Positions 1-46,005 of a stretch of 46,005 bases of DNA are shown one piece after another. Source of the stretch: a virus (Duplodnaviria; Caudoviricetes); the IMG/VR virus record IMGVR_UViG_3300042821_000034, positions 1 to 46,005 of that record; one strand, given 5' to 3'. Numbering within the stretch: the first letter of the stretch is position 1; each line of letters opens with the position of its first letter. A program made the translations under genes and the position numbers. The notes beneath the pieces were generated by a model. It was given only the letters and a program-made list of their open reading frames with translations, ran no database searches and was not told the DNA's origin.

Positions 1-126
1 TGCGTGTTCCATAAGTTCCTCTTCGTTGGGATGGGCAGTGACCGCCGTGTCGGGGGCGACACGGCGGCCGGACGCGCACGGGCGTGCAAAGGCAGGTTAA
101 GTGCCCGCGCGCGTTTTACGTTTGCC
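1..126 (+). repeat. Terminal direct repeat, left copy (probable assembly overlap)
   Basis: TGCGTGTTCCATAAG...TTTACGTTTGCC is identical to 45879-46004; the next base differs (G127 vs A46005). Confidence 0.95.
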
Positions 127-342
127 GACCGGGACCGCCTTCCGCATCGGCCACAGATGGTCCGGTGCGATCAGGTTGCGCAGCTTCAGTTCGCCTTGGA
201 TCAGCAGATAGGTGTCGGCGGGGAATTTGTTTTCCGTGCGCCAGTTGTAGACGCCGTTCACCGATGTGCCGGTGAGGGTGGAAAGCTCGGCGAGACCGCC
301 GAGTACATCGATGACGTCTTCTGTCGTGTTCAGGTTTATCAT
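97..342 (-). CDS. Cro/YdaS-like HTH transcriptional regulator
   Basis: 81 aa; 'VIDVLGGLAELSTLTGTSVNGVYNWRTENKFP' matches the Cro-like pattern (GG..A.A..LG.S...V..W...IP). It heads the minus-strand accessory operon across the circular junction. Confidence 0.8.
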   Translation of the reverse strand: MINLNTTEDVIDVLGGLAELSTLTGTSVNGVYNWRTENKFPADTYLLIQGELKLRNLIAPDHLWPMRKAVPVGKRKTRAGT

Positions 343-355
343 TCGTTATCCCTAA

Positions 356-400
356 CTCAGATTTATTGAGTGAACAAGATTGTTATACAGATTATCTGAG
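356..400. promoter_or_regulatory. Two imperfect 15-bp palindromic operators in a divergent AT-rich promoter region
   Basis: CTCAGATTTATTGAG (356-370) and TACAGATTATCTGAG (386-400), 30 bp apart; consensus CTCAGATwATCTGAG; directly upstream of the Cro-like gene. Confidence 0.6.
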
Positions 401-429
401 ATATGCTCTGCTGATTCGAGGGGCACGCC

Positions 430-522
430 ATGATGCACATCCTAATACCCGTGATCTGTGAGGTGCTTATCGTGCTCACCGGCGTGACCGCCGCCGCGGT
501 CTACATCTACTGGAGTAATTAG
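430..522 (+). CDS. 30-aa single-TM microprotein (not in ORF track)
   Basis: MMHILIPVICEVLIVLTGVTAAAVYIYWSN; GAGGGG SD upstream; hydrophobic core. Confidence 0.55.
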   Translation: MMHILIPVICEVLIVLTGVTAAAVYIYWSN

Positions 523-523
523 G

Positions 524-607
524 ATGGACTATCTCGCAGCCGTGGTGACGGTCGGCCTGATGCTGCTGATCGTGGTGGCGATCAGAGACCATCTAAGGTT
601 GAGTTGA
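524..607 (+). CDS. 27-aa single-TM microprotein (not in ORF track)
   Basis: MDYLAAVVTVGLMLLIVVAIRDHLRLS; GGAG upstream; starts 1 nt after the previous stop. Confidence 0.55.
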   Translation: MDYLAAVVTVGLMLLIVVAIRDHLRLS

Positions 608-634
608 AGTTGAAAACCTGAAAAAATTTTTGGG

Positions 635-3600
635 CTAGCCACCGGCTCCAAAGGACATCGGCATCATCATGCCGCCGCCCAGGCCGCCGCCGAAGTCGAA
701 GCCGCCGCCACCGCCACCGCCGAAGTCAAAGCCGCCACCGCCACTGAACCCGCTGCCCATGCCGCCCCAGCCCCAATTGTTGAGGGTGTTGAACGGGATC
801 GGCGACAGGCTGGAGGCGCCGAAGGGCGACCCCGTCGCGGTGGTGTCGAGCAGCGGCGTCGAGAAGGTCGAGGTCTCGATCGCCGGCAGCATGCCGGCCA
901 TGGCGATGCTGCCGCCCTGCGAGGCTGGCGCACCCGGCGTGAAGCCGCCGGTCGGCAGGCTGGCGAGGCCGGAGGGGGCCAGTGACAGTCCGCTGGCGCC
1001 GCCGCCTCCCGGATTCTGGGCGGGCGGCGCTACCTGGGATGGCAGTACCGGCATCGCCTCGGGCGGCACCGGCGTCATCGAGGGCGCCCGGCTTTCATCC
1101 TTGAAAGCGAATTCGAACGCCTTCGCCAGCTCCGGCGGCACCGTGGGTTGCTGGCCCTGCGGGTGCTGGCTCTGCTGTAGGGCTTCCTGCTGGTGCAGGG
1201 CCTCGGCAGCGGCGTTGGCCTGGTCGACGGTGTCGTACTTGCCGAGGTGCCGTCCGGTATCCTTGTAGCGCTGGAACGCCTCCTCGTTGGACATGATTCG
1301 GCCACCCTCGGCCGGGACCGAGGGGACGTTCACTTCCTTGCCGCCGTCGTTGAAGCCGAGCGTCCGTACGGTTGAAATCGAGCCGTCGGCGTTCTGCACC
1401 GCCGGCTGACTGCCGACGTCGAAGTTAGGCTTCCTGTCCATGCCCAGCCGCTCGCCGAGCTGTCGTTGCCCCTCGCCGCGGACGCCTGGCGGGCCGTACC
1501 GGACCGAGCTTTGGCCGCTGTTCAGCTCGCGCAGGGGATAGTCAGGCGTTCCGAAGGGGACGCGCGCAACCTCGGTTCCGCTTCTCGGATCAGCTGGATT
1601 GATTACCGGCATCGGCGCCGGGACATCACGCCCGCCATATTCGAACCTGTCCAGCTCCGGCATGTTGGACTGTATCGCCCGTGTGCTGGCAGATTCCGCG
1701 GGCGTGTTCATGTTCTTGAACTGCTCCGAGGTTATCGACGGCGTCGGCGAGAGCCGTTCCTTGATGGCGTCGAACAGCCCCACGTTTTGCACGCCGCCCT
1801 GACGCGACTGCGCGCTGATGTCGGTGGCCCCTGACGTGCCGAGGTCGCTGCGCTTGCCGAGGTTCTTCGGCGGGCCTTCCTTGATGGCGTCCTGGAGCTG
1901 CTGCGGGGTGATGCCGGCTTTGCTCAGGTTCTCCTTGGTCAAATAAGGCCCGATCGTGTCCTTTAGCTCGGGATTGGTGAGCAGGGCGCGGGCGGTCTGG
2001 CTTCCGTATTTGTCCGGCAGGAACGCCGCCATGCCGGGCATGATCTTCTGCGCCAGCGCGCTGACCCTGCCGTCGAGGACGGCGTGTGCCGGGTTGACCG
2101 GGGCCGGAGGCGGCGCAGGTGGCGGGGGTGGCGCGGCAGCCCTGGGCGGGGGTGCCGGCGGCGGCGTCATCACCGCCGCCGCCGCCGGCGGCGGCGCAGT
2201 TGCTGAAGGAGGTGCTTGCGCCGCCTGCGCCGCAGGCGGGGGTGCTACCGCCTGCGGTGGTTTGATTTCGTTGAGCTTGGCCGCGCCCTCATCGTAGAGC
2301 GTGGTAGCTGTGGTCGCCACCTCGTTGGCGGGGTCCTGCAGGCCGCCGACACCGGCCACCGGCACAGCCGATGCGCCCTTGTCGAACACGGATGCGGGTT
2401 GTGCTGCGGTTGGCCCCCTCTCCGCAGGTTGCGAAACCGTGCCGGCGCCGCCGCTGCCGGGGACGCCCTTCTCGGCCAGGTAGCCGCTGACGGCATCCCG
2501 CATGGTGGAGGTCGCGCTGCCGACGTCCTTCGGGTTGGCCGTGGGCGCCTGCGCCACCTGGGTCTGCGGATTCTTCAGCGCGGCCTCGGTCTTCTTGTGC
2601 CACTCCTGGATGTTGCGGACGTTGTCGGGGCCGTGTTCGTCGGGGCGGATGTCCTTGCGGAAGAACTGCGACCCGCCTTCCGAGGTGAAGGTGGGGGTGG
2701 AGTTGGTGCGCGACTTGGCCGCCGTGCCGCCGGAGGCGTAATCGGTCGCCAGGTTGGTGATGTTGCTGCCGGCGAACGCCTTGTCCTGAAGCGCGTACAT
2801 CTCCGCTTTGAGCTGCGGGTTGTTGCGGATCTCGGCCAGCCGGGATTGGAACTTGGCAGGGTCCTTGACCATGTAATCGGCGTGGTAAGCCGGGTCCATT
2901 GCCTTGGCGAACGGCTCGCCGCGCGAGTTGACCCGGTTCATCATGGCCTCGGCCACGCCTTGGCGGCCTGCCGCCGAGCCGTCTTCCGCGATCATGATCG
3001 CGGCCATGGTCTCCCGCACCGACGGGTTGGCGTCGGCGATCGCCTTGTAGGGCGCGCGCTGATCGGCCAATGCGCCGCCGCCACCGGCGCTCGCCTGGCC
3101 GCCCGGCAGCAGCTCCGACGGCACCAGGCTGGCGGCCGGGGCGTTGGCGACCTTGGTGTCGGCCGGCCGCGTCCGCGACTGCGATGAGAACTCGGTCGAC
3201 CCTGACGTCCCCTTGGTCTCCAGGCTGCTCTGCGGGCCGACGCCCTTCGGCGGCTCCGCGGTCAGCTTGTCGGCCGGTGTGGTCTCGGTCGGTGACGGCC
3301 AGTTGGTCCTGGGGTCGGCCTGCGCGGGCAGGCCTTTGTCCCAGGCCGGCGTTGACGGGCCGGGCGGCGGCGCATCGCGCGCCGCCTTGATGATGGACTG
3401 GCCCTCGTCTTTGTGCCGATCTCCGGCCTGGATCTGGCCGTGGCCGACGATGTTCTCCTGCTTAATGTTGAACTGCCGCTGCAATTGCGGGATCAGCTTG
3501 GCCGCCGACGCGCGCTGTGCCTCGTTAGGCTCGCCGCTGCCGACCGTCGAGATGCCGATCGCGTTGGAGTTGGAGATGTCGGGGCGGTCACTGCGTTGGC

Positions 3601-4465
3601 CGGCGCCCGGTCCCTTGACGTGGTTGGTGCGCGCGTCCAGCGGCGCGCCCTGGTACACCTTGCCGTCCTTGTCGATGTAATAGTGGTAGCCGAAGCGGCC
3701 GCCGCCGCGCGACGGGTCGCCGCTCTTGGCGGTGTTGAGCGCGCTCTCCAGGCTGTCGCCGCCGGTCCAGTGGGTGACGATCGAGGTGAACGGCTTCGGC
3801 GGTGCGTTGCCATACTTATCGCCGGGGCCATAGGCCTGGTGGATCTCCACGTCGCCAGGTGCCGTCGAACCCTTTTCGTAGCCACGCACGGCCCCGCCGG
3901 GGGCGTTTTCGTGCATGTAGGCCACCGCGGCCGGAGACCCCGGCGGCAGCTTGGAGGCGTCGAATCCTGGTTTGAGGCCAGGGATGGCGTCCGAAGCCGC
4001 CGGCCCGCCTTCCGCACCCATCGGCGGCGCGATCGGTGCCGCCCTGCCTTTACGGACGTGGTCGGCTATCTTGGCGCCGTTGGCCTGCTGTGCGGCCTTA
4101 TTCTGCTCCAGGTACTGCTTCAGCGCGCTGCCCTTGGCGTTGCCGAACAGGCCGCTCAGGACGCTTCCCAGCTCGCCGTCGTTCTTCCATACGCCGTGTG
4201 TGGTCGACGGCGTCCGGCCCGGGGCCAGCATCGGCGCCTGCAGCGCGGGGGTGTCCTTGACGTCGACGCCCTTGGGGCCTTTGACCAGATTGTGCAGCAG
4301 CTCAAGCGTCTGGCTCGGCGGCGTGCCCCTTGGCACAACGCCAAGGTTGACCCCGAGGGCGTGCAGGGCGGTCGCGGTGTCATCGCCGAGCAGCGGCGCC
4401 TTGCCCTCCAATATCTTCTGCCGGGTGCGCTCGCGCTCGATCGCTTGATCGTCCATGTAGGCCAT
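635..4465 (-). CDS. Large internal virion/ejection protein with an N-acetylmuramoyl-L-alanine amidase (Amidase_2) domain and a SleB-type (Hydrolase_2) cell-wall hydrolase domain
   Basis: Amidase motifs 'SIVTHWTGG...GYHYYIDKDGKVYQ...NSNAIGIST...IVGHGQI...HKDEG'; SleB-like 'MAAIMIAEDG...QGVAEAMMNRV...GSQFFR'; Pro/Ala/Gly linkers; last gene of the late operon. Confidence 0.8.
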   Translation of the reverse strand: MAYMDDQAIERERTRQKILEGKAPLLGDDTATALHALGVNLGVVPRGTPPSQTLELLHNLVKGPKGVDVKDTPALQAPMLAPGRTPSTTHGVWKNDGELGSVLSGLFGNAKGSALKQYLEQNKAAQQANGAKIADHVRKGRAAPIAPPMGAEGGPAASDAIPGLKPGFDASKLPPGSPAAVAYMHENAPGGAVRGYEKGSTAPGDVEIHQAYGPGDKYGNAPPKPFTSIVTHWTGGDSLESALNTAKSGDPSRGGGRFGYHYYIDKDGKVYQGAPLDARTNHVKGPGAGQRSDRPDISNSNAIGISTVGSGEPNEAQRASAAKLIPQLQRQFNIKQENIVGHGQIQAGDRHKDEGQSIIKAARDAPPPGPSTPAWDKGLPAQADPRTNWPSPTETTPADKLTAEPPKGVGPQSSLETKGTSGSTEFSSQSRTRPADTKVANAPAASLVPSELLPGGQASAGGGGALADQRAPYKAIADANPSVRETMAAIMIAEDGSAAGRQGVAEAMMNRVNSRGEPFAKAMDPAYHADYMVKDPAKFQSRLAEIRNNPQLKAEMYALQDKAFAGSNITNLATDYASGGTAAKSRTNSTPTFTSEGGSQFFRKDIRPDEHGPDNVRNIQEWHKKTEAALKNPQTQVAQAPTANPKDVGSATSTMRDAVSGYLAEKGVPGSGGAGTVSQPAERGPTAAQPASVFDKGASAVPVAGVGGLQDPANEVATTATTLYDEGAAKLNEIKPPQAVAPPPAAQAAQAPPSATAPPPAAAAVMTPPPAPPPRAAAPPPPPAPPPAPVNPAHAVLDGRVSALAQKIMPGMAAFLPDKYGSQTARALLTNPELKDTIGPYLTKENLSKAGITPQQLQDAIKEGPPKNLGKRSDLGTSGATDISAQSRQGGVQNVGLFDAIKERLSPTPSITSEQFKNMNTPAESASTRAIQSNMPELDRFEYGGRDVPAPMPVINPADPRSGTEVARVPFGTPDYPLRELNSGQSSVRYGPPGVRGEGQRQLGERLGMDRKPNFDVGSQPAVQNADGSISTVRTLGFNDGGKEVNVPSVPAEGGRIMSNEEAFQRYKDTGRHLGKYDTVDQANAAAEALHQQEALQQSQHPQGQQPTVPPELAKAFEFAFKDESRAPSMTPVPPEAMPVLPSQVAPPAQNPGGGGASGLSLAPSGLASLPTGGFTPGAPASQGGSIAMAGMLPAIETSTFSTPLLDTTATGSPFGASSLSPIPFNTLNNWGWGGMGSGFSGGGGFDFGGGGGGGFDFGGGLGGGMMMPMSFGAGG

Positions 4466-6849
4466 CAGAACCTCCTCTCGGTCCCGAAGGCAGTGTTCGC
4501 GATCGGTGCGCCGGAGGTCTGCGAAGTGCCTCGCGTCAGGATCTCAGCAGCGGACTGAAGCGCCGGGTTGATGCCGTTGCGGTACAGATAGGGTAGCGCG
4601 GCACCCCGGATTCCTGCCGGAACGGCCGCCGCCGTCGCGCCTATCGCGCCGCTCGTCCATGGCGATGCGCCGGCCAGGTGGGCGAGCGTTCCCGCTATTC
4701 CGCCGGTCACGCCGAGGCCGCCATAGCGCAGGCCCTTCGTCAGCATCTCCTTGCCGCCGGAGGCGATCGACCCTGTCCCCTGCCAATCATTAACCCTGCC
4801 GACCTGGCCGGCCACGGTGCGCAGGTCGGCAACGTCGGCAGCCAGCTGGGTGCCCGGCGTGAACAGCAGCGCGCGGGCTTCCTCTGGCATGACGTTGAGC
4901 GCCGTCGCGATCCTCTGCGGCGACCCGCCGGAATCGTTGACGATCTTGGCCAGCACGCCACTGCCGAGGATCTGCCGCTGCTCCGGGTTCATCGCCGTGA
5001 CCATCGTATGCAGCGTGTTGATGTTGGTGCCAGTACCGCTAGTAGTCGCGGAGTTGTAGGCCAGGTTGACGATCGCCTCTGGCCGCTCCAGCATCGCCTC
5101 ATCGATCTGGCGTTGGTTTTCGGAGAGCACGCGCTGCCGCTCGACGTTGCGGTTGAATATCTCCTCGCGCGGCCGGTCGTAGCCGCCAGGAGACCATGGC
5201 TGTTCTGGCGCCGCGCCGGGTGCCGCACCGGGTGGCCGCACCGACCCGACCGAGGTCTCGGTGGCCGGGGCCAGCTGGCCGCCTGTGTTCTGCTCGGCAA
5301 GACGCGGCGCGCCGACGGCCGTGCTCGAGCTTGAGGGCGCGATCTGCGGCGTCACGGCGGCCTCGACCTGGGCCGGCATGGCCGGGATACGAGGCGGCCC
5401 GCCAGGGATGGGCGCGTCCGGTGCGGCGCTTGCGGCGCCCGGCGGCATTCCCTGCGGCGCTCCCGGCACCACAGGCGGCGCAGCATCGGCGGCGTCGGCG
5501 GCGCGCATGATGGCGCGCTGGTCATCACGCAGCGCACGGTAGACGTTGCCGAGCCTGGCGTCGTCCACTGGACGCGGGATGTTGGGCGGCAGATCCAGCT
5601 TGTGCCCGATGTCGGTTGCCAGGTTAGAGATCTCCTCCCAGGACGAGCCGCCGCGCTGGCCCCATGGCCCCTGTGTTGCCCCAGTCGGTGGCGGCCGTGC
5701 GCCTACCCTTAGCGGACTTTCCAGCCCGGCCGTGGGGTTGGGTTCTTCGAAACCGCGGCGCTCGCGCACCATGTCCCTGGTGGTGGCCCGCGTCCCCGGC
5801 ACGTCGTAGCGCGCACCCGGCTGCAACAGGCTGGCGATCTCCTCGCCGAGCCGGGTCTTCTCAACCTGCGCGGCGTCGATCGACGCCTGCAAACCGGGGT
5901 GGACCTGATAGCCAGCCGAGTATGGCGCGATGGCGACTTCGGGGGCGCCGGTGCCGCGCACCGCGGTGTTTGCCGCGGCCGCGCCGGTGTCGGTGACGCC
6001 CTCGTTCCAGGCCTGGTTGACCGAGGAAGACGGATTGGTCTGCGCGTAACGCCTGCCGGCGGCCTGCACATCCGGGTTCGACGCGCGGGCGAAGAACGGC
6101 AGGTTGATGCCCATCCGCTCGGCGGCGGCGACCACATCCGGCACCACCTGCGAATACGGCCGCAGCGTGCTCATGAGCCTGTTCAATGGACCGGATACGA
6201 CCCCGGTTGCGAACGCATCCTCGCCGCCGCGCACGCCGGCTTCCTTCCAGCCCGCGCCCGTAGACAGGTCAGTGTTGCCGCCGCCGGCGCCCCGCACGCC
6301 GCTGACGAGCATGTCCACCAAGGTGTTGGCGAGCGCACCCTTGTTCGGCTGTGCGGCGGCGGCCATCACCGTGCCGGCGCCCTTGGCGATCGTGTTGCCG
6401 ATCGGATGGGCGGCGTCGGACTGCGCGTTGCGCGATCGCTCCATCTCCAGCCCTTCGGCGTAGGGCCGACCGCCCAGCGCCTCCGGCATCAGCGAAAAGG
6501 CGCCGGCGTTGATCCGATCACCCCAGTCGCCGATGATCCCACGGCCGATGGTGCGCGGCAGCTCGTTGGCCTTGCGCAGAAATCCGAGTGCGCCGCCCTG
6601 CTCATCGAGCTGCTTGTTCGCGATGTCGTATTGGCTCGGCGCGCGCGGGACCGCCGGCGGGTACTCGCCAGCACCGCTGATCGGCGGCGACGGCGCTCCC
6701 GGGGCGCCTGCCGCCGGCGGTGCGCTGGTGGTGCCAAGCTCCGTGCCGCGCAGCACGCGGTAACGTTCAAGGTTGGCCTTGAATTCGGGCGTGTCCTTGT
6801 TGGCTAGATTGCCCTGCAGGTATTGGTCGAGGTCATCGATCTCTGCCAT
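4465..6849 (-). CDS. Internal virion (DNA ejection) protein
   Basis: 794 aa, Ala/Gly-rich, with a Gly-rich hydrophobic C-terminal segment (GGLGVTGGIAGTLAHLAG...AIGATAAAV); position in the ejection module; coupled to the next gene. Confidence 0.65.
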   Translation of the reverse strand: MAEIDDLDQYLQGNLANKDTPEFKANLERYRVLRGTELGTTSAPPAAGAPGAPSPPISGAGEYPPAVPRAPSQYDIANKQLDEQGGALGFLRKANELPRTIGRGIIGDWGDRINAGAFSLMPEALGGRPYAEGLEMERSRNAQSDAAHPIGNTIAKGAGTVMAAAAQPNKGALANTLVDMLVSGVRGAGGGNTDLSTGAGWKEAGVRGGEDAFATGVVSGPLNRLMSTLRPYSQVVPDVVAAAERMGINLPFFARASNPDVQAAGRRYAQTNPSSSVNQAWNEGVTDTGAAAANTAVRGTGAPEVAIAPYSAGYQVHPGLQASIDAAQVEKTRLGEEIASLLQPGARYDVPGTRATTRDMVRERRGFEEPNPTAGLESPLRVGARPPPTGATQGPWGQRGGSSWEEISNLATDIGHKLDLPPNIPRPVDDARLGNVYRALRDDQRAIMRAADAADAAPPVVPGAPQGMPPGAASAAPDAPIPGGPPRIPAMPAQVEAAVTPQIAPSSSSTAVGAPRLAEQNTGGQLAPATETSVGSVRPPGAAPGAAPEQPWSPGGYDRPREEIFNRNVERQRVLSENQRQIDEAMLERPEAIVNLAYNSATTSGTGTNINTLHTMVTAMNPEQRQILGSGVLAKIVNDSGGSPQRIATALNVMPEEARALLFTPGTQLAADVADLRTVAGQVGRVNDWQGTGSIASGGKEMLTKGLRYGGLGVTGGIAGTLAHLAGASPWTSGAIGATAAAVPAGIRGAALPYLYRNGINPALQSAAEILTRGTSQTSGAPIANTAFGTERRF

Positions 6850-6852
6850 GGC

Positions 6853-8451
6853 TCACCGCCCTGTCGGATTAATAAGCAGCGAATCAGAAGCCCTCGTCGC
6901 CGGCGCGGCCGGCGCGGCGCGACGGTCTGTCGTTCCGAAGATGCCGCTCAGGAAGCCACCACCCTCGGGGGCAGTGGTCATGCCGCGCGGTGCGTTAAGC
7001 ACCGCGGCTGGATCGATCGTGACCAGCCTCGGCATGTCGGGGACGATGGTCTTGTGCGCCAGGCCGCCTTCGGTGGCGATCGAGCGGAACTGCTCATCCC
7101 GAATATTCTTGGCTTCCTGGTACTGATCGATGCGGTTCTTCAGCGTTTCCAGGATGTTCAGCCGGGTACGGTTGTCCATGCCTTCGCCCCTGGCCCGCCC
7201 CATCAGCTCGTTCTTTATTTCGTCCCAGGAGCCGGTCTGCCCCACCATCTTGACTTCGGCGTCCCTGACGCCGGTCAGGTCGTCCATGGTCTTGATGAAG
7301 GAATAAACCAAGTCGAGGTCGCGAACCCGGTTGGTCGGCAGCGTGGCGGATTTCGCCACGTCGTTGTACAGCGCGGTGGTGTTAACCACGCGCTTGACCT
7401 CGGGCAGCGCGTCGTACTCCTTGCGGAGTTCGGCTGCCGATATTGGCTCCTTGCTTACAGTCACGTCGGCGTTGGGGTTGACCGGCGCAGCCGGCGTAGC
7501 TCCTGGTGCAGGCGGCGTTGTCGGTGCGGTCGCCAGCTCCAGCAGGCTCTGGTGCTGCGGCGAGATCGGGGTTTCGCGAACGATCTTGATCTGCGCAGTG
7601 TCCCCTGTGCCTTCCCGCACCCGCTTCCCGGGGTAAATCCGGTCAACAAGCTGCGGCACCAGCCGCGCCTGCTCCGGGGTCATGCCGCCGGTCTTGACGA
7701 CCTCCTGCATGATGTTATCGAGCCGCTGCCGGGTCGCACCCTCGTTCTCAAACGGATTCGGTGTCGCGGACGATATTGGGGTGGAGAGGCCGTAACGCTG
7801 CCCTGGCCGTGACGGATCTGACCTCGACGCTACCGCCTGCCCGACCGGCTCATTCTGATCGTTGATCGGTACCCACATCTTAACCGGGTTCTTACTCTCG
7901 TCAGCGCCGATGTGGGTCGGCATCCCCTTGCCGACCAGGAAGTCCAGCTTGGCGCGTTCGTAGGGATCTGCCGGCACGCCGGCGGCCGCCACGTTGCCGT
8001 AGGCGGTTTGCTGCGACCAGTGGCTGGGATCTTTCATGATCGCAGCCTTCTGCCCGGCGACGGCAAGCCTGCGATCCGCCTCTGCTTTCGCCAGCGCACG
8101 GGGGTCCGTAAACTGCCCGAACGGAACATCCATTCCGGCGTTGGGTCCACCGGCGACTACGTCCGTTTTCGACAGCGGCGCGTCCAACATCGCCGGATTG
8201 GAAATATCCATAGCGGTGTATTCGCGCGGCGCTACGGTCGCGGGTGCGGTTGCAGCGTCTACGTTGGCAACCGCCGCTCTGGTGAGTGCGTCCTGCTCTT
8301 GTGCGCGCTCCCGCGCGAGGCGCTGGTCCTTGATGGTCTCGACCATGTGCTGCATCTGTGCAGCCTTGGCCGGCGCGCCCGCGATCGCGCTCATCATGTT
8401 GGTGCCGATCGTGCCCCAGTCGGGAGAGCCGTCAACCCACTGCGAACCCAT
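6853..8451 (-). CDS. Internal virion (DNA ejection) protein
   Basis: 532 aa; 'ELRKEY...DLDLVYSFIKTMDDLTGVRDAE' resembles a motif I recognise from podophage ejection proteins; synteny. Confidence 0.65.
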   Translation of the reverse strand: MGSQWVDGSPDWGTIGTNMMSAIAGAPAKAAQMQHMVETIKDQRLARERAQEQDALTRAAVANVDAATAPATVAPREYTAMDISNPAMLDAPLSKTDVVAGGPNAGMDVPFGQFTDPRALAKAEADRRLAVAGQKAAIMKDPSHWSQQTAYGNVAAAGVPADPYERAKLDFLVGKGMPTHIGADESKNPVKMWVPINDQNEPVGQAVASRSDPSRPGQRYGLSTPISSATPNPFENEGATRQRLDNIMQEVVKTGGMTPEQARLVPQLVDRIYPGKRVREGTGDTAQIKIVRETPISPQHQSLLELATAPTTPPAPGATPAAPVNPNADVTVSKEPISAAELRKEYDALPEVKRVVNTTALYNDVAKSATLPTNRVRDLDLVYSFIKTMDDLTGVRDAEVKMVGQTGSWDEIKNELMGRARGEGMDNRTRLNILETLKNRIDQYQEAKNIRDEQFRSIATEGGLAHKTIVPDMPRLVTIDPAAVLNAPRGMTTAPEGGGFLSGIFGTTDRRAAPAAPATRASDSLLINPTGR

Positions 8452-8465
8452 CGGTCAACCCTTTC

Positions 8466-9161
8466 CTATACTTGCATGCTCGACGCCATGGCGTTGCCAA
8501 GGCCCGTACCGGAGGCGCCGGCCAGGCCGCTGGACAAACCACCCAGCGACGAGCCACCACCATACTGCGTAATCTTGATCGGCTCGACCTGCTTGGCGAC
8601 CTGGTATGCCGCCAGCTGGCCTGCACGTTCATTGCCGGCCAGGCGGATGTCCTGGCCGGAAGCGTTGAGAATGGTGTTGGCGCGGTTGGTCAGACCATAT
8701 TGCGAGCCGCCATAGGACTGCACCGCGGCCAGCGCGGAGATGCGCTTGCGGGCGTCGATCGCGGCCTGCTGGATCTGGCCCTGGATGCCCGCCTTGACGT
8801 CATCCGCGGCGCCCTGCTGGCCGGACAGCATCCGGGAAGCGATCGCGTTCGGATCGCCGTTCGCCATCTTGGCGACGTCCTCGGGCGTCAGCGCCTCCGT
8901 AAGCCGCGCCTGTTCGTTCTCTTGCGCGGCGGTCTGCTTCTTGACGTCCAGCTCACTCAACGCGCCGGTGCGGGCCGCCTCCGCGTTGCGCCGCAGATCT
9001 TCGTCGCGCTTGGTGAACTCCTGCGCCTGGCGGCGCTGGTAGGCCACCCACTGCGCGTTGGCGTTCTCCTGCTGGCTGGCCATCTCCTGCTGCTGCTGCA
9101 TGTTGTACACAGCCATGCCGATGGAGAGACCCATGCCGATGAGTGAGATAGGATCGCACAT
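8466..9161 (-). CDS. Small internal virion protein (T7 gp14-like position, MCDP N-terminus)
   Basis: MCDPIS + hydrophobic N-terminus, Gln/Ala coiled coil, Gly/Ser-rich C-terminus. Confidence 0.7.
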   Translation of the reverse strand: MCDPISLIGMGLSIGMAVYNMQQQQEMASQQENANAQWVAYQRRQAQEFTKRDEDLRRNAEAARTGALSELDVKKQTAAQENEQARLTEALTPEDVAKMANGDPNAIASRMLSGQQGAADDVKAGIQGQIQQAAIDARKRISALAAVQSYGGSQYGLTNRANTILNASGQDIRLAGNERAGQLAAYQVAKQVEPIKITQYGGGSSLGGLSSGLAGASGTGLGNAMASSMQV

Positions 9162-9164
9162 GGC

Positions 9165-9809
9165 TTAACTACTGCTCGTTGTTATCGGACCAGAGCCGCG
9201 GCCGGAGTTGGAATTGAGCTGCCGGCCGAGTTCGTATTGACCGTACACCGGCGCCGCCGCGCTGCCGAGGCCGATCGCGATGGGTTTGAACATGTCGCCG
9301 AGCGCGCCGGTGTTGGGCTGCGTCAGCTGCGCGTTCGCCACCGACGAGGCCGCGGTGTTGGCGGCGACGGTGGGGTCTTCGGTGGCGTAGAGCTGGTTGT
9401 AGGCTTGCTGTTGCTGGCTTGCGATCGACTTGCGCAATTCAGCCGTGTCGGTATCCGCCTTCGCGCGCACGCCCGCTTCGTTGACGGCGTTCTGGTTCTC
9501 CAGCAGATTCTGCGCGTAGCCGGCCGCGCTCGATCGCAGCGTACCGGCGCGCGCCAGGTCGTAGGTCATGCTGTTCTTGGCGGTGTCGTACTGCGTCTCC
9601 AGCTGCGGCAGCGTGTAGTCGAGTTCGGCTTTCCGGTACTTCTCGTAGAACGGGTCGCCGAAATTATCGTCGCCAAACAGCGAATCGATCGCAGCCTTGC
9701 CCTGGTCGAGACGAGCCAGGCGCTTGTTCTCTTTCTGCTTGGCTTCGGCAGCCTGCTGCATTTCGAACTGGACCATTTGATTATTTGAAGGTCCGCTTTT
9801 ACCGCCCAT
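9165..9809 (-). CDS. P22 gp7-like ejection/pilot protein with an MGGK N-terminus
   Basis: MGGKSG start; Gln/Ala-rich helix; 'LARAGTLRSSAAG' resembles the gp7-type A.GGL.S motif; hydrophobic Gly-rich C-terminal patch. Confidence 0.6.
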   Translation of the reverse strand: MGGKSGPSNNQMVQFEMQQAAEAKQKENKRLARLDQGKAAIDSLFGDDNFGDPFYEKYRKAELDYTLPQLETQYDTAKNSMTYDLARAGTLRSSAAGYAQNLLENQNAVNEAGVRAKADTDTAELRKSIASQQQQAYNQLYATEDPTVAANTAASSVANAQLTQPNTGALGDMFKPIAIGLGSAAAPVYGQYELGRQLNSNSGRGSGPITTSSS

Positions 9810-9818
9810 GGCGAGGCC

Positions 9819-10172
9819 TCATATCTGGATACTGGTTAGCGTCGGATCGCGATGCTTGATCGGTGACGGTGTCTTGCCGAGCGCTGCCCAGTACTCCGGC
9901 GGCTTGACGATCGACTTGGCGAGCACGGTTCCGGTGTCTTCGTCTTCGGTCGTCGCCGTGTTGGACACGCCTTCGGCCAGCACCGCCGGCGGCGGTGGTT
10001 TTGCCGTAGCTTCGGCTGCCTTCTTCTTGACGTTCACGGTCTGCTGATACTGTGACAGATCCAGCGGCGTCTCCTTGGCAAGCGTCTTCTTCGCTTCCTC
10101 GGGCGTTGCGTAGCCTGATGTATCCGGCGGTTGTTCGTAATAGTTGCCGCCGCCGCCACCCTTACCGCCCAT
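9819..10172 (-). CDS. MGGK-array protein 4 (divergent paralog)
   Basis: MGGKGGGGG start; C-terminal 'TGTVLAKSIVKPPEYW...LTSIQI' is related to the other array members. Confidence 0.8.
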   Translation of the reverse strand: MGGKGGGGGNYYEQPPDTSGYATPEEAKKTLAKETPLDLSQYQQTVNVKKKAAEATAKPPPPAVLAEGVSNTATTEDEDTGTVLAKSIVKPPEYWAALGKTPSPIKHRDPTLTSIQI

Positions 10173-10181
10173 GGCCGATCC

Positions 10182-10646
10182 TCACGTTTGCGTCGTTGTC
10201 AGGCTGCCCTTGCTGCCTGGCCGCTTATAGGTGTTGCCGACCCAGTACTTCGGCGGCGACAGAACCGCGCCGCCGAGCAGGTCGCCGGTGTTGTCCGCTG
10301 CCTTGGGCTGGTCGACGGCGCCGCCGGCAGTGATCGGATCGCCGATCGGCTTCGCCGTGTCGTCCTTCTTCTCTTCAACAACCGGCGTCTCGACCTTTGG
10401 CTCTTCGACCACGGGAGCTGCTTCAACCACCGGCTCGGCCACCGGCGCCGGCTCCGGCGGGAACAGGTTCAGATAAAACGCACGATCGACACCGCCCTCG
10501 CCGTACAGCGACTTGAAGCTATCCGGGTCGTCCTTCTCCATTTGCTGGACCTGCTTCTTCATCTGGCCGCGCATGCCCTCGTCCTGGAGCGCCGTCTCCC
10601 GGGTCCACATCGTACCGCCGCCACCGCCACCGCCTTTGCCGCCCAT
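10182..10646 (-). CDS. MGGK-array protein 3
   Basis: MGGKG7 start, PVVEE repeats, 'KPIGDPITAGGAVDQP...TGDLLGGAVLSPPKYWVGNTYKRP...GSLTTTQT'. Confidence 0.85.
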   Translation of the reverse strand: MGGKGGGGGGGTMWTRETALQDEGMRGQMKKQVQQMEKDDPDSFKSLYGEGGVDRAFYLNLFPPEPAPVAEPVVEAAPVVEEPKVETPVVEEKKDDTAKPIGDPITAGGAVDQPKAADNTGDLLGGAVLSPPKYWVGNTYKRPGSKGSLTTTQT

Positions 10647-10655
10647 GGCCGATCC

Positions 10656-11066
10656 TCACGTCTGCGTTGTCGTCAGGCTACCGGAAGCCCCGCCCGGCCG
10701 CTTGTACTTGTTGTCGGTCCAGTATTTCGGCGGATTCAGCACCGAGCCGCCGAGCAGATCGCCAGTGTTTGTCTTGGGCTGATCGACGGCGCCGCCAGTG
10801 GCGATCGGATCTCCGATCGGCTTGGCCTCTTCCACTACCGGCTCTTCCACTTTCTTTTCTTCTACGACAGGAGCTTCTTCCACCTTCTTGATCTCCGGCG
10901 TCACGATCGGCTCCGGCTTGTTGTACTTCTCGTCGTATTCGGCCTGGGTGACGTAGCCGGTGCCACCCGTGCCATGCCAGTCGGGATCGATCACAAACGC
11001 CGTGCCGTCGAGCGCCCTGGGCGTCCCATCACCGCCTCCACCGCCGCCGCCACCTTTGCCGCCCAT
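10656..11066 (-). CDS. MGGK-array protein 2
   Basis: MGGKG8 start, PVVEE repeats, same conserved C-terminal block. Confidence 0.85.
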   Translation of the reverse strand: MGGKGGGGGGGGDGTPRALDGTAFVIDPDWHGTGGTGYVTQAEYDEKYNKPEPIVTPEIKKVEEAPVVEEKKVEEPVVEEAKPIGDPIATGGAVDQPKTNTGDLLGGSVLNPPKYWTDNKYKRPGGASGSLTTTQT

Positions 11067-11075
11067 GTCAAATCC

Positions 11076-11519
11076 TCACGTCTGAGATATCTTGAGGCTG
11101 CCGCCGCCGGCGCTGGGCCGCTTGTAGTTGTTGCCGACCCAGTACTTCGGCGGCTTCAGCACCGCGCCGCCGAGCACGTCTCCGGTGGTGTCGGGTCCGC
11201 TCAGGCCGTCATTGTCGATCTTCTGGCCAGTGCCGGATGGCTGGTCGACGGCGCCGCCGGTGGGAATCGGATCTCCGATCGGTTTGACGTCCTCCACCAC
11301 AGGCTCTTCGACAACCTTCTTCTCTTCGACCACCGGCTCCTCTACCTTCTTGACCTCCGGCACCACGATCGGGTCTTCGACCTTGGGGTACTTCTTGTCG
11401 TAGTCGGCTTTCAGGATGTAGCTGCCCTGGCCGGTGCCCATGTAGTCGGGGTCGAGCACGTAGCCCATCTGTTCCAAGCCTTCGACGCCGACGCCGCCGC
11501 TTCCGCCTTTGCCACCCAT
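11076..11519 (-). CDS. MGGK-array protein 1
   Basis: ATG at 11519 overlaps the GNAT stop (TGATG); MGGKGGSGG start; conserved C-terminal block. Confidence 0.85.
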   Translation of the reverse strand: MGGKGGSGGVGVEGLEQMGYVLDPDYMGTGQGSYILKADYDKKYPKVEDPIVVPEVKKVEEPVVEEKKVVEEPVVEDVKPIGDPIPTGGAVDQPSGTGQKIDNDGLSGPDTTGDVLGGAVLKPPKYWVGNNYKRPSAGGGSLKISQT

Positions 11520-12025
11520 CACAGCACCTTTCTAAAAATCATACCGACCGGCTCGGCCCCGAAGTGCCGCCCGACCATGTTCATCAACGAGTTCTGCGAA
11601 GGCATGCCGCTGCAAATCGGGAAGTTGATCACCTTGCAGCCGTCGCCGCGGGCAAGATCGATCACGGTGGCGACCAGGCGGCGGCCAAGATCGGTGCGGC
11701 GATATTCCGGCGTGGTGTAGGTCTCGTCCATCACCGCCATCGGATCGGTGAAGACGCCGAAGATGTGGTAGCTGCACACGCCGACCATCCGGCTGCCCTC
11801 CATGCCGAGCACGTAGATCGCGTACTGCGATCCGAGCGCGTGCTCCAGGTAACTGAGGGCTTTCGGCTTGTGGTAGGCCATATGCAGCGACCACTCCGAT
11901 TGATCGAAGAAATCGCCGAGGAAGTCGGCGATCATCGCAGCATCGTCCTTGGTCGCCAGCCGCACATCAATGTGTGGCGTGCGAACGGACCTCCGCTTTC
12001 TGGATATGGTCGTATGCATATTCAT
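11519..12025 (-). CDS. GNAT family N-acetyltransferase
   Basis: 'VRLATKDDAAMI' start of fold; motif A 'DETYTTPEYRRTDLGRRLVATVIDLARGDGC'. The start at MNMH (12025) is my estimate. Confidence 0.85.
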   Translation of the reverse strand: MNMHTTISRKRRSVRTPHIDVRLATKDDAAMIADFLGDFFDQSEWSLHMAYHKPKALSYLEHALGSQYAIYVLGMEGSRMVGVCSYHIFGVFTDPMAVMDETYTTPEYRRTDLGRRLVATVIDLARGDGCKVINFPICSGMPSQNSLMNMVGRHFGAEPVGMIFRKVL

Positions 12026-12482
12026 CGCGCAGCCACCTGTAAGAAATGAAGTCTTCTCCTGCGCTGCCGTAGCCACGCAGTAGCGCTTCCGGTTCCGCGC
12101 CGATCAACCGCATAAACCTGGCGACGTCATCCCGGCGGGCCAGCGCCGCCGCCTCGACCCGGTGGTACCCCGCCTCGCGTAGGAACGGTATCACAAACTC
12201 CCGGATCTGCCGCAGCATCGGCAGCAGGCTGGCACCCCAATCCTGGGTGCCGAAGGCAAAGCCGGCGCCGACGCCGGAGCGCCGCTGGGTCATGCCCCAG
12301 ACCGCCAACGGCCCGATGTCGGGGTCGACCGCGCAGAAGGCGAACACCTTGTGGCGCATGATGGTCTCTGGCAGGTACCCCAGGTTCACCTCGCAGGCAC
12401 CCAACTCCAGCGCATCGTCCACCCGCAGATTGTCGAGCACGGATGCGATCATGCCGTGGTCGGCGTTGATGATATGGATCAT
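11967..12482 (-). CDS. Phage GNAT-fold protein (T7 gp13 / P22 gp14 position)
   Basis: 'NLRVDDALEL...LAVWG...GYHRVEA...RFMRLIGAEPEALLRGYGSAGEDFISYRW'; ATGA overlap with the nozzle gene stop at 12479-12482. Confidence 0.7.
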   Translation of the reverse strand: MIHIINADHGMIASVLDNLRVDDALELGACEVNLGYLPETIMRHKVFAFCAVDPDIGPLAVWGMTQRRSGVGAGFAFGTQDWGASLLPMLRQIREFVIPFLREAGYHRVEAAALARRDDVARFMRLIGAEPEALLRGYGSAGEDFISYRWLRDEYAYDHIQKAEVRSHATH

Positions 12483-13921
12483 CCGCTCTCCCCGGTCTGG
12501 TAGTGGACCACCATGTTGGACAGCGTCTGCGGGCCGGCTTGCTGCGAGCGCAGTCGCAGGCTCATGTGGGTGGAGCGGCCGTTGATCTCGAATTTGCCTT
12601 GCGGGAAGGAGGCGCCGTCGAAGGCGCCGACCCAATCCTCGACGTCAGGGTCTTCGACATTGAAGGCGCAATAGACATCCCACGGCACCCCGTAGCAGGT
12701 GGCGTCAAGCGCGGTGAAGGTCTTGGTGGTAGCGACGTGCTCGCCGGCGTGGAACGGGAACACCAGCTCGACATAGCAATCGTCATAGACCGGGCCGGCC
12801 GGATCGATGCCGCCATAGGCGTAAACGACGTTGTTGTCGTCCCGCACCACAATACGGTTGTTGTGCACTGCCGCGGCCGTGATCACGAAACCGGCATCGT
12901 ACTCCGACCAGGCGGTGATCTTCGGCCCCGGGAAGGCAGAGAGGATGTAGATCCGCGACGTCAGCGGGCCGCCTTCATAAGAGGCCGCGCCGGACATGAT
13001 GATCCAGAACCGGCCTGTCACGGGCTGCAGGATGGCGATCGCGCCCGACATCCAGTCCTCGCCCATGTAGCGGAACAGGTCCTGCAACACCGGATCTAGC
13101 GGCGAGCCGATGTCGGACACGGCAGCTGCCAGCGATGAGTTGCGGGCGCGGAGCGAGCGGATGCCGGACTGCGACAGGTACATCACGTCGCCGGAGCCGT
13201 ATTGCAGCACGCTGCGCCAGGCGATCGCGCCGGCCTCCCGCATGGTCTGGGTGTACTGGTTCTTCAGCGGATCCGGGTCGATAGCCCACAGCTGGGTGGC
13301 GGTGCGTGAGAAGATCGCGAGCTTGTCGTAGTAGACTTCGAGCGCGATACAATCCGTCATGTCGGAATCGCCGAGCGACAGATCGATGTTGCCGGAGCCG
13401 GTGCCGGTCCAGTCGGCGGGGTTGCCGACCGCGGAGAAGTACAGCACCGTGTTCGACACAGTGTACATCTTGGTCTTGTAGGTGCGGCAGTAGTAGCCCT
13501 TGGCGGCCGGCAGATCGACGCCGGCATAGTAGCGGCCGACGGTGCCGACGTTGTCCTTCCACAGGACCACGAACACCTTGTTGTCGAACAGATCGTGGTC
13601 GATGATCTCATAGATCGACGTGGTCTGCTGTCCGAGCACACCGACGGTCCACGGGTCTTTCGGCGTCTGGCTCTCGCCAGGCGGCTCGGTGACGTAGGGG
13701 CCGTTGGGGCCGAAGGTGTAGAGCTTGCGGTTGACCTCGACCAAACCCTTGCTTTGCGCCGAGCACTCCCAGAACGGCACGAATGCCATCCGCTTCTCGA
13801 TCTCGCCGCCGGGCGTAATGTGGCAGTTGAGCATCGACCGCAGCGTTCCTGCAGGAGCTGTCAGTTCGCTCCTGCGGAGATCCAGGCCGGCTGCGAAATC
13901 GGTAATCGTAAAATACGGCAC
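12479..13921 (-). CDS. Tail nozzle / tail tubular protein B (P22 gp10 / T7 gp12 class)
   Basis: 480 aa, beta-rich; 'DFAAGLD...NCHITPGGEIEKR', 'LYFSAVGNPADW'; follows the adaptor gene. Confidence 0.75.
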   Translation of the reverse strand: MPYFTITDFAAGLDLRRSELTAPAGTLRSMLNCHITPGGEIEKRMAFVPFWECSAQSKGLVEVNRKLYTFGPNGPYVTEPPGESQTPKDPWTVGVLGQQTTSIYEIIDHDLFDNKVFVVLWKDNVGTVGRYYAGVDLPAAKGYYCRTYKTKMYTVSNTVLYFSAVGNPADWTGTGSGNIDLSLGDSDMTDCIALEVYYDKLAIFSRTATQLWAIDPDPLKNQYTQTMREAGAIAWRSVLQYGSGDVMYLSQSGIRSLRARNSSLAAAVSDIGSPLDPVLQDLFRYMGEDWMSGAIAILQPVTGRFWIIMSGAASYEGGPLTSRIYILSAFPGPKITAWSEYDAGFVITAAAVHNNRIVVRDDNNVVYAYGGIDPAGPVYDDCYVELVFPFHAGEHVATTKTFTALDATCYGVPWDVYCAFNVEDPDVEDWVGAFDGASFPQGKFEINGRSTHMSLRLRSQQAGPQTLSNMVVHYQTGESG

Positions 13922-13924
13922 ATG

Positions 13925-14695
13925 CTACCCCGGAATATAGTCAATGTACGGCACTGGGCGGCGGGTCTTGTCGGGGTCGATACCGCCGCGCTGGTTGCCG
14001 CCCATGTTGTAGTTCTGGCGCTTGTCCGCACCTTGATCGGCGAGCAGACGTCGCAGGTAGTTCTGCGCCTTGGTCAGCTTCATCGGCGCGGCTTCGCTCT
14101 TCTGGTTGGCCAGCATCTCGGCGGCCGCGAACAGCACGATGACCTTGGAATCCAGGATGCATTTATCGGTCGAGGCGGTCAGGGGCGACAGCGGCGCCTG
14201 GCCTTCGAACCGCAGCATCATTTTGCTGGTGTTGGGCCACGGTATCACCTGTAGCTGTCCGACCGGATTGGTGACCGGCGTACCGCTTGTAGTGGTCACC
14301 GTGGCGACATTGCGCCATCGCGTCGGGGTGCCGGCCTGCCCCGGTCCGAGGCCCATCATGTGCGCATCGATGCCATAAGCGAGCGGCCGCCATTCCGATG
14401 ATGAGGTGATCACGTTGGAGGCGTCACGAACCACCGAGGTAGTGTAGATCCGGGTGATCTGATCGAACGCCATCTCCGGCGGATAAGAGTAGATCGACTG
14501 ACCGGAGACGAGCGGCATGTCGACCCAGATCTTGAGATGCTGCCAGGTGTAGGCGTCCCAGAGTTCACGCTGCTGGCGCGCCAGGATGATATCGATCGTC
14601 TCCTGCGCTTGAGTGCCTTGCGCAGGATTAAGCGACGTGCCGGTCTCGGCACGCACCTCCCTGCGCAGTTCCAGCAATGTGACCCCGAGCGGCAT
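13925..14695 (-). CDS. Head-tail adaptor (tail tubular protein A class)
   Basis: 'TLLELRREVRAE...ILARQQRELWDAYTW' N-terminal pattern; position after the capsid genes. Confidence 0.7.
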   Translation of the reverse strand: MPLGVTLLELRREVRAETGTSLNPAQGTQAQETIDIILARQQRELWDAYTWQHLKIWVDMPLVSGQSIYSYPPEMAFDQITRIYTTSVVRDASNVITSSSEWRPLAYGIDAHMMGLGPGQAGTPTRWRNVATVTTTSGTPVTNPVGQLQVIPWPNTSKMMLRFEGQAPLSPLTASTDKCILDSKVIVLFAAAEMLANQKSEAAPMKLTKAQNYLRRLLADQGADKRQNYNMGGNQRGGIDPDKTRRPVPYIDYIPG

Positions 14696-15270
14696 CAGGC
14701 CCCCTTGCGCGGCTCAGGTCGGCGCGCGCGGCCGGGCTTGAAGATCGGCTCCAGCGACATCGCCGCCGCTGACGGCGCATCGTCATCCTCGCCGTCATCA
14801 TGGTCCTCGCCGGGGATCGTTGGCTCCGGCGGCTTCGCCGGCGGCGGCGCGGGGGCCGGCTTCGGCTTCGGCTCCGGTGCCGGGCTGCCGGCTGCGGCCT
14901 GGGCGATGTCGACCGTGCGCGACGGCCAATCGCGGCGGGTGATTTCCGGCGCCGCCAGCACGCCGTCTTCGTAGAACGGCAGGTTCTCGTCGTCGGTCAT
15001 CATGTATTCCATGCGGAACGCACGCCCGGGGAAGCACGCCTCGACCACCCGGTGGCCATACAGCAAAACCAGACGGTTCTTCTCGTTGGTCGGCCAGACT
15101 TCACCGATGCCGACCGGCATGATGTCCATGACGTTCTCATCGCCGTGCAGCATCTGCAACACCTGGATTTCCGGCCATGTGAGCGGATTGTGTTCGGTGT
15201 AGATGACGGTGTGGCAGTTCTGCCCCGCCAGGTTGATCTTGCAGACGCAGTACTGGACCTTTTTGGTCAT
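14695..15270 (-). CDS. Hypothetical virion-associated protein
   Basis: 191 aa, AGGA SD, Pro/acidic tail; lies between the MCP and adaptor genes. Confidence 0.7.
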   Translation of the reverse strand: MTKKVQYCVCKINLAGQNCHTVIYTEHNPLTWPEIQVLQMLHGDENVMDIMPVGIGEVWPTNEKNRLVLLYGHRVVEACFPGRAFRMEYMMTDDENLPFYEDGVLAAPEITRRDWPSRTVDIAQAAAGSPAPEPKPKPAPAPPPAKPPEPTIPGEDHDDGEDDDAPSAAAMSLEPIFKPGRARRPEPRKGA

Positions 15271-15290
15271 GGCTGTTCCTTCGGTGGTTG

Positions 15291-15346
15291 AAAAAGAACC
15301 GGGGTGGAAAGTGTTCGGCGCGACCCAACCACCCTCACCCCGGTCT
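15291..15346 (-). terminator. Intrinsic terminator after the major capsid gene
   Basis: ACCGGGGTG...CACCCCGGT stem followed by TCTTTTT on the minus strand. Confidence 0.7.
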
Positions 15347-15352
15347 CCCCGA

Positions 15353-16471
15353 TCAGGCTACGTCCATGACCACAGCACCATTGAGGCGCCGTGCACAAAG
15401 CTGCCCGGTCGAAGTGATGGCGCGGTACAGGACATATTTGTCCGGTGCGCGCTCGGGTGAGTGCTGGTGCCGCCACTCGTCCTGCATAGCGACCAGGAAG
15501 ATGTCGCGGTTATCCCACCAGTAGCAACGCTTGGATTTGCCAAGCGCGTCGAGCGTCGGATCGTACTCGAAGTCGGTGCCCATGTAGGAGATCTTGCCGA
15601 CGGAGATATCCTTGCCGCCGGAGAAGCCCTGCATCGAGTAGTTGCCGTTCGCACGCAGCTCGGTCTCCAGGGCCGCGAGCCAATCACTGCCACAGAAAGC
15701 AGTATTGGGCTTGGCGCCGTAGCGGGTGAGCTGACGGTATTCGGATTGCAGCTTGGTGATCAGCGCGCCGCCGTTGGTGGTGGCCGAGGTGATCGGACCG
15801 CCGCCCCAGGCTCCCAGCGCCGGCGTGGTGCCGACGGCGGTACCCATGGCTGCGGTGTAGGCACGGTTGCGCCACCACGGACGGGTCGCCCGATCGATGC
15901 CGGCGACGATGCCGGTGCCGGGGGTGTCGGTGATGAGGGCAGCCATGCCGGCGAGCGCCTTCGGATCGGCGGTGCCGTTGGTCCACAGCAAATTGTTCAT
16001 GCCGCGGGCGTACTGCTCGGAAACGTCTTGCAGCGCGTCCTGCAGCAGGCCGACCAGCACGGTGTCGTCACGGCCGGAGTGCTCCGTGGTGTCGTCCATG
16101 TCGCCGGAGTCTTTGACAGTGATGCCATCGGACTTCAGCTCGGAGTGGGTGAGCATGATGCCGATGTGCATTTCCTTCCAGGGGAATACCGCCTGGGTCA
16201 GGTTCGCGGGCGTGTAGTATGTCACCGCGTCATCGAGCTGGTAGCCGACCAGCTGGTCGTTGGTGCCGGGAGCTGCGGTATTACCGAAGTCACCCTTGAC
16301 CGAAACGATGATGTTGCCCTTGCCGCCGGGGAACGTCTTCTTCTTGGATTCCAGCGCGGCGAGTAGCGGCTTCTCCTGGATCGCCTCCTGGAAGGCAGTC
16401 CCCTTGTTCATCCACCAATCCATGGCGGCGGTGGCAATATGATTAAGCAGTGGCGCGGTATAGGTAGGCAT
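15353..16471 (-). CDS. Major capsid protein
   Basis: 372 aa after the scaffold; 'KPLLAALESKKKTFPGG', 'LWTNGTADPKALAGMAALI...GIDRATRPWWRN', C-terminal 'GQLCARRLNGAVV'; followed by a terminator. Confidence 0.85.
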   Translation of the reverse strand: MPTYTAPLLNHIATAAMDWWMNKGTAFQEAIQEKPLLAALESKKKTFPGGKGNIIVSVKGDFGNTAAPGTNDQLVGYQLDDAVTYYTPANLTQAVFPWKEMHIGIMLTHSELKSDGITVKDSGDMDDTTEHSGRDDTVLVGLLQDALQDVSEQYARGMNNLLWTNGTADPKALAGMAALITDTPGTGIVAGIDRATRPWWRNRAYTAAMGTAVGTTPALGAWGGGPITSATTNGGALITKLQSEYRQLTRYGAKPNTAFCGSDWLAALETELRANGNYSMQGFSGGKDISVGKISYMGTDFEYDPTLDALGKSKRCYWWDNRDIFLVAMQDEWRHQHSPERAPDKYVLYRAITSTGQLCARRLNGAVVMDVA

Positions 16472-16488
16472 GGTCGCCCCTCACAGTG

Positions 16489-17460
16489 TCAGAGGCGTGC
16501 TCCTTCGCGAGCGAATCGGACTGCTTCCAGCAGGGTCTTCGGCTCAGGCGACACGCCAGCGGCTCTTCCCGTGCTGCTCGGCGTTCGTTGCGTGGCGCGA
16601 CGTTGCGGCGCCCAGGCTTTGTACTGCTCGTTGACACGGCGGTACGCTTCCTTGGCGATCAACACTCCATGCTCAGGAGACCGTGGCGGTCCCTGCTCAT
16701 GTAACACGGCATGCATCGTAGCCTGAACAGCGGCTTTTTTCGCTGCGTAGTCGGGATCGGATCGCGCAACGTGCGCTTCCCATGCGTTGACGGTGTTCGC
16801 CACCTGGTTTGCCAAAACCTCTTGCGTCGAATGCTGGTACGCCGCCTGATGGCGCACCGCGTTGGTTTGAGCCATCGCGCGGTCCATGCGCTCTTTCGAG
16901 TACATAGCCGCAGCTTGCGACGTCATATGCCCTTGAGCCACCTGCTGTTGCAAGTCAGGCGGCAGCGATACGCCGAGGTACTCTTCGCAGAGCTTCACGT
17001 AGGGCATCACCCCCTCGTAAAACTTGCGGAAGTTACCTTGCCGCATCGCGGCCATCAGCTCCAAACCCATCAGGAAATCATCCTGGCCGATATCGTGTCG
17101 GCGCAGATAATCCGTGACCTGTTCGGCGGCTTTGGCGCTCGGCTCCAGTGTCTTCAATCGCTGGACTTCAGCCGCCAGTTTCTGGCGCTGTTTGTTCAGC
17201 TTCGACACCCGGCGCTTGGCGCCTTGAGAGAGTCTGGCTAATTCTTCAGGAGTGGCTTCTTCCGGCAAATCGGGTTCGTCCCGATCCCGTGCAGCTCGGG
17301 TTGGCGAAACCCCTTGGCTCCCATCGTCGTCTGTTTGCAGCTCTGGGACTGCACGATTGACGGCGTCTAGGAGACTTTCGCCTTCGCTTGACGAATGCGG
17401 TGTTACGTCTGCACCTGGCGAGGATGCGATGTCCGACGGTGTTACCTCGGTTCCAGCCAT
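16489..17460 (-). CDS. Capsid scaffolding protein
   Basis: Acidic disordered N-terminus, coiled coil, C-terminal 'PKTLLEAVRFA'; GGAG SD supports a start at 17460; lies between portal and MCP. Confidence 0.7.
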   Translation of the reverse strand: MAGTEVTPSDIASSPGADVTPHSSSEGESLLDAVNRAVPELQTDDDGSQGVSPTRAARDRDEPDLPEEATPEELARLSQGAKRRVSKLNKQRQKLAAEVQRLKTLEPSAKAAEQVTDYLRRHDIGQDDFLMGLELMAAMRQGNFRKFYEGVMPYVKLCEEYLGVSLPPDLQQQVAQGHMTSQAAAMYSKERMDRAMAQTNAVRHQAAYQHSTQEVLANQVANTVNAWEAHVARSDPDYAAKKAAVQATMHAVLHEQGPPRSPEHGVLIAKEAYRRVNEQYKAWAPQRRATQRTPSSTGRAAGVSPEPKTLLEAVRFAREGARL

Positions 17461-17525
17461 ATCTTGGGTTCTCCAGGTGCCGATAGGCACCATTAGTTGA
17501 TCCATATTCTAAATCGGTCGCGCTG

Positions 17526-20117
17526 TCATCCTGGCATGGTGGGCATCTTGACCTGCTGAGGCATCGGATGTGGCCGGCCCGGCTTGGTACCCTCCAGCGT
17601 GGTCCCGGCGTCCGGCGGCCCGCCAGGGGCCGGCCCGCCGGGGCTGGGACCATTTATTGGACCTTGAGCGCCCATCGCGGCACCGGCGCCGGCGCCGGCT
17701 CCCGGCATGGTCGGGCCCGGTGCGCCGCCACTCATTGCGCCGTTCATGGCGACGATGGAGGGGAGGGCGCTTTTGAACGCTTCCGTGAGATCCAGACGAT
17801 CGTCCAGACGGCGAAGCACATCCTTAGCAAGGAATTCAGGATCAATGCCCGGCAGCTGGATAAGTAGGGGGTAGAGTCGCTGTGCATTGGCGATCTCCTG
17901 GGATTGGTTCGGCCGCCCCATGCTGCCGGCTTCGATTTCGAGCAGGATCTCGTTGGCGATGTTCTGCGCGTCCGGCTGCGCCGGCCACACCGCACCCTGG
18001 CCGACCACCTTCTTGACGCGCTCCTGCGACATCTCGCGGAGCAGGATCTGGCCGCCGTTGCGGGCCATCTGCGTCAGCAGGTCGTTCAGATCATCGATGT
18101 TGCTGCCCATGCTGGTCATGCGCGAGCCTTCGGCGATCTGGGACTGGGTCGCGGTGGTGTCGCTGGTGCCGCCGAGGTTGGCCTCCTGGATGCCAGTGGT
18201 GCGCAGGATGTCCTCGTAGACCGGATTGACCTCGTACAGGTTGGGGTCGATGCCGGCACCGGCATAGGCCTGCATCAGCTGCTTGATGTCCTGGTTAGGT
18301 TGCAGCGCGTTCAGCTCGATCAGCGCGTTGGCCTCGCGGTTGGTGATCTTGTCGAGGTCTTGCTCATCCATCGCGCCGGCCACCACAGCGATGAAGGGTC
18401 GCCCGGCAATGCGCTGCTCCTTCAAACCCTCGCGGCAGCGGTTGTACTCCAGCTGCATGTCGCGGATCAGGCGCACATCCGACGGCGGATACAGCTCGTT
18501 CTCGTTCTCGACGCCGTTGAACAGCAGCGCATACCACGGATAAAACCGTTCATTGTAGACGTCGGGGGATGCCGGCTCGCGCAGGAATTCGCGGTAGCCG
18601 TCGCAGATCACATAGACCAGGCCGTCCTTGCGGTTGTAGATCTCCCAGACCAGCGCGTTCGGGTCGGAGCGGTCGTCGTTCTTGTTGTGCTTGCCGGCAG
18701 ACCAGTCAGCGATCGCGGTGTTCTCTTCGCTCGCATCATCCGAGCCGTATTCGTTGCAGTGACCGCGGACATCGACGCCGTAGATTTCTTCGATCTCGGA
18801 CGTGGATAAGAGGTACTCCTCGGCCACCCAGTCGGCGGCGACCCAGTTCTTCAGCTCGATGCACTTCCAGTCCGGTATGATCCGCGTCGACAGGGGGTAG
18901 TCGAAGGTCAGACCCTCGCGGACCACCGCGCCCTGCATCTGGGTCAGATCCTGCACCAACAGCTTGATCTGCTCGGCTTCCTTGTCGTTCTCGTCGGTGA
19001 TGTCATCGATCGCGTCCGCAGCCAGGCGCTGGAGCGTGGCCAGCCGCTCGTTGGCGTCGGCGACACCTTTCTCCAGATCCGGCCGCACCTGCATCACGCG
19101 CTCATAGCCGAGCTTGATGTAGGCCACGCCGTTGGTGACGGCGCGCCGCACCGACATCTTCAACATCGACTTGAACGGATGCGGCTGGTTGTCGACCTCG
19201 TAGGCGTAAAGCAGCTCAAGCGTGCGCGCGAGCTTGTCCATCATGATGTTTTCGTTTTTGACGCGGGCCGCGTCCATCATGATGTCCATGCCGGAGCCGA
19301 CGGCCTGGGCCATCATCGGCGACCCCGGAGGGGCCATGCCGCTGGCTGCCGCCCCCGCGGCCGCCATCCCGAGCTGGTCGCCGAGGCCCTGGCCGCCCTG
19401 CATCGATCCTGGAATCGGCCCCGCGCCCATGCCTGGCATGGCGGTGCCGCCCATGGCAGCCCCCATGGCTCCAGATATGGAGTTCATCTCCGGCGAGGGC
19501 GCCATTGCCGGGTTCGACGGCATGCCGCCCGACATCAGCATGCCGATGTCCGGCGGCTGCCCGGTCGCGGTCGGCATCATGCCGCTGACCGCGCCCTGGG
19601 CCATATTGGCCATCTGGCCCATCATTTCCGGCGGCATGCCGCCGCCCATCGGGCCGCCCGCGCCACCCTGCATCTGCTGCATCATCATGGCGCCGGACTG
19701 CATCAGCTGGTTCAGCGTGGTCTGTGATTCGTCCCAGGATGTCGCGTTAAGCCGAGGCCGCTTCTTGGCCACGGCCTTCGGGTTCTTGGCGTAGAGAAAT
19801 GCGGTTTTCTGAGCCACCAGCCGAAGCGTGAGGTTGGCGACATAGCGCTTGTCGGTGATGTTCTTGGACCATTGTTTGCCAAAGGCGAACTCCTGATCTT
19901 CGCGCATCCGGTCGAAGGCCGGCTTCCACTTCCGCTTGGCCTTCTTGACCTTGTTGGCCCAGGCATTCACCAGCCGCCGCCGGCTGTCCGGCGGCTCGGG
20001 CTGGTTGCGCGGAATGGCGTTGGGCTGGCCGGTCGACGGGTTGATGTCCGCGGCTGCACTGGCGTCACCGCCGCCGGCGAACATGTTCATAAAGGGGCTG
20101 TCGAAGGCGTCTACCAT
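17526..20117 (-). CDS. Portal protein with a Met/Gly/Pro-rich insertion
   Basis: 863 aa directly after TerL; 'ANLTLRLV...LYAKNPK', 'VWEIYNRKDGLVY', 'TATQSQI', 'IEAGSMGRPN' are typical of podophage portals. Confidence 0.85.
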   Translation of the reverse strand: MVDAFDSPFMNMFAGGGDASAAADINPSTGQPNAIPRNQPEPPDSRRRLVNAWANKVKKAKRKWKPAFDRMREDQEFAFGKQWSKNITDKRYVANLTLRLVAQKTAFLYAKNPKAVAKKRPRLNATSWDESQTTLNQLMQSGAMMMQQMQGGAGGPMGGGMPPEMMGQMANMAQGAVSGMMPTATGQPPDIGMLMSGGMPSNPAMAPSPEMNSISGAMGAAMGGTAMPGMGAGPIPGSMQGGQGLGDQLGMAAAGAAASGMAPPGSPMMAQAVGSGMDIMMDAARVKNENIMMDKLARTLELLYAYEVDNQPHPFKSMLKMSVRRAVTNGVAYIKLGYERVMQVRPDLEKGVADANERLATLQRLAADAIDDITDENDKEAEQIKLLVQDLTQMQGAVVREGLTFDYPLSTRIIPDWKCIELKNWVAADWVAEEYLLSTSEIEEIYGVDVRGHCNEYGSDDASEENTAIADWSAGKHNKNDDRSDPNALVWEIYNRKDGLVYVICDGYREFLREPASPDVYNERFYPWYALLFNGVENENELYPPSDVRLIRDMQLEYNRCREGLKEQRIAGRPFIAVVAGAMDEQDLDKITNREANALIELNALQPNQDIKQLMQAYAGAGIDPNLYEVNPVYEDILRTTGIQEANLGGTSDTTATQSQIAEGSRMTSMGSNIDDLNDLLTQMARNGGQILLREMSQERVKKVVGQGAVWPAQPDAQNIANEILLEIEAGSMGRPNQSQEIANAQRLYPLLIQLPGIDPEFLAKDVLRRLDDRLDLTEAFKSALPSIVAMNGAMSGGAPGPTMPGAGAGAGAAMGAQGPINGPSPGGPAPGGPPDAGTTLEGTKPGRPHPMPQQVKMPTMPG

Positions 20118-21682
20118 CCCTGCAAGCTCCTGGCCCGGCGATCGTGGCCCTCGCGGCGCCGCGTGTTGGCAAACAGCTCGCGGAACGTACCGCTCTTGAT
20201 TTCGGTTTCGACCGGCTTGTTGCGGGTCCGACCGTGCATCTTGGACAGTCCTAGCCCGATCAGGGCCATGGTGTCCACGAAGTCATCCTTGGCGCCGTGC
20301 GGAAATTTCAGGATCTGGTCCTGGGCGTCGGCCCACCAGCGGGTGAAAGTGGGGAAGTGAACCATCTTCATGTTGGACCGCGCCTGGATCGCCTGCGCGC
20401 GCTGCTGCTTGTCCGCTGCCGGGTTGATGGGGTCGATGGCGCAGAACACCTGCTTTTCGACCATGCGCCGGCGCAGGAAGGGGCCGAGGCTCTTGGTGAT
20501 GGCGCCGCCTTCCGCCCACCAGAACTGCGGCTTGTACTTCTTCATCAGCGCGATCATGCCTTCCACCGCAGCATGTGAATCCAGCCGCGCCCAGACCACG
20601 TCCGGCATGATCCAGATATTGTCTTTTTCATCGACGCCGACGATCATAAGACACGTCTTGTCAGCCACTCGGTTGGTCGATACCGCGTGATCCGACGCGC
20701 CATAGAAGCGCATCTTATGCCAGGCCGGCATGTCATCCATCTTTGTGTAAGGAACGAGATCTTCAGACTGGAAGAAGGCGCCTTCTTTTGGGCTTGGGCG
20801 CCCCTGATAGAGCGCAGCAAATCCACGGGGATCGGTCGCACGGATCTCCTCCAGATATGCCTGGGTGAACCGTTCCGGCCACAGCGGCTCACCTGGCGCG
20901 CGGCCGAGCACATCATCGTCTTCGGCCAACGCTGGCAGGTCGATCTTGCGCCAGGCCTTGGCCTCTTCCGCATTGTAATACGGGTTCATCGGGTCGATCA
21001 GTCGGCCGACCAGATCATCCTCGGTCCATCGGGTTTGAACGATGACGATTGTCCCGGTGGAGTCCATGAGCCGTGTGCGGAGCACTTGGTTGTACCAGGA
21101 CCACAGCTTCTCCCGCACCAGCACAGAATCCGCCTCGGTACGATCTTTGATCGGGTCATCCAGCAGGATGCAGTGACCACCGCGACCAGTGATGGAGGAA
21201 CCTCGCCCCACGCTAAAGACCACACCGTCCCGGGTGGTCTGAACTCTGTTGACCGCATTGGCGCCGACCTTGATGCCTACGTCAGGGAAGACCTGCTTAT
21301 ACTCCGGGGTCTCCATAATATCGCGGACGCGGCGACCGAGATCCCAGCTGTAGTGTTCATTGTAAGTCGCAACGATGATCGATCGCTCAGGATGACGGCC
21401 GACATACCAGGCGGGGAACATGGCGCTGGCAAGCGTGGTCTTTCCGAATCTGGGTCCGACATTGATCATCAGCCTCCGGTAATCGCCACGCTCGACGTCT
21501 TCCAACGCGCTGCCGATGACGCGATGGAATTTCTGCGGCTTATAAAGCGACTGACTGACGTCGTCGTCAAAGTTTGGATCCGGCATCATCAGCTGCGTGA
21601 AAGCGATCAAATCGTTGCGCGCGGTCAGGATCGCGCGCTTCCGCTTCAACAGCTTACGCAGCTGGTCTTTCTCAGTCGTCAT
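20111..21682 (-). CDS. terL: Terminase large subunit
   Basis: 'RLMINVGPRFGKT' Walker A, 'GRGGHCILLDDPIKD' Walker B, 'QTRWTEDDL', nuclease 'FPHGAKDDFVD'. Confidence 0.95.
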   Translation of the reverse strand: MTTEKDQLRKLLKRKRAILTARNDLIAFTQLMMPDPNFDDDVSQSLYKPQKFHRVIGSALEDVERGDYRRLMINVGPRFGKTTLASAMFPAWYVGRHPERSIIVATYNEHYSWDLGRRVRDIMETPEYKQVFPDVGIKVGANAVNRVQTTRDGVVFSVGRGSSITGRGGHCILLDDPIKDRTEADSVLVREKLWSWYNQVLRTRLMDSTGTIVIVQTRWTEDDLVGRLIDPMNPYYNAEEAKAWRKIDLPALAEDDDVLGRAPGEPLWPERFTQAYLEEIRATDPRGFAALYQGRPSPKEGAFFQSEDLVPYTKMDDMPAWHKMRFYGASDHAVSTNRVADKTCLMIVGVDEKDNIWIMPDVVWARLDSHAAVEGMIALMKKYKPQFWWAEGGAITKSLGPFLRRRMVEKQVFCAIDPINPAADKQQRAQAIQARSNMKMVHFPTFTRWWADAQDQILKFPHGAKDDFVDTMALIGLGLSKMHGRTRNKPVETEIKSGTFRELFANTRRREGHDRRARSLQGW

Positions 21683-21887
21683 GCTTGTACTTGGCTTTCG
21701 GTGCCGACGGCATCTTCTTGATCGTCACCTTACCCGGCGGCCGGGCCGCTTCACGCTCCATCTGCGCCATTTCTTTTTCAGCGGCGCGGCCGGTGGTGTT
21801 TGGCGTGTACGTCAAGGTGCCTTTGCCGCTCCGCGCCTTATTGACCATGTCTTTTGTTATCCTGTCCGCGTCCTTGCCGGTGGCCAT
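21672..21887 (-). CDS. Small basic protein (paralog of the adjacent gene)
   Basis: AGGAG SD; ends 'VTIKKMPSAPKAKYKHDD'. Confidence 0.7.
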   Translation of the reverse strand: MATGKDADRITKDMVNKARSGKGTLTYTPNTTGRAAEKEMAQMEREAARPPGKVTIKKMPSAPKAKYKHDD

Positions 21888-21899
21888 CAGCGTCTCCTT

Positions 21900-22127
21900 T
21901 CAGGAGTTTTCGTCATGCTTGTACTTAGGCCCGGGAATATCCGGCAGCTGCTTGATGGTAGCCCTAGGCTTGGATGAGATCGCGTTGACCTCGGGGGCTA
22001 CCGGCTGCGGGCCTTTGTTCGGCGAGGTGTGGTGGGTGTAGGTGTCCTGGGTCTTGGACGGCGGCGGCTTGATGCCGGGCGGCGCCTTGACGGGGTTGAG
22101 CGGCGGCGCCTTGGTTAGCTTGGCCAT
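21900..22127 (-). CDS. Small basic Pro/Lys-rich protein
   Basis: TAATG coupling with the upstream gene; ends 'ATIKQLPDIPGPKYKHDENS'. Confidence 0.7.
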   Translation of the reverse strand: MAKLTKAPPLNPVKAPPGIKPPPSKTQDTYTHHTSPNKGPQPVAPEVNAISSKPRATIKQLPDIPGPKYKHDENS

Positions 22128-22930
22128 TAGCGTGGTCCTCCTGGACGTTGTCTTGCGATTGCATCTTCTGCGGCGCGGTTAAGATTCCGAAATCCATCCT
22201 TGAATATGCCACTGTCCGTCACGCGCAGCGCCTCTTCGCGCTGCCGCTGGTCGACCGGCCCGCCACCCTTTTCGGGGTCGCCACCCTGCATGGCCATGAG
22301 ATATCGCACAATGGTCTCTTCCTTGCTCGGAAGATTACGCCACAAATCCTTCAGCGACGGGTCATCGCGCAGCTTCTTCAGACCACGGTGGAGGGATTCG
22401 TGCACGATTGCGGACGGGTCAGGCCCGCCGGTTCCGACATACATGCTGTCTTTTGATGGCGAATAGGCGCCGCCGATGTTGGCATCATCTGTGACAACGT
22501 CGATCGCAGCGCGGCCTGGATCGTAACCGTAGCCGGCGACCGGCATCCGGTTGGCTGCAAGCGCCGCCTGGGCCAGCGTCGTTCCCAGCTTGTCACTCAC
22601 TGGCGCCGTGTCTGGCGTTCGCAGGTCGATGTTGCGCGATCCCTGGTCATCAAGCGCCAACGACGTAACCTGGCTCAATTTCATGCCGTCGGCCGACATC
22701 GGCTCGAAATGCTTGCCATATTGCTGGCCGAGGACACGCGCGACGTTACCTTGCGTATACGGCTCGTTGCCGGTGCCGTAGCCGAAATCATACTTGCGGG
22801 CGTAGGCGGCATCTTCCGGCGTCGGATAGCCCTCCATCGGCGGCAACGCCGCAGCCGGCATCGGCGGCGGTGGCGGCCCCGCCGGGGCGCCACCCATCAA
22901 CCTGGTAAACATGTCGCCGATGCCGGCCAT
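22127..22930 (-). CDS. HExxH (zincin-like) domain protein
   Basis: 'GGAYSPSKDSMYV...SAIVHESLHRGL...EETIVR': HExxH plus a downstream Glu. Confidence 0.55.
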   Translation of the reverse strand: MAGIGDMFTRLMGGAPAGPPPPPMPAAALPPMEGYPTPEDAAYARKYDFGYGTGNEPYTQGNVARVLGQQYGKHFEPMSADGMKLSQVTSLALDDQGSRNIDLRTPDTAPVSDKLGTTLAQAALAANRMPVAGYGYDPGRAAIDVVTDDANIGGAYSPSKDSMYVGTGGPDPSAIVHESLHRGLKKLRDDPSLKDLWRNLPSKEETIVRYLMAMQGGDPEKGGGPVDQRQREEALRVTDSGIFKDGFRNLNRAAEDAIARQRPGGPR

Positions 22931-22934
22931 GGCG

Positions 22935-23057
22935 TTACTTCTTTTTACCGCCGCCGCCCTTGAGCGATTTCGCCATCTTGGTGTTCTGGGTGGCGGCGAC
23001 TTTCTTGGTTGGCTTACCCGTTGCTGGCGGGCCTTTTCCGACTGGCTTATTAGCCAT
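22935..23057 (-). CDS. 40-aa Lys-rich microprotein (not in ORF track)
   Basis: MANKPVGKGPPATGKPTKKVAATQNTKMAKSLKGGGGKKK; strong CAGGAG SD; fills the intergenic gap. Confidence 0.7.
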   Translation of the reverse strand: MANKPVGKGPPATGKPTKKVAATQNTKMAKSLKGGGGKKK

Positions 23058-23106
23058 AATCATTCTCCTGGGTGATGGGCGGGACGATCCCGCCCCAGCC
23101 CATTAA

Positions 23107-23364
23107 TCATGGCCCTCGCCTGTTGCCAATGCAACGCGCCATGTCCAACTGGGTCCGCGCGACCTGCTTGCACTGCTGCTCGGCGTTGATGGCATCGACC
23201 TCGGCGCGGGTGTAGACATTGGGGTCATACAACTCGACGCCGATGCGCTGCTGGGCGCAGCCGCTGAGAAGTATGACGGCGATAGCCAGCACGGCGATGA
23301 TGGCGATCGTCAGCAAGGGGCGACGTCGCACCCAGCTGAATGCGCGATCCCCGAGCTGTGTCAC
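23107..23364 (-). CDS. Small lipoprotein
   Basis: Basic N-terminus, hydrophobic stretch, lipobox LLSGC; GTGA overlap with the tail fibre stop. Confidence 0.7.
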   Translation of the reverse strand: MTQLGDRAFSWVRRRPLLTIAIIAVLAIAVILLSGCAQQRIGVELYDPNVYTRAEVDAINAEQQCKQVARTQLDMARCIGNRRGP

Positions 23365-24929
23365 CTTGTTGGCTTCTCATCGATGATGGGCTTGCCGCCT
23401 TCCAGCTGCAGCACGCGCGAGCGCAGCGCTTTCAGCTCCTGCAAGAGGACCGGGACATATTTGGAGTAGTCCACCACCCAGCGATCAGGCTTCTCTTCGT
23501 AGGCGAACGGCGTCGGGTAGACCTGCACAGCTTGTTGCGCGATCACCCCATAGGCGCGCTCGTCACTTTCTTTCCACTTGAAATCATAAATCTCGGTGTC
23601 ATCGACGATGTTGCCTGCGTCGAACGACTTGAGGTCTTCCTTCAGCCGACCATCGGAGGACGTGTTAAAGCTGCATGTGGTCCCGTTGACGCGGATGCTG
23701 CCGCTGTACTGCATGGCGTGGTTGAGGCCAAGGACCTGTCCCCCCACAGCATCCATACGATGGATGTTTCCGCCATAAGGATTTTCAGCCATCCAGTGTA
23801 CAGCACCTGCGGCAAAGCCCGCGACGTTGGTGAGGCCGGTGGCTGTGCCGTCATCGCCGTTCTTGCCTACGACGAAGTTTGAGCCGTTGACCCACAAGTT
23901 ACCGCCGTAGAACTGAAACTTACCGCCTTGCCAATACAGAAACTTGTTGTTAGCGGGCGCAGTGAAATAGAGAACGGCTTGCGCCGCGCCATCAGCAATC
24001 GCCACATCAGTCACGAACTTGGCACCGCCACTGGCATTAGCCTGAAGCGTAAGCAGGCCGGTGCCAGCAAAATTCCTGAAGTTGTGCGTGTCGGCGTCGT
24101 AGTAGGTGAGGCTGGTGGCACCGTAGCCGACGAGCAGTCTTGCGCTCTGCCCTCTGATGTCGGCGGCTGTCGCGCCTACGCCGGCTGACGAGACATTTAA
24201 CGCACCAGTTACGCTAACGCCGTAGTTGGCGCTGACCAAACCATTGGCGCGGTTGATCTGGAACGGGATGCCGTTTGGGGCGCCGGCATCGGTATATCTG
24301 TAGATCGTAAAATCTGAACCAGCATTGCTGCCGGTCTCGTTGTTGACGCCAGAGAAGGCCATGCTCCAGCGTGCGTTGCCGGTCATTCTGCCAAAGACAA
24401 ACGACCCGTTACCGCCGCCATTGGTCTGCTGATCCAGCGTAAGCACGGGAGAGGTGAACGCGATGGCGAGCGAACCCGTCATGTTGTCGCCGGCCTTCGC
24501 CACCTTGGTATCAGCATAGCTCTTGTCGGCCTTCGACGTGTCGGACGGATGACGGTGATCGCCGCGCGCATACAGCGCGCTGACACCGGCCGCCGCCGTG
24601 CCATCCACCAGCGGCACTGCGTCCGACGCCAGCGAAACGCCGGCAATAGTGTCCCAGTTCGCCGCGGTGAAGGAGCCGGGGCCGTTCGCCACCTTGGCGC
24701 GGTAAAGGTTGCCACCCTGCACTACCAGGTCGCTGACGGCGTAAATCGCCCGCGCATCGAAGAAGCGTACGGCCAATAATGTGATCGGCGCGCCGGTGGT
24801 ACCGGCCGCGGCATCGCCGACGGCGATCTGGCGATTGGCGGTGTTGACCGCGATCTCGCCAGGTTCAATCGGGTTAGCGAAGACTGTAGCTGGGTTGGAA
24901 GAACGTCGGTGTCGATATTGGGAAGTCAT
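23361..24929 (-). CDS. Tail fibre with a C-terminal intramolecular chaperone (Peptidase_S74)
   Basis: 'TSSDGRLKEDL...YDFKW...GVIAQ...VDYSKYVPVLLQELKAL'; Mtd_N-like N-terminus 'GEIAVNTANRQIAVGD'; 'KVAKAGDNMTG'; GAGG SD before MTSQY. Confidence 0.9.
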   Translation of the reverse strand: MTSQYRHRRSSNPATVFANPIEPGEIAVNTANRQIAVGDAAAGTTGAPITLLAVRFFDARAIYAVSDLVVQGGNLYRAKVANGPGSFTAANWDTIAGVSLASDAVPLVDGTAAAGVSALYARGDHRHPSDTSKADKSYADTKVAKAGDNMTGSLAIAFTSPVLTLDQQTNGGGNGSFVFGRMTGNARWSMAFSGVNNETGSNAGSDFTIYRYTDAGAPNGIPFQINRANGLVSANYGVSVTGALNVSSAGVGATAADIRGQSARLLVGYGATSLTYYDADTHNFRNFAGTGLLTLQANASGGAKFVTDVAIADGAAQAVLYFTAPANNKFLYWQGGKFQFYGGNLWVNGSNFVVGKNGDDGTATGLTNVAGFAAGAVHWMAENPYGGNIHRMDAVGGQVLGLNHAMQYSGSIRVNGTTCSFNTSSDGRLKEDLKSFDAGNIVDDTEIYDFKWKESDERAYGVIAQQAVQVYPTPFAYEEKPDRWVVDYSKYVPVLLQELKALRSRVLQLEGGKPIIDEKPTR

Positions 24930-24943
24930 CTCATCCCTCGCAA

Positions 24944-25348
24944 TCAAATCGGCCGAACCACTCTGCGGCGCCTGGCCACCCTATCTCCAACCGAGGTATC
25001 GAGCACGTACTTTGCGGGGTCTGGCGGCACATATGGCCTGCCGGGGTCGATCGGCGTGCCCGGCAGCGGCGGCTCGGGCGGCGGATCGATCACGGGGTCT
25101 TCAGGATGCAGCGCGTCGTAATCAGCTTTGGTCTGGGTCGCGGTGTTGTTGGCCACAGCGGTGCCGTGCAGCTCAATGAAGACGTTGAGCGGCCCGAGGT
25201 AAGTCGCCGGATCCGGCGGCTCACCATTCAGGTTGATCGGGACTTCCGTGGCAGCTATTTCAGCCGCCTCTTCGGGTGTTATCAGCCTGCCCCTTGTCAT
25301 CGAGCGGGTGCGCCTTCTTTTCTTCGGCGGTTCGATGATCGGGTCCAT
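24944..25348 (-). CDS. Hypothetical Pro-rich protein
   Basis: Fills the operon; GGAAGG SD; overlaps the upstream ORF by 89 nt, so the start is uncertain. Confidence 0.5.
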   Translation of the reverse strand: MDPIIEPPKKRRRTRSMTRGRLITPEEAAEIAATEVPINLNGEPPDPATYLGPLNVFIELHGTAVANNTATQTKADYDALHPEDPVIDPPPEPPLPGTPIDPGRPYVPPDPAKYVLDTSVGDRVARRRRVVRPI

Positions 25349-25931
25349 GCTGACCTTCCATATCCTTGCGATAGTCAGGATGATCGGGATCGAGCTTTTC
25401 GCCAGTCGCAGAAACGTTTGGCTCGCCGGCTAAATCGCCGCCGGGACGGCTCGGAGGGTTCGGCAGCGGCGCAGCAGCGGGCGTTGCCATCGGATCGTCG
25501 GTCGGCTCGGGGATATCGAGCGGGATGTTCTGCGGTCCCGGATTAGCCATCGTGGTGCGGCCGGGGTCGAGCGAGCCGACTTTCGGCGTCTCGCCGTAGG
25601 GCGAATTCTTCTCGTTCTGTTTGGCCTGCCGCTCACCTTCGGCGCGGAGCTGTTCCTGGTTCTTCGCGTCTTTCGGCTGACCTTGCTGGCTTTGCGGCTG
25701 GGCGTGCCGGCCGGCTTTTTCCTTGGCGGCTTGCCTGTTGGCCTCTTCGCGGCGCTTTTCGTCGTCAGAATGCTTCGACATGGCGGTTTTCCTCTCTTTC
25801 GTCGCCCCTTTGGCCTTTTTGGCCGCTGCCGGCTTCGAGGATAACGTTTTAGAAGCCTTTTTCGGTGCAGGCCGTTTGGTCTTCACCGCGGATTTCTTCT
25901 GTTTGGCTTTTGCCTTGCCGGGGGGCTTCAT
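25260..25931 (-). CDS. Disordered protein with a histone-H1-like Lys/Ala N-terminus
   Basis: 'KAKAKQKKSAVKTKRPAPKKASK...AAAKKAK'; TAATG coupling; a second possible start at MSKHS. Confidence 0.6.
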   Translation of the reverse strand: MKPPGKAKAKQKKSAVKTKRPAPKKASKTLSSKPAAAKKAKGATKERKTAMSKHSDDEKRREEANRQAAKEKAGRHAQPQSQQGQPKDAKNQEQLRAEGERQAKQNEKNSPYGETPKVGSLDPGRTTMANPGPQNIPLDIPEPTDDPMATPAAAPLPNPPSRPGGDLAGEPNVSATGEKLDPDHPDYRKDMEGQHGPDHRTAEEKKAHPLDDKGQADNTRRGG

Positions 25932-26347
25932 TATCGCCTCTTCCGACCGCTAACAGGATCCGTGAACGTGAAATCCACCGCGTTGGATGCCAGCGCGTCG
26001 TTGGTGACCGTCACAGGCTGCACGCCGGCGATCGCAGCGACCGGCGAAATCGTCGCAGTGAGGATGGTGGCGTCGGTGTAGACCGTTGCGAGCGGCGCGC
26101 CGGCCAAATTGACCACGCTGGTGTCGATGAAGCCGGTGCCGCTGACGCTGACGATGACATCGACGCCGCCGACCTCGGCAGTCGCAGGATCGATCGCGGT
26201 AATCGCCGGCGTCGGCGTCTCCACCGGAGGCGGCGGCAGGTCACCGGCATCACCGACCAGCGGCACCTCGCCGGTCTTGACGATGATATTGGCCGGACCC
26301 TTGATAATCAGCGTCTTGCCTTCGGGCACTTCGTAGTGCTGGGCCAT
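25931..26347 (-). CDS. IPT/TIG Ig-like domain protein
   Basis: 'PAITAIDPATAEVGG..VIVSVSGTGF...VTVTN...SNAVDFTF' is a classic IPT/TIG pattern. Confidence 0.85.
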   Translation of the reverse strand: MAQHYEVPEGKTLIIKGPANIIVKTGEVPLVGDAGDLPPPPVETPTPAITAIDPATAEVGGVDVIVSVSGTGFIDTSVVNLAGAPLATVYTDATILTATISPVAAIAGVQPVTVTNDALASNAVDFTFTDPVSGRKRR

Positions 26348-26769
26348 CAGAACGTTCCTCCATCGATAAAGGGCGGTATCGGCGCTGTCACCACCGCCCA
26401 GGCGTTGTTGTTACGGCCATATAGCTGACTGTCGGCGGGCGCGTCGGGAAAAGTGCCGCCGGAGGGTCCGGTCAAGCCGATCGGGCCTTGCGGGCCGACG
26501 GGGCCAACCTCGCCTTGCGGACCGGGGTCGCCTTGCGCACCCGTCACGCCTTGCGGGCCGGTGCCGCCGGTGGCGCCGACATCGCCTTTGGGTCCGGTCG
26601 AGCCGGCAGGCCCTGCAGGGCCAACCGGACCTGGCGGTCCGGCCGCGGCACTGAAGGCGGTCGGGATTACCTTGTTGGCATCGCTGACGCCGGTGGCAAT
26701 AACAGCCTCCGACGGGTCGGCGTCATCGGCGGTTGGAATCCATAAGGCGAGGCGGGCGTTTTGTGTCAT
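26347..26769 (-). CDS. Collagen-like (Gly-X-Y) fibre protein
   Basis: About 20 GXY triplets, then '[16 protein letters not shown]' and the end 'IDGGTF'; ATGA overlap at 26766-26769. Confidence 0.85.
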
Positions 26770-28148
26770 GGCAGGATCAAATCCGATGCGTGCCAGGTGC
26801 CCCAGAAGCGGCATCCCGCCAGCGGCGCAGCCGACATCGTCAGCGTGGCGCCGGCGACTGTGAAATCAACCGCCGGTTCCTGGGCGATGCCGTCGATCGA
26901 GACCATCACCTCACCAACCGCGGTGGCGTTGACCGGCTGATCGCCTAAGGTCGGGTTCGGATAGGTCATGGTGAAGATCTTGTTGGTGCCGTCCGGTGTG
27001 GGTGAGATCTTGATCTTGAAAACACTGATCGCGCCCGGCGCGAGCTGGCTGGTCTCGACCAGGAGATCCCACTGCACGATCGAGCCAACCGTCACCGGCG
27101 CTGTGAGATGCAGCGAAGACGTTGCTTTATCGACCGTGTAGTCGATGCCGCCGACCAGGCGTACGCCGTTGAGGTGCACATCGACAGGGTTATCAGTCAC
27201 CAGCGGAATGTTGGCGTTCATATCGGGGCCGGTGAAGACGGTCTGGCCCGCGGTAGCAGTATAAACGTAATTATCCTGATAGGCCGGCGTCAGCTTGACC
27301 GGCGAGGTCCATTGCGTGCCGTCCCAGATGTAGAGCTGGTTGGTTTCGGTGTTGTAGTAGAAGCTGCCGGGCAGCAAAGGATCCGGCGTGATCAGGCCGG
27401 TGCCGGGGTTGGTTTCGCCGGGCATCGGCGGCTCCGGCCAGGCGCCGAGATAGTAGAAATTCCAGTGGCCGACCAGCTGCTGGGCATAAAGCGCCCACCA
27501 TTTCGCGCTCCAGAGGCCGGCCAGGCCGCCTTCGACGGGCTGATAATAGAGGCCGTGGCCGAACGGGTGGCCGGCGATGTAGGCCGGCGCATCCGCAGGG
27601 TTCACCACCGGGCCGGCGAGGTATTCCGCCCACTGGGTGGCCTCGGTATTGGCATGAATCGCGTTGTCGGCCTGGGCGTGGGAGTAATTTGCCGAGTTTT
27701 GGCTCTGGGTGGCGTAATATTCCGACCTGTCGGCGGCGTTCTCGGCGTCATCGAAGGCAGAATTGGCCTGCGCGGACTTGTGCTCGACGGTCGCCAGCGA
27801 CTTGATGGCGGCAAATGCCGCGGTCTCGGCGTCTTTGACGCGCAGATGGACGTCGCGGGCGGTGTGCGACACTTGCTTGGCAGCGGATGCCACCGCAAGC
27901 GAAGTGTCGACCAGGCTGTCTTCCAGGTTTTCCAGTTCGCTGCGCTCGCGGCGCTGATTTGGGGGCACCTTGAGCTGGCCGTCATCGCGGCGGATGTCTT
28001 CCAGCGCCAATTGCGTGGAGTAGATGGCCTCGACCAGGTTGTGGATCTGGACGTCCAGCAGGTCGCCGCGGACCTGGGCGCGCGGCTGGTCGGAAAAAAG
28101 GACGCTTTGACGCGGTCGCACGATGGCTGGCATGCTGAATGGTCCCAT
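26766..28148 (-). CDS. Tail fibre/spike-associated structural protein
   Basis: N-terminal '[11 protein letters not shown]', Ala/Ser coiled coil, '[18 protein letters not shown]', two beta repeats '[10 protein letters not shown]...VHLNGVRL...DYTV' and 'DGTNKIF...[14 protein letters not shown]'. Confidence 0.7.
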
Positions 28149-28200
28149 TCTCGCGCCGTAGTCGATTTATGGCACCCCATACGGCGGAAAGGAAGCCGAC

Positions 28201-28632
28201 ATGTTGCCTGATGATCAGATCCGCGCGCTGGAGATGCTGGAACACGGCAGGCCGCTGAACACCTTGAGCATTCTCTCCCGCGAACTGATCGCCGCCGGGC
28301 TGGCGATGGAGGATTTCGGCTATTTACGGATTACCGAAGCCGGCAGGGTGGCGCTGCGGCGCCGGTTCGTCGCCGATGACGGCCATGTTGCCGATCTGTT
28401 CAGCCATGCCGCCTTCGACCCGGCCAGGTATCCGATGGGCAAGCCGGAAGATCCGCCGGCTGTGGTCGCTGCGAGCGAAGAATTCATCAGCGCACTGGAA
28501 GAATATCTACCCGACGCAGCCGACGTGGAGACGAGGGCGCTGCGAGCCGCCGGAGTTGCGAGTGGAGAGACGGGAACGTGGGTGGATGAGAAGTGGGTGA
28601 AGGCGTTCGTGAGGGAGTTTGTGAAGCAGTAA
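28201..28632 (+). CDS. Hypothetical protein (possible winged-helix N-terminus)
   Basis: AAGGAAG SD; 'ELIAAGLA....LRITEAGRVAL' is wHTH-like; divergent from the late operon. Confidence 0.6.
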   Translation: MLPDDQIRALEMLEHGRPLNTLSILSRELIAAGLAMEDFGYLRITEAGRVALRRRFVADDGHVADLFSHAAFDPARYPMGKPEDPPAVVAASEEFISALEEYLPDAADVETRALRAAGVASGETGTWVDEKWVKAFVREFVKQ

Positions 28633-28727
28633 GCGTTATACCCACACGAACACACCGCCACCCAGCTTCTAACTTCAAAACGTAAAAATTTTGCCGCGCA
28701 GCATAGCGATCGCGGGCGCCACCACAT

Positions 28728-28944
28728 CTGGCCCCCGCCAGGGGGCAGCAGATGATACAGACAAGACAGATGATACTATAATACATACAATACGTATGAT
28801 ACGTATGATATGTATTACATTCCCGCTCGGTCAACTGTCCGTAAAATGGCTGGTTACCGGACAGTTGCGCGCGCGCTTCACTGATATCATTGGGCTTATT
28901 TGATAGGGTTTAGAGCATGCCAACCATCATTTTATGGACAGTTG
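28728..28944. repeat. AT-rich non-coding region with direct and inverted repeats (candidate packaging-initiation region)
   Basis: CAGATGATAC x2 (28749, 28767); ATACGTATG x2 (28790-28807); CAACTGTCCG/CGGACAGTTG inverted repeat (28832-41, 28858-67); a third GGACAGTTG at 28936-44. Confidence 0.6.
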
Positions 28945-29262
28945 TTATCCTAAGCGCTCAATGGCTGCGTCGATCTCGTCAATCGTAAGCTCTGCACCGC
29001 GCTTGCTATCGCGAGCGTTCGCGCTGTCATCAAAATATTCAAGCAATGTGCGACCTGCCGAAGCTTTAGCGGCCGCGCTGGCCGATTCGTCTTTTAAGAC
29101 GGTCAAGAGCGCTTCCTTAACTACATCTCTCAGAGGCTGTATTGTTTCCTGTTTTGCTTGCTCGTTTGAAACGAGACGCACTTGCTCTGCTTTTTGCTTT
29201 TGCTTTCGCATTACGCTTTGCCTCATTGATTCGCGCCGTTGCCTGTAATGCTTTGCCCCCAT
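28945..29262 (-). CDS. Candidate terminase small subunit-like protein
   Basis: Helical 'VVKEALLTVLKDESASAAAKASAGRTLLEY' with the C-terminus 'ELTIDEIDAAIERL'; same strand as, and upstream of, the late operon; start uncertain. Confidence 0.4.
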   Translation of the reverse strand: MGAKHYRQRRESMRQSVMRKQKQKAEQVRLVSNEQAKQETIQPLRDVVKEALLTVLKDESASAAAKASAGRTLLEYFDDSANARDSKRGAELTIDEIDAAIERLG

Positions 29263-29464
29263 GACAATGGCAAACGCTGACGCCTCTCATTGCAATCTTT
29301 GTACAGGGTTGGCCATTGTGCCGTGCTATCGCAATACATTTGCGTCTGTTGCTATGGCCTTTGGTAAAGACATGCTTTGCCATTGCTGCTTTCCAAGCAG
29401 CATTGCCCGATTGCGGCCGCGCTAATCTTTTTTTCAAATTATTTGAATTTTGCTCTTGCATCAT
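29117..29464 (-). CDS. HGGxSTG-like zinc-binding protein
   Basis: 'CIAIARHNGQPCTKIAMRGVSVCHCHGGK' matches the C.A....G.PC...AM....C..HGG pattern. Confidence 0.7.
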   Translation of the reverse strand: MMQEQNSNNLKKRLARPQSGNAAWKAAMAKHVFTKGHSNRRKCIAIARHNGQPCTKIAMRGVSVCHCHGGKALQATARINEAKRNAKAKAKSRASASRFKRASKTGNNTASERCS

Positions 29465-29483
29465 GTGCCAATTGGTATATGTT
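29456..29483 (+). promoter_or_regulatory. Putative sigma70 early promoter
   Basis: TTGCAT-16nt-TATGTT with an AT-rich upstream tract, before the plus-strand early genes. Confidence 0.4.
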
Positions 29484-29538
29484 CATTGCAACGACGCAAC
29501 GGCGCGCCGCAAACCTTTAACATGAAACGGAATATATC

Positions 29539-30201
29539 ATGCTTGTAAAAGACGCTATCGCGATTGCAGGTCCCCTTGGTTATCCGGCCAAAATGCCTGG
29601 CACATCCTACGGCATTTCAGCCAAATCCTGCATTGTCGGCGCAAAGCTTGCGCAGGTTAAAGGTTCGACCTGTTCAGGATGCTATGCGCTCAAGGGCAAT
29701 TACATCTTTCCGTCCGTCCGTATGGCGCATGCCAAACGCGAAGCGGGCATCACTAATCCGGCTTGGACCGGCGCAATGGTCGCGCTCTTACGGGCGGCAC
29801 ATAAACCCAACAAAAAAGGCGTTCAATTGCCTCCGTTTCATCGTTGGCACGATTCGGGAGATTTGCAATCGGTCGATCACCTAACCAAGATTTGCGCAGT
29901 AGCAGCGCTAACGCCTGAATTGAGCCATTGGTTACCTACACGCGAAATCGGAATCCTGACGGCATACGTCAAAGCCGGTGGTGTGGTTCCCGCTAACCTG
30001 ACAATTCGCGTTAGCGCGACCATGGTCGACGGCAACGCCACTAAGGTTTGGCCGATCACGTCAACCGTGCACAAGCGCAACGAAGCGCAAGGTTGGGATT
30101 GCCCGGCAATCCATCGTAAAGGCGACGATAAAGGCAAATGCGCAGATTGCCGGATGTGCTGGAATCGCGATGTGGCGAACGTGAGCTATCACCAACACTA
30201 A
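29539..30201 (+). CDS. GP88-family Cys-rich phage protein
   Basis: 'KMPGTSYGISAKSC..GAKL....GSTCSGCYA', 'RWHDSGD', 'HWLPTRE', 'NLTIRVS', 'CPA...CADCRMCW'. Confidence 0.8.
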   Translation: MLVKDAIAIAGPLGYPAKMPGTSYGISAKSCIVGAKLAQVKGSTCSGCYALKGNYIFPSVRMAHAKREAGITNPAWTGAMVALLRAAHKPNKKGVQLPPFHRWHDSGDLQSVDHLTKICAVAALTPELSHWLPTREIGILTAYVKAGGVVPANLTIRVSATMVDGNATKVWPITSTVHKRNEAQGWDCPAIHRKGDDKGKCADCRMCWNRDVANVSYHQH

Positions 30202-30285
30202 ACCACCAACCATAGACTTCACGGCCAGCACCGAAAGGTTACTGGCCTTGAGGCATTAGTAAAAACCACGAAAGGAAACCGGACT

Positions 30286-30519
30286 ATGAAACAGATAGCG
30301 GAAGATATGAACCTTTGGCGAGCGGACGCCGCAGGCGAAGCACTGGAACGATTTACTGAAATAGCAGGCGGTGATTTGCACGCAGAACGCGAGGACATGA
30401 TCGGCGACCTGCTCTGTAATCTAGGCCACTACTGCGATTTGCATAAGCTTGATTGGGAGAAACTAGTAACGCGCGCTCGCGCTAACATTGAACACGAAAG
30501 AAAATACCCTAACGATTAA
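30286..30519 (+). CDS. Small helical early protein
   Basis: AAGGA SD; 'IGDLLCNLGHYCD' pattern common in phage early proteins. Confidence 0.7.
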   Translation: MKQIAEDMNLWRADAAGEALERFTEIAGGDLHAEREDMIGDLLCNLGHYCDLHKLDWEKLVTRARANIEHERKYPND

Positions 30520-30634
30520 ACTAAGCCGGAATCGCCTACTCCTCGCTAAGAAGACGCCTTCAGTTCGCGGCCAGCCTCTCGGCGATTCCGTTTCGCGAGC
30601 GTAGTTCACCATAAGCTTTACGCCAGGCAGTAGC

Positions 30635-30662
30635 AAACAGGAAACAGGAAACAGGAAACAGG
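30635..30662 (+). repeat. (AAACAGG)x4 tandem repeat in a 5' UTR
   Basis: Four perfect copies ending 3 nt before the ATG at 30666. Confidence 0.9.
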
Positions 30663-30665
30663 ACC

Positions 30666-30959
30666 ATGACCGAAGCCCTCGCGACCATGACGCAAACCAT
30701 ATGGAATTCCCTGTCGGCAGCGAAGCGCGACCAGTTGCGTAGCAATGCTGGCCTGAGCCGGCAGCTGATCGGCCTGGAAGGCCACCGCGTCGAAGTGGTC
30801 GACCATGACGGCGGTATCCGACGCTTCATCGTCGGCCGCTCGACCGGCTGGATACCGTGCCACACGGAGCTAAAGCGCCGCACCTCGACCGGAGGCGTAG
30901 CCGCCAACAAAGAATACCGCGCAGTCCGAGACCTCGGCAGCGCCAGGAAAGGAGCTTAA
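30666..30959 (+). CDS. Hypothetical early protein
   Basis: 'LIGLEGHRVEVVD...RRFIVGRSTGWIPCH'; operon position. Confidence 0.75.
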   Translation: MTEALATMTQTIWNSLSAAKRDQLRSNAGLSRQLIGLEGHRVEVVDHDGGIRRFIVGRSTGWIPCHTELKRRTSTGGVAANKEYRAVRDLGSARKGA

Positions 30960-30962
30960 ACC

Positions 30963-31262
30963 ATGACCCTATCGACCACAGCCAAGACAGCCCTGGCCGC
31001 AGCCTATGCAACCCGCGGTCCCAACCGCGGACAGCTCCTGGCGAAGTGCCCGCGCTCGGAGACGCTGGCCGCAGCCGCCTGGCAGGGAGCCATGCTTTCG
31101 GTGAACCCGTACAAGGCCTCGATCGGAGCCATGCTGTTCATGACCGCAGAGCAGCGCGCAGTCCGTGACGAAGTCCTCGCCCACTTCGACGCCCTGCCCA
31201 GGGAGTACCGGATCCTGGCGCAGCGCGACCGCGAAGCGCTGGAGGCGCTCGGCGTATGGTAA
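30963..31262 (+). CDS. Hypothetical early protein
   Basis: AAGGAG SD; 99 aa. Confidence 0.75.
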   Translation: MTLSTTAKTALAAAYATRGPNRGQLLAKCPRSETLAAAAWQGAMLSVNPYKASIGAMLFMTAEQRAVRDEVLAHFDALPREYRILAQRDREALEALGVW

Positions 31263-31468
31263 AGCCCAGGCCCGTAGTCATGACCGCAGAGCGCTTCATC
31301 GAGGGCCTGGCGGCCCTCGGCTACAACGTCAACACCGCAAACCAGCTCCTCGGCATCGGCCGGACCTCGGTCTACCGCATCAGCAAAGGCGGTGCCGAAG
31401 TCCCCATGGTAGTCGCCAAGCTGATGGACATGTACGAGCGCCACGGGATCCCGGAGGAGCACCGCTAA
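31256..31468 (+). CDS. Small HTH DNA-binding protein
   Basis: 'MTAERF...LGYNVNTANQLLGIGRTSVYRISKG...VP..VAKL' is a Cro/C1-type HTH. Confidence 0.75.
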   Translation: MVKPRPVVMTAERFIEGLAALGYNVNTANQLLGIGRTSVYRISKGGAEVPMVVAKLMDMYERHGIPEEHR

Positions 31469-31551
31469 TGCTGACCACCTTCCTGACATACACCGCCGTA
31501 GCCATAGCCGTGCTATTGGTCTGCGAACTATTCAACGAAGCCAACTGGTAG
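31468..31551 (+). CDS. 27-aa single-TM microprotein
   Basis: MLTTFLTYTAVAIAVLLVCELFNEANW; TAATG coupling and GGAGGAG SD; followed by a terminator. Confidence 0.65.
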   Translation: MLTTFLTYTAVAIAVLLVCELFNEANW

Positions 31552-31552
31552 C

Positions 31553-31580
31553 AAAACCCGGCCTTTCGGCCGGGTTTTTT
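31553..31580 (+). terminator. Intrinsic (probably bidirectional) terminator
   Basis: AAAACCCGGCC-TTTC-GGCCGGGTTTTTT. Confidence 0.9.
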
Positions 31581-31623
31581 CGATGGCCATATGGAAAAAA
31601 CGTAGCAAAATCAACGGTGGTCA

Positions 31624-31754
31624 GGGGCCATACCCCCATAGCACCCCATATTGGACCACGCGGGAGCGATTTTGAAGAACGGAACGAGAACGAGTATAAA
31701 TGAAGGTTTAAGGGTATACGGACCGTAGTTGGGGGTACGTGGGGGTATGGCCCC
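31624..31754. other. Candidate replication origin: inverted repeats around an A-rich core
   Basis: GGGGCCATACCCCCA (31624-38) and TGGGGGTATGGCCCC (31740-54) form a perfect 15-bp inverted repeat, extendable imperfectly to 25 bp; immediately downstream of the primase-helicase gene. Confidence 0.6.
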
Positions 31755-31770
31755 CCCCCGAGCGTTGATT

Positions 31771-34374
31771 TCATTCAGGTTTTTTGGTTGTCGCCTTCGT
31801 GCGAAGTGTCGGCCTTTCGGTCGCTTCTGCGCACCACAATACCTCTCCGCTGCGTTCCTGCTTCGTAAAGCGCATCCCATTAATCCACTGGTCCTTGTAG
31901 TGCCGCATCTTCTGACCGAGCGCGTTGACGTTAATGCTCATCCGGTGCGCCTCGGGGTTGGTCCCCTGCACCGCCGCCCGCAGCTCTGGGTAGGTGTACG
32001 GCATAGCCCCCTCGATCCGCATCCCGGCAGTCCGCTCGTCACACTTAACGACAACATCCCGAAGCAGCATCGGCCGCTTGCCGAAGGTGTTGCGCCAGGC
32101 CGTCAGCAGCGCCTCCTGGGCCTGCCGGTGCGGGTCCTCGGCCCTGGCGTCATCCATGGTCTCGACGCAGTCGGCCTCCCCAAGCCAGGCCAGCGCCGAC
32201 CTGACGGTATCGGACCAGCCGTTGAAGCTGCCGATCTGCGGCTTCTTCCCCGGCCGGCCGGCGACCTGGTAGGCGCGGCAGATGACCAGGCAAGCCGCCA
32301 CATACTTGCCCCTGTCGGCAAGGATCAGCGCTGCCGGGTCCTTGGTGAACTGCCGCTTCTCCGGCCGATCCACGCCGGCATCGAGGCGGCCGGTCACCAC
32401 CCGGCGGTAGACATCGCCCACCAGGGTGAAGTTGTTGCCATTGGCGAAGATGGACATCGACCGCCCGTCCACCTCGATCAGCTTGGACTGCCCGAGAATC
32501 CGCACGTTGGGGCGTACCTGCTCGATCAGCTGGCACAGCGCGTCACCGCCCAGCTCCCCCTCGACGTTGTCGATGCAGATCAAGGTCTGGCCAGCGATCA
32601 CTGCAGCCCCGAGCCGCTTCTCGGTCTCCTCCACGGTCTTGCCGGCCGACATCACCGGCATCGGCTGCCCGGTCGAGATCAAGCTGACAGTCGAAAGAAG
32701 GTAGCTTTTGCCCGTGCCCGCTGCCGGAGCGTCGATCGCGTGCATGGGCACCACCGGATAGGCGCCCCGGCACACCGTCGATACGATCGCCGACAGCGCC
32801 ACCGCCCGCGCGGTGCAGCTGTCGCCGCCGGCATCCACGAACGGGAATTCCGACAGCATGTCCTTCAACACCGCGAGCGCTTCGCGGGCGTCTTCGTAGG
32901 TTGGCTTCTCTGGGATCTCCTTCATGGCCGGCGGATCGATCAAGAGCAGCTGCGTGGCCGGGTCGTAGCCTGGCGTAGCCAGGATGCTGCCGTCCGGCCG
33001 CAACGTCTGCGTGGTGATCAATCCGGCCAGCACCCGGAACGGCCAGTCGCCGAACTTGGCCAGCACCACAAGGCAGACGCTCATCGGCGGGTTGGCCGGC
33101 ACCCACCTGTTCTCCGTCTTATTCCACTTCACCCACTCGGCGATCCGCGACAGCGTATCCGCCATGTAGTGCGAATTGACCTCAACCAACCGCGTAGCGA
33201 ACGTCGGCTCGTTGTTGAACGATTGCACCTCCAGCACCGTCGGCCGCACCAGCATGCCGCCGCGCTGGTAGAACGGCTCTTCGGCGTCGATCAGCGCCTG
33301 CATCGCCTGGTCGACCATCTCATCCAGCTTCCCGTAGCGGATCACCGGCCGGCCCTTCGGCTTGCCCTTCTTGATCTCGGCGCCGGACGCCTTCACTTCC
33401 TCCGCAAACCCCGCCAGCAACTCCTCGAATTCAGCTGCGCCGGATTCGGGATCTGGAATGCTCCACTTCTCGCGCGCACCATCGATCAGCTTCTGCGCAT
33501 CGTCGCGGCCCCAGCCGTCGATATAGGCCGCCGAGCACAGCTCATGGATTTCCGCATCCGTCTTCATCTTGCCAACCAGCGAAGACGTCGCGCTGCGGAT
33601 GTTGTGATGCCACTGCTTGTCGCCGTTGGCAGTCAGTTCGCACGCGGTCGAGATCAGCTTGCTGATGTCATCGTCAGTATAACCTGGCGTGGCCGTGTCA
33701 TCCTGCGCAGCCGAAGCCTTGCGCCTCTTCTTGACCTTCGCCGGCGCACCGATCGCGCCCGCGTCCAGATCGTCAGCCAGGTCTACAAAGTCGCCGTCGA
33801 TTACTTCAACGTGATGCGCCGGGTTATGGTCAACGCTGCCGAAGTAGTAGCTCTGCGACAGCACAAACGATTCCGCGGTGGATGCGCCCTTCAATATGCC
33901 GTTGACGCGCGCCGCCAGCTTGTAGCGTTCAGTAGCCGGCCGCGGTTCCGACGTCGGCGTCAGGATCCGCCACTTCTCCTTCGGCGGCTCGCCAGTGTTG
34001 TCATCGACCAGGTGCGAGGGCGAGGTGTAGATCATGCAGCGGATGCCGGCCGCCCGCATCAAGGCGGCCGCCTCATCGAAGCTCATCCGCCCCGAATCGT
34101 GTTCGTTCTCGACACCTGAGATCGTCAGCACGTTGGCATCGTGCCGCAGCGAACCCTTCGCCGTCATGGTGCCGCCGAATTCCGCCAGCTTGATCCACGG
34201 CAACAGGTTCTTGCGGATGCGGTTTTCCCTGACTACCATCTCCGCGATTTCGTGCAGCGTCATGTCCCACACCTCGCAGGTTTTGGCCGCGAAGTTGTGG
34301 AACATCGTAATCGCTATGGTGTGGCGCTCGATTGTATAGTCTTGCATCGTGGTGCCGGATTGCTTATCAGTCAT
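31771..34374 (-). CDS. Primase-helicase (AEP-like N-terminus + P-loop ATPase)
   Basis: 'GSLRHDANV...GVENEHD...IYTSPSH...KWRIL' primase motifs; Walker A 'APAAGTGKS', Walker B 'ICIDN', 'FANGNN'; AGGAG SD. Confidence 0.85.
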   Translation of the reverse strand: MTDKQSGTTMQDYTIERHTIAITMFHNFAAKTCEVWDMTLHEIAEMVVRENRIRKNLLPWIKLAEFGGTMTAKGSLRHDANVLTISGVENEHDSGRMSFDEAAALMRAAGIRCMIYTSPSHLVDDNTGEPPKEKWRILTPTSEPRPATERYKLAARVNGILKGASTAESFVLSQSYYFGSVDHNPAHHVEVIDGDFVDLADDLDAGAIGAPAKVKKRRKASAAQDDTATPGYTDDDISKLISTACELTANGDKQWHHNIRSATSSLVGKMKTDAEIHELCSAAYIDGWGRDDAQKLIDGAREKWSIPDPESGAAEFEELLAGFAEEVKASGAEIKKGKPKGRPVIRYGKLDEMVDQAMQALIDAEEPFYQRGGMLVRPTVLEVQSFNNEPTFATRLVEVNSHYMADTLSRIAEWVKWNKTENRWVPANPPMSVCLVVLAKFGDWPFRVLAGLITTQTLRPDGSILATPGYDPATQLLLIDPPAMKEIPEKPTYEDAREALAVLKDMLSEFPFVDAGGDSCTARAVALSAIVSTVCRGAYPVVPMHAIDAPAAGTGKSYLLSTVSLISTGQPMPVMSAGKTVEETEKRLGAAVIAGQTLICIDNVEGELGGDALCQLIEQVRPNVRILGQSKLIEVDGRSMSIFANGNNFTLVGDVYRRVVTGRLDAGVDRPEKRQFTKDPAALILADRGKYVAACLVICRAYQVAGRPGKKPQIGSFNGWSDTVRSALAWLGEADCVETMDDARAEDPHRQAQEALLTAWRNTFGKRPMLLRDVVVKCDERTAGMRIEGAMPYTYPELRAAVQGTNPEAHRMSINVNALGQKMRHYKDQWINGMRFTKQERSGEVLWCAEATERPTLRTKATTKKPE

Positions 34375-34427
34375 CTGTTGCTCCTATCGGTTGATGGGTT
34401 GTTTCCACTCCGGGATGGGTTGGAAAT

Positions 34428-34457
34428 TAAAGGCCGCGGCGAAAGCCGCGGCCTTTA
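34428..34457 (-). terminator. 13-bp perfect hairpin between the VRR-NUC and primase genes
   Basis: TAAAGGCCGCGGC-GAAA-GCCGCGGCCTTTA; on the minus strand the stem ends in TTTA and is followed by ATTT. Confidence 0.65.
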
Positions 34458-34727
34458 GTCATTTAGCAGCGCGTCAATATCCGCCGAATTCGAAACCACG
34501 CAAGCCACTGCCCCTAGTGCTGTATAGATCCTGATACGCTCTATCTGGTGTGGCGACAGCCGGCCGCCTTGCGGCCGCTTGCACTCCACGAACAGGACGC
34601 GGCCGCCAGGCAATAGCACCAGCCGGTCGAAGAACCCCCGGTTGCCCAGCACCTGCACCTTCTCGGCCCGCCCGCCCAGCGCCCGCACCCTGCGCACCAG
34701 CTCGTTCTCGATTGCGTTTTCTTTCAC
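34455..34727 (-). CDS. VRR-NUC domain nuclease
   Basis: 'ENAIENEL...GFFDRLVLLPGGRVLFVECKRPQGGRLSPHQ'; the GTG start is estimated. Confidence 0.9.
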   Translation of the reverse strand: MKENAIENELVRRVRALGGRAEKVQVLGNRGFFDRLVLLPGGRVLFVECKRPQGGRLSPHQIERIRIYTALGAVACVVSNSADIDALLND

Positions 34728-34791
34728 AGATAATTTGACAGTCACCTGAATCCGTGTCCTTCTGTCTTCATTGATTTGAACAGAGGATAAC

Positions 34792-36045
34792 ATGACACGC
34801 CATTCCAACATCATCGGCGGCTCGACCGCGGACCGCCTGCTGCACTGCCCTGGCAGCTTCCAGCTCATCAACACCCTGCCCGAACAGACCGACGTCCCGT
34901 CGGCCTATGCCGACTACGGCTCGGCCATGCACGCGGTGATGGACCACCTGATGGCGATGTTCGGCGACGGCTTCCCCGCCATCGACACCGTGCTGGACAC
35001 TGCAGAGGATCTGATCGGCGATGTGTTTTACGATCGCGTGCTGACCGAGACGCACATAGAAGATTCCATCCATCCCGCGATCGTCACCCTGTACGAGCTG
35101 ATGGACCTCTACGGCGGTTCCGACACCTACCGCGCCGTCGCCAACGAGCTGCGCGTCCGCTTCCCTGGCGTGCCCGGCGCCTTCGGCACCACTGACCTTC
35201 TGGTCGCCAACACCAAGCATATCATCCTGGTCGATTGGAAGTTCGGCCAGGGCGTGCCGGTTCGCGCGGTCTACAACGAGCCGGAAGGCGCGCGCGTCAA
35301 TCCGCAGCTGCTGTTCTACTTCGCCGGCGCCATGAACACGCTGCCGAAGCTGTTCACCAAGAAGCGCTTCGTGGTTGCCATCATCCAGCCGCGCACCGAG
35401 GACCGGCTCACCCACACCACGATCTCGCGCAAGGAGATCGAGTACTTCATCGATGACGTCGACAACGCCATCGTCACCGCGCTGAAGAAAAGCCCTCCGC
35501 TGGTGGTCGGCGATCACTGCCGCTGGTGCCCGGCTCGCCCGGTCTGCCCCCAGCACACCGAGCCGCTGTTCGAGCTGACCGAGCTCGGCATCGCCGCGCC
35601 GGCGCTGAAAGCATCCGTTAGCGATGACGGCACCTACGGTGAGTTCCTGGCCAAGGCCAAGTACCTGGCCGACATGGCCGCGGACTACAAGAAGCAGGTC
35701 GATGAAGCGCTGCACACCTACCTGACCAGCGGCGGCACCGTGCCGGGCTGGCGCTTGAAGCTGAAGACCAAGCTGCGCCAGTGGGTTGACGAGGATACTG
35801 TCGTTCCCTGGATGCGCGATCACGGCTTCGATGAAGAGGAGATCTGGCAAACCAAGCTGCAGACCTTCGCGGTTGCCGATCGCGCCGCCAAGAAGCACGG
35901 CGTCAAGATCCCCGACGAATTCCGCGTGGCGCCGGAATCCACCGAGACCACGCTGGCCACCACTGACGATCCCGCGCCCCAGCTCGACTTCGCCGCCGCC
36001 GCGGAGGAATTCCGCGAGGCGCTAAAGCAATTGCAACACGGCTGA
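34792..36045 (+). CDS. Cas4-like PD-(D/E)XK exonuclease (DUF2800 type)
   Basis: 'HSNIIGGSTADRLLHCPGS', 'GSAMH', 'FGTTD...LVDWKFG', 'NPQLLFY', 'GDHCRWCPARPVCP'. Confidence 0.9.
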   Translation: MTRHSNIIGGSTADRLLHCPGSFQLINTLPEQTDVPSAYADYGSAMHAVMDHLMAMFGDGFPAIDTVLDTAEDLIGDVFYDRVLTETHIEDSIHPAIVTLYELMDLYGGSDTYRAVANELRVRFPGVPGAFGTTDLLVANTKHIILVDWKFGQGVPVRAVYNEPEGARVNPQLLFYFAGAMNTLPKLFTKKRFVVAIIQPRTEDRLTHTTISRKEIEYFIDDVDNAIVTALKKSPPLVVGDHCRWCPARPVCPQHTEPLFELTELGIAAPALKASVSDDGTYGEFLAKAKYLADMAADYKKQVDEALHTYLTSGGTVPGWRLKLKTKLRQWVDEDTVVPWMRDHGFDEEEIWQTKLQTFAVADRAAKKHGVKIPDEFRVAPESTETTLATTDDPAPQLDFAAAAEEFREALKQLQHG

Positions 36046-36105
36046 TCGCCGTGTAGCAACAACAGGCCGGCACCCGCCGGTCATCATGACCTGAAGGACT
36101 TGGAT

Positions 36106-36924
36106 ATGAACGATATTGTGAAACGTAATCTCTCTTCGACTTCGATCACCACCCTCGATGAGGATATGGCCGCCCAGCTGCTCGCTGGGATCGAGGACAG
36201 CCAAGCCACCACGTTGGTGCCTGGCGGCGGTAAGGATCTCATCAAGCTCGACAAGGCCTCTGGCCTGTGGGGCATCGGCCAGGCCGACGAACCCATGCAG
36301 GTCGGCTCGCAATGGTGGATCAACATTCTCTCGATCTGCCACGGCTACGTTAACTGGTCCGACTACAAGGGGACCAAGAAGAACGAACGCCTCGGCGAGA
36401 TCATGGTCCCCATGAGTTCGCCCAAGCCGCCGAAGCCGGGTCCGATCGACGGCTTCCCCTTCAAGGAACAGCGCAGCTTCGAGGCCATCTGCCTCAACGG
36501 CGAGGACCAGGACCGCGAGGTCCAGTTCAAGAACGGCAGCGTCGGCACCCTGAAGGCCTTCAAGAAGCTGGAGGACGCCATCAAGATCCAGCTCCGTAAC
36601 GACCGCGCCCACCCCTGCCCGGTGATCGTGTTCAAGTCGGAGAAGTACAAGCATGGCGACTACGGCTGGATCCAGAACCCGATCTTCGAGATCGTGGCCT
36701 GGGCCGACCTGCAGGGCAACATCCGCGAGGATGACGACGCCCCCGCGCCGGTGAAGTCGAAGCCGGAGCCGAAGCAGGCTGCGGCCGCGCCCCCGCCCAA
36801 GCGCACCAAGCCCGCGCTGGTCACCCCGGCCGCCCAGGAAGAGCCTGAAGTTGCTGAGGGGCCTGCTGAGGAGCCGGCGCCCGCTGCCGCTGTTCGCGGC
36901 CAGCGCCGCCGCCCGGTCGGCTAG
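36106..36924 (+). CDS. Putative single-stranded DNA-binding protein
   Basis: Lies between the exonuclease and PolA genes; beta-rich core 'YKHGDYGWIQNPIFEIVAW' plus an acidic/Pro tail. Confidence 0.6.
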   Translation: MNDIVKRNLSSTSITTLDEDMAAQLLAGIEDSQATTLVPGGGKDLIKLDKASGLWGIGQADEPMQVGSQWWINILSICHGYVNWSDYKGTKKNERLGEIMVPMSSPKPPKPGPIDGFPFKEQRSFEAICLNGEDQDREVQFKNGSVGTLKAFKKLEDAIKIQLRNDRAHPCPVIVFKSEKYKHGDYGWIQNPIFEIVAWADLQGNIREDDDAPAPVKSKPEPKQAAAAPPPKRTKPALVTPAAQEEPEVAEGPAEEPAPAAAVRGQRRRPVG

Positions 36925-36942
36925 GCGCCTTCCGCTACGTCA

Positions 36943-37000
36943 CCCAGGCCCCTTCGGGGGCCTGGGATCTATCTCCCCTGTATCTCCCCTGCATCTCCCT
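36943..37000 (+). promoter_or_regulatory. UUCG hairpin plus three ATCTCCC(C)T repeats in the DNA polymerase leader
   Basis: CCCAGGCCCC-TTCG-GGGGCCTGGG (36943-66), then atctcccctg/atctcccctg/atctccct. Confidence 0.7.
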
Positions 37001-37021
37001 CATCCCGGAGAATGACCACCC

Positions 37022-39172
37022 ATGTCCGCGCGCACCTTCGACACCACCCGCATTTGCTGGTTCGACTTCGAGACCAAGTCCGACGAGGACCTGCAGAAGG
37101 CCGGCGCCTACCGCTACGCCAGCGACCCCAAGGCGGCCGCCATCATCCTGACCTACGCGATCGGCCATGAGCCGACCAAGCTCCACGTCTCGTTCGTGCC
37201 CGGCGAGCCGCTGTCCTGGTTCAGCCTGCCGGAGGACTTCGTCCGCTTCCACGATCGCGCGCTGGCGGATGACAGCTACAAGTTCGCCGCCTACAACGCC
37301 GGCTTCGACCGCACGATTCTCAACTACGCCGTGCCGGGTTCGGTGTGGACCCCGCCCCGGCTGATCATCGACCCCTCCGTTCAGGCCACCGCGGCCGGCC
37401 TGCCGCCGGACCTGGCCGGCGCCGCCAAGGCGGCCGGCGCCACCCATAAGGTTGCGGACGGCGGCAAGCTGATCAGCCTGTTCTGCACCCCCGGTGCGAA
37501 AGCCACGCCGGTTTCACACCCCCTCGAATGGGCGCAGTTCTGCGCCTACGCCATCGGCGACATCGAGGCGATGCGCTCGCTGTTCCTGCGCACCCGCCAG
37601 CTGCCGCTGCGGGAGTGGGAAGAGTACTGGGCCATGGAATCCATCAACGACCGCGGCATCGGCGTCGATACCGAGTTCGCCACCAAGGCCGACGCGCTGG
37701 CCAAGATCGCCAAGATCCGCGGCGGCGATGAGCTGCACCGCCTGACCGGCGGCAAGGTCGGCACCGTCGGCCAGGTCCAGCCGCTGACCGAATGGCTGGT
37801 CGCCCGCCTGCCCGACGATGGCGACGGCATGGGCTACCTGACCAAGCGCGAGGCTGAAGTGGACGAGCTCGGCGAGGAGAAACGCCCGGCCAAGTACTCG
37901 CTGACCCGCCAACGGATCGAGAAGCTGATCCCCTATTGCGAGGCGATCGGCGACGAGGATGCCGCCCGCGCGCTGAATATCCGGCTCTATGGCGGCTCGA
38001 CCACGCCTGCAAAATACGAAAAAATTTTAAAGCAGCAGGTCGATGACACCGTGTTCGGGCAATACGTCTTCAATGGTGCACCGCAAACCGGGAGGGCGAG
38101 TTCCCGCGGCGTACAGATCCAGAACCTGTCCCGCAGCTTCCTGAAATACGAGCACGATGCGATCGAAGCCATCCTGGGCGGCATAAACTACGATGATTTT
38201 GCCGCCCTCGGCGACGACACCCCGGTGGCCCGCAAGCTCGCGTTGCTGATTCGGCCCACATTCGTTCCAAAGGGAACGAATCAGTTCGTGGTATCCGACT
38301 TCAGCCAGATCGAGGCCCGCGTGCTGCCGTGGCTGGTCGGCGACGTCGCGGGCGCCCTGGCGCGCCTGCAGATCTTCCGCGCCGTTGACGATGATCCCAG
38401 CGTGCCGGATCTCTACGTCCGCGCCGCCAGCGCCATCTCCAACCTGCCGATCGAGGAGATCGACAAGCCGCTGCGGCAGCGTGGCAAGGTGGCGGAACTG
38501 GCCCTCGGCTTCGGCGGCGGCGTCGGCGCCCTGGCTGCGATGGGTGCAAATTACGGCCTGTATCTGCCGGAGGGGGAGGCCAAAGAGGCCGTCAGCCGCT
38601 GGCGCGGGGCCAACCAGTGGTGTGTGCGTTTCTGGGGTAAGCACACAGAGGACGAATCCTACGGCCTCTGGGGGGCCGCCAACCGGGCGCTGGAGGCCCC
38701 CGGGACGGTGCACCGTGTCGGGAGGATTTCGTATGTATTCCTCCCGGATGCCGCCAACACCCTGTACTGCCAGCTGCCGTCCGGCCGCTACCTCTGCTAC
38801 CGCGGTTGCAAATACGAGCGCGTGGCCGAGCTGGATGACGATGACGAGGTCATTGGTTACGCTACCAAGCTGCGGTTCTGGAAGGGCCACAACCGCTCGG
38901 TGATCTGGCACGGCACGCTGTGCGAGAACGTGGTGCAGGCCACCGCCGCGGACCTGCTGCGCGGCACGCTGGTGCGGCTGGAGGAAGAAGGCCTCGGCGC
39001 ACGTTTGCATTCACATGACGAGTGTCTCGTAGAGGTTCCCGACAGTGATGTGGACGCCACCACAGTCAGACTGCGCGAGATCATGCGCCGCGGTTTCGAT
39101 TGGACGGAAGGTCTGCCGCTGATGTCCGAGGAGACCGTGCAGTCATACTACTCCAAGTGGGAGGCCAAGTGA
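37022..39172 (+). CDS. DNA polymerase family A (phage APSE-like) with 3'-5' exonuclease
   Basis: Exo I 'FDFET', Exo II 'YNAGFDR', Exo III 'YAIGD'; 'TGRASS', motif A 'SDFSQIEARV', motif B 'RQRGKVAELALGFG', motif C 'HSHDE'. Confidence 0.95.
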   Translation: MSARTFDTTRICWFDFETKSDEDLQKAGAYRYASDPKAAAIILTYAIGHEPTKLHVSFVPGEPLSWFSLPEDFVRFHDRALADDSYKFAAYNAGFDRTILNYAVPGSVWTPPRLIIDPSVQATAAGLPPDLAGAAKAAGATHKVADGGKLISLFCTPGAKATPVSHPLEWAQFCAYAIGDIEAMRSLFLRTRQLPLREWEEYWAMESINDRGIGVDTEFATKADALAKIAKIRGGDELHRLTGGKVGTVGQVQPLTEWLVARLPDDGDGMGYLTKREAEVDELGEEKRPAKYSLTRQRIEKLIPYCEAIGDEDAARALNIRLYGGSTTPAKYEKILKQQVDDTVFGQYVFNGAPQTGRASSRGVQIQNLSRSFLKYEHDAIEAILGGINYDDFAALGDDTPVARKLALLIRPTFVPKGTNQFVVSDFSQIEARVLPWLVGDVAGALARLQIFRAVDDDPSVPDLYVRAASAISNLPIEEIDKPLRQRGKVAELALGFGGGVGALAAMGANYGLYLPEGEAKEAVSRWRGANQWCVRFWGKHTEDESYGLWGAANRALEAPGTVHRVGRISYVFLPDAANTLYCQLPSGRYLCYRGCKYERVAELDDDDEVIGYATKLRFWKGHNRSVIWHGTLCENVVQATAADLLRGTLVRLEEEGLGARLHSHDECLVEVPDSDVDATTVRLREIMRRGFDWTEGLPLMSEETVQSYYSKWEAK

Positions 39173-39606
39173 TGCCGGCACAAACCCAGGTCCGGCCGAT
39201 ACCGGCAAGCATCCGCGGCCGGCTCGACAAGCTGATGCTGCTGCTCGGCTCCAGCAATGAGGGCGAAGCGGCCAATGCTGCGGCTCTGATCACCCGCCTG
39301 CTGACCGCGCACGGCCTCGACTGGCATGACATGGTCGGCGCGATCGGCCAGGTGGCGCAAAACCCGTCTGGTTCTGCGCCCTTCCCTCCGCGCGATGCGC
39401 CGAAGAAGTCCAGTTCGCAGACGCTGTCGGCTGACGAGGTCCGCGAGCTGATCGCCGCCATCCGGCACGGCGTCAATCTCAACGTGAAGTCGCATCAATT
39501 CCTGGCCGGCATGCTCGATCGTGCCGACATCTACGACACGATCCATTTTTCCGACAAGCAGTGGAAGTGGTTACAGGATCTCGCAGCGAGGGCAGGTGTC
39601 ATATGA
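39172..39606 (+). CDS. DUF2786-like protein
   Basis: 'RLDKLMLLLGSSNEGEAANAAALITRLL'; TGATG coupling. Confidence 0.55.
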   Translation: MPAQTQVRPIPASIRGRLDKLMLLLGSSNEGEAANAAALITRLLTAHGLDWHDMVGAIGQVAQNPSGSAPFPPRDAPKKSSSQTLSADEVRELIAAIRHGVNLNVKSHQFLAGMLDRADIYDTIHFSDKQWKWLQDLAARAGVI

Positions 39607-39878
39607 CCAGATATAATGATGACGGACCGGAACGCGGACGAGTCTACGGCAAGATCGCGCCGCTGATCATGCAATTTTATCGCGATCATTCAGGGCAGCG
39701 GTTTCATGTCGAGCAGCTGCGGCGCTATGTCGAATCGACCACGCCTGACATCGCGCCCGACAGCCCCGGTCGCATCCTGCGGGAGCTGCGGCTGGAGGGT
39801 AAGCTCAATTACGTGGTGCTCGATCGCCGCGCTTCGCTGTACCAGTTCAGGCACCGCGTAAAACCACCGCTGATTTAA
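39603..39878 (+). CDS. Small winged-helix-like protein
   Basis: ATGA overlap; 'APDSPGRILRELRLEGKLNYVV'. Confidence 0.6.
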   Translation: MTRYNDDGPERGRVYGKIAPLIMQFYRDHSGQRFHVEQLRRYVESTTPDIAPDSPGRILRELRLEGKLNYVVLDRRASLYQFRHRVKPPLI

Positions 39879-39889
39879 AGGGTCGACAG

Positions 39890-40096
39890 ATGATTTTAGC
39901 ACAATGTGGAAACTGCTTCACCCTGTGGCGCGTGCCGTACGCAGACGATCCCGCCGTACTGGAGGGTGTCTGCATGGCGTGCCAGGAAGGCCGCAACGTC
40001 GACAGGTTGCTGGTGTTTCGGAAATTCCCCGGGGTGTTCGCAGACCTGTCCGAACTGCCGAAAGATTGGTTGATCCAGAAAACGGAAGGTGAATAA
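39890..40096 (+). CDS. CxxC-CxxC zinc-ribbon protein A
   Basis: 'LAQCGNC...W...DPAVLEGVCMACQE'. Confidence 0.7.
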   Translation: MILAQCGNCFTLWRVPYADDPAVLEGVCMACQEGRNVDRLLVFRKFPGVFADLSELPKDWLIQKTEGE

Positions 40097-40098
40097 CG

Positions 40099-40362
40099 AT
40101 GGCGGTATTAGCTGAATGCGAGCGTTGCGGTGGGACCTGGCAGGTAATCGGGGGTCTTGACCCCGAGATCCTGGAAGGGGCCTGCATGGATTGTCAGGAG
40201 GAAAGCGACGTCGAGAAGCCGCTGACGTTTCGGCGTGTCCCCGACGGCGCGATGACGGCGTTTCTCCCGTATCTGCCATCTTCCTGGTTGGCGTTCAACC
40301 CGGCAACGTCGGAGGCCATTTTCCACGCCCTCAGCCGGCGCATTCTGGGGGACGACGATTGA
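40099..40362 (+). CDS. CxxC-CxxC zinc-ribbon protein B (paralog of A)
   Basis: 'LAECERC...W...DPEILEGACMDCQE'. Confidence 0.7.
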   Translation: MAVLAECERCGGTWQVIGGLDPEILEGACMDCQEESDVEKPLTFRRVPDGAMTAFLPYLPSSWLAFNPATSEAIFHALSRRILGDDD

Positions 40363-41753
40363 GAGATAAATCAGAATTGCGCGACTATCAGCTGCGTCTC
40401 ACCACGTCGCTGTATGAATCCGACGAGAAGATCTGTGTCGCCCGTCCTGGCGGCGGCAAGACCGCTGTCGGCTTGACTGCGATCCAGGAGCTGATCCGCG
40501 ACAAGCACATCCGCCACGCCCTCATCATCGCGCCGAAGCGGGTGGCTCGCGTGGTGTGGCCGGACGAGGTCAAGCTGTGGAGCCACACCGCCGGCCTGCG
40601 CTACCAGGTACTGGCTGGCACGCCTCGGCAGCGCGCCGATATGCTGGCCGATGCAGCCAAATACGATCTGACGATCGTCGGCCTCGACGTCGCCGAGTGG
40701 CTGGTGAAGGAGCTGCAGCAATATCCCGACGAGCATCCGCTATTCGATCTGCTCGTCATCGATGAGGTCTCCCGCTTGCGGAATCCGTCCGGCAAACGGG
40801 CGCAGCACCTGCTGCGGTACGCCAAGCGCTGGCGCATGATCTGGGGGTTGACCGGCACGCTGCGGCCATCGGGGGCCGAGGATCTGTTTATGCCGGCCAC
40901 GGTCGTAACCCGCGCCAAATTGTGGGGTCGCTCGTTCTACAAATGGCGTCAGCAGCGGTTTTATCCGCTTGATTACCAGGGCTACAGCTGGGCGCCGCTG
41001 CCGGGTGCGGAGGAAGTTATCAACAAGGAGCTGGCACCTCTGTGCGTCACCCTTCGCGACGACGAGCTGCCGCAGCTGCCTGAACTGTCGGTGATCTTCG
41101 ACCGTGTCGACCTGCCGCCCGATGCCCGCAAGCAGTACAACGACATGGAGGAGAAGCTGGTTATGAGCAACGGCGGCGACACGGTGATCGCGGCGTCCGC
41201 TGCTGTGGCGACCGGAAAGCTGGCGCAGATGGCCAACGGTTTCATCTACGACCACGGTGTAACCATTCGGCTCCACCCGGAAAAGCAGCAATGGGTCCAG
41301 GACGTCATCGATGACGCCGCCGGGCCGACGCTTCTTATCTACGAATACCGCGAGGATCTCGAAATGCTGCGCGGTCTGCTCGGAGAGGATCTGCCGTATC
41401 TCGGCGACGGGGTCTCCGACAAGGAATCGGATCATAATATCACCAGCTGGAATAAGGGACTGCTGCCATTCATGGCCATGCATCCTGCTTCCGGCGGCCA
41501 CGGGCTGAATCTCCAGCACGGGGGTTCTGATATGGCTTGGATATCACCCACATGGTCGCCGGAATTGTGGGAACAAACAATCGCTCGCCTGCATCGTTCC
41601 GGTCAAATACACCCGGTGGTGGTCCGCGTCTGTACGGCTGCCGACACAGTTGACCAAATGAAGCTGAACCGGGTGTACGCCAAGATGAGCGCCCAGGAGG
41701 CTTTTGAGGCTTACCTGCGCGCGCATGGATACCGCGAGGGGGCTACGACATGA
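40359..41753 (+). CDS. SNF2-family (SF2) helicase
   Basis: 'LRDYQ', 'PGGGKT', 'LIIAPKRVA', 'VIDE', 'GLTGT', 'GGHGLNLQ', 'QTIARLHRSGQ'; the TTG start overlaps the upstream TGA. Confidence 0.92.
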   Translation: MRDKSELRDYQLRLTTSLYESDEKICVARPGGGKTAVGLTAIQELIRDKHIRHALIIAPKRVARVVWPDEVKLWSHTAGLRYQVLAGTPRQRADMLADAAKYDLTIVGLDVAEWLVKELQQYPDEHPLFDLLVIDEVSRLRNPSGKRAQHLLRYAKRWRMIWGLTGTLRPSGAEDLFMPATVVTRAKLWGRSFYKWRQQRFYPLDYQGYSWAPLPGAEEVINKELAPLCVTLRDDELPQLPELSVIFDRVDLPPDARKQYNDMEEKLVMSNGGDTVIAASAAVATGKLAQMANGFIYDHGVTIRLHPEKQQWVQDVIDDAAGPTLLIYEYREDLEMLRGLLGEDLPYLGDGVSDKESDHNITSWNKGLLPFMAMHPASGGHGLNLQHGGSDMAWISPTWSPELWEQTIARLHRSGQIHPVVVRVCTAADTVDQMKLNRVYAKMSAQEAFEAYLRAHGYREGATT

Positions 41754-41923
41754 GCTACGATATCGCCTGTGTCGGCAATGAGCGGACCGGGAAGATCGTC
41801 ATCCACACCGCCACCTGTCCGGTGGCGCGGCAGGCCGCCGCCGACGGCCATCCGGTCATGACCATGTTCGGCTGCGAGCGTATCCCGGATTATGAGCGTC
41901 ACGATTGTCTTAAGCTTTCGTAG
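41750..41923 (+). CDS. 57-aa His/Cys-containing protein (not in ORF track)
   Basis: MSYDIACVGNERTGKIVIHTATCPVARQAAADGHPVMTMFGCERIPDYERHDCLKLS; ATGA overlap, GAGGGG SD. Confidence 0.55.
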   Translation: MSYDIACVGNERTGKIVIHTATCPVARQAAADGHPVMTMFGCERIPDYERHDCLKLS

Positions 41924-42099
41924 CTGTCGATGCCATAGCTGCGATCCAGGGCGTTGGCGAGCTGCGCGTTGAGGTGGTGCAGTTGGTGCCGGTTAAGGCG
42001 GTAACGGGTGTGAACGTCGCCAACGACGATGTTGAGCGTGGGTTCGCTCAACGTCGGGGTGGTCAGGTACACAAAACGCGGTTCGATATCTTCAGACAT
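41899..42099 (-). CDS. Hypothetical protein
   Basis: GGAGG SD before MSEDIEP; last gene of the accessory operon. Confidence 0.6.
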   Translation of the reverse strand: MSEDIEPRFVYLTTPTLSEPTLNIVVGDVHTRYRLNRHQLHHLNAQLANALDRSYGIDSYESLRQS

Positions 42100-42173
42100 C
42101 TCTTCCTCCAACGGAGCGGTGCCAAGGGGCCTCGGCACCGCCCCGCCTTCTGACGCCGTCAGGCGAACGCGGT

Positions 42174-42836
42174 TTACGCCAGACGGAGCTGTGCGCCCTG
42201 GCGGCGCTTACGCATCGCCAGGCCGCCGATTCCAAGGAACCCCATGATCATCATGGCCCAGGTCGCCGGCTCGGGAACGGCCGCTACCTGCGGCTGAACG
42301 TCGATACGGAAATGTTCAAATGCGGTGATGTTGGTGTTCGGACCTGTGACGATGTCCACATCCCAGATCTTCTCGCCGTTGATGGCTTGGAGATCGTAGC
42401 CATTCTGACCGTTGCCGAGGGTGTCAAAGAAGTCGAAATTCTTGAACGTGCCGTCAGCTTCCAGCGCCGTGACGTGGAGGATAATGCTGCCGCTTCCCTC
42501 CAGAGAGAACACCTGTCTGGTGACCGCAAGCTGCGTGGTGTTAGTGGCGTTCCACACAGTGACATCGAGATCAAAACTGTTGAACAGCTTGATGTCGTTG
42601 CCGTTCTGTCCAGCGGTGCCGGTGAATCCGCCGTTGCCGGAACGATCAACGAAACGAACCACTTCTTGGTTCTGTCCGTTCAACGTGCCGAGAACAGTGT
42701 TGCTGTTGAGAACGCTGTTGAAGATCACGTTGTTGCCGGTGCCACCCAGACCGTGGGTGTCGAGGACAATATCGGCGCTGGCGGGCAGCGCCGATAAGGC
42801 AATTAGGGCCGTGGTCGCAAACAAAAGGTTTCTCAT
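42174..42836 (-). CDS. PEP-CTERM (PEPxxWA-CTERM) sorting domain protein
   Basis: Signal peptide MRNLLFATTALIALSALPASA; Asn/Thr/Gly-rich body; 'VPEPATWAMMIMGFLGIGGLAMRKRR'; AGGAG SD. Confidence 0.95.
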   Translation of the reverse strand: MRNLLFATTALIALSALPASADIVLDTHGLGGTGNNVIFNSVLNSNTVLGTLNGQNQEVVRFVDRSGNGGFTGTAGQNGNDIKLFNSFDLDVTVWNATNTTQLAVTRQVFSLEGSGSIILHVTALEADGTFKNFDFFDTLGNGQNGYDLQAINGEKIWDVDIVTGPNTNITAFEHFRIDVQPQVAAVPEPATWAMMIMGFLGIGGLAMRKRRQGAQLRLA

Positions 42837-42880
42837 AGAATGCTCCTGATCAGGGATGGTGCGGAATGCACCGCGAAGCG

Positions 42881-43138
42881 TCACTCAGTGGTGCTTGGCG
42901 GTGAACTCGGGTCAAGGGCATCTTCCGTTATCTCGCAACATATTTGAACAGCTTCGTAGATTCGCTGTTCGTGCGTTCGCCGGTCCTGGTTCTTCATCAG
43001 GACGCGAACGGCGTTGAGCGTATTCTTCGCCGGGAGCAGGGCCGCTTCCAGTCGCTCGATACGGTAGGCGGCTTCGACCATATCTTTAGCTGCGGTTGTT
43101 CTGTCGTAGTTGCGCAGGCGTTCTATCAGATGGCTCAT
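42881..43138 (-). CDS. Cassette-array gene 5 (LIERLR + EAA.RIE.LEAAL motifs)
   Basis: Its ATG lies inside the junction repeat at 43135-43173. Confidence 0.8.
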   Translation of the reverse strand: MSHLIERLRNYDRTTAAKDMVEAAYRIERLEAALLPAKNTLNAVRVLMKNQDRRTHEQRIYEAVQICCEITEDALDPSSPPSTTE

Positions 43139-43311
43139 TTGTCCTGCTCCGGTGCGAGGGCGGCGCGGGCGATCCTTCTTATTTTGTAGTAATCATACGT
43201 TGGTTCTGCGATCTTCCGCAGCGCCGCTTCCAGTTGTTCGATGCGGTCAGCGGCTTCAACAGCAGCACCGTAATCCTTCATGTGGACGCGCAGTCGTTCA
43301 ATGAGGGTCAT
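43135..43311 (-). CDS. Cassette-array gene 4 (58 aa, all three motifs)
   Basis: MTLIERLR...EAADRIEQLEAALR...IARAALAPEQDK. Confidence 0.8.
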   Translation of the reverse strand: MTLIERLRVHMKDYGAAVEAADRIEQLEAALRKIAEPTYDYYKIRRIARAALAPEQDK

Positions 43312-43877
43312 TTGTCCTGCTCCGGTGCGAGGGCGGCGCGGGCGATGTATTCGTCGCATGCCTTACGAACGACATCCCATGCGTAGTTGATGCCGGTGAT
43401 ACTGTCGTCGTAGTCAGGTTTTGTTTCACAAAGCAGCAGATCGTTGATGCGGGTATCAATGGAAGCCTTTAATCCCCGCAGCGCCGCTTCCGGCTGTTCG
43501 ATGCGGGCGGGACCGGGGGATGCTCTCGGACAATCTGGCTTGTGTTGTACGTCTAGGGCAGCACAATCAATCCCGCAGCCGGGGCGTTCAAGTCCTAGTT
43601 CGTTCATGCGGGCATCCTCAAGAGCTTGGGCAATATCATCGACCAGCAGCGTCACTGCGTTGGGTTCAAAATATTTGCCTACAACCCTCTCTGCGGTTGT
43701 CCGTATTTCGGCGGCAGCATCGATTTGCATCCGGCGTTCTCGTAATCCCTCCAAGAAGTTTCGGACGGTTTCGATGGCTTCATAGCGCCTTTTCCACTCA
43801 ATCTCGGTTTGAGTGGTTGCAACGCCGAACGCAACAAGCGCGGCATTCAAGATGTCAGTGAATGACTGATCACTCAT
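43308..43877 (-). CDS. Cassette-array gene 3
   Basis: Unique N-terminus with a C/H cluster, then RIEQPEAALR...IARAALAPEQDK. Confidence 0.75.
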   Translation of the reverse strand: MSDQSFTDILNAALVAFGVATTQTEIEWKRRYEAIETVRNFLEGLRERRMQIDAAAEIRTTAERVVGKYFEPNAVTLLVDDIAQALEDARMNELGLERPGCGIDCAALDVQHKPDCPRASPGPARIEQPEAALRGLKASIDTRINDLLLCETKPDYDDSITGINYAWDVVRKACDEYIARAALAPEQDK

Positions 43878-44140
43878 TTATCCTGCTCCGGTGCGAGAGC
43901 GGCGCGGGCGATAAGCATGATGCGCGTATCGATCAGATCGGGTTGGTGTTTGACATTGAACTCGTACAGGCCCCGCAGCGCCGCTTCCAGTTGTTCGATG
44001 CGGTCGGCGGCTTCGCGAGCGATAACGCTGGTCGGGAATGACCGCTCAAAGAAGTCCTTGCCGTCGAACAGACCGGCACCGTCATTCATCGGCAGGCGGA
44101 TGATGCCGCGTAGTCTCTCAATGAGAGTGTTTGGCTTCAT
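43874..44140 (-). CDS. Cassette-array gene 2 (88 aa, all three motifs)
   Basis: MKPNTLIERLR...EAADRIEQLEAALR...IARAALAPEQDK. Confidence 0.8.
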   Translation of the reverse strand: MKPNTLIERLRGIIRLPMNDGAGLFDGKDFFERSFPTSVIAREAADRIEQLEAALRGLYEFNVKHQPDLIDTRIMLIARAALAPEQDK

Positions 44141-44427
44141 TTGTCCTGCTCCGGTGCAAGGGCGGCGCGCTTCGTCTTTTTGTGATTCCGATGATGCCGC
44201 GTCATCGTCCGATAGGCCTCGCGGCACATGCGCGTGAAATCATCCTCACTGATGCGGTATGCTGTTATCATGCCGATCGTAAGCTCGCGCAGCAGTGCGG
44301 CTATCAGCATTTGAGCTATCGCTTCGTGGTTTATGTCGGCGCGATCGCAGAGGTCGGCGTGGTCTTCCAGAGTCCGGTGCAGCCGTTCTTCCAGCAGGTT
44401 CACCATGTCTTTGAACACGCCCGTCAT
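44137..44427 (-). CDS. Cassette-array gene 1
   Basis: MTGVFKDMVNLLEERL...KKTKRAALAPEQDK; ATGA overlap with the upstream gene. Confidence 0.75.
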   Translation of the reverse strand: MTGVFKDMVNLLEERLHRTLEDHADLCDRADINHEAIAQMLIAALLRELTIGMITAYRISEDDFTRMCREAYRTMTRHHRNHKKTKRAALAPEQDK

Positions 44428-44807
44428 TTCCGGCATTTCCAGCTCCTGCCGCCCCGGGTTACAACTTTCCGCATGTGATGTCGGGTACAAACGTCGACAG
44501 CGGCATGGCGTTGCTTGCGCTTCGGCGCTTCTTCGCCGGTCGTGATGATCGGCGGCAACGCCGGGCTGTCGGGAACGATGCGCTCGGTCACCACCGGAAC
44601 CGGCTCCGGCCGGGCGATCTCGATCTGCCGGATCCGGTCCTGGCGCTTCTCGACCGCGGTCTGGAATGATTCCGACCAGGCCGCATCCGGTGTGGCCGCC
44701 ACCGCGATTGGCGCCGCCGGCGCGGGGATGTGCTGGATCGCCACGATCGCCGACAGCGTTGCGATGCCGGCGAATCCGAGCATCATCTTGATCGGGGTGA
44801 TGATCAT
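44424..44807 (-). CDS. Membrane-anchored/exported small protein
   Basis: N-terminal hydrophobic helix; C-terminal 'DVCTRHHMRKVVTRGGRSWKCRK'. Confidence 0.7.
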   Translation of the reverse strand: MIITPIKMMLGFAGIATLSAIVAIQHIPAPAAPIAVAATPDAAWSESFQTAVEKRQDRIRQIEIARPEPVPVVTERIVPDSPALPPIITTGEEAPKRKQRHAAVDVCTRHHMRKVVTRGGRSWKCRK

Positions 44808-45367
44808 AGCTTGTCCCGGTGCAACCAGTTTGTTTCAGGCAGGCCGCCGTATCCGTCTTCGAACACGATCCAGCAGTAATCGCTCTTGCCGCCGCCGACC
44901 TTGCCACCGTTGGTTATGACGGATCCTGGCGGCATCGACGGCCTCGGCGTCAACAGCCAGATCCGGCGCAGCGGCAGACGGCGCATCCAGCCTGCGGCGT
45001 TGAGCCGGGCGGTCGGCATGATGGCTGCCACCTTGTGACGGGCGCACCGTACTGCGTGTTCTGTGAATTCCCGGAACATGTTGAATGGCGGGTTGAATAC
45101 GAGATTGTCGTGCCTGGCGCGGTGCTTGAGGAAGTCCTGCAACGTGGAATCCCAACCGCGGTAGGCGATGTCGGAACCGTAGGTGTCGATGCCGGCCTGT
45201 AAACCGCTGATCACGATGCGGCCGAAGCCGCAACAGGGATCGTAGACCTTGCCCGTGAATTTCTCTTCGTCAAACAGCCGTTCACTGACCCAGAACGGCT
45301 CGACATAGTGCTCATCGACACGGGGATGTGCGGGGCTATACGGGGTGTGGGTCCAGGGCTGGCTCAT
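44804..45367 (-). CDS. Orphan DNA amino-methyltransferase (N6-adenine type)
   Basis: SAM-binding 'VYDPCCGFG', 'GSDI', catalytic 'NPPF'; no cognate restriction gene nearby. Confidence 0.85.
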   Translation of the reverse strand: MSQPWTHTPYSPAHPRVDEHYVEPFWVSERLFDEEKFTGKVYDPCCGFGRIVISGLQAGIDTYGSDIAYRGWDSTLQDFLKHRARHDNLVFNPPFNMFREFTEHAVRCARHKVAAIMPTARLNAAGWMRRLPLRRIWLLTPRPSMPPGSVITNGGKVGGGKSDYCWIVFEDGYGGLPETNWLHRDKL

Positions 45368-45600
45368 GGCTTCGCCGGCTTTCCGGCGTCGACCAGGGCC
45401 TTCGGCAGCGCGCCTTCCACGCTGCTCCAGATGTAGCTGACCGGATCGTTAGTTTCGATAACGCGCGTGTCGATGACCGAGGACCAGCGCATCATCAGGT
45501 CGGCGACGTAGTCTTTCGCCTCGCGCTGGGTTGCGAACCGCAGCGCGTTGCCGGCCCACACGCCACCGGCGCGGGTTATGACTTCCGGTTTCCAGGACAT
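45364..45600 (-). CDS. Hypothetical phage protein
   Basis: 'MSWKPEV....WAGNALRFAT..EA...DLMMRW'; TAATG coupling. Confidence 0.75.
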   Translation of the reverse strand: MSWKPEVITRAGGVWAGNALRFATQREAKDYVADLMMRWSSVIDTRVIETNDPVSYIWSSVEGALPKALVDAGKPAKP

Positions 45601-45890
45601 TACGCAATCGCCTCTATGCTGTTGCTCAACTGCCGGCACACTTCCTGACCGCGCTTGGCTTCTTCAGCCACCTTGGTGCCGAGTTCGTGCAGCATGGTGA
45701 TGTCGGACTTGGTCTTGCCGACGCAGGCAACGATCTGAGCCTCCAGCGCGATCGTATTCTCGCGCACGATCTTGAGCTGTTCAATCCATTGGTCGGCGAT
45801 CTTGCTAACGCTCTCCAGCATCAAGGTGTGCACCTGGTCGGTGAACGGTGCGATCTCGGGCTTGAGGGCTTCGATGAGTGCGTGTTCCAT
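45600..45890 (-). CDS. Hypothetical coiled-coil protein
   Basis: GAGGA SD; follows the Cro-like gene across the circular junction. Confidence 0.7.
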   Translation of the reverse strand: MEHALIEALKPEIAPFTDQVHTLMLESVSKIADQWIEQLKIVRENTIALEAQIVACVGKTKSDITMLHELGTKVAEEAKRGQEVCRQLSNSIEAIA

Positions 45891-46004
45891 AAGTTCCTCT
45901 TCGTTGGGATGGGCAGTGACCGCCGTGTCGGGGGCGACACGGCGGCCGGACGCGCACGGGCGTGCAAAGGCAGGTTAAGTGCCCGCGCGCGTTTTACGTT
46001 TGCC
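45879..46004 (+). repeat. Terminal direct repeat, right copy
   Basis: Identical to 1-126. Confidence 0.95.
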
Positions 46005-46005
46005 A

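Follow-up and report, generated by a model that had tools for sequence, protein, structure and literature searches.

T7, epsilon15 and many uncultured podophages carry a GNAT-fold gene ahead of their ejection protein genes, for which a search of the literature found no substrate. In the locus analyzed here, part of a 46,005-nucleotide stretch of virus record IMGVR_UViG_3300042821_000034 (the window), two GNAT genes stand upstream of five genes whose products all start with MGGK, raising the question of whether these enzymes and the N-termini of the proteins encoded behind them belong together.

Gene order and GNAT folds

In the window, an SU10-type adaptor gene is followed by the nozzle gene and then by the block listed in Table 1, while the portal gene is abutted by TerL. 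The gene layout given in the original prediction was confirmed throughout: five consecutive MGGK genes, overlap of the GNAT2 stop with the first array ATG in TGATG (gap -1), and four gaps of 9 nt each between the M1–M5 genes, reading TGAGGA at three of the junctions and TGAGG at the fourth. A six-frame scan of the 46 kb window found ATG-GGN-GGN-AAR strings only at these five starts. The TGATG overlap at the GNAT2 end is present in most relatives, but the 9-nt spacing, rejected as a signal, occurs in only 50 of 128 junctions of relatives (range -8 to 13, three unresolved) and follows from duplication, with DNA repeats of 63–90% running across the array gene junctions.

Table 1. Positions of the nozzle, GNAT, array and ejection-slot genes in the window
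Feature	Position	Strand	Remarks
Predicted tail nozzle, 480 aa	12479..13921	-	Independent anchor of the comparative test; homolog in Mae-Yong1326-1 annotated 'packaged DNA stabilization protein'
GNAT1, T7 gp13 / internal virion protein A family, 171 aa	11967..12482	-	Predicted writer of the Met-Cys N-terminus, from phrog_308 match, structure and co-variation
GNAT2, Acetyltransf_1 family	11519..12025	-	Predicted writer of the Gly-Gly-Lys head; ATG at 12025
M1, array paralog, 147 aa	11076..11519	-	Start MGGKGGSGG; conserved C-terminal motif
M2, array paralog, 136 aa	10656..11066	-	Start MGGK+8G
M3, array paralog, 154 aa	10182..10646	-	Start MGGK+7G
M4, array paralog, 117 aa	9819..10172	-	Start MGGK+5G; last and most conserved member; predicted disordered
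M5, conserved ejection-slot protein, 214 aa	9165..9809	-	Start MGGKSG; only the head in common with M1–M4
T7-gp14-slot protein, 231 aa	8466..9161	-	Start Met-Cys-Asp-Pro; beyond the region of the original prediction

Both upstream genes indeed encode GNAT folds, as borne out by AF2 and Foldseek. GNAT2, searched with the residues from 12022 onward, matched the profiles PF00583 (E 2e-8) and phrog_1249 (E 1e-11), and its motif A is conserved (P105-R108-T110-L116), leaving the acetyl-CoA-binding motif recognizable. Its nearest solved folds are enzymes acting on small amines, the closest by Foldseek being the polyamine acetyltransferase DpA (8a9n); no tblastn match to GNAT2 was obtained among cultured phages. 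GNAT1 matched phrog_308 (E 7e-9), and its AlphaFold model (pLDDT 95.7) matched PDB GNATs at E 2e-9 and the PF11090 cluster in the Atlas with a TM of 0.79. No direct Pfam match was found for GNAT1, a profile comparison made directly with T7 gp13 gave only a weak match (E 0.13), and its conserved columns lack the canonical Q/R-x-x-G-x-G/A loop, so that motif A is not canonical. Like T7 gp13 (PF11090, phrog_308), GNAT1 directly follows the nozzle gene and sits between it and the first ejection protein, whereas T7 lacks an MGGK array and has no second GNAT in its gp13 slot.

The array family and the ejection-slot proteins

Judged from their sequences, M1–M4 arose by tandem duplication within a single family of disordered proteins that is rich in Pro and Ala and restricted to one clade. 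M2, M3 and M4 share 67, 57 and 31% identity with M1, and the five MGGK starts thus amount to two independent cases. The family-defining C-terminal motif is present in 100/100 array members; MGGK is kept in 78 of them despite very variable bodies, and 19 of the 22 without it start with Met-Pro. Relatives carry 2–5 members of 97–204 aa, and an M4-type member closes their arrays too. The bodies are of low complexity (22% Ala, 17% Pro), and neither profile searches nor an Atlas model revealed a folded domain; the Atlas model of M4 has a pLDDT of 0.33, and ESM Atlas returned only chance-level leads for this member, with gp6.7 at 0.81.

The original prediction regarded acylated GGK as a transferable signal, analogous to the T4 capsid-targeting sequence, that loads independent cargo for delivery to the host. 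The T4 signal is likewise a short N-terminal peptide common to several small proteins; it is cleaved by the prohead protease, sits on unrelated proteins and involves no acyltransferase, whereas four of the five tagged proteins here are paralogs. The four extra independent cargo proteins therefore reduce to one duplicated family, in which the C-terminal motif and not MGGK is constant and the low-complexity bodies lack a recognizable folded domain. Very variable bodies and copy number would suit host-interaction cargo, the head is portable onto unrelated inserted genes (see below), and in P22 an N-terminal portion of gp7 is reported to be enough for its assembly into particles (PMC8402733), but on balance we consider cargo loading very doubtful.

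M1–M4 may instead act most like T7 gp7.3 or gp6.7, with a predicted C-terminal anchor and a variable body. T7 gp7.3 and the phiKMV-like gp34 'ejection wedge' are also small and combine a Lys-containing head with a low-complexity core of Pro and Ala and a conserved C-terminal end, and T7 gp7.3 is ordered only at its C-terminal residues 84–98, anchored on the nozzle (PMC11784390). However, the M1–M4 genes follow the nozzle gene while those of the ejection wedge precede the portal gene, and their multiple Gly-rich heads differ from the strongly basic heads of gp7.3 and gp34. Homology of M1–M4 to T7 gp7.3 was rejected, there being no sequence match and no hit to PF11653. They are probably lineage-specific small disordered proteins of an expanding and contracting family that may have gained the MGGK head on landing between GNAT2 and M5.

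M5 has homologs at 67–69% identity in Bradyrhizobium chromosomes, and a scan of prokaryote genomes with the M5 profile found nothing. A gp7-like protein had been proposed as the source of the tag, but the identification of M5 with P22 gp7 was rejected (hhalign E 0.16, no PF25688 match). Moreover, P22 gp7 exposes KGGKGG after OpdA cleavage, whereas M5 begins MGGK directly, without the 20-residue propeptide before KGG. The two loci are alike in that a small gene, in P22 gp14 (DUF2824), lies ahead of the gene for an ejection protein whose mature N-terminus is of the GGK type; homology of GNAT2 to P22 gp14 was undetectable and the equation of the two was rejected. In one relative (L453), the KGGG of the M5 homolog is preceded by a leader, and the neighboring GNAT belongs to a third family, phrog_4470. 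In the gp14-slot protein, which matches the profile of epsilon15 gp14 weakly (E 0.012), the sole Cys is residue 2, and Cys2 is likewise the only Cys in 145/145 homologs, with no internal one; T7 gp14 and gp6.7 have the same Met-Cys starts.

Co-variation of enzymes and N-termini

We analyzed 195 loci; IMG/VR is estimated to hold about 890 nozzle-bearing stretches. Among 177 loci, Cys2 of the gp14-slot protein was found in 160/161 with GNAT1 versus 2/16 without it. On the nozzle tree, nine independent pairs gave seven changes in the same direction, none opposite and two unchanged (p=0.016), and in 50 held-out loci all 27 GNAT1-positive gp14-slot proteins had the Cys. Linkage is a poor explanation for this rule, since the two genes are more than 1 kb apart. 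The rule also extends to cultured phages outside the family: those with gp13 (T7, P-SSP7, epsilon15) all have Cys2, and those without it (phiKMV, KP34, SP6, phiAB1) start with MAF, MWW, MAI and MAM. Three loci (L520, L546, L548) keep the Cys with no detectable GNAT1 and carry another 125-aa ORF in the slot; one pair test counted this short ORF as GNAT1, an assignment that gained no support, and only the strict result is therefore given here.

M5 switches its head between MGGK and Met-Cys with GNAT2. In 194 distinct loci, M5 showed a [GSA]..K head in 110/124 GNAT2-positive loci and Cys in two (L321 and L619), while 60/63 GNAT1-positive, GNAT2-negative loci had a Met-Cys start; four GNAT2-negative loci flagged for Lys proved to be alternative-start artefacts of Met-Cys proteins. 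Cross-controls in 104 thinned loci stayed flat, with p=0.52 for GNAT2 against Cys and p=0.10 for GNAT1 against Lys. After phylogenetic correction, the link between GNAT2 and the tag is not significant (p=0.25), with six independent changes of which 2.8 went in the same direction, 0.1 went the opposite way and 3.1 left the tag unchanged, and neither is the switch of M5 to Cys (2.9 same, 1.0 opposite, n=5 pairs, p=0.63). A search of 50,697 phage records found only two cultured relatives, Rhizobium phage RHph_N65 and Microcystis phage Mae-Yong1326-1, which share the nozzle-GNAT-M5-gp14-slot order and lack the array; RHph_N65 has both GNATs and an M5 starting MGKK, and in Mae-Yong1326-1, where GNAT1 is the sole GNAT, M5 starts Met-Cys.

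Because GNAT2 abuts the M5 start in relatives, the two can move as one recombination unit, and GNAT2 might merely travel with the overlapping head while acetylating another substrate, such as the polyamines that condense packaged DNA. The frequent TGATG overlap, the non-significant pair test, the similarity to DpA, and the Lys-less and Cys exceptions among GNAT2-positive loci agree with such hitchhiking. We nevertheless consider it unlikely: M5 of the window keeps MGGK at 1.7 kb from GNAT2, the head is retained in most of the divergent array members, and the GNAT1-Cys rule would be left unexplained. Furthermore, matching heads occur on unrelated inserted genes, as four extra genes in the slot of the GNAT2-positive L089 and L329 have MGGK heads and three in the GNAT1-only L365, L381 and L393 have Met-Cys starts. 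Unlike the paralogous M1–M4, M5 and the inserts of L089 and L329 are unrelated proteins with a common head. The proposal of MGGK as a GNAT-linked tag found support for GNAT2, with the head tied to this neighboring gene, under selection and portable, and none for GNAT1, which tracks Met-Cys.

Lysine acetylation as in histone H4, one of the two acylations originally suggested, is not supported as the key step: 12/124 GNAT2-positive loci have a Gly/Ser-start M5 head without Lys, by which Lys as the required acceptor was rejected, and from these sequences it appears dispensable. In a pattern scan across phages, 31/42 plausible MGGKGGG starts had none of three GNAT profiles upstream, some of them being tail-tip proteins after NlpC/P60 genes, and MGGKGGG as a GNAT-specific marker in all phages was rejected. 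At eight further MGGK loci, the upstream ORFs matched no GNAT below E 0.05.

A proposed two-enzyme model of N-terminal acylation

These patterns suggest a model, to which we give about even odds (roughly 0.5), in which ejected proteins bear N-termini of two kinds, each acylated by its own enzyme. The tagged proteins would be carried in the virion and the GNATs would be catalysts: the likely target of GNAT2 is the N-terminal amine on the Gly-Gly-Lys heads of M1–M5, and that of GNAT1 is the N-terminal Cys of the gp14-slot protein after predicted Met removal. The capped tip may serve as a docking or membrane-entry handle, in analogy to T7 gp6.7, whose N-terminal residues 2–15 wrap the portal barrel. 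Incorporation of gp6.7 reportedly needs gp13. A search of the literature found no enzyme-tag rule, for T7 gp13 or otherwise, and no MGGK array. The gains and losses seen in nature yield a residue-level prediction for T7, in which Cys2 of gp14 and of gp6.7 would be the site where gp13 acts, with the companion prediction that heads starting with Gly are the target of the second enzyme. If each enzyme caps its own kind of tip, the still unexplained T7 gene 13 would be accounted for, podophage assembly and entry would include a further protein modification step, and the tags could be used to load proteins into phage particles. A counter-case is T7 gp7.3, which starts MGKK with no GNAT2 in the gp13 slot of T7.

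We find it improbable, if conceivable, that podophages use a two-letter N-terminal code in which the T7 gp13 family writes on Cys and GNAT2 on Gly, at least one writer adding a fatty acyl chain. In that case the phage would make its ejected proteins as lipoproteins anchoring in the outer membrane, and the MGGK array would be a set of variable lipid-tipped accessory proteins, with the myristoylated entry proteins of animal viruses as a counterpart.

Alternatively, the GNAT folds could be non-catalytic assembly chaperones that recognize the tags and pass the proteins to the scaffold or portal with no covalent change. This would account for the same co-variation, and it fits both the missing canonical loop of GNAT1 and the Pfam description of T7 gp13 as a 'probable scaffold protein'. 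A gp7 fragment from P22 virions is reported to have given the N-terminal sequence Lys-Gly-Gly-Lys-Gly (PMC8402733); being sequenceable, this terminus is apparently at least largely unblocked, which also favors chaperones, with the caveat that P22 gp14 belongs to a different family. On the other hand, GNAT2 retains its acetyl-CoA-binding motif, and the strict dependence on residue 2 (the sole Cys, or a small residue) fits alpha-amine or thiol chemistry, so we regard a purely chaperone role as rather unlikely. Virions of phiPsa17 are reported to contain no detected gp13 homolog (PMC4517105), which is what an enzyme acting during assembly would predict.

The ejection module and its tandem array

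At 96% completeness by the virus record, the window covers nearly a whole phage genome, and its end repeats its own first bases. Encoded on the minus strand are terminase, portal, capsid, adaptor, nozzle, GNAT1 (T7 gp13 family, phrog_308), GNAT2 (Acetyltransf_1 family), the MGGK-headed M1–M5, a Met-Cys protein in the gp14 slot and, finally, three large proteins, of which the third bears an amidase domain; this order suggests a podophage ejection module. Since Bradyrhizobium chromosomes carry M5 homologs (67–69% identity), Bradyrhizobium is the likely host group.

All sequence features that the original prediction described in the GNAT/MGGK block were found. It had counted five MGGK heads and equal 9-nt gaps; both are there, but they are not independent, because M1–M4 are paralogs with DNA repeats running across their junctions, so that four of the heads and the gaps go back to a single ancestor. 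We walked gene by gene along 43 related loci, of which one is identical to the window in this region and four were mis-walked, and counted one to six genes from GNAT2 through M5, with a 9-nt gap at 50 of 128 junctions. Among 100 distinct array members from 37 of these loci, 78 start with MGGK and 22 do not, 19 of the latter being Met-Pro. Built from the C-terminal 45 residues of the 78 MGGK members, a profile matched all 100 and hit 34 of 145 loci, every one a close relative of the window; the array family is thus defined by its tail peptide, and it grows and shrinks within one clade. Ala makes up 22% and Pro 17% of the bodies, which lack Cys and matched no family in searches; M4 is predicted to be disordered.

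In working, M1–M4 may be closest to T7 gp7.3, ordered only in C-terminal residues 84–98 and anchored on the nozzle, to T7 gp6.7, whose residues 2–15 wrap the portal barrel (both from PMC11784390), and to the short low-complexity 'wedge' proteins of a 2026 preprint (10.64898/2026.05.18.726046), the accessible text of which contains neither 'acetyl' nor 'acyl'. M1–M4 nevertheless do not qualify as gp7.3 or wedge family members, since no homology was detected and their gene position differs.

Correspondence between GNATs and N-terminal residues

Loci were gathered mainly with the nozzle as anchor, independently of tags and GNATs; with earlier GNAT2- and M5-anchored sets they came to 145 distinct loci, scored with local profiles. 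Eleven loci needed manual curation of starts: in nine, the codon directly before the Cys of the gp14-slot gene is ATC, ATT or ACG, and the other two were a spurious Cys call and an M5 with an Ile codon ahead of GGK. One locus with an N-run was left out of the M5 counts. A further 50 loci (<90% identity to the first set, same profiles) included 18 without a gp14-slot gene in the available DNA and three with curated M5 starts.

In the combined set, the gp14-slot protein has Cys at residue 2 in 160 of 161 GNAT1-positive loci versus 2 of 16 GNAT1-negative ones. Where GNAT2 is present, M5 begins with a [GSA]..K head in 110 of 124 loci and with Cys in two; where GNAT1 is the only GNAT, it has Cys in 60 of 63. 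Cross-controls of the pairing were flat. On a nozzle tree (FastTree, 152 rows), nine independent pairs for GNAT1 and Cys gave seven same, none opposite and two unchanged (p=0.016); six pairs for GNAT2 and the Lys head gave p=0.25, and five for the switch to Cys in M5 gave p=0.63. The GNAT1 rule therefore holds after kinship correction, whereas the GNAT2 rule, near-perfect in counts, does not yet. Seven cultured phages from other groups, a hand-picked set, obey the GNAT1 rule. Where small unrelated genes have been inserted ahead of M5, their head matches the local enzyme in 7/7 readable cases from five loci.

In a GNAT1-only clade (L394-L410), additional M5-like genes that follow M5 and precede the gp14-slot gene lack Cys; HNH-like insertions occupy this interval in L417, L422 and L442. 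Counting against the GNAT1 rule, Cys is kept without GNAT1 in L520, L546 and L548, where a 125-aa ORF lies in GNAT1's place between nozzle and M5; this ORF resembles the GNAT2 profile weakly (E 0.005–0.05) and is possibly a displaced Cys-writer. Apparent non-AUG starts, often behind a good SD, occur in the gp14-slot gene (L136, L413, L414, L417, L418, L421, L422, L442, L459) and, as an Ile codon right before the head, in M5 (L278, L509, L601, L606); they possibly tune copy number.

The GNAT fold in the gp13 slot is already annotated (epsilon15 gp13). Among abstract openings from searches of accessible full texts, mostly outside the subscription papers that include classic T7/P22 genetics, and in passages of PMC9728967, PMC8954989 (accessible text without 'acetyl'), PMC4517105 and PMC8811829, we found neither the tag rule nor anything on this array; supplements apart, where virion proteomics could bear on modification, they held no ejection-protein acylation paper.

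Mechanism and alternatives

Methionine aminopeptidase removes Met when the next residue is small (Gly, Ala, Ser and Cys among others). It would expose the N-terminus of the tagged proteins, which each GNAT would then acylate on its own tag type; we consider this the most likely mechanism (probability about 0.5). The alpha-amine is the likelier GNAT2 site because Lys is dispensable: the 14 GNAT2-positive loci without Lys in the M5 head start with Gly/Ser (12) or Cys (two). That the GNATs serve as non-catalytic chaperones is unlikely, and that the GNAT2-head link is hitchhiking is quite improbable. After acylation, the capped tip may dock on portal or scaffold, or aid outer-membrane entry; T7 gp14 and gp6.7, both Met-Cys proteins, make the outer-membrane channel (PMC11784390).

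A GGK head acting as a CTS-like cargo signal is very doubtful.

Several results count against the acylation model. The closest solved structures to GNAT2 are polyamine and other small-amine acetyltransferases. According to PMC8402733, virion gp7 of P22 reads Lys-Gly-Gly-Lys-Gly at its N-terminus, its loss of the 20-residue leader still leaves a burst of about 60%, and scaffolding protein is the loading route of P22 ejection proteins. An MGGKGGG pattern scan found at least 119 loci, 80 with flanks; a recognised GNAT lies upstream of 11 of 42 plausible starts, nine of them from the window's family, and three GNAT profiles found none upstream of the other 31. In L100, L124, L119 and L137, MGGKGGG proteins of other tail modules are encoded after NlpC/P60 or DUF6950 genes and have no adjoining GNAT.

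Other arrangements and window genes

The L453 M5 homolog has a leader of ~37 residues ahead of KGGG, similar to the P22 gp7 propeptide arrangement. The GNAT-like ORF and MGGK genes of L129 and L148, in both loci close to a gp7.3-like position, had no significant family match.

Coordinates of window genes and of arrangements in compared loci (locus-internal for L-numbers)
Feature	Location	Strand	Detail
gp16-slot protein, 1276 aa	window 635-4465	-	Amidase_2 at residues 224-355
267-aa ORF upstream of terminase	window 22127-22930	-	HExxH motif (HESLH)
GNAT1 and third GNAT family (phrog_4470), then M5 homolog	L453:6482-7640		
GNAT-like ORF, then MGGK-start genes	L129:2028-2991		directly after terminase-like gene
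GNAT-like ORF, then MGGK-start genes	L148:1242-1781		directly after terminase-like gene
Cupin-looking ORF in GNAT slot	L477:6164-6676		phrog_12032 match; both GNATs absent from locus

The gp16-slot protein has long regions rich in Pro/Ala/Gly. The HESLH ORF, which matched nothing in Pfam or PHROG, is possibly a zinc peptidase.
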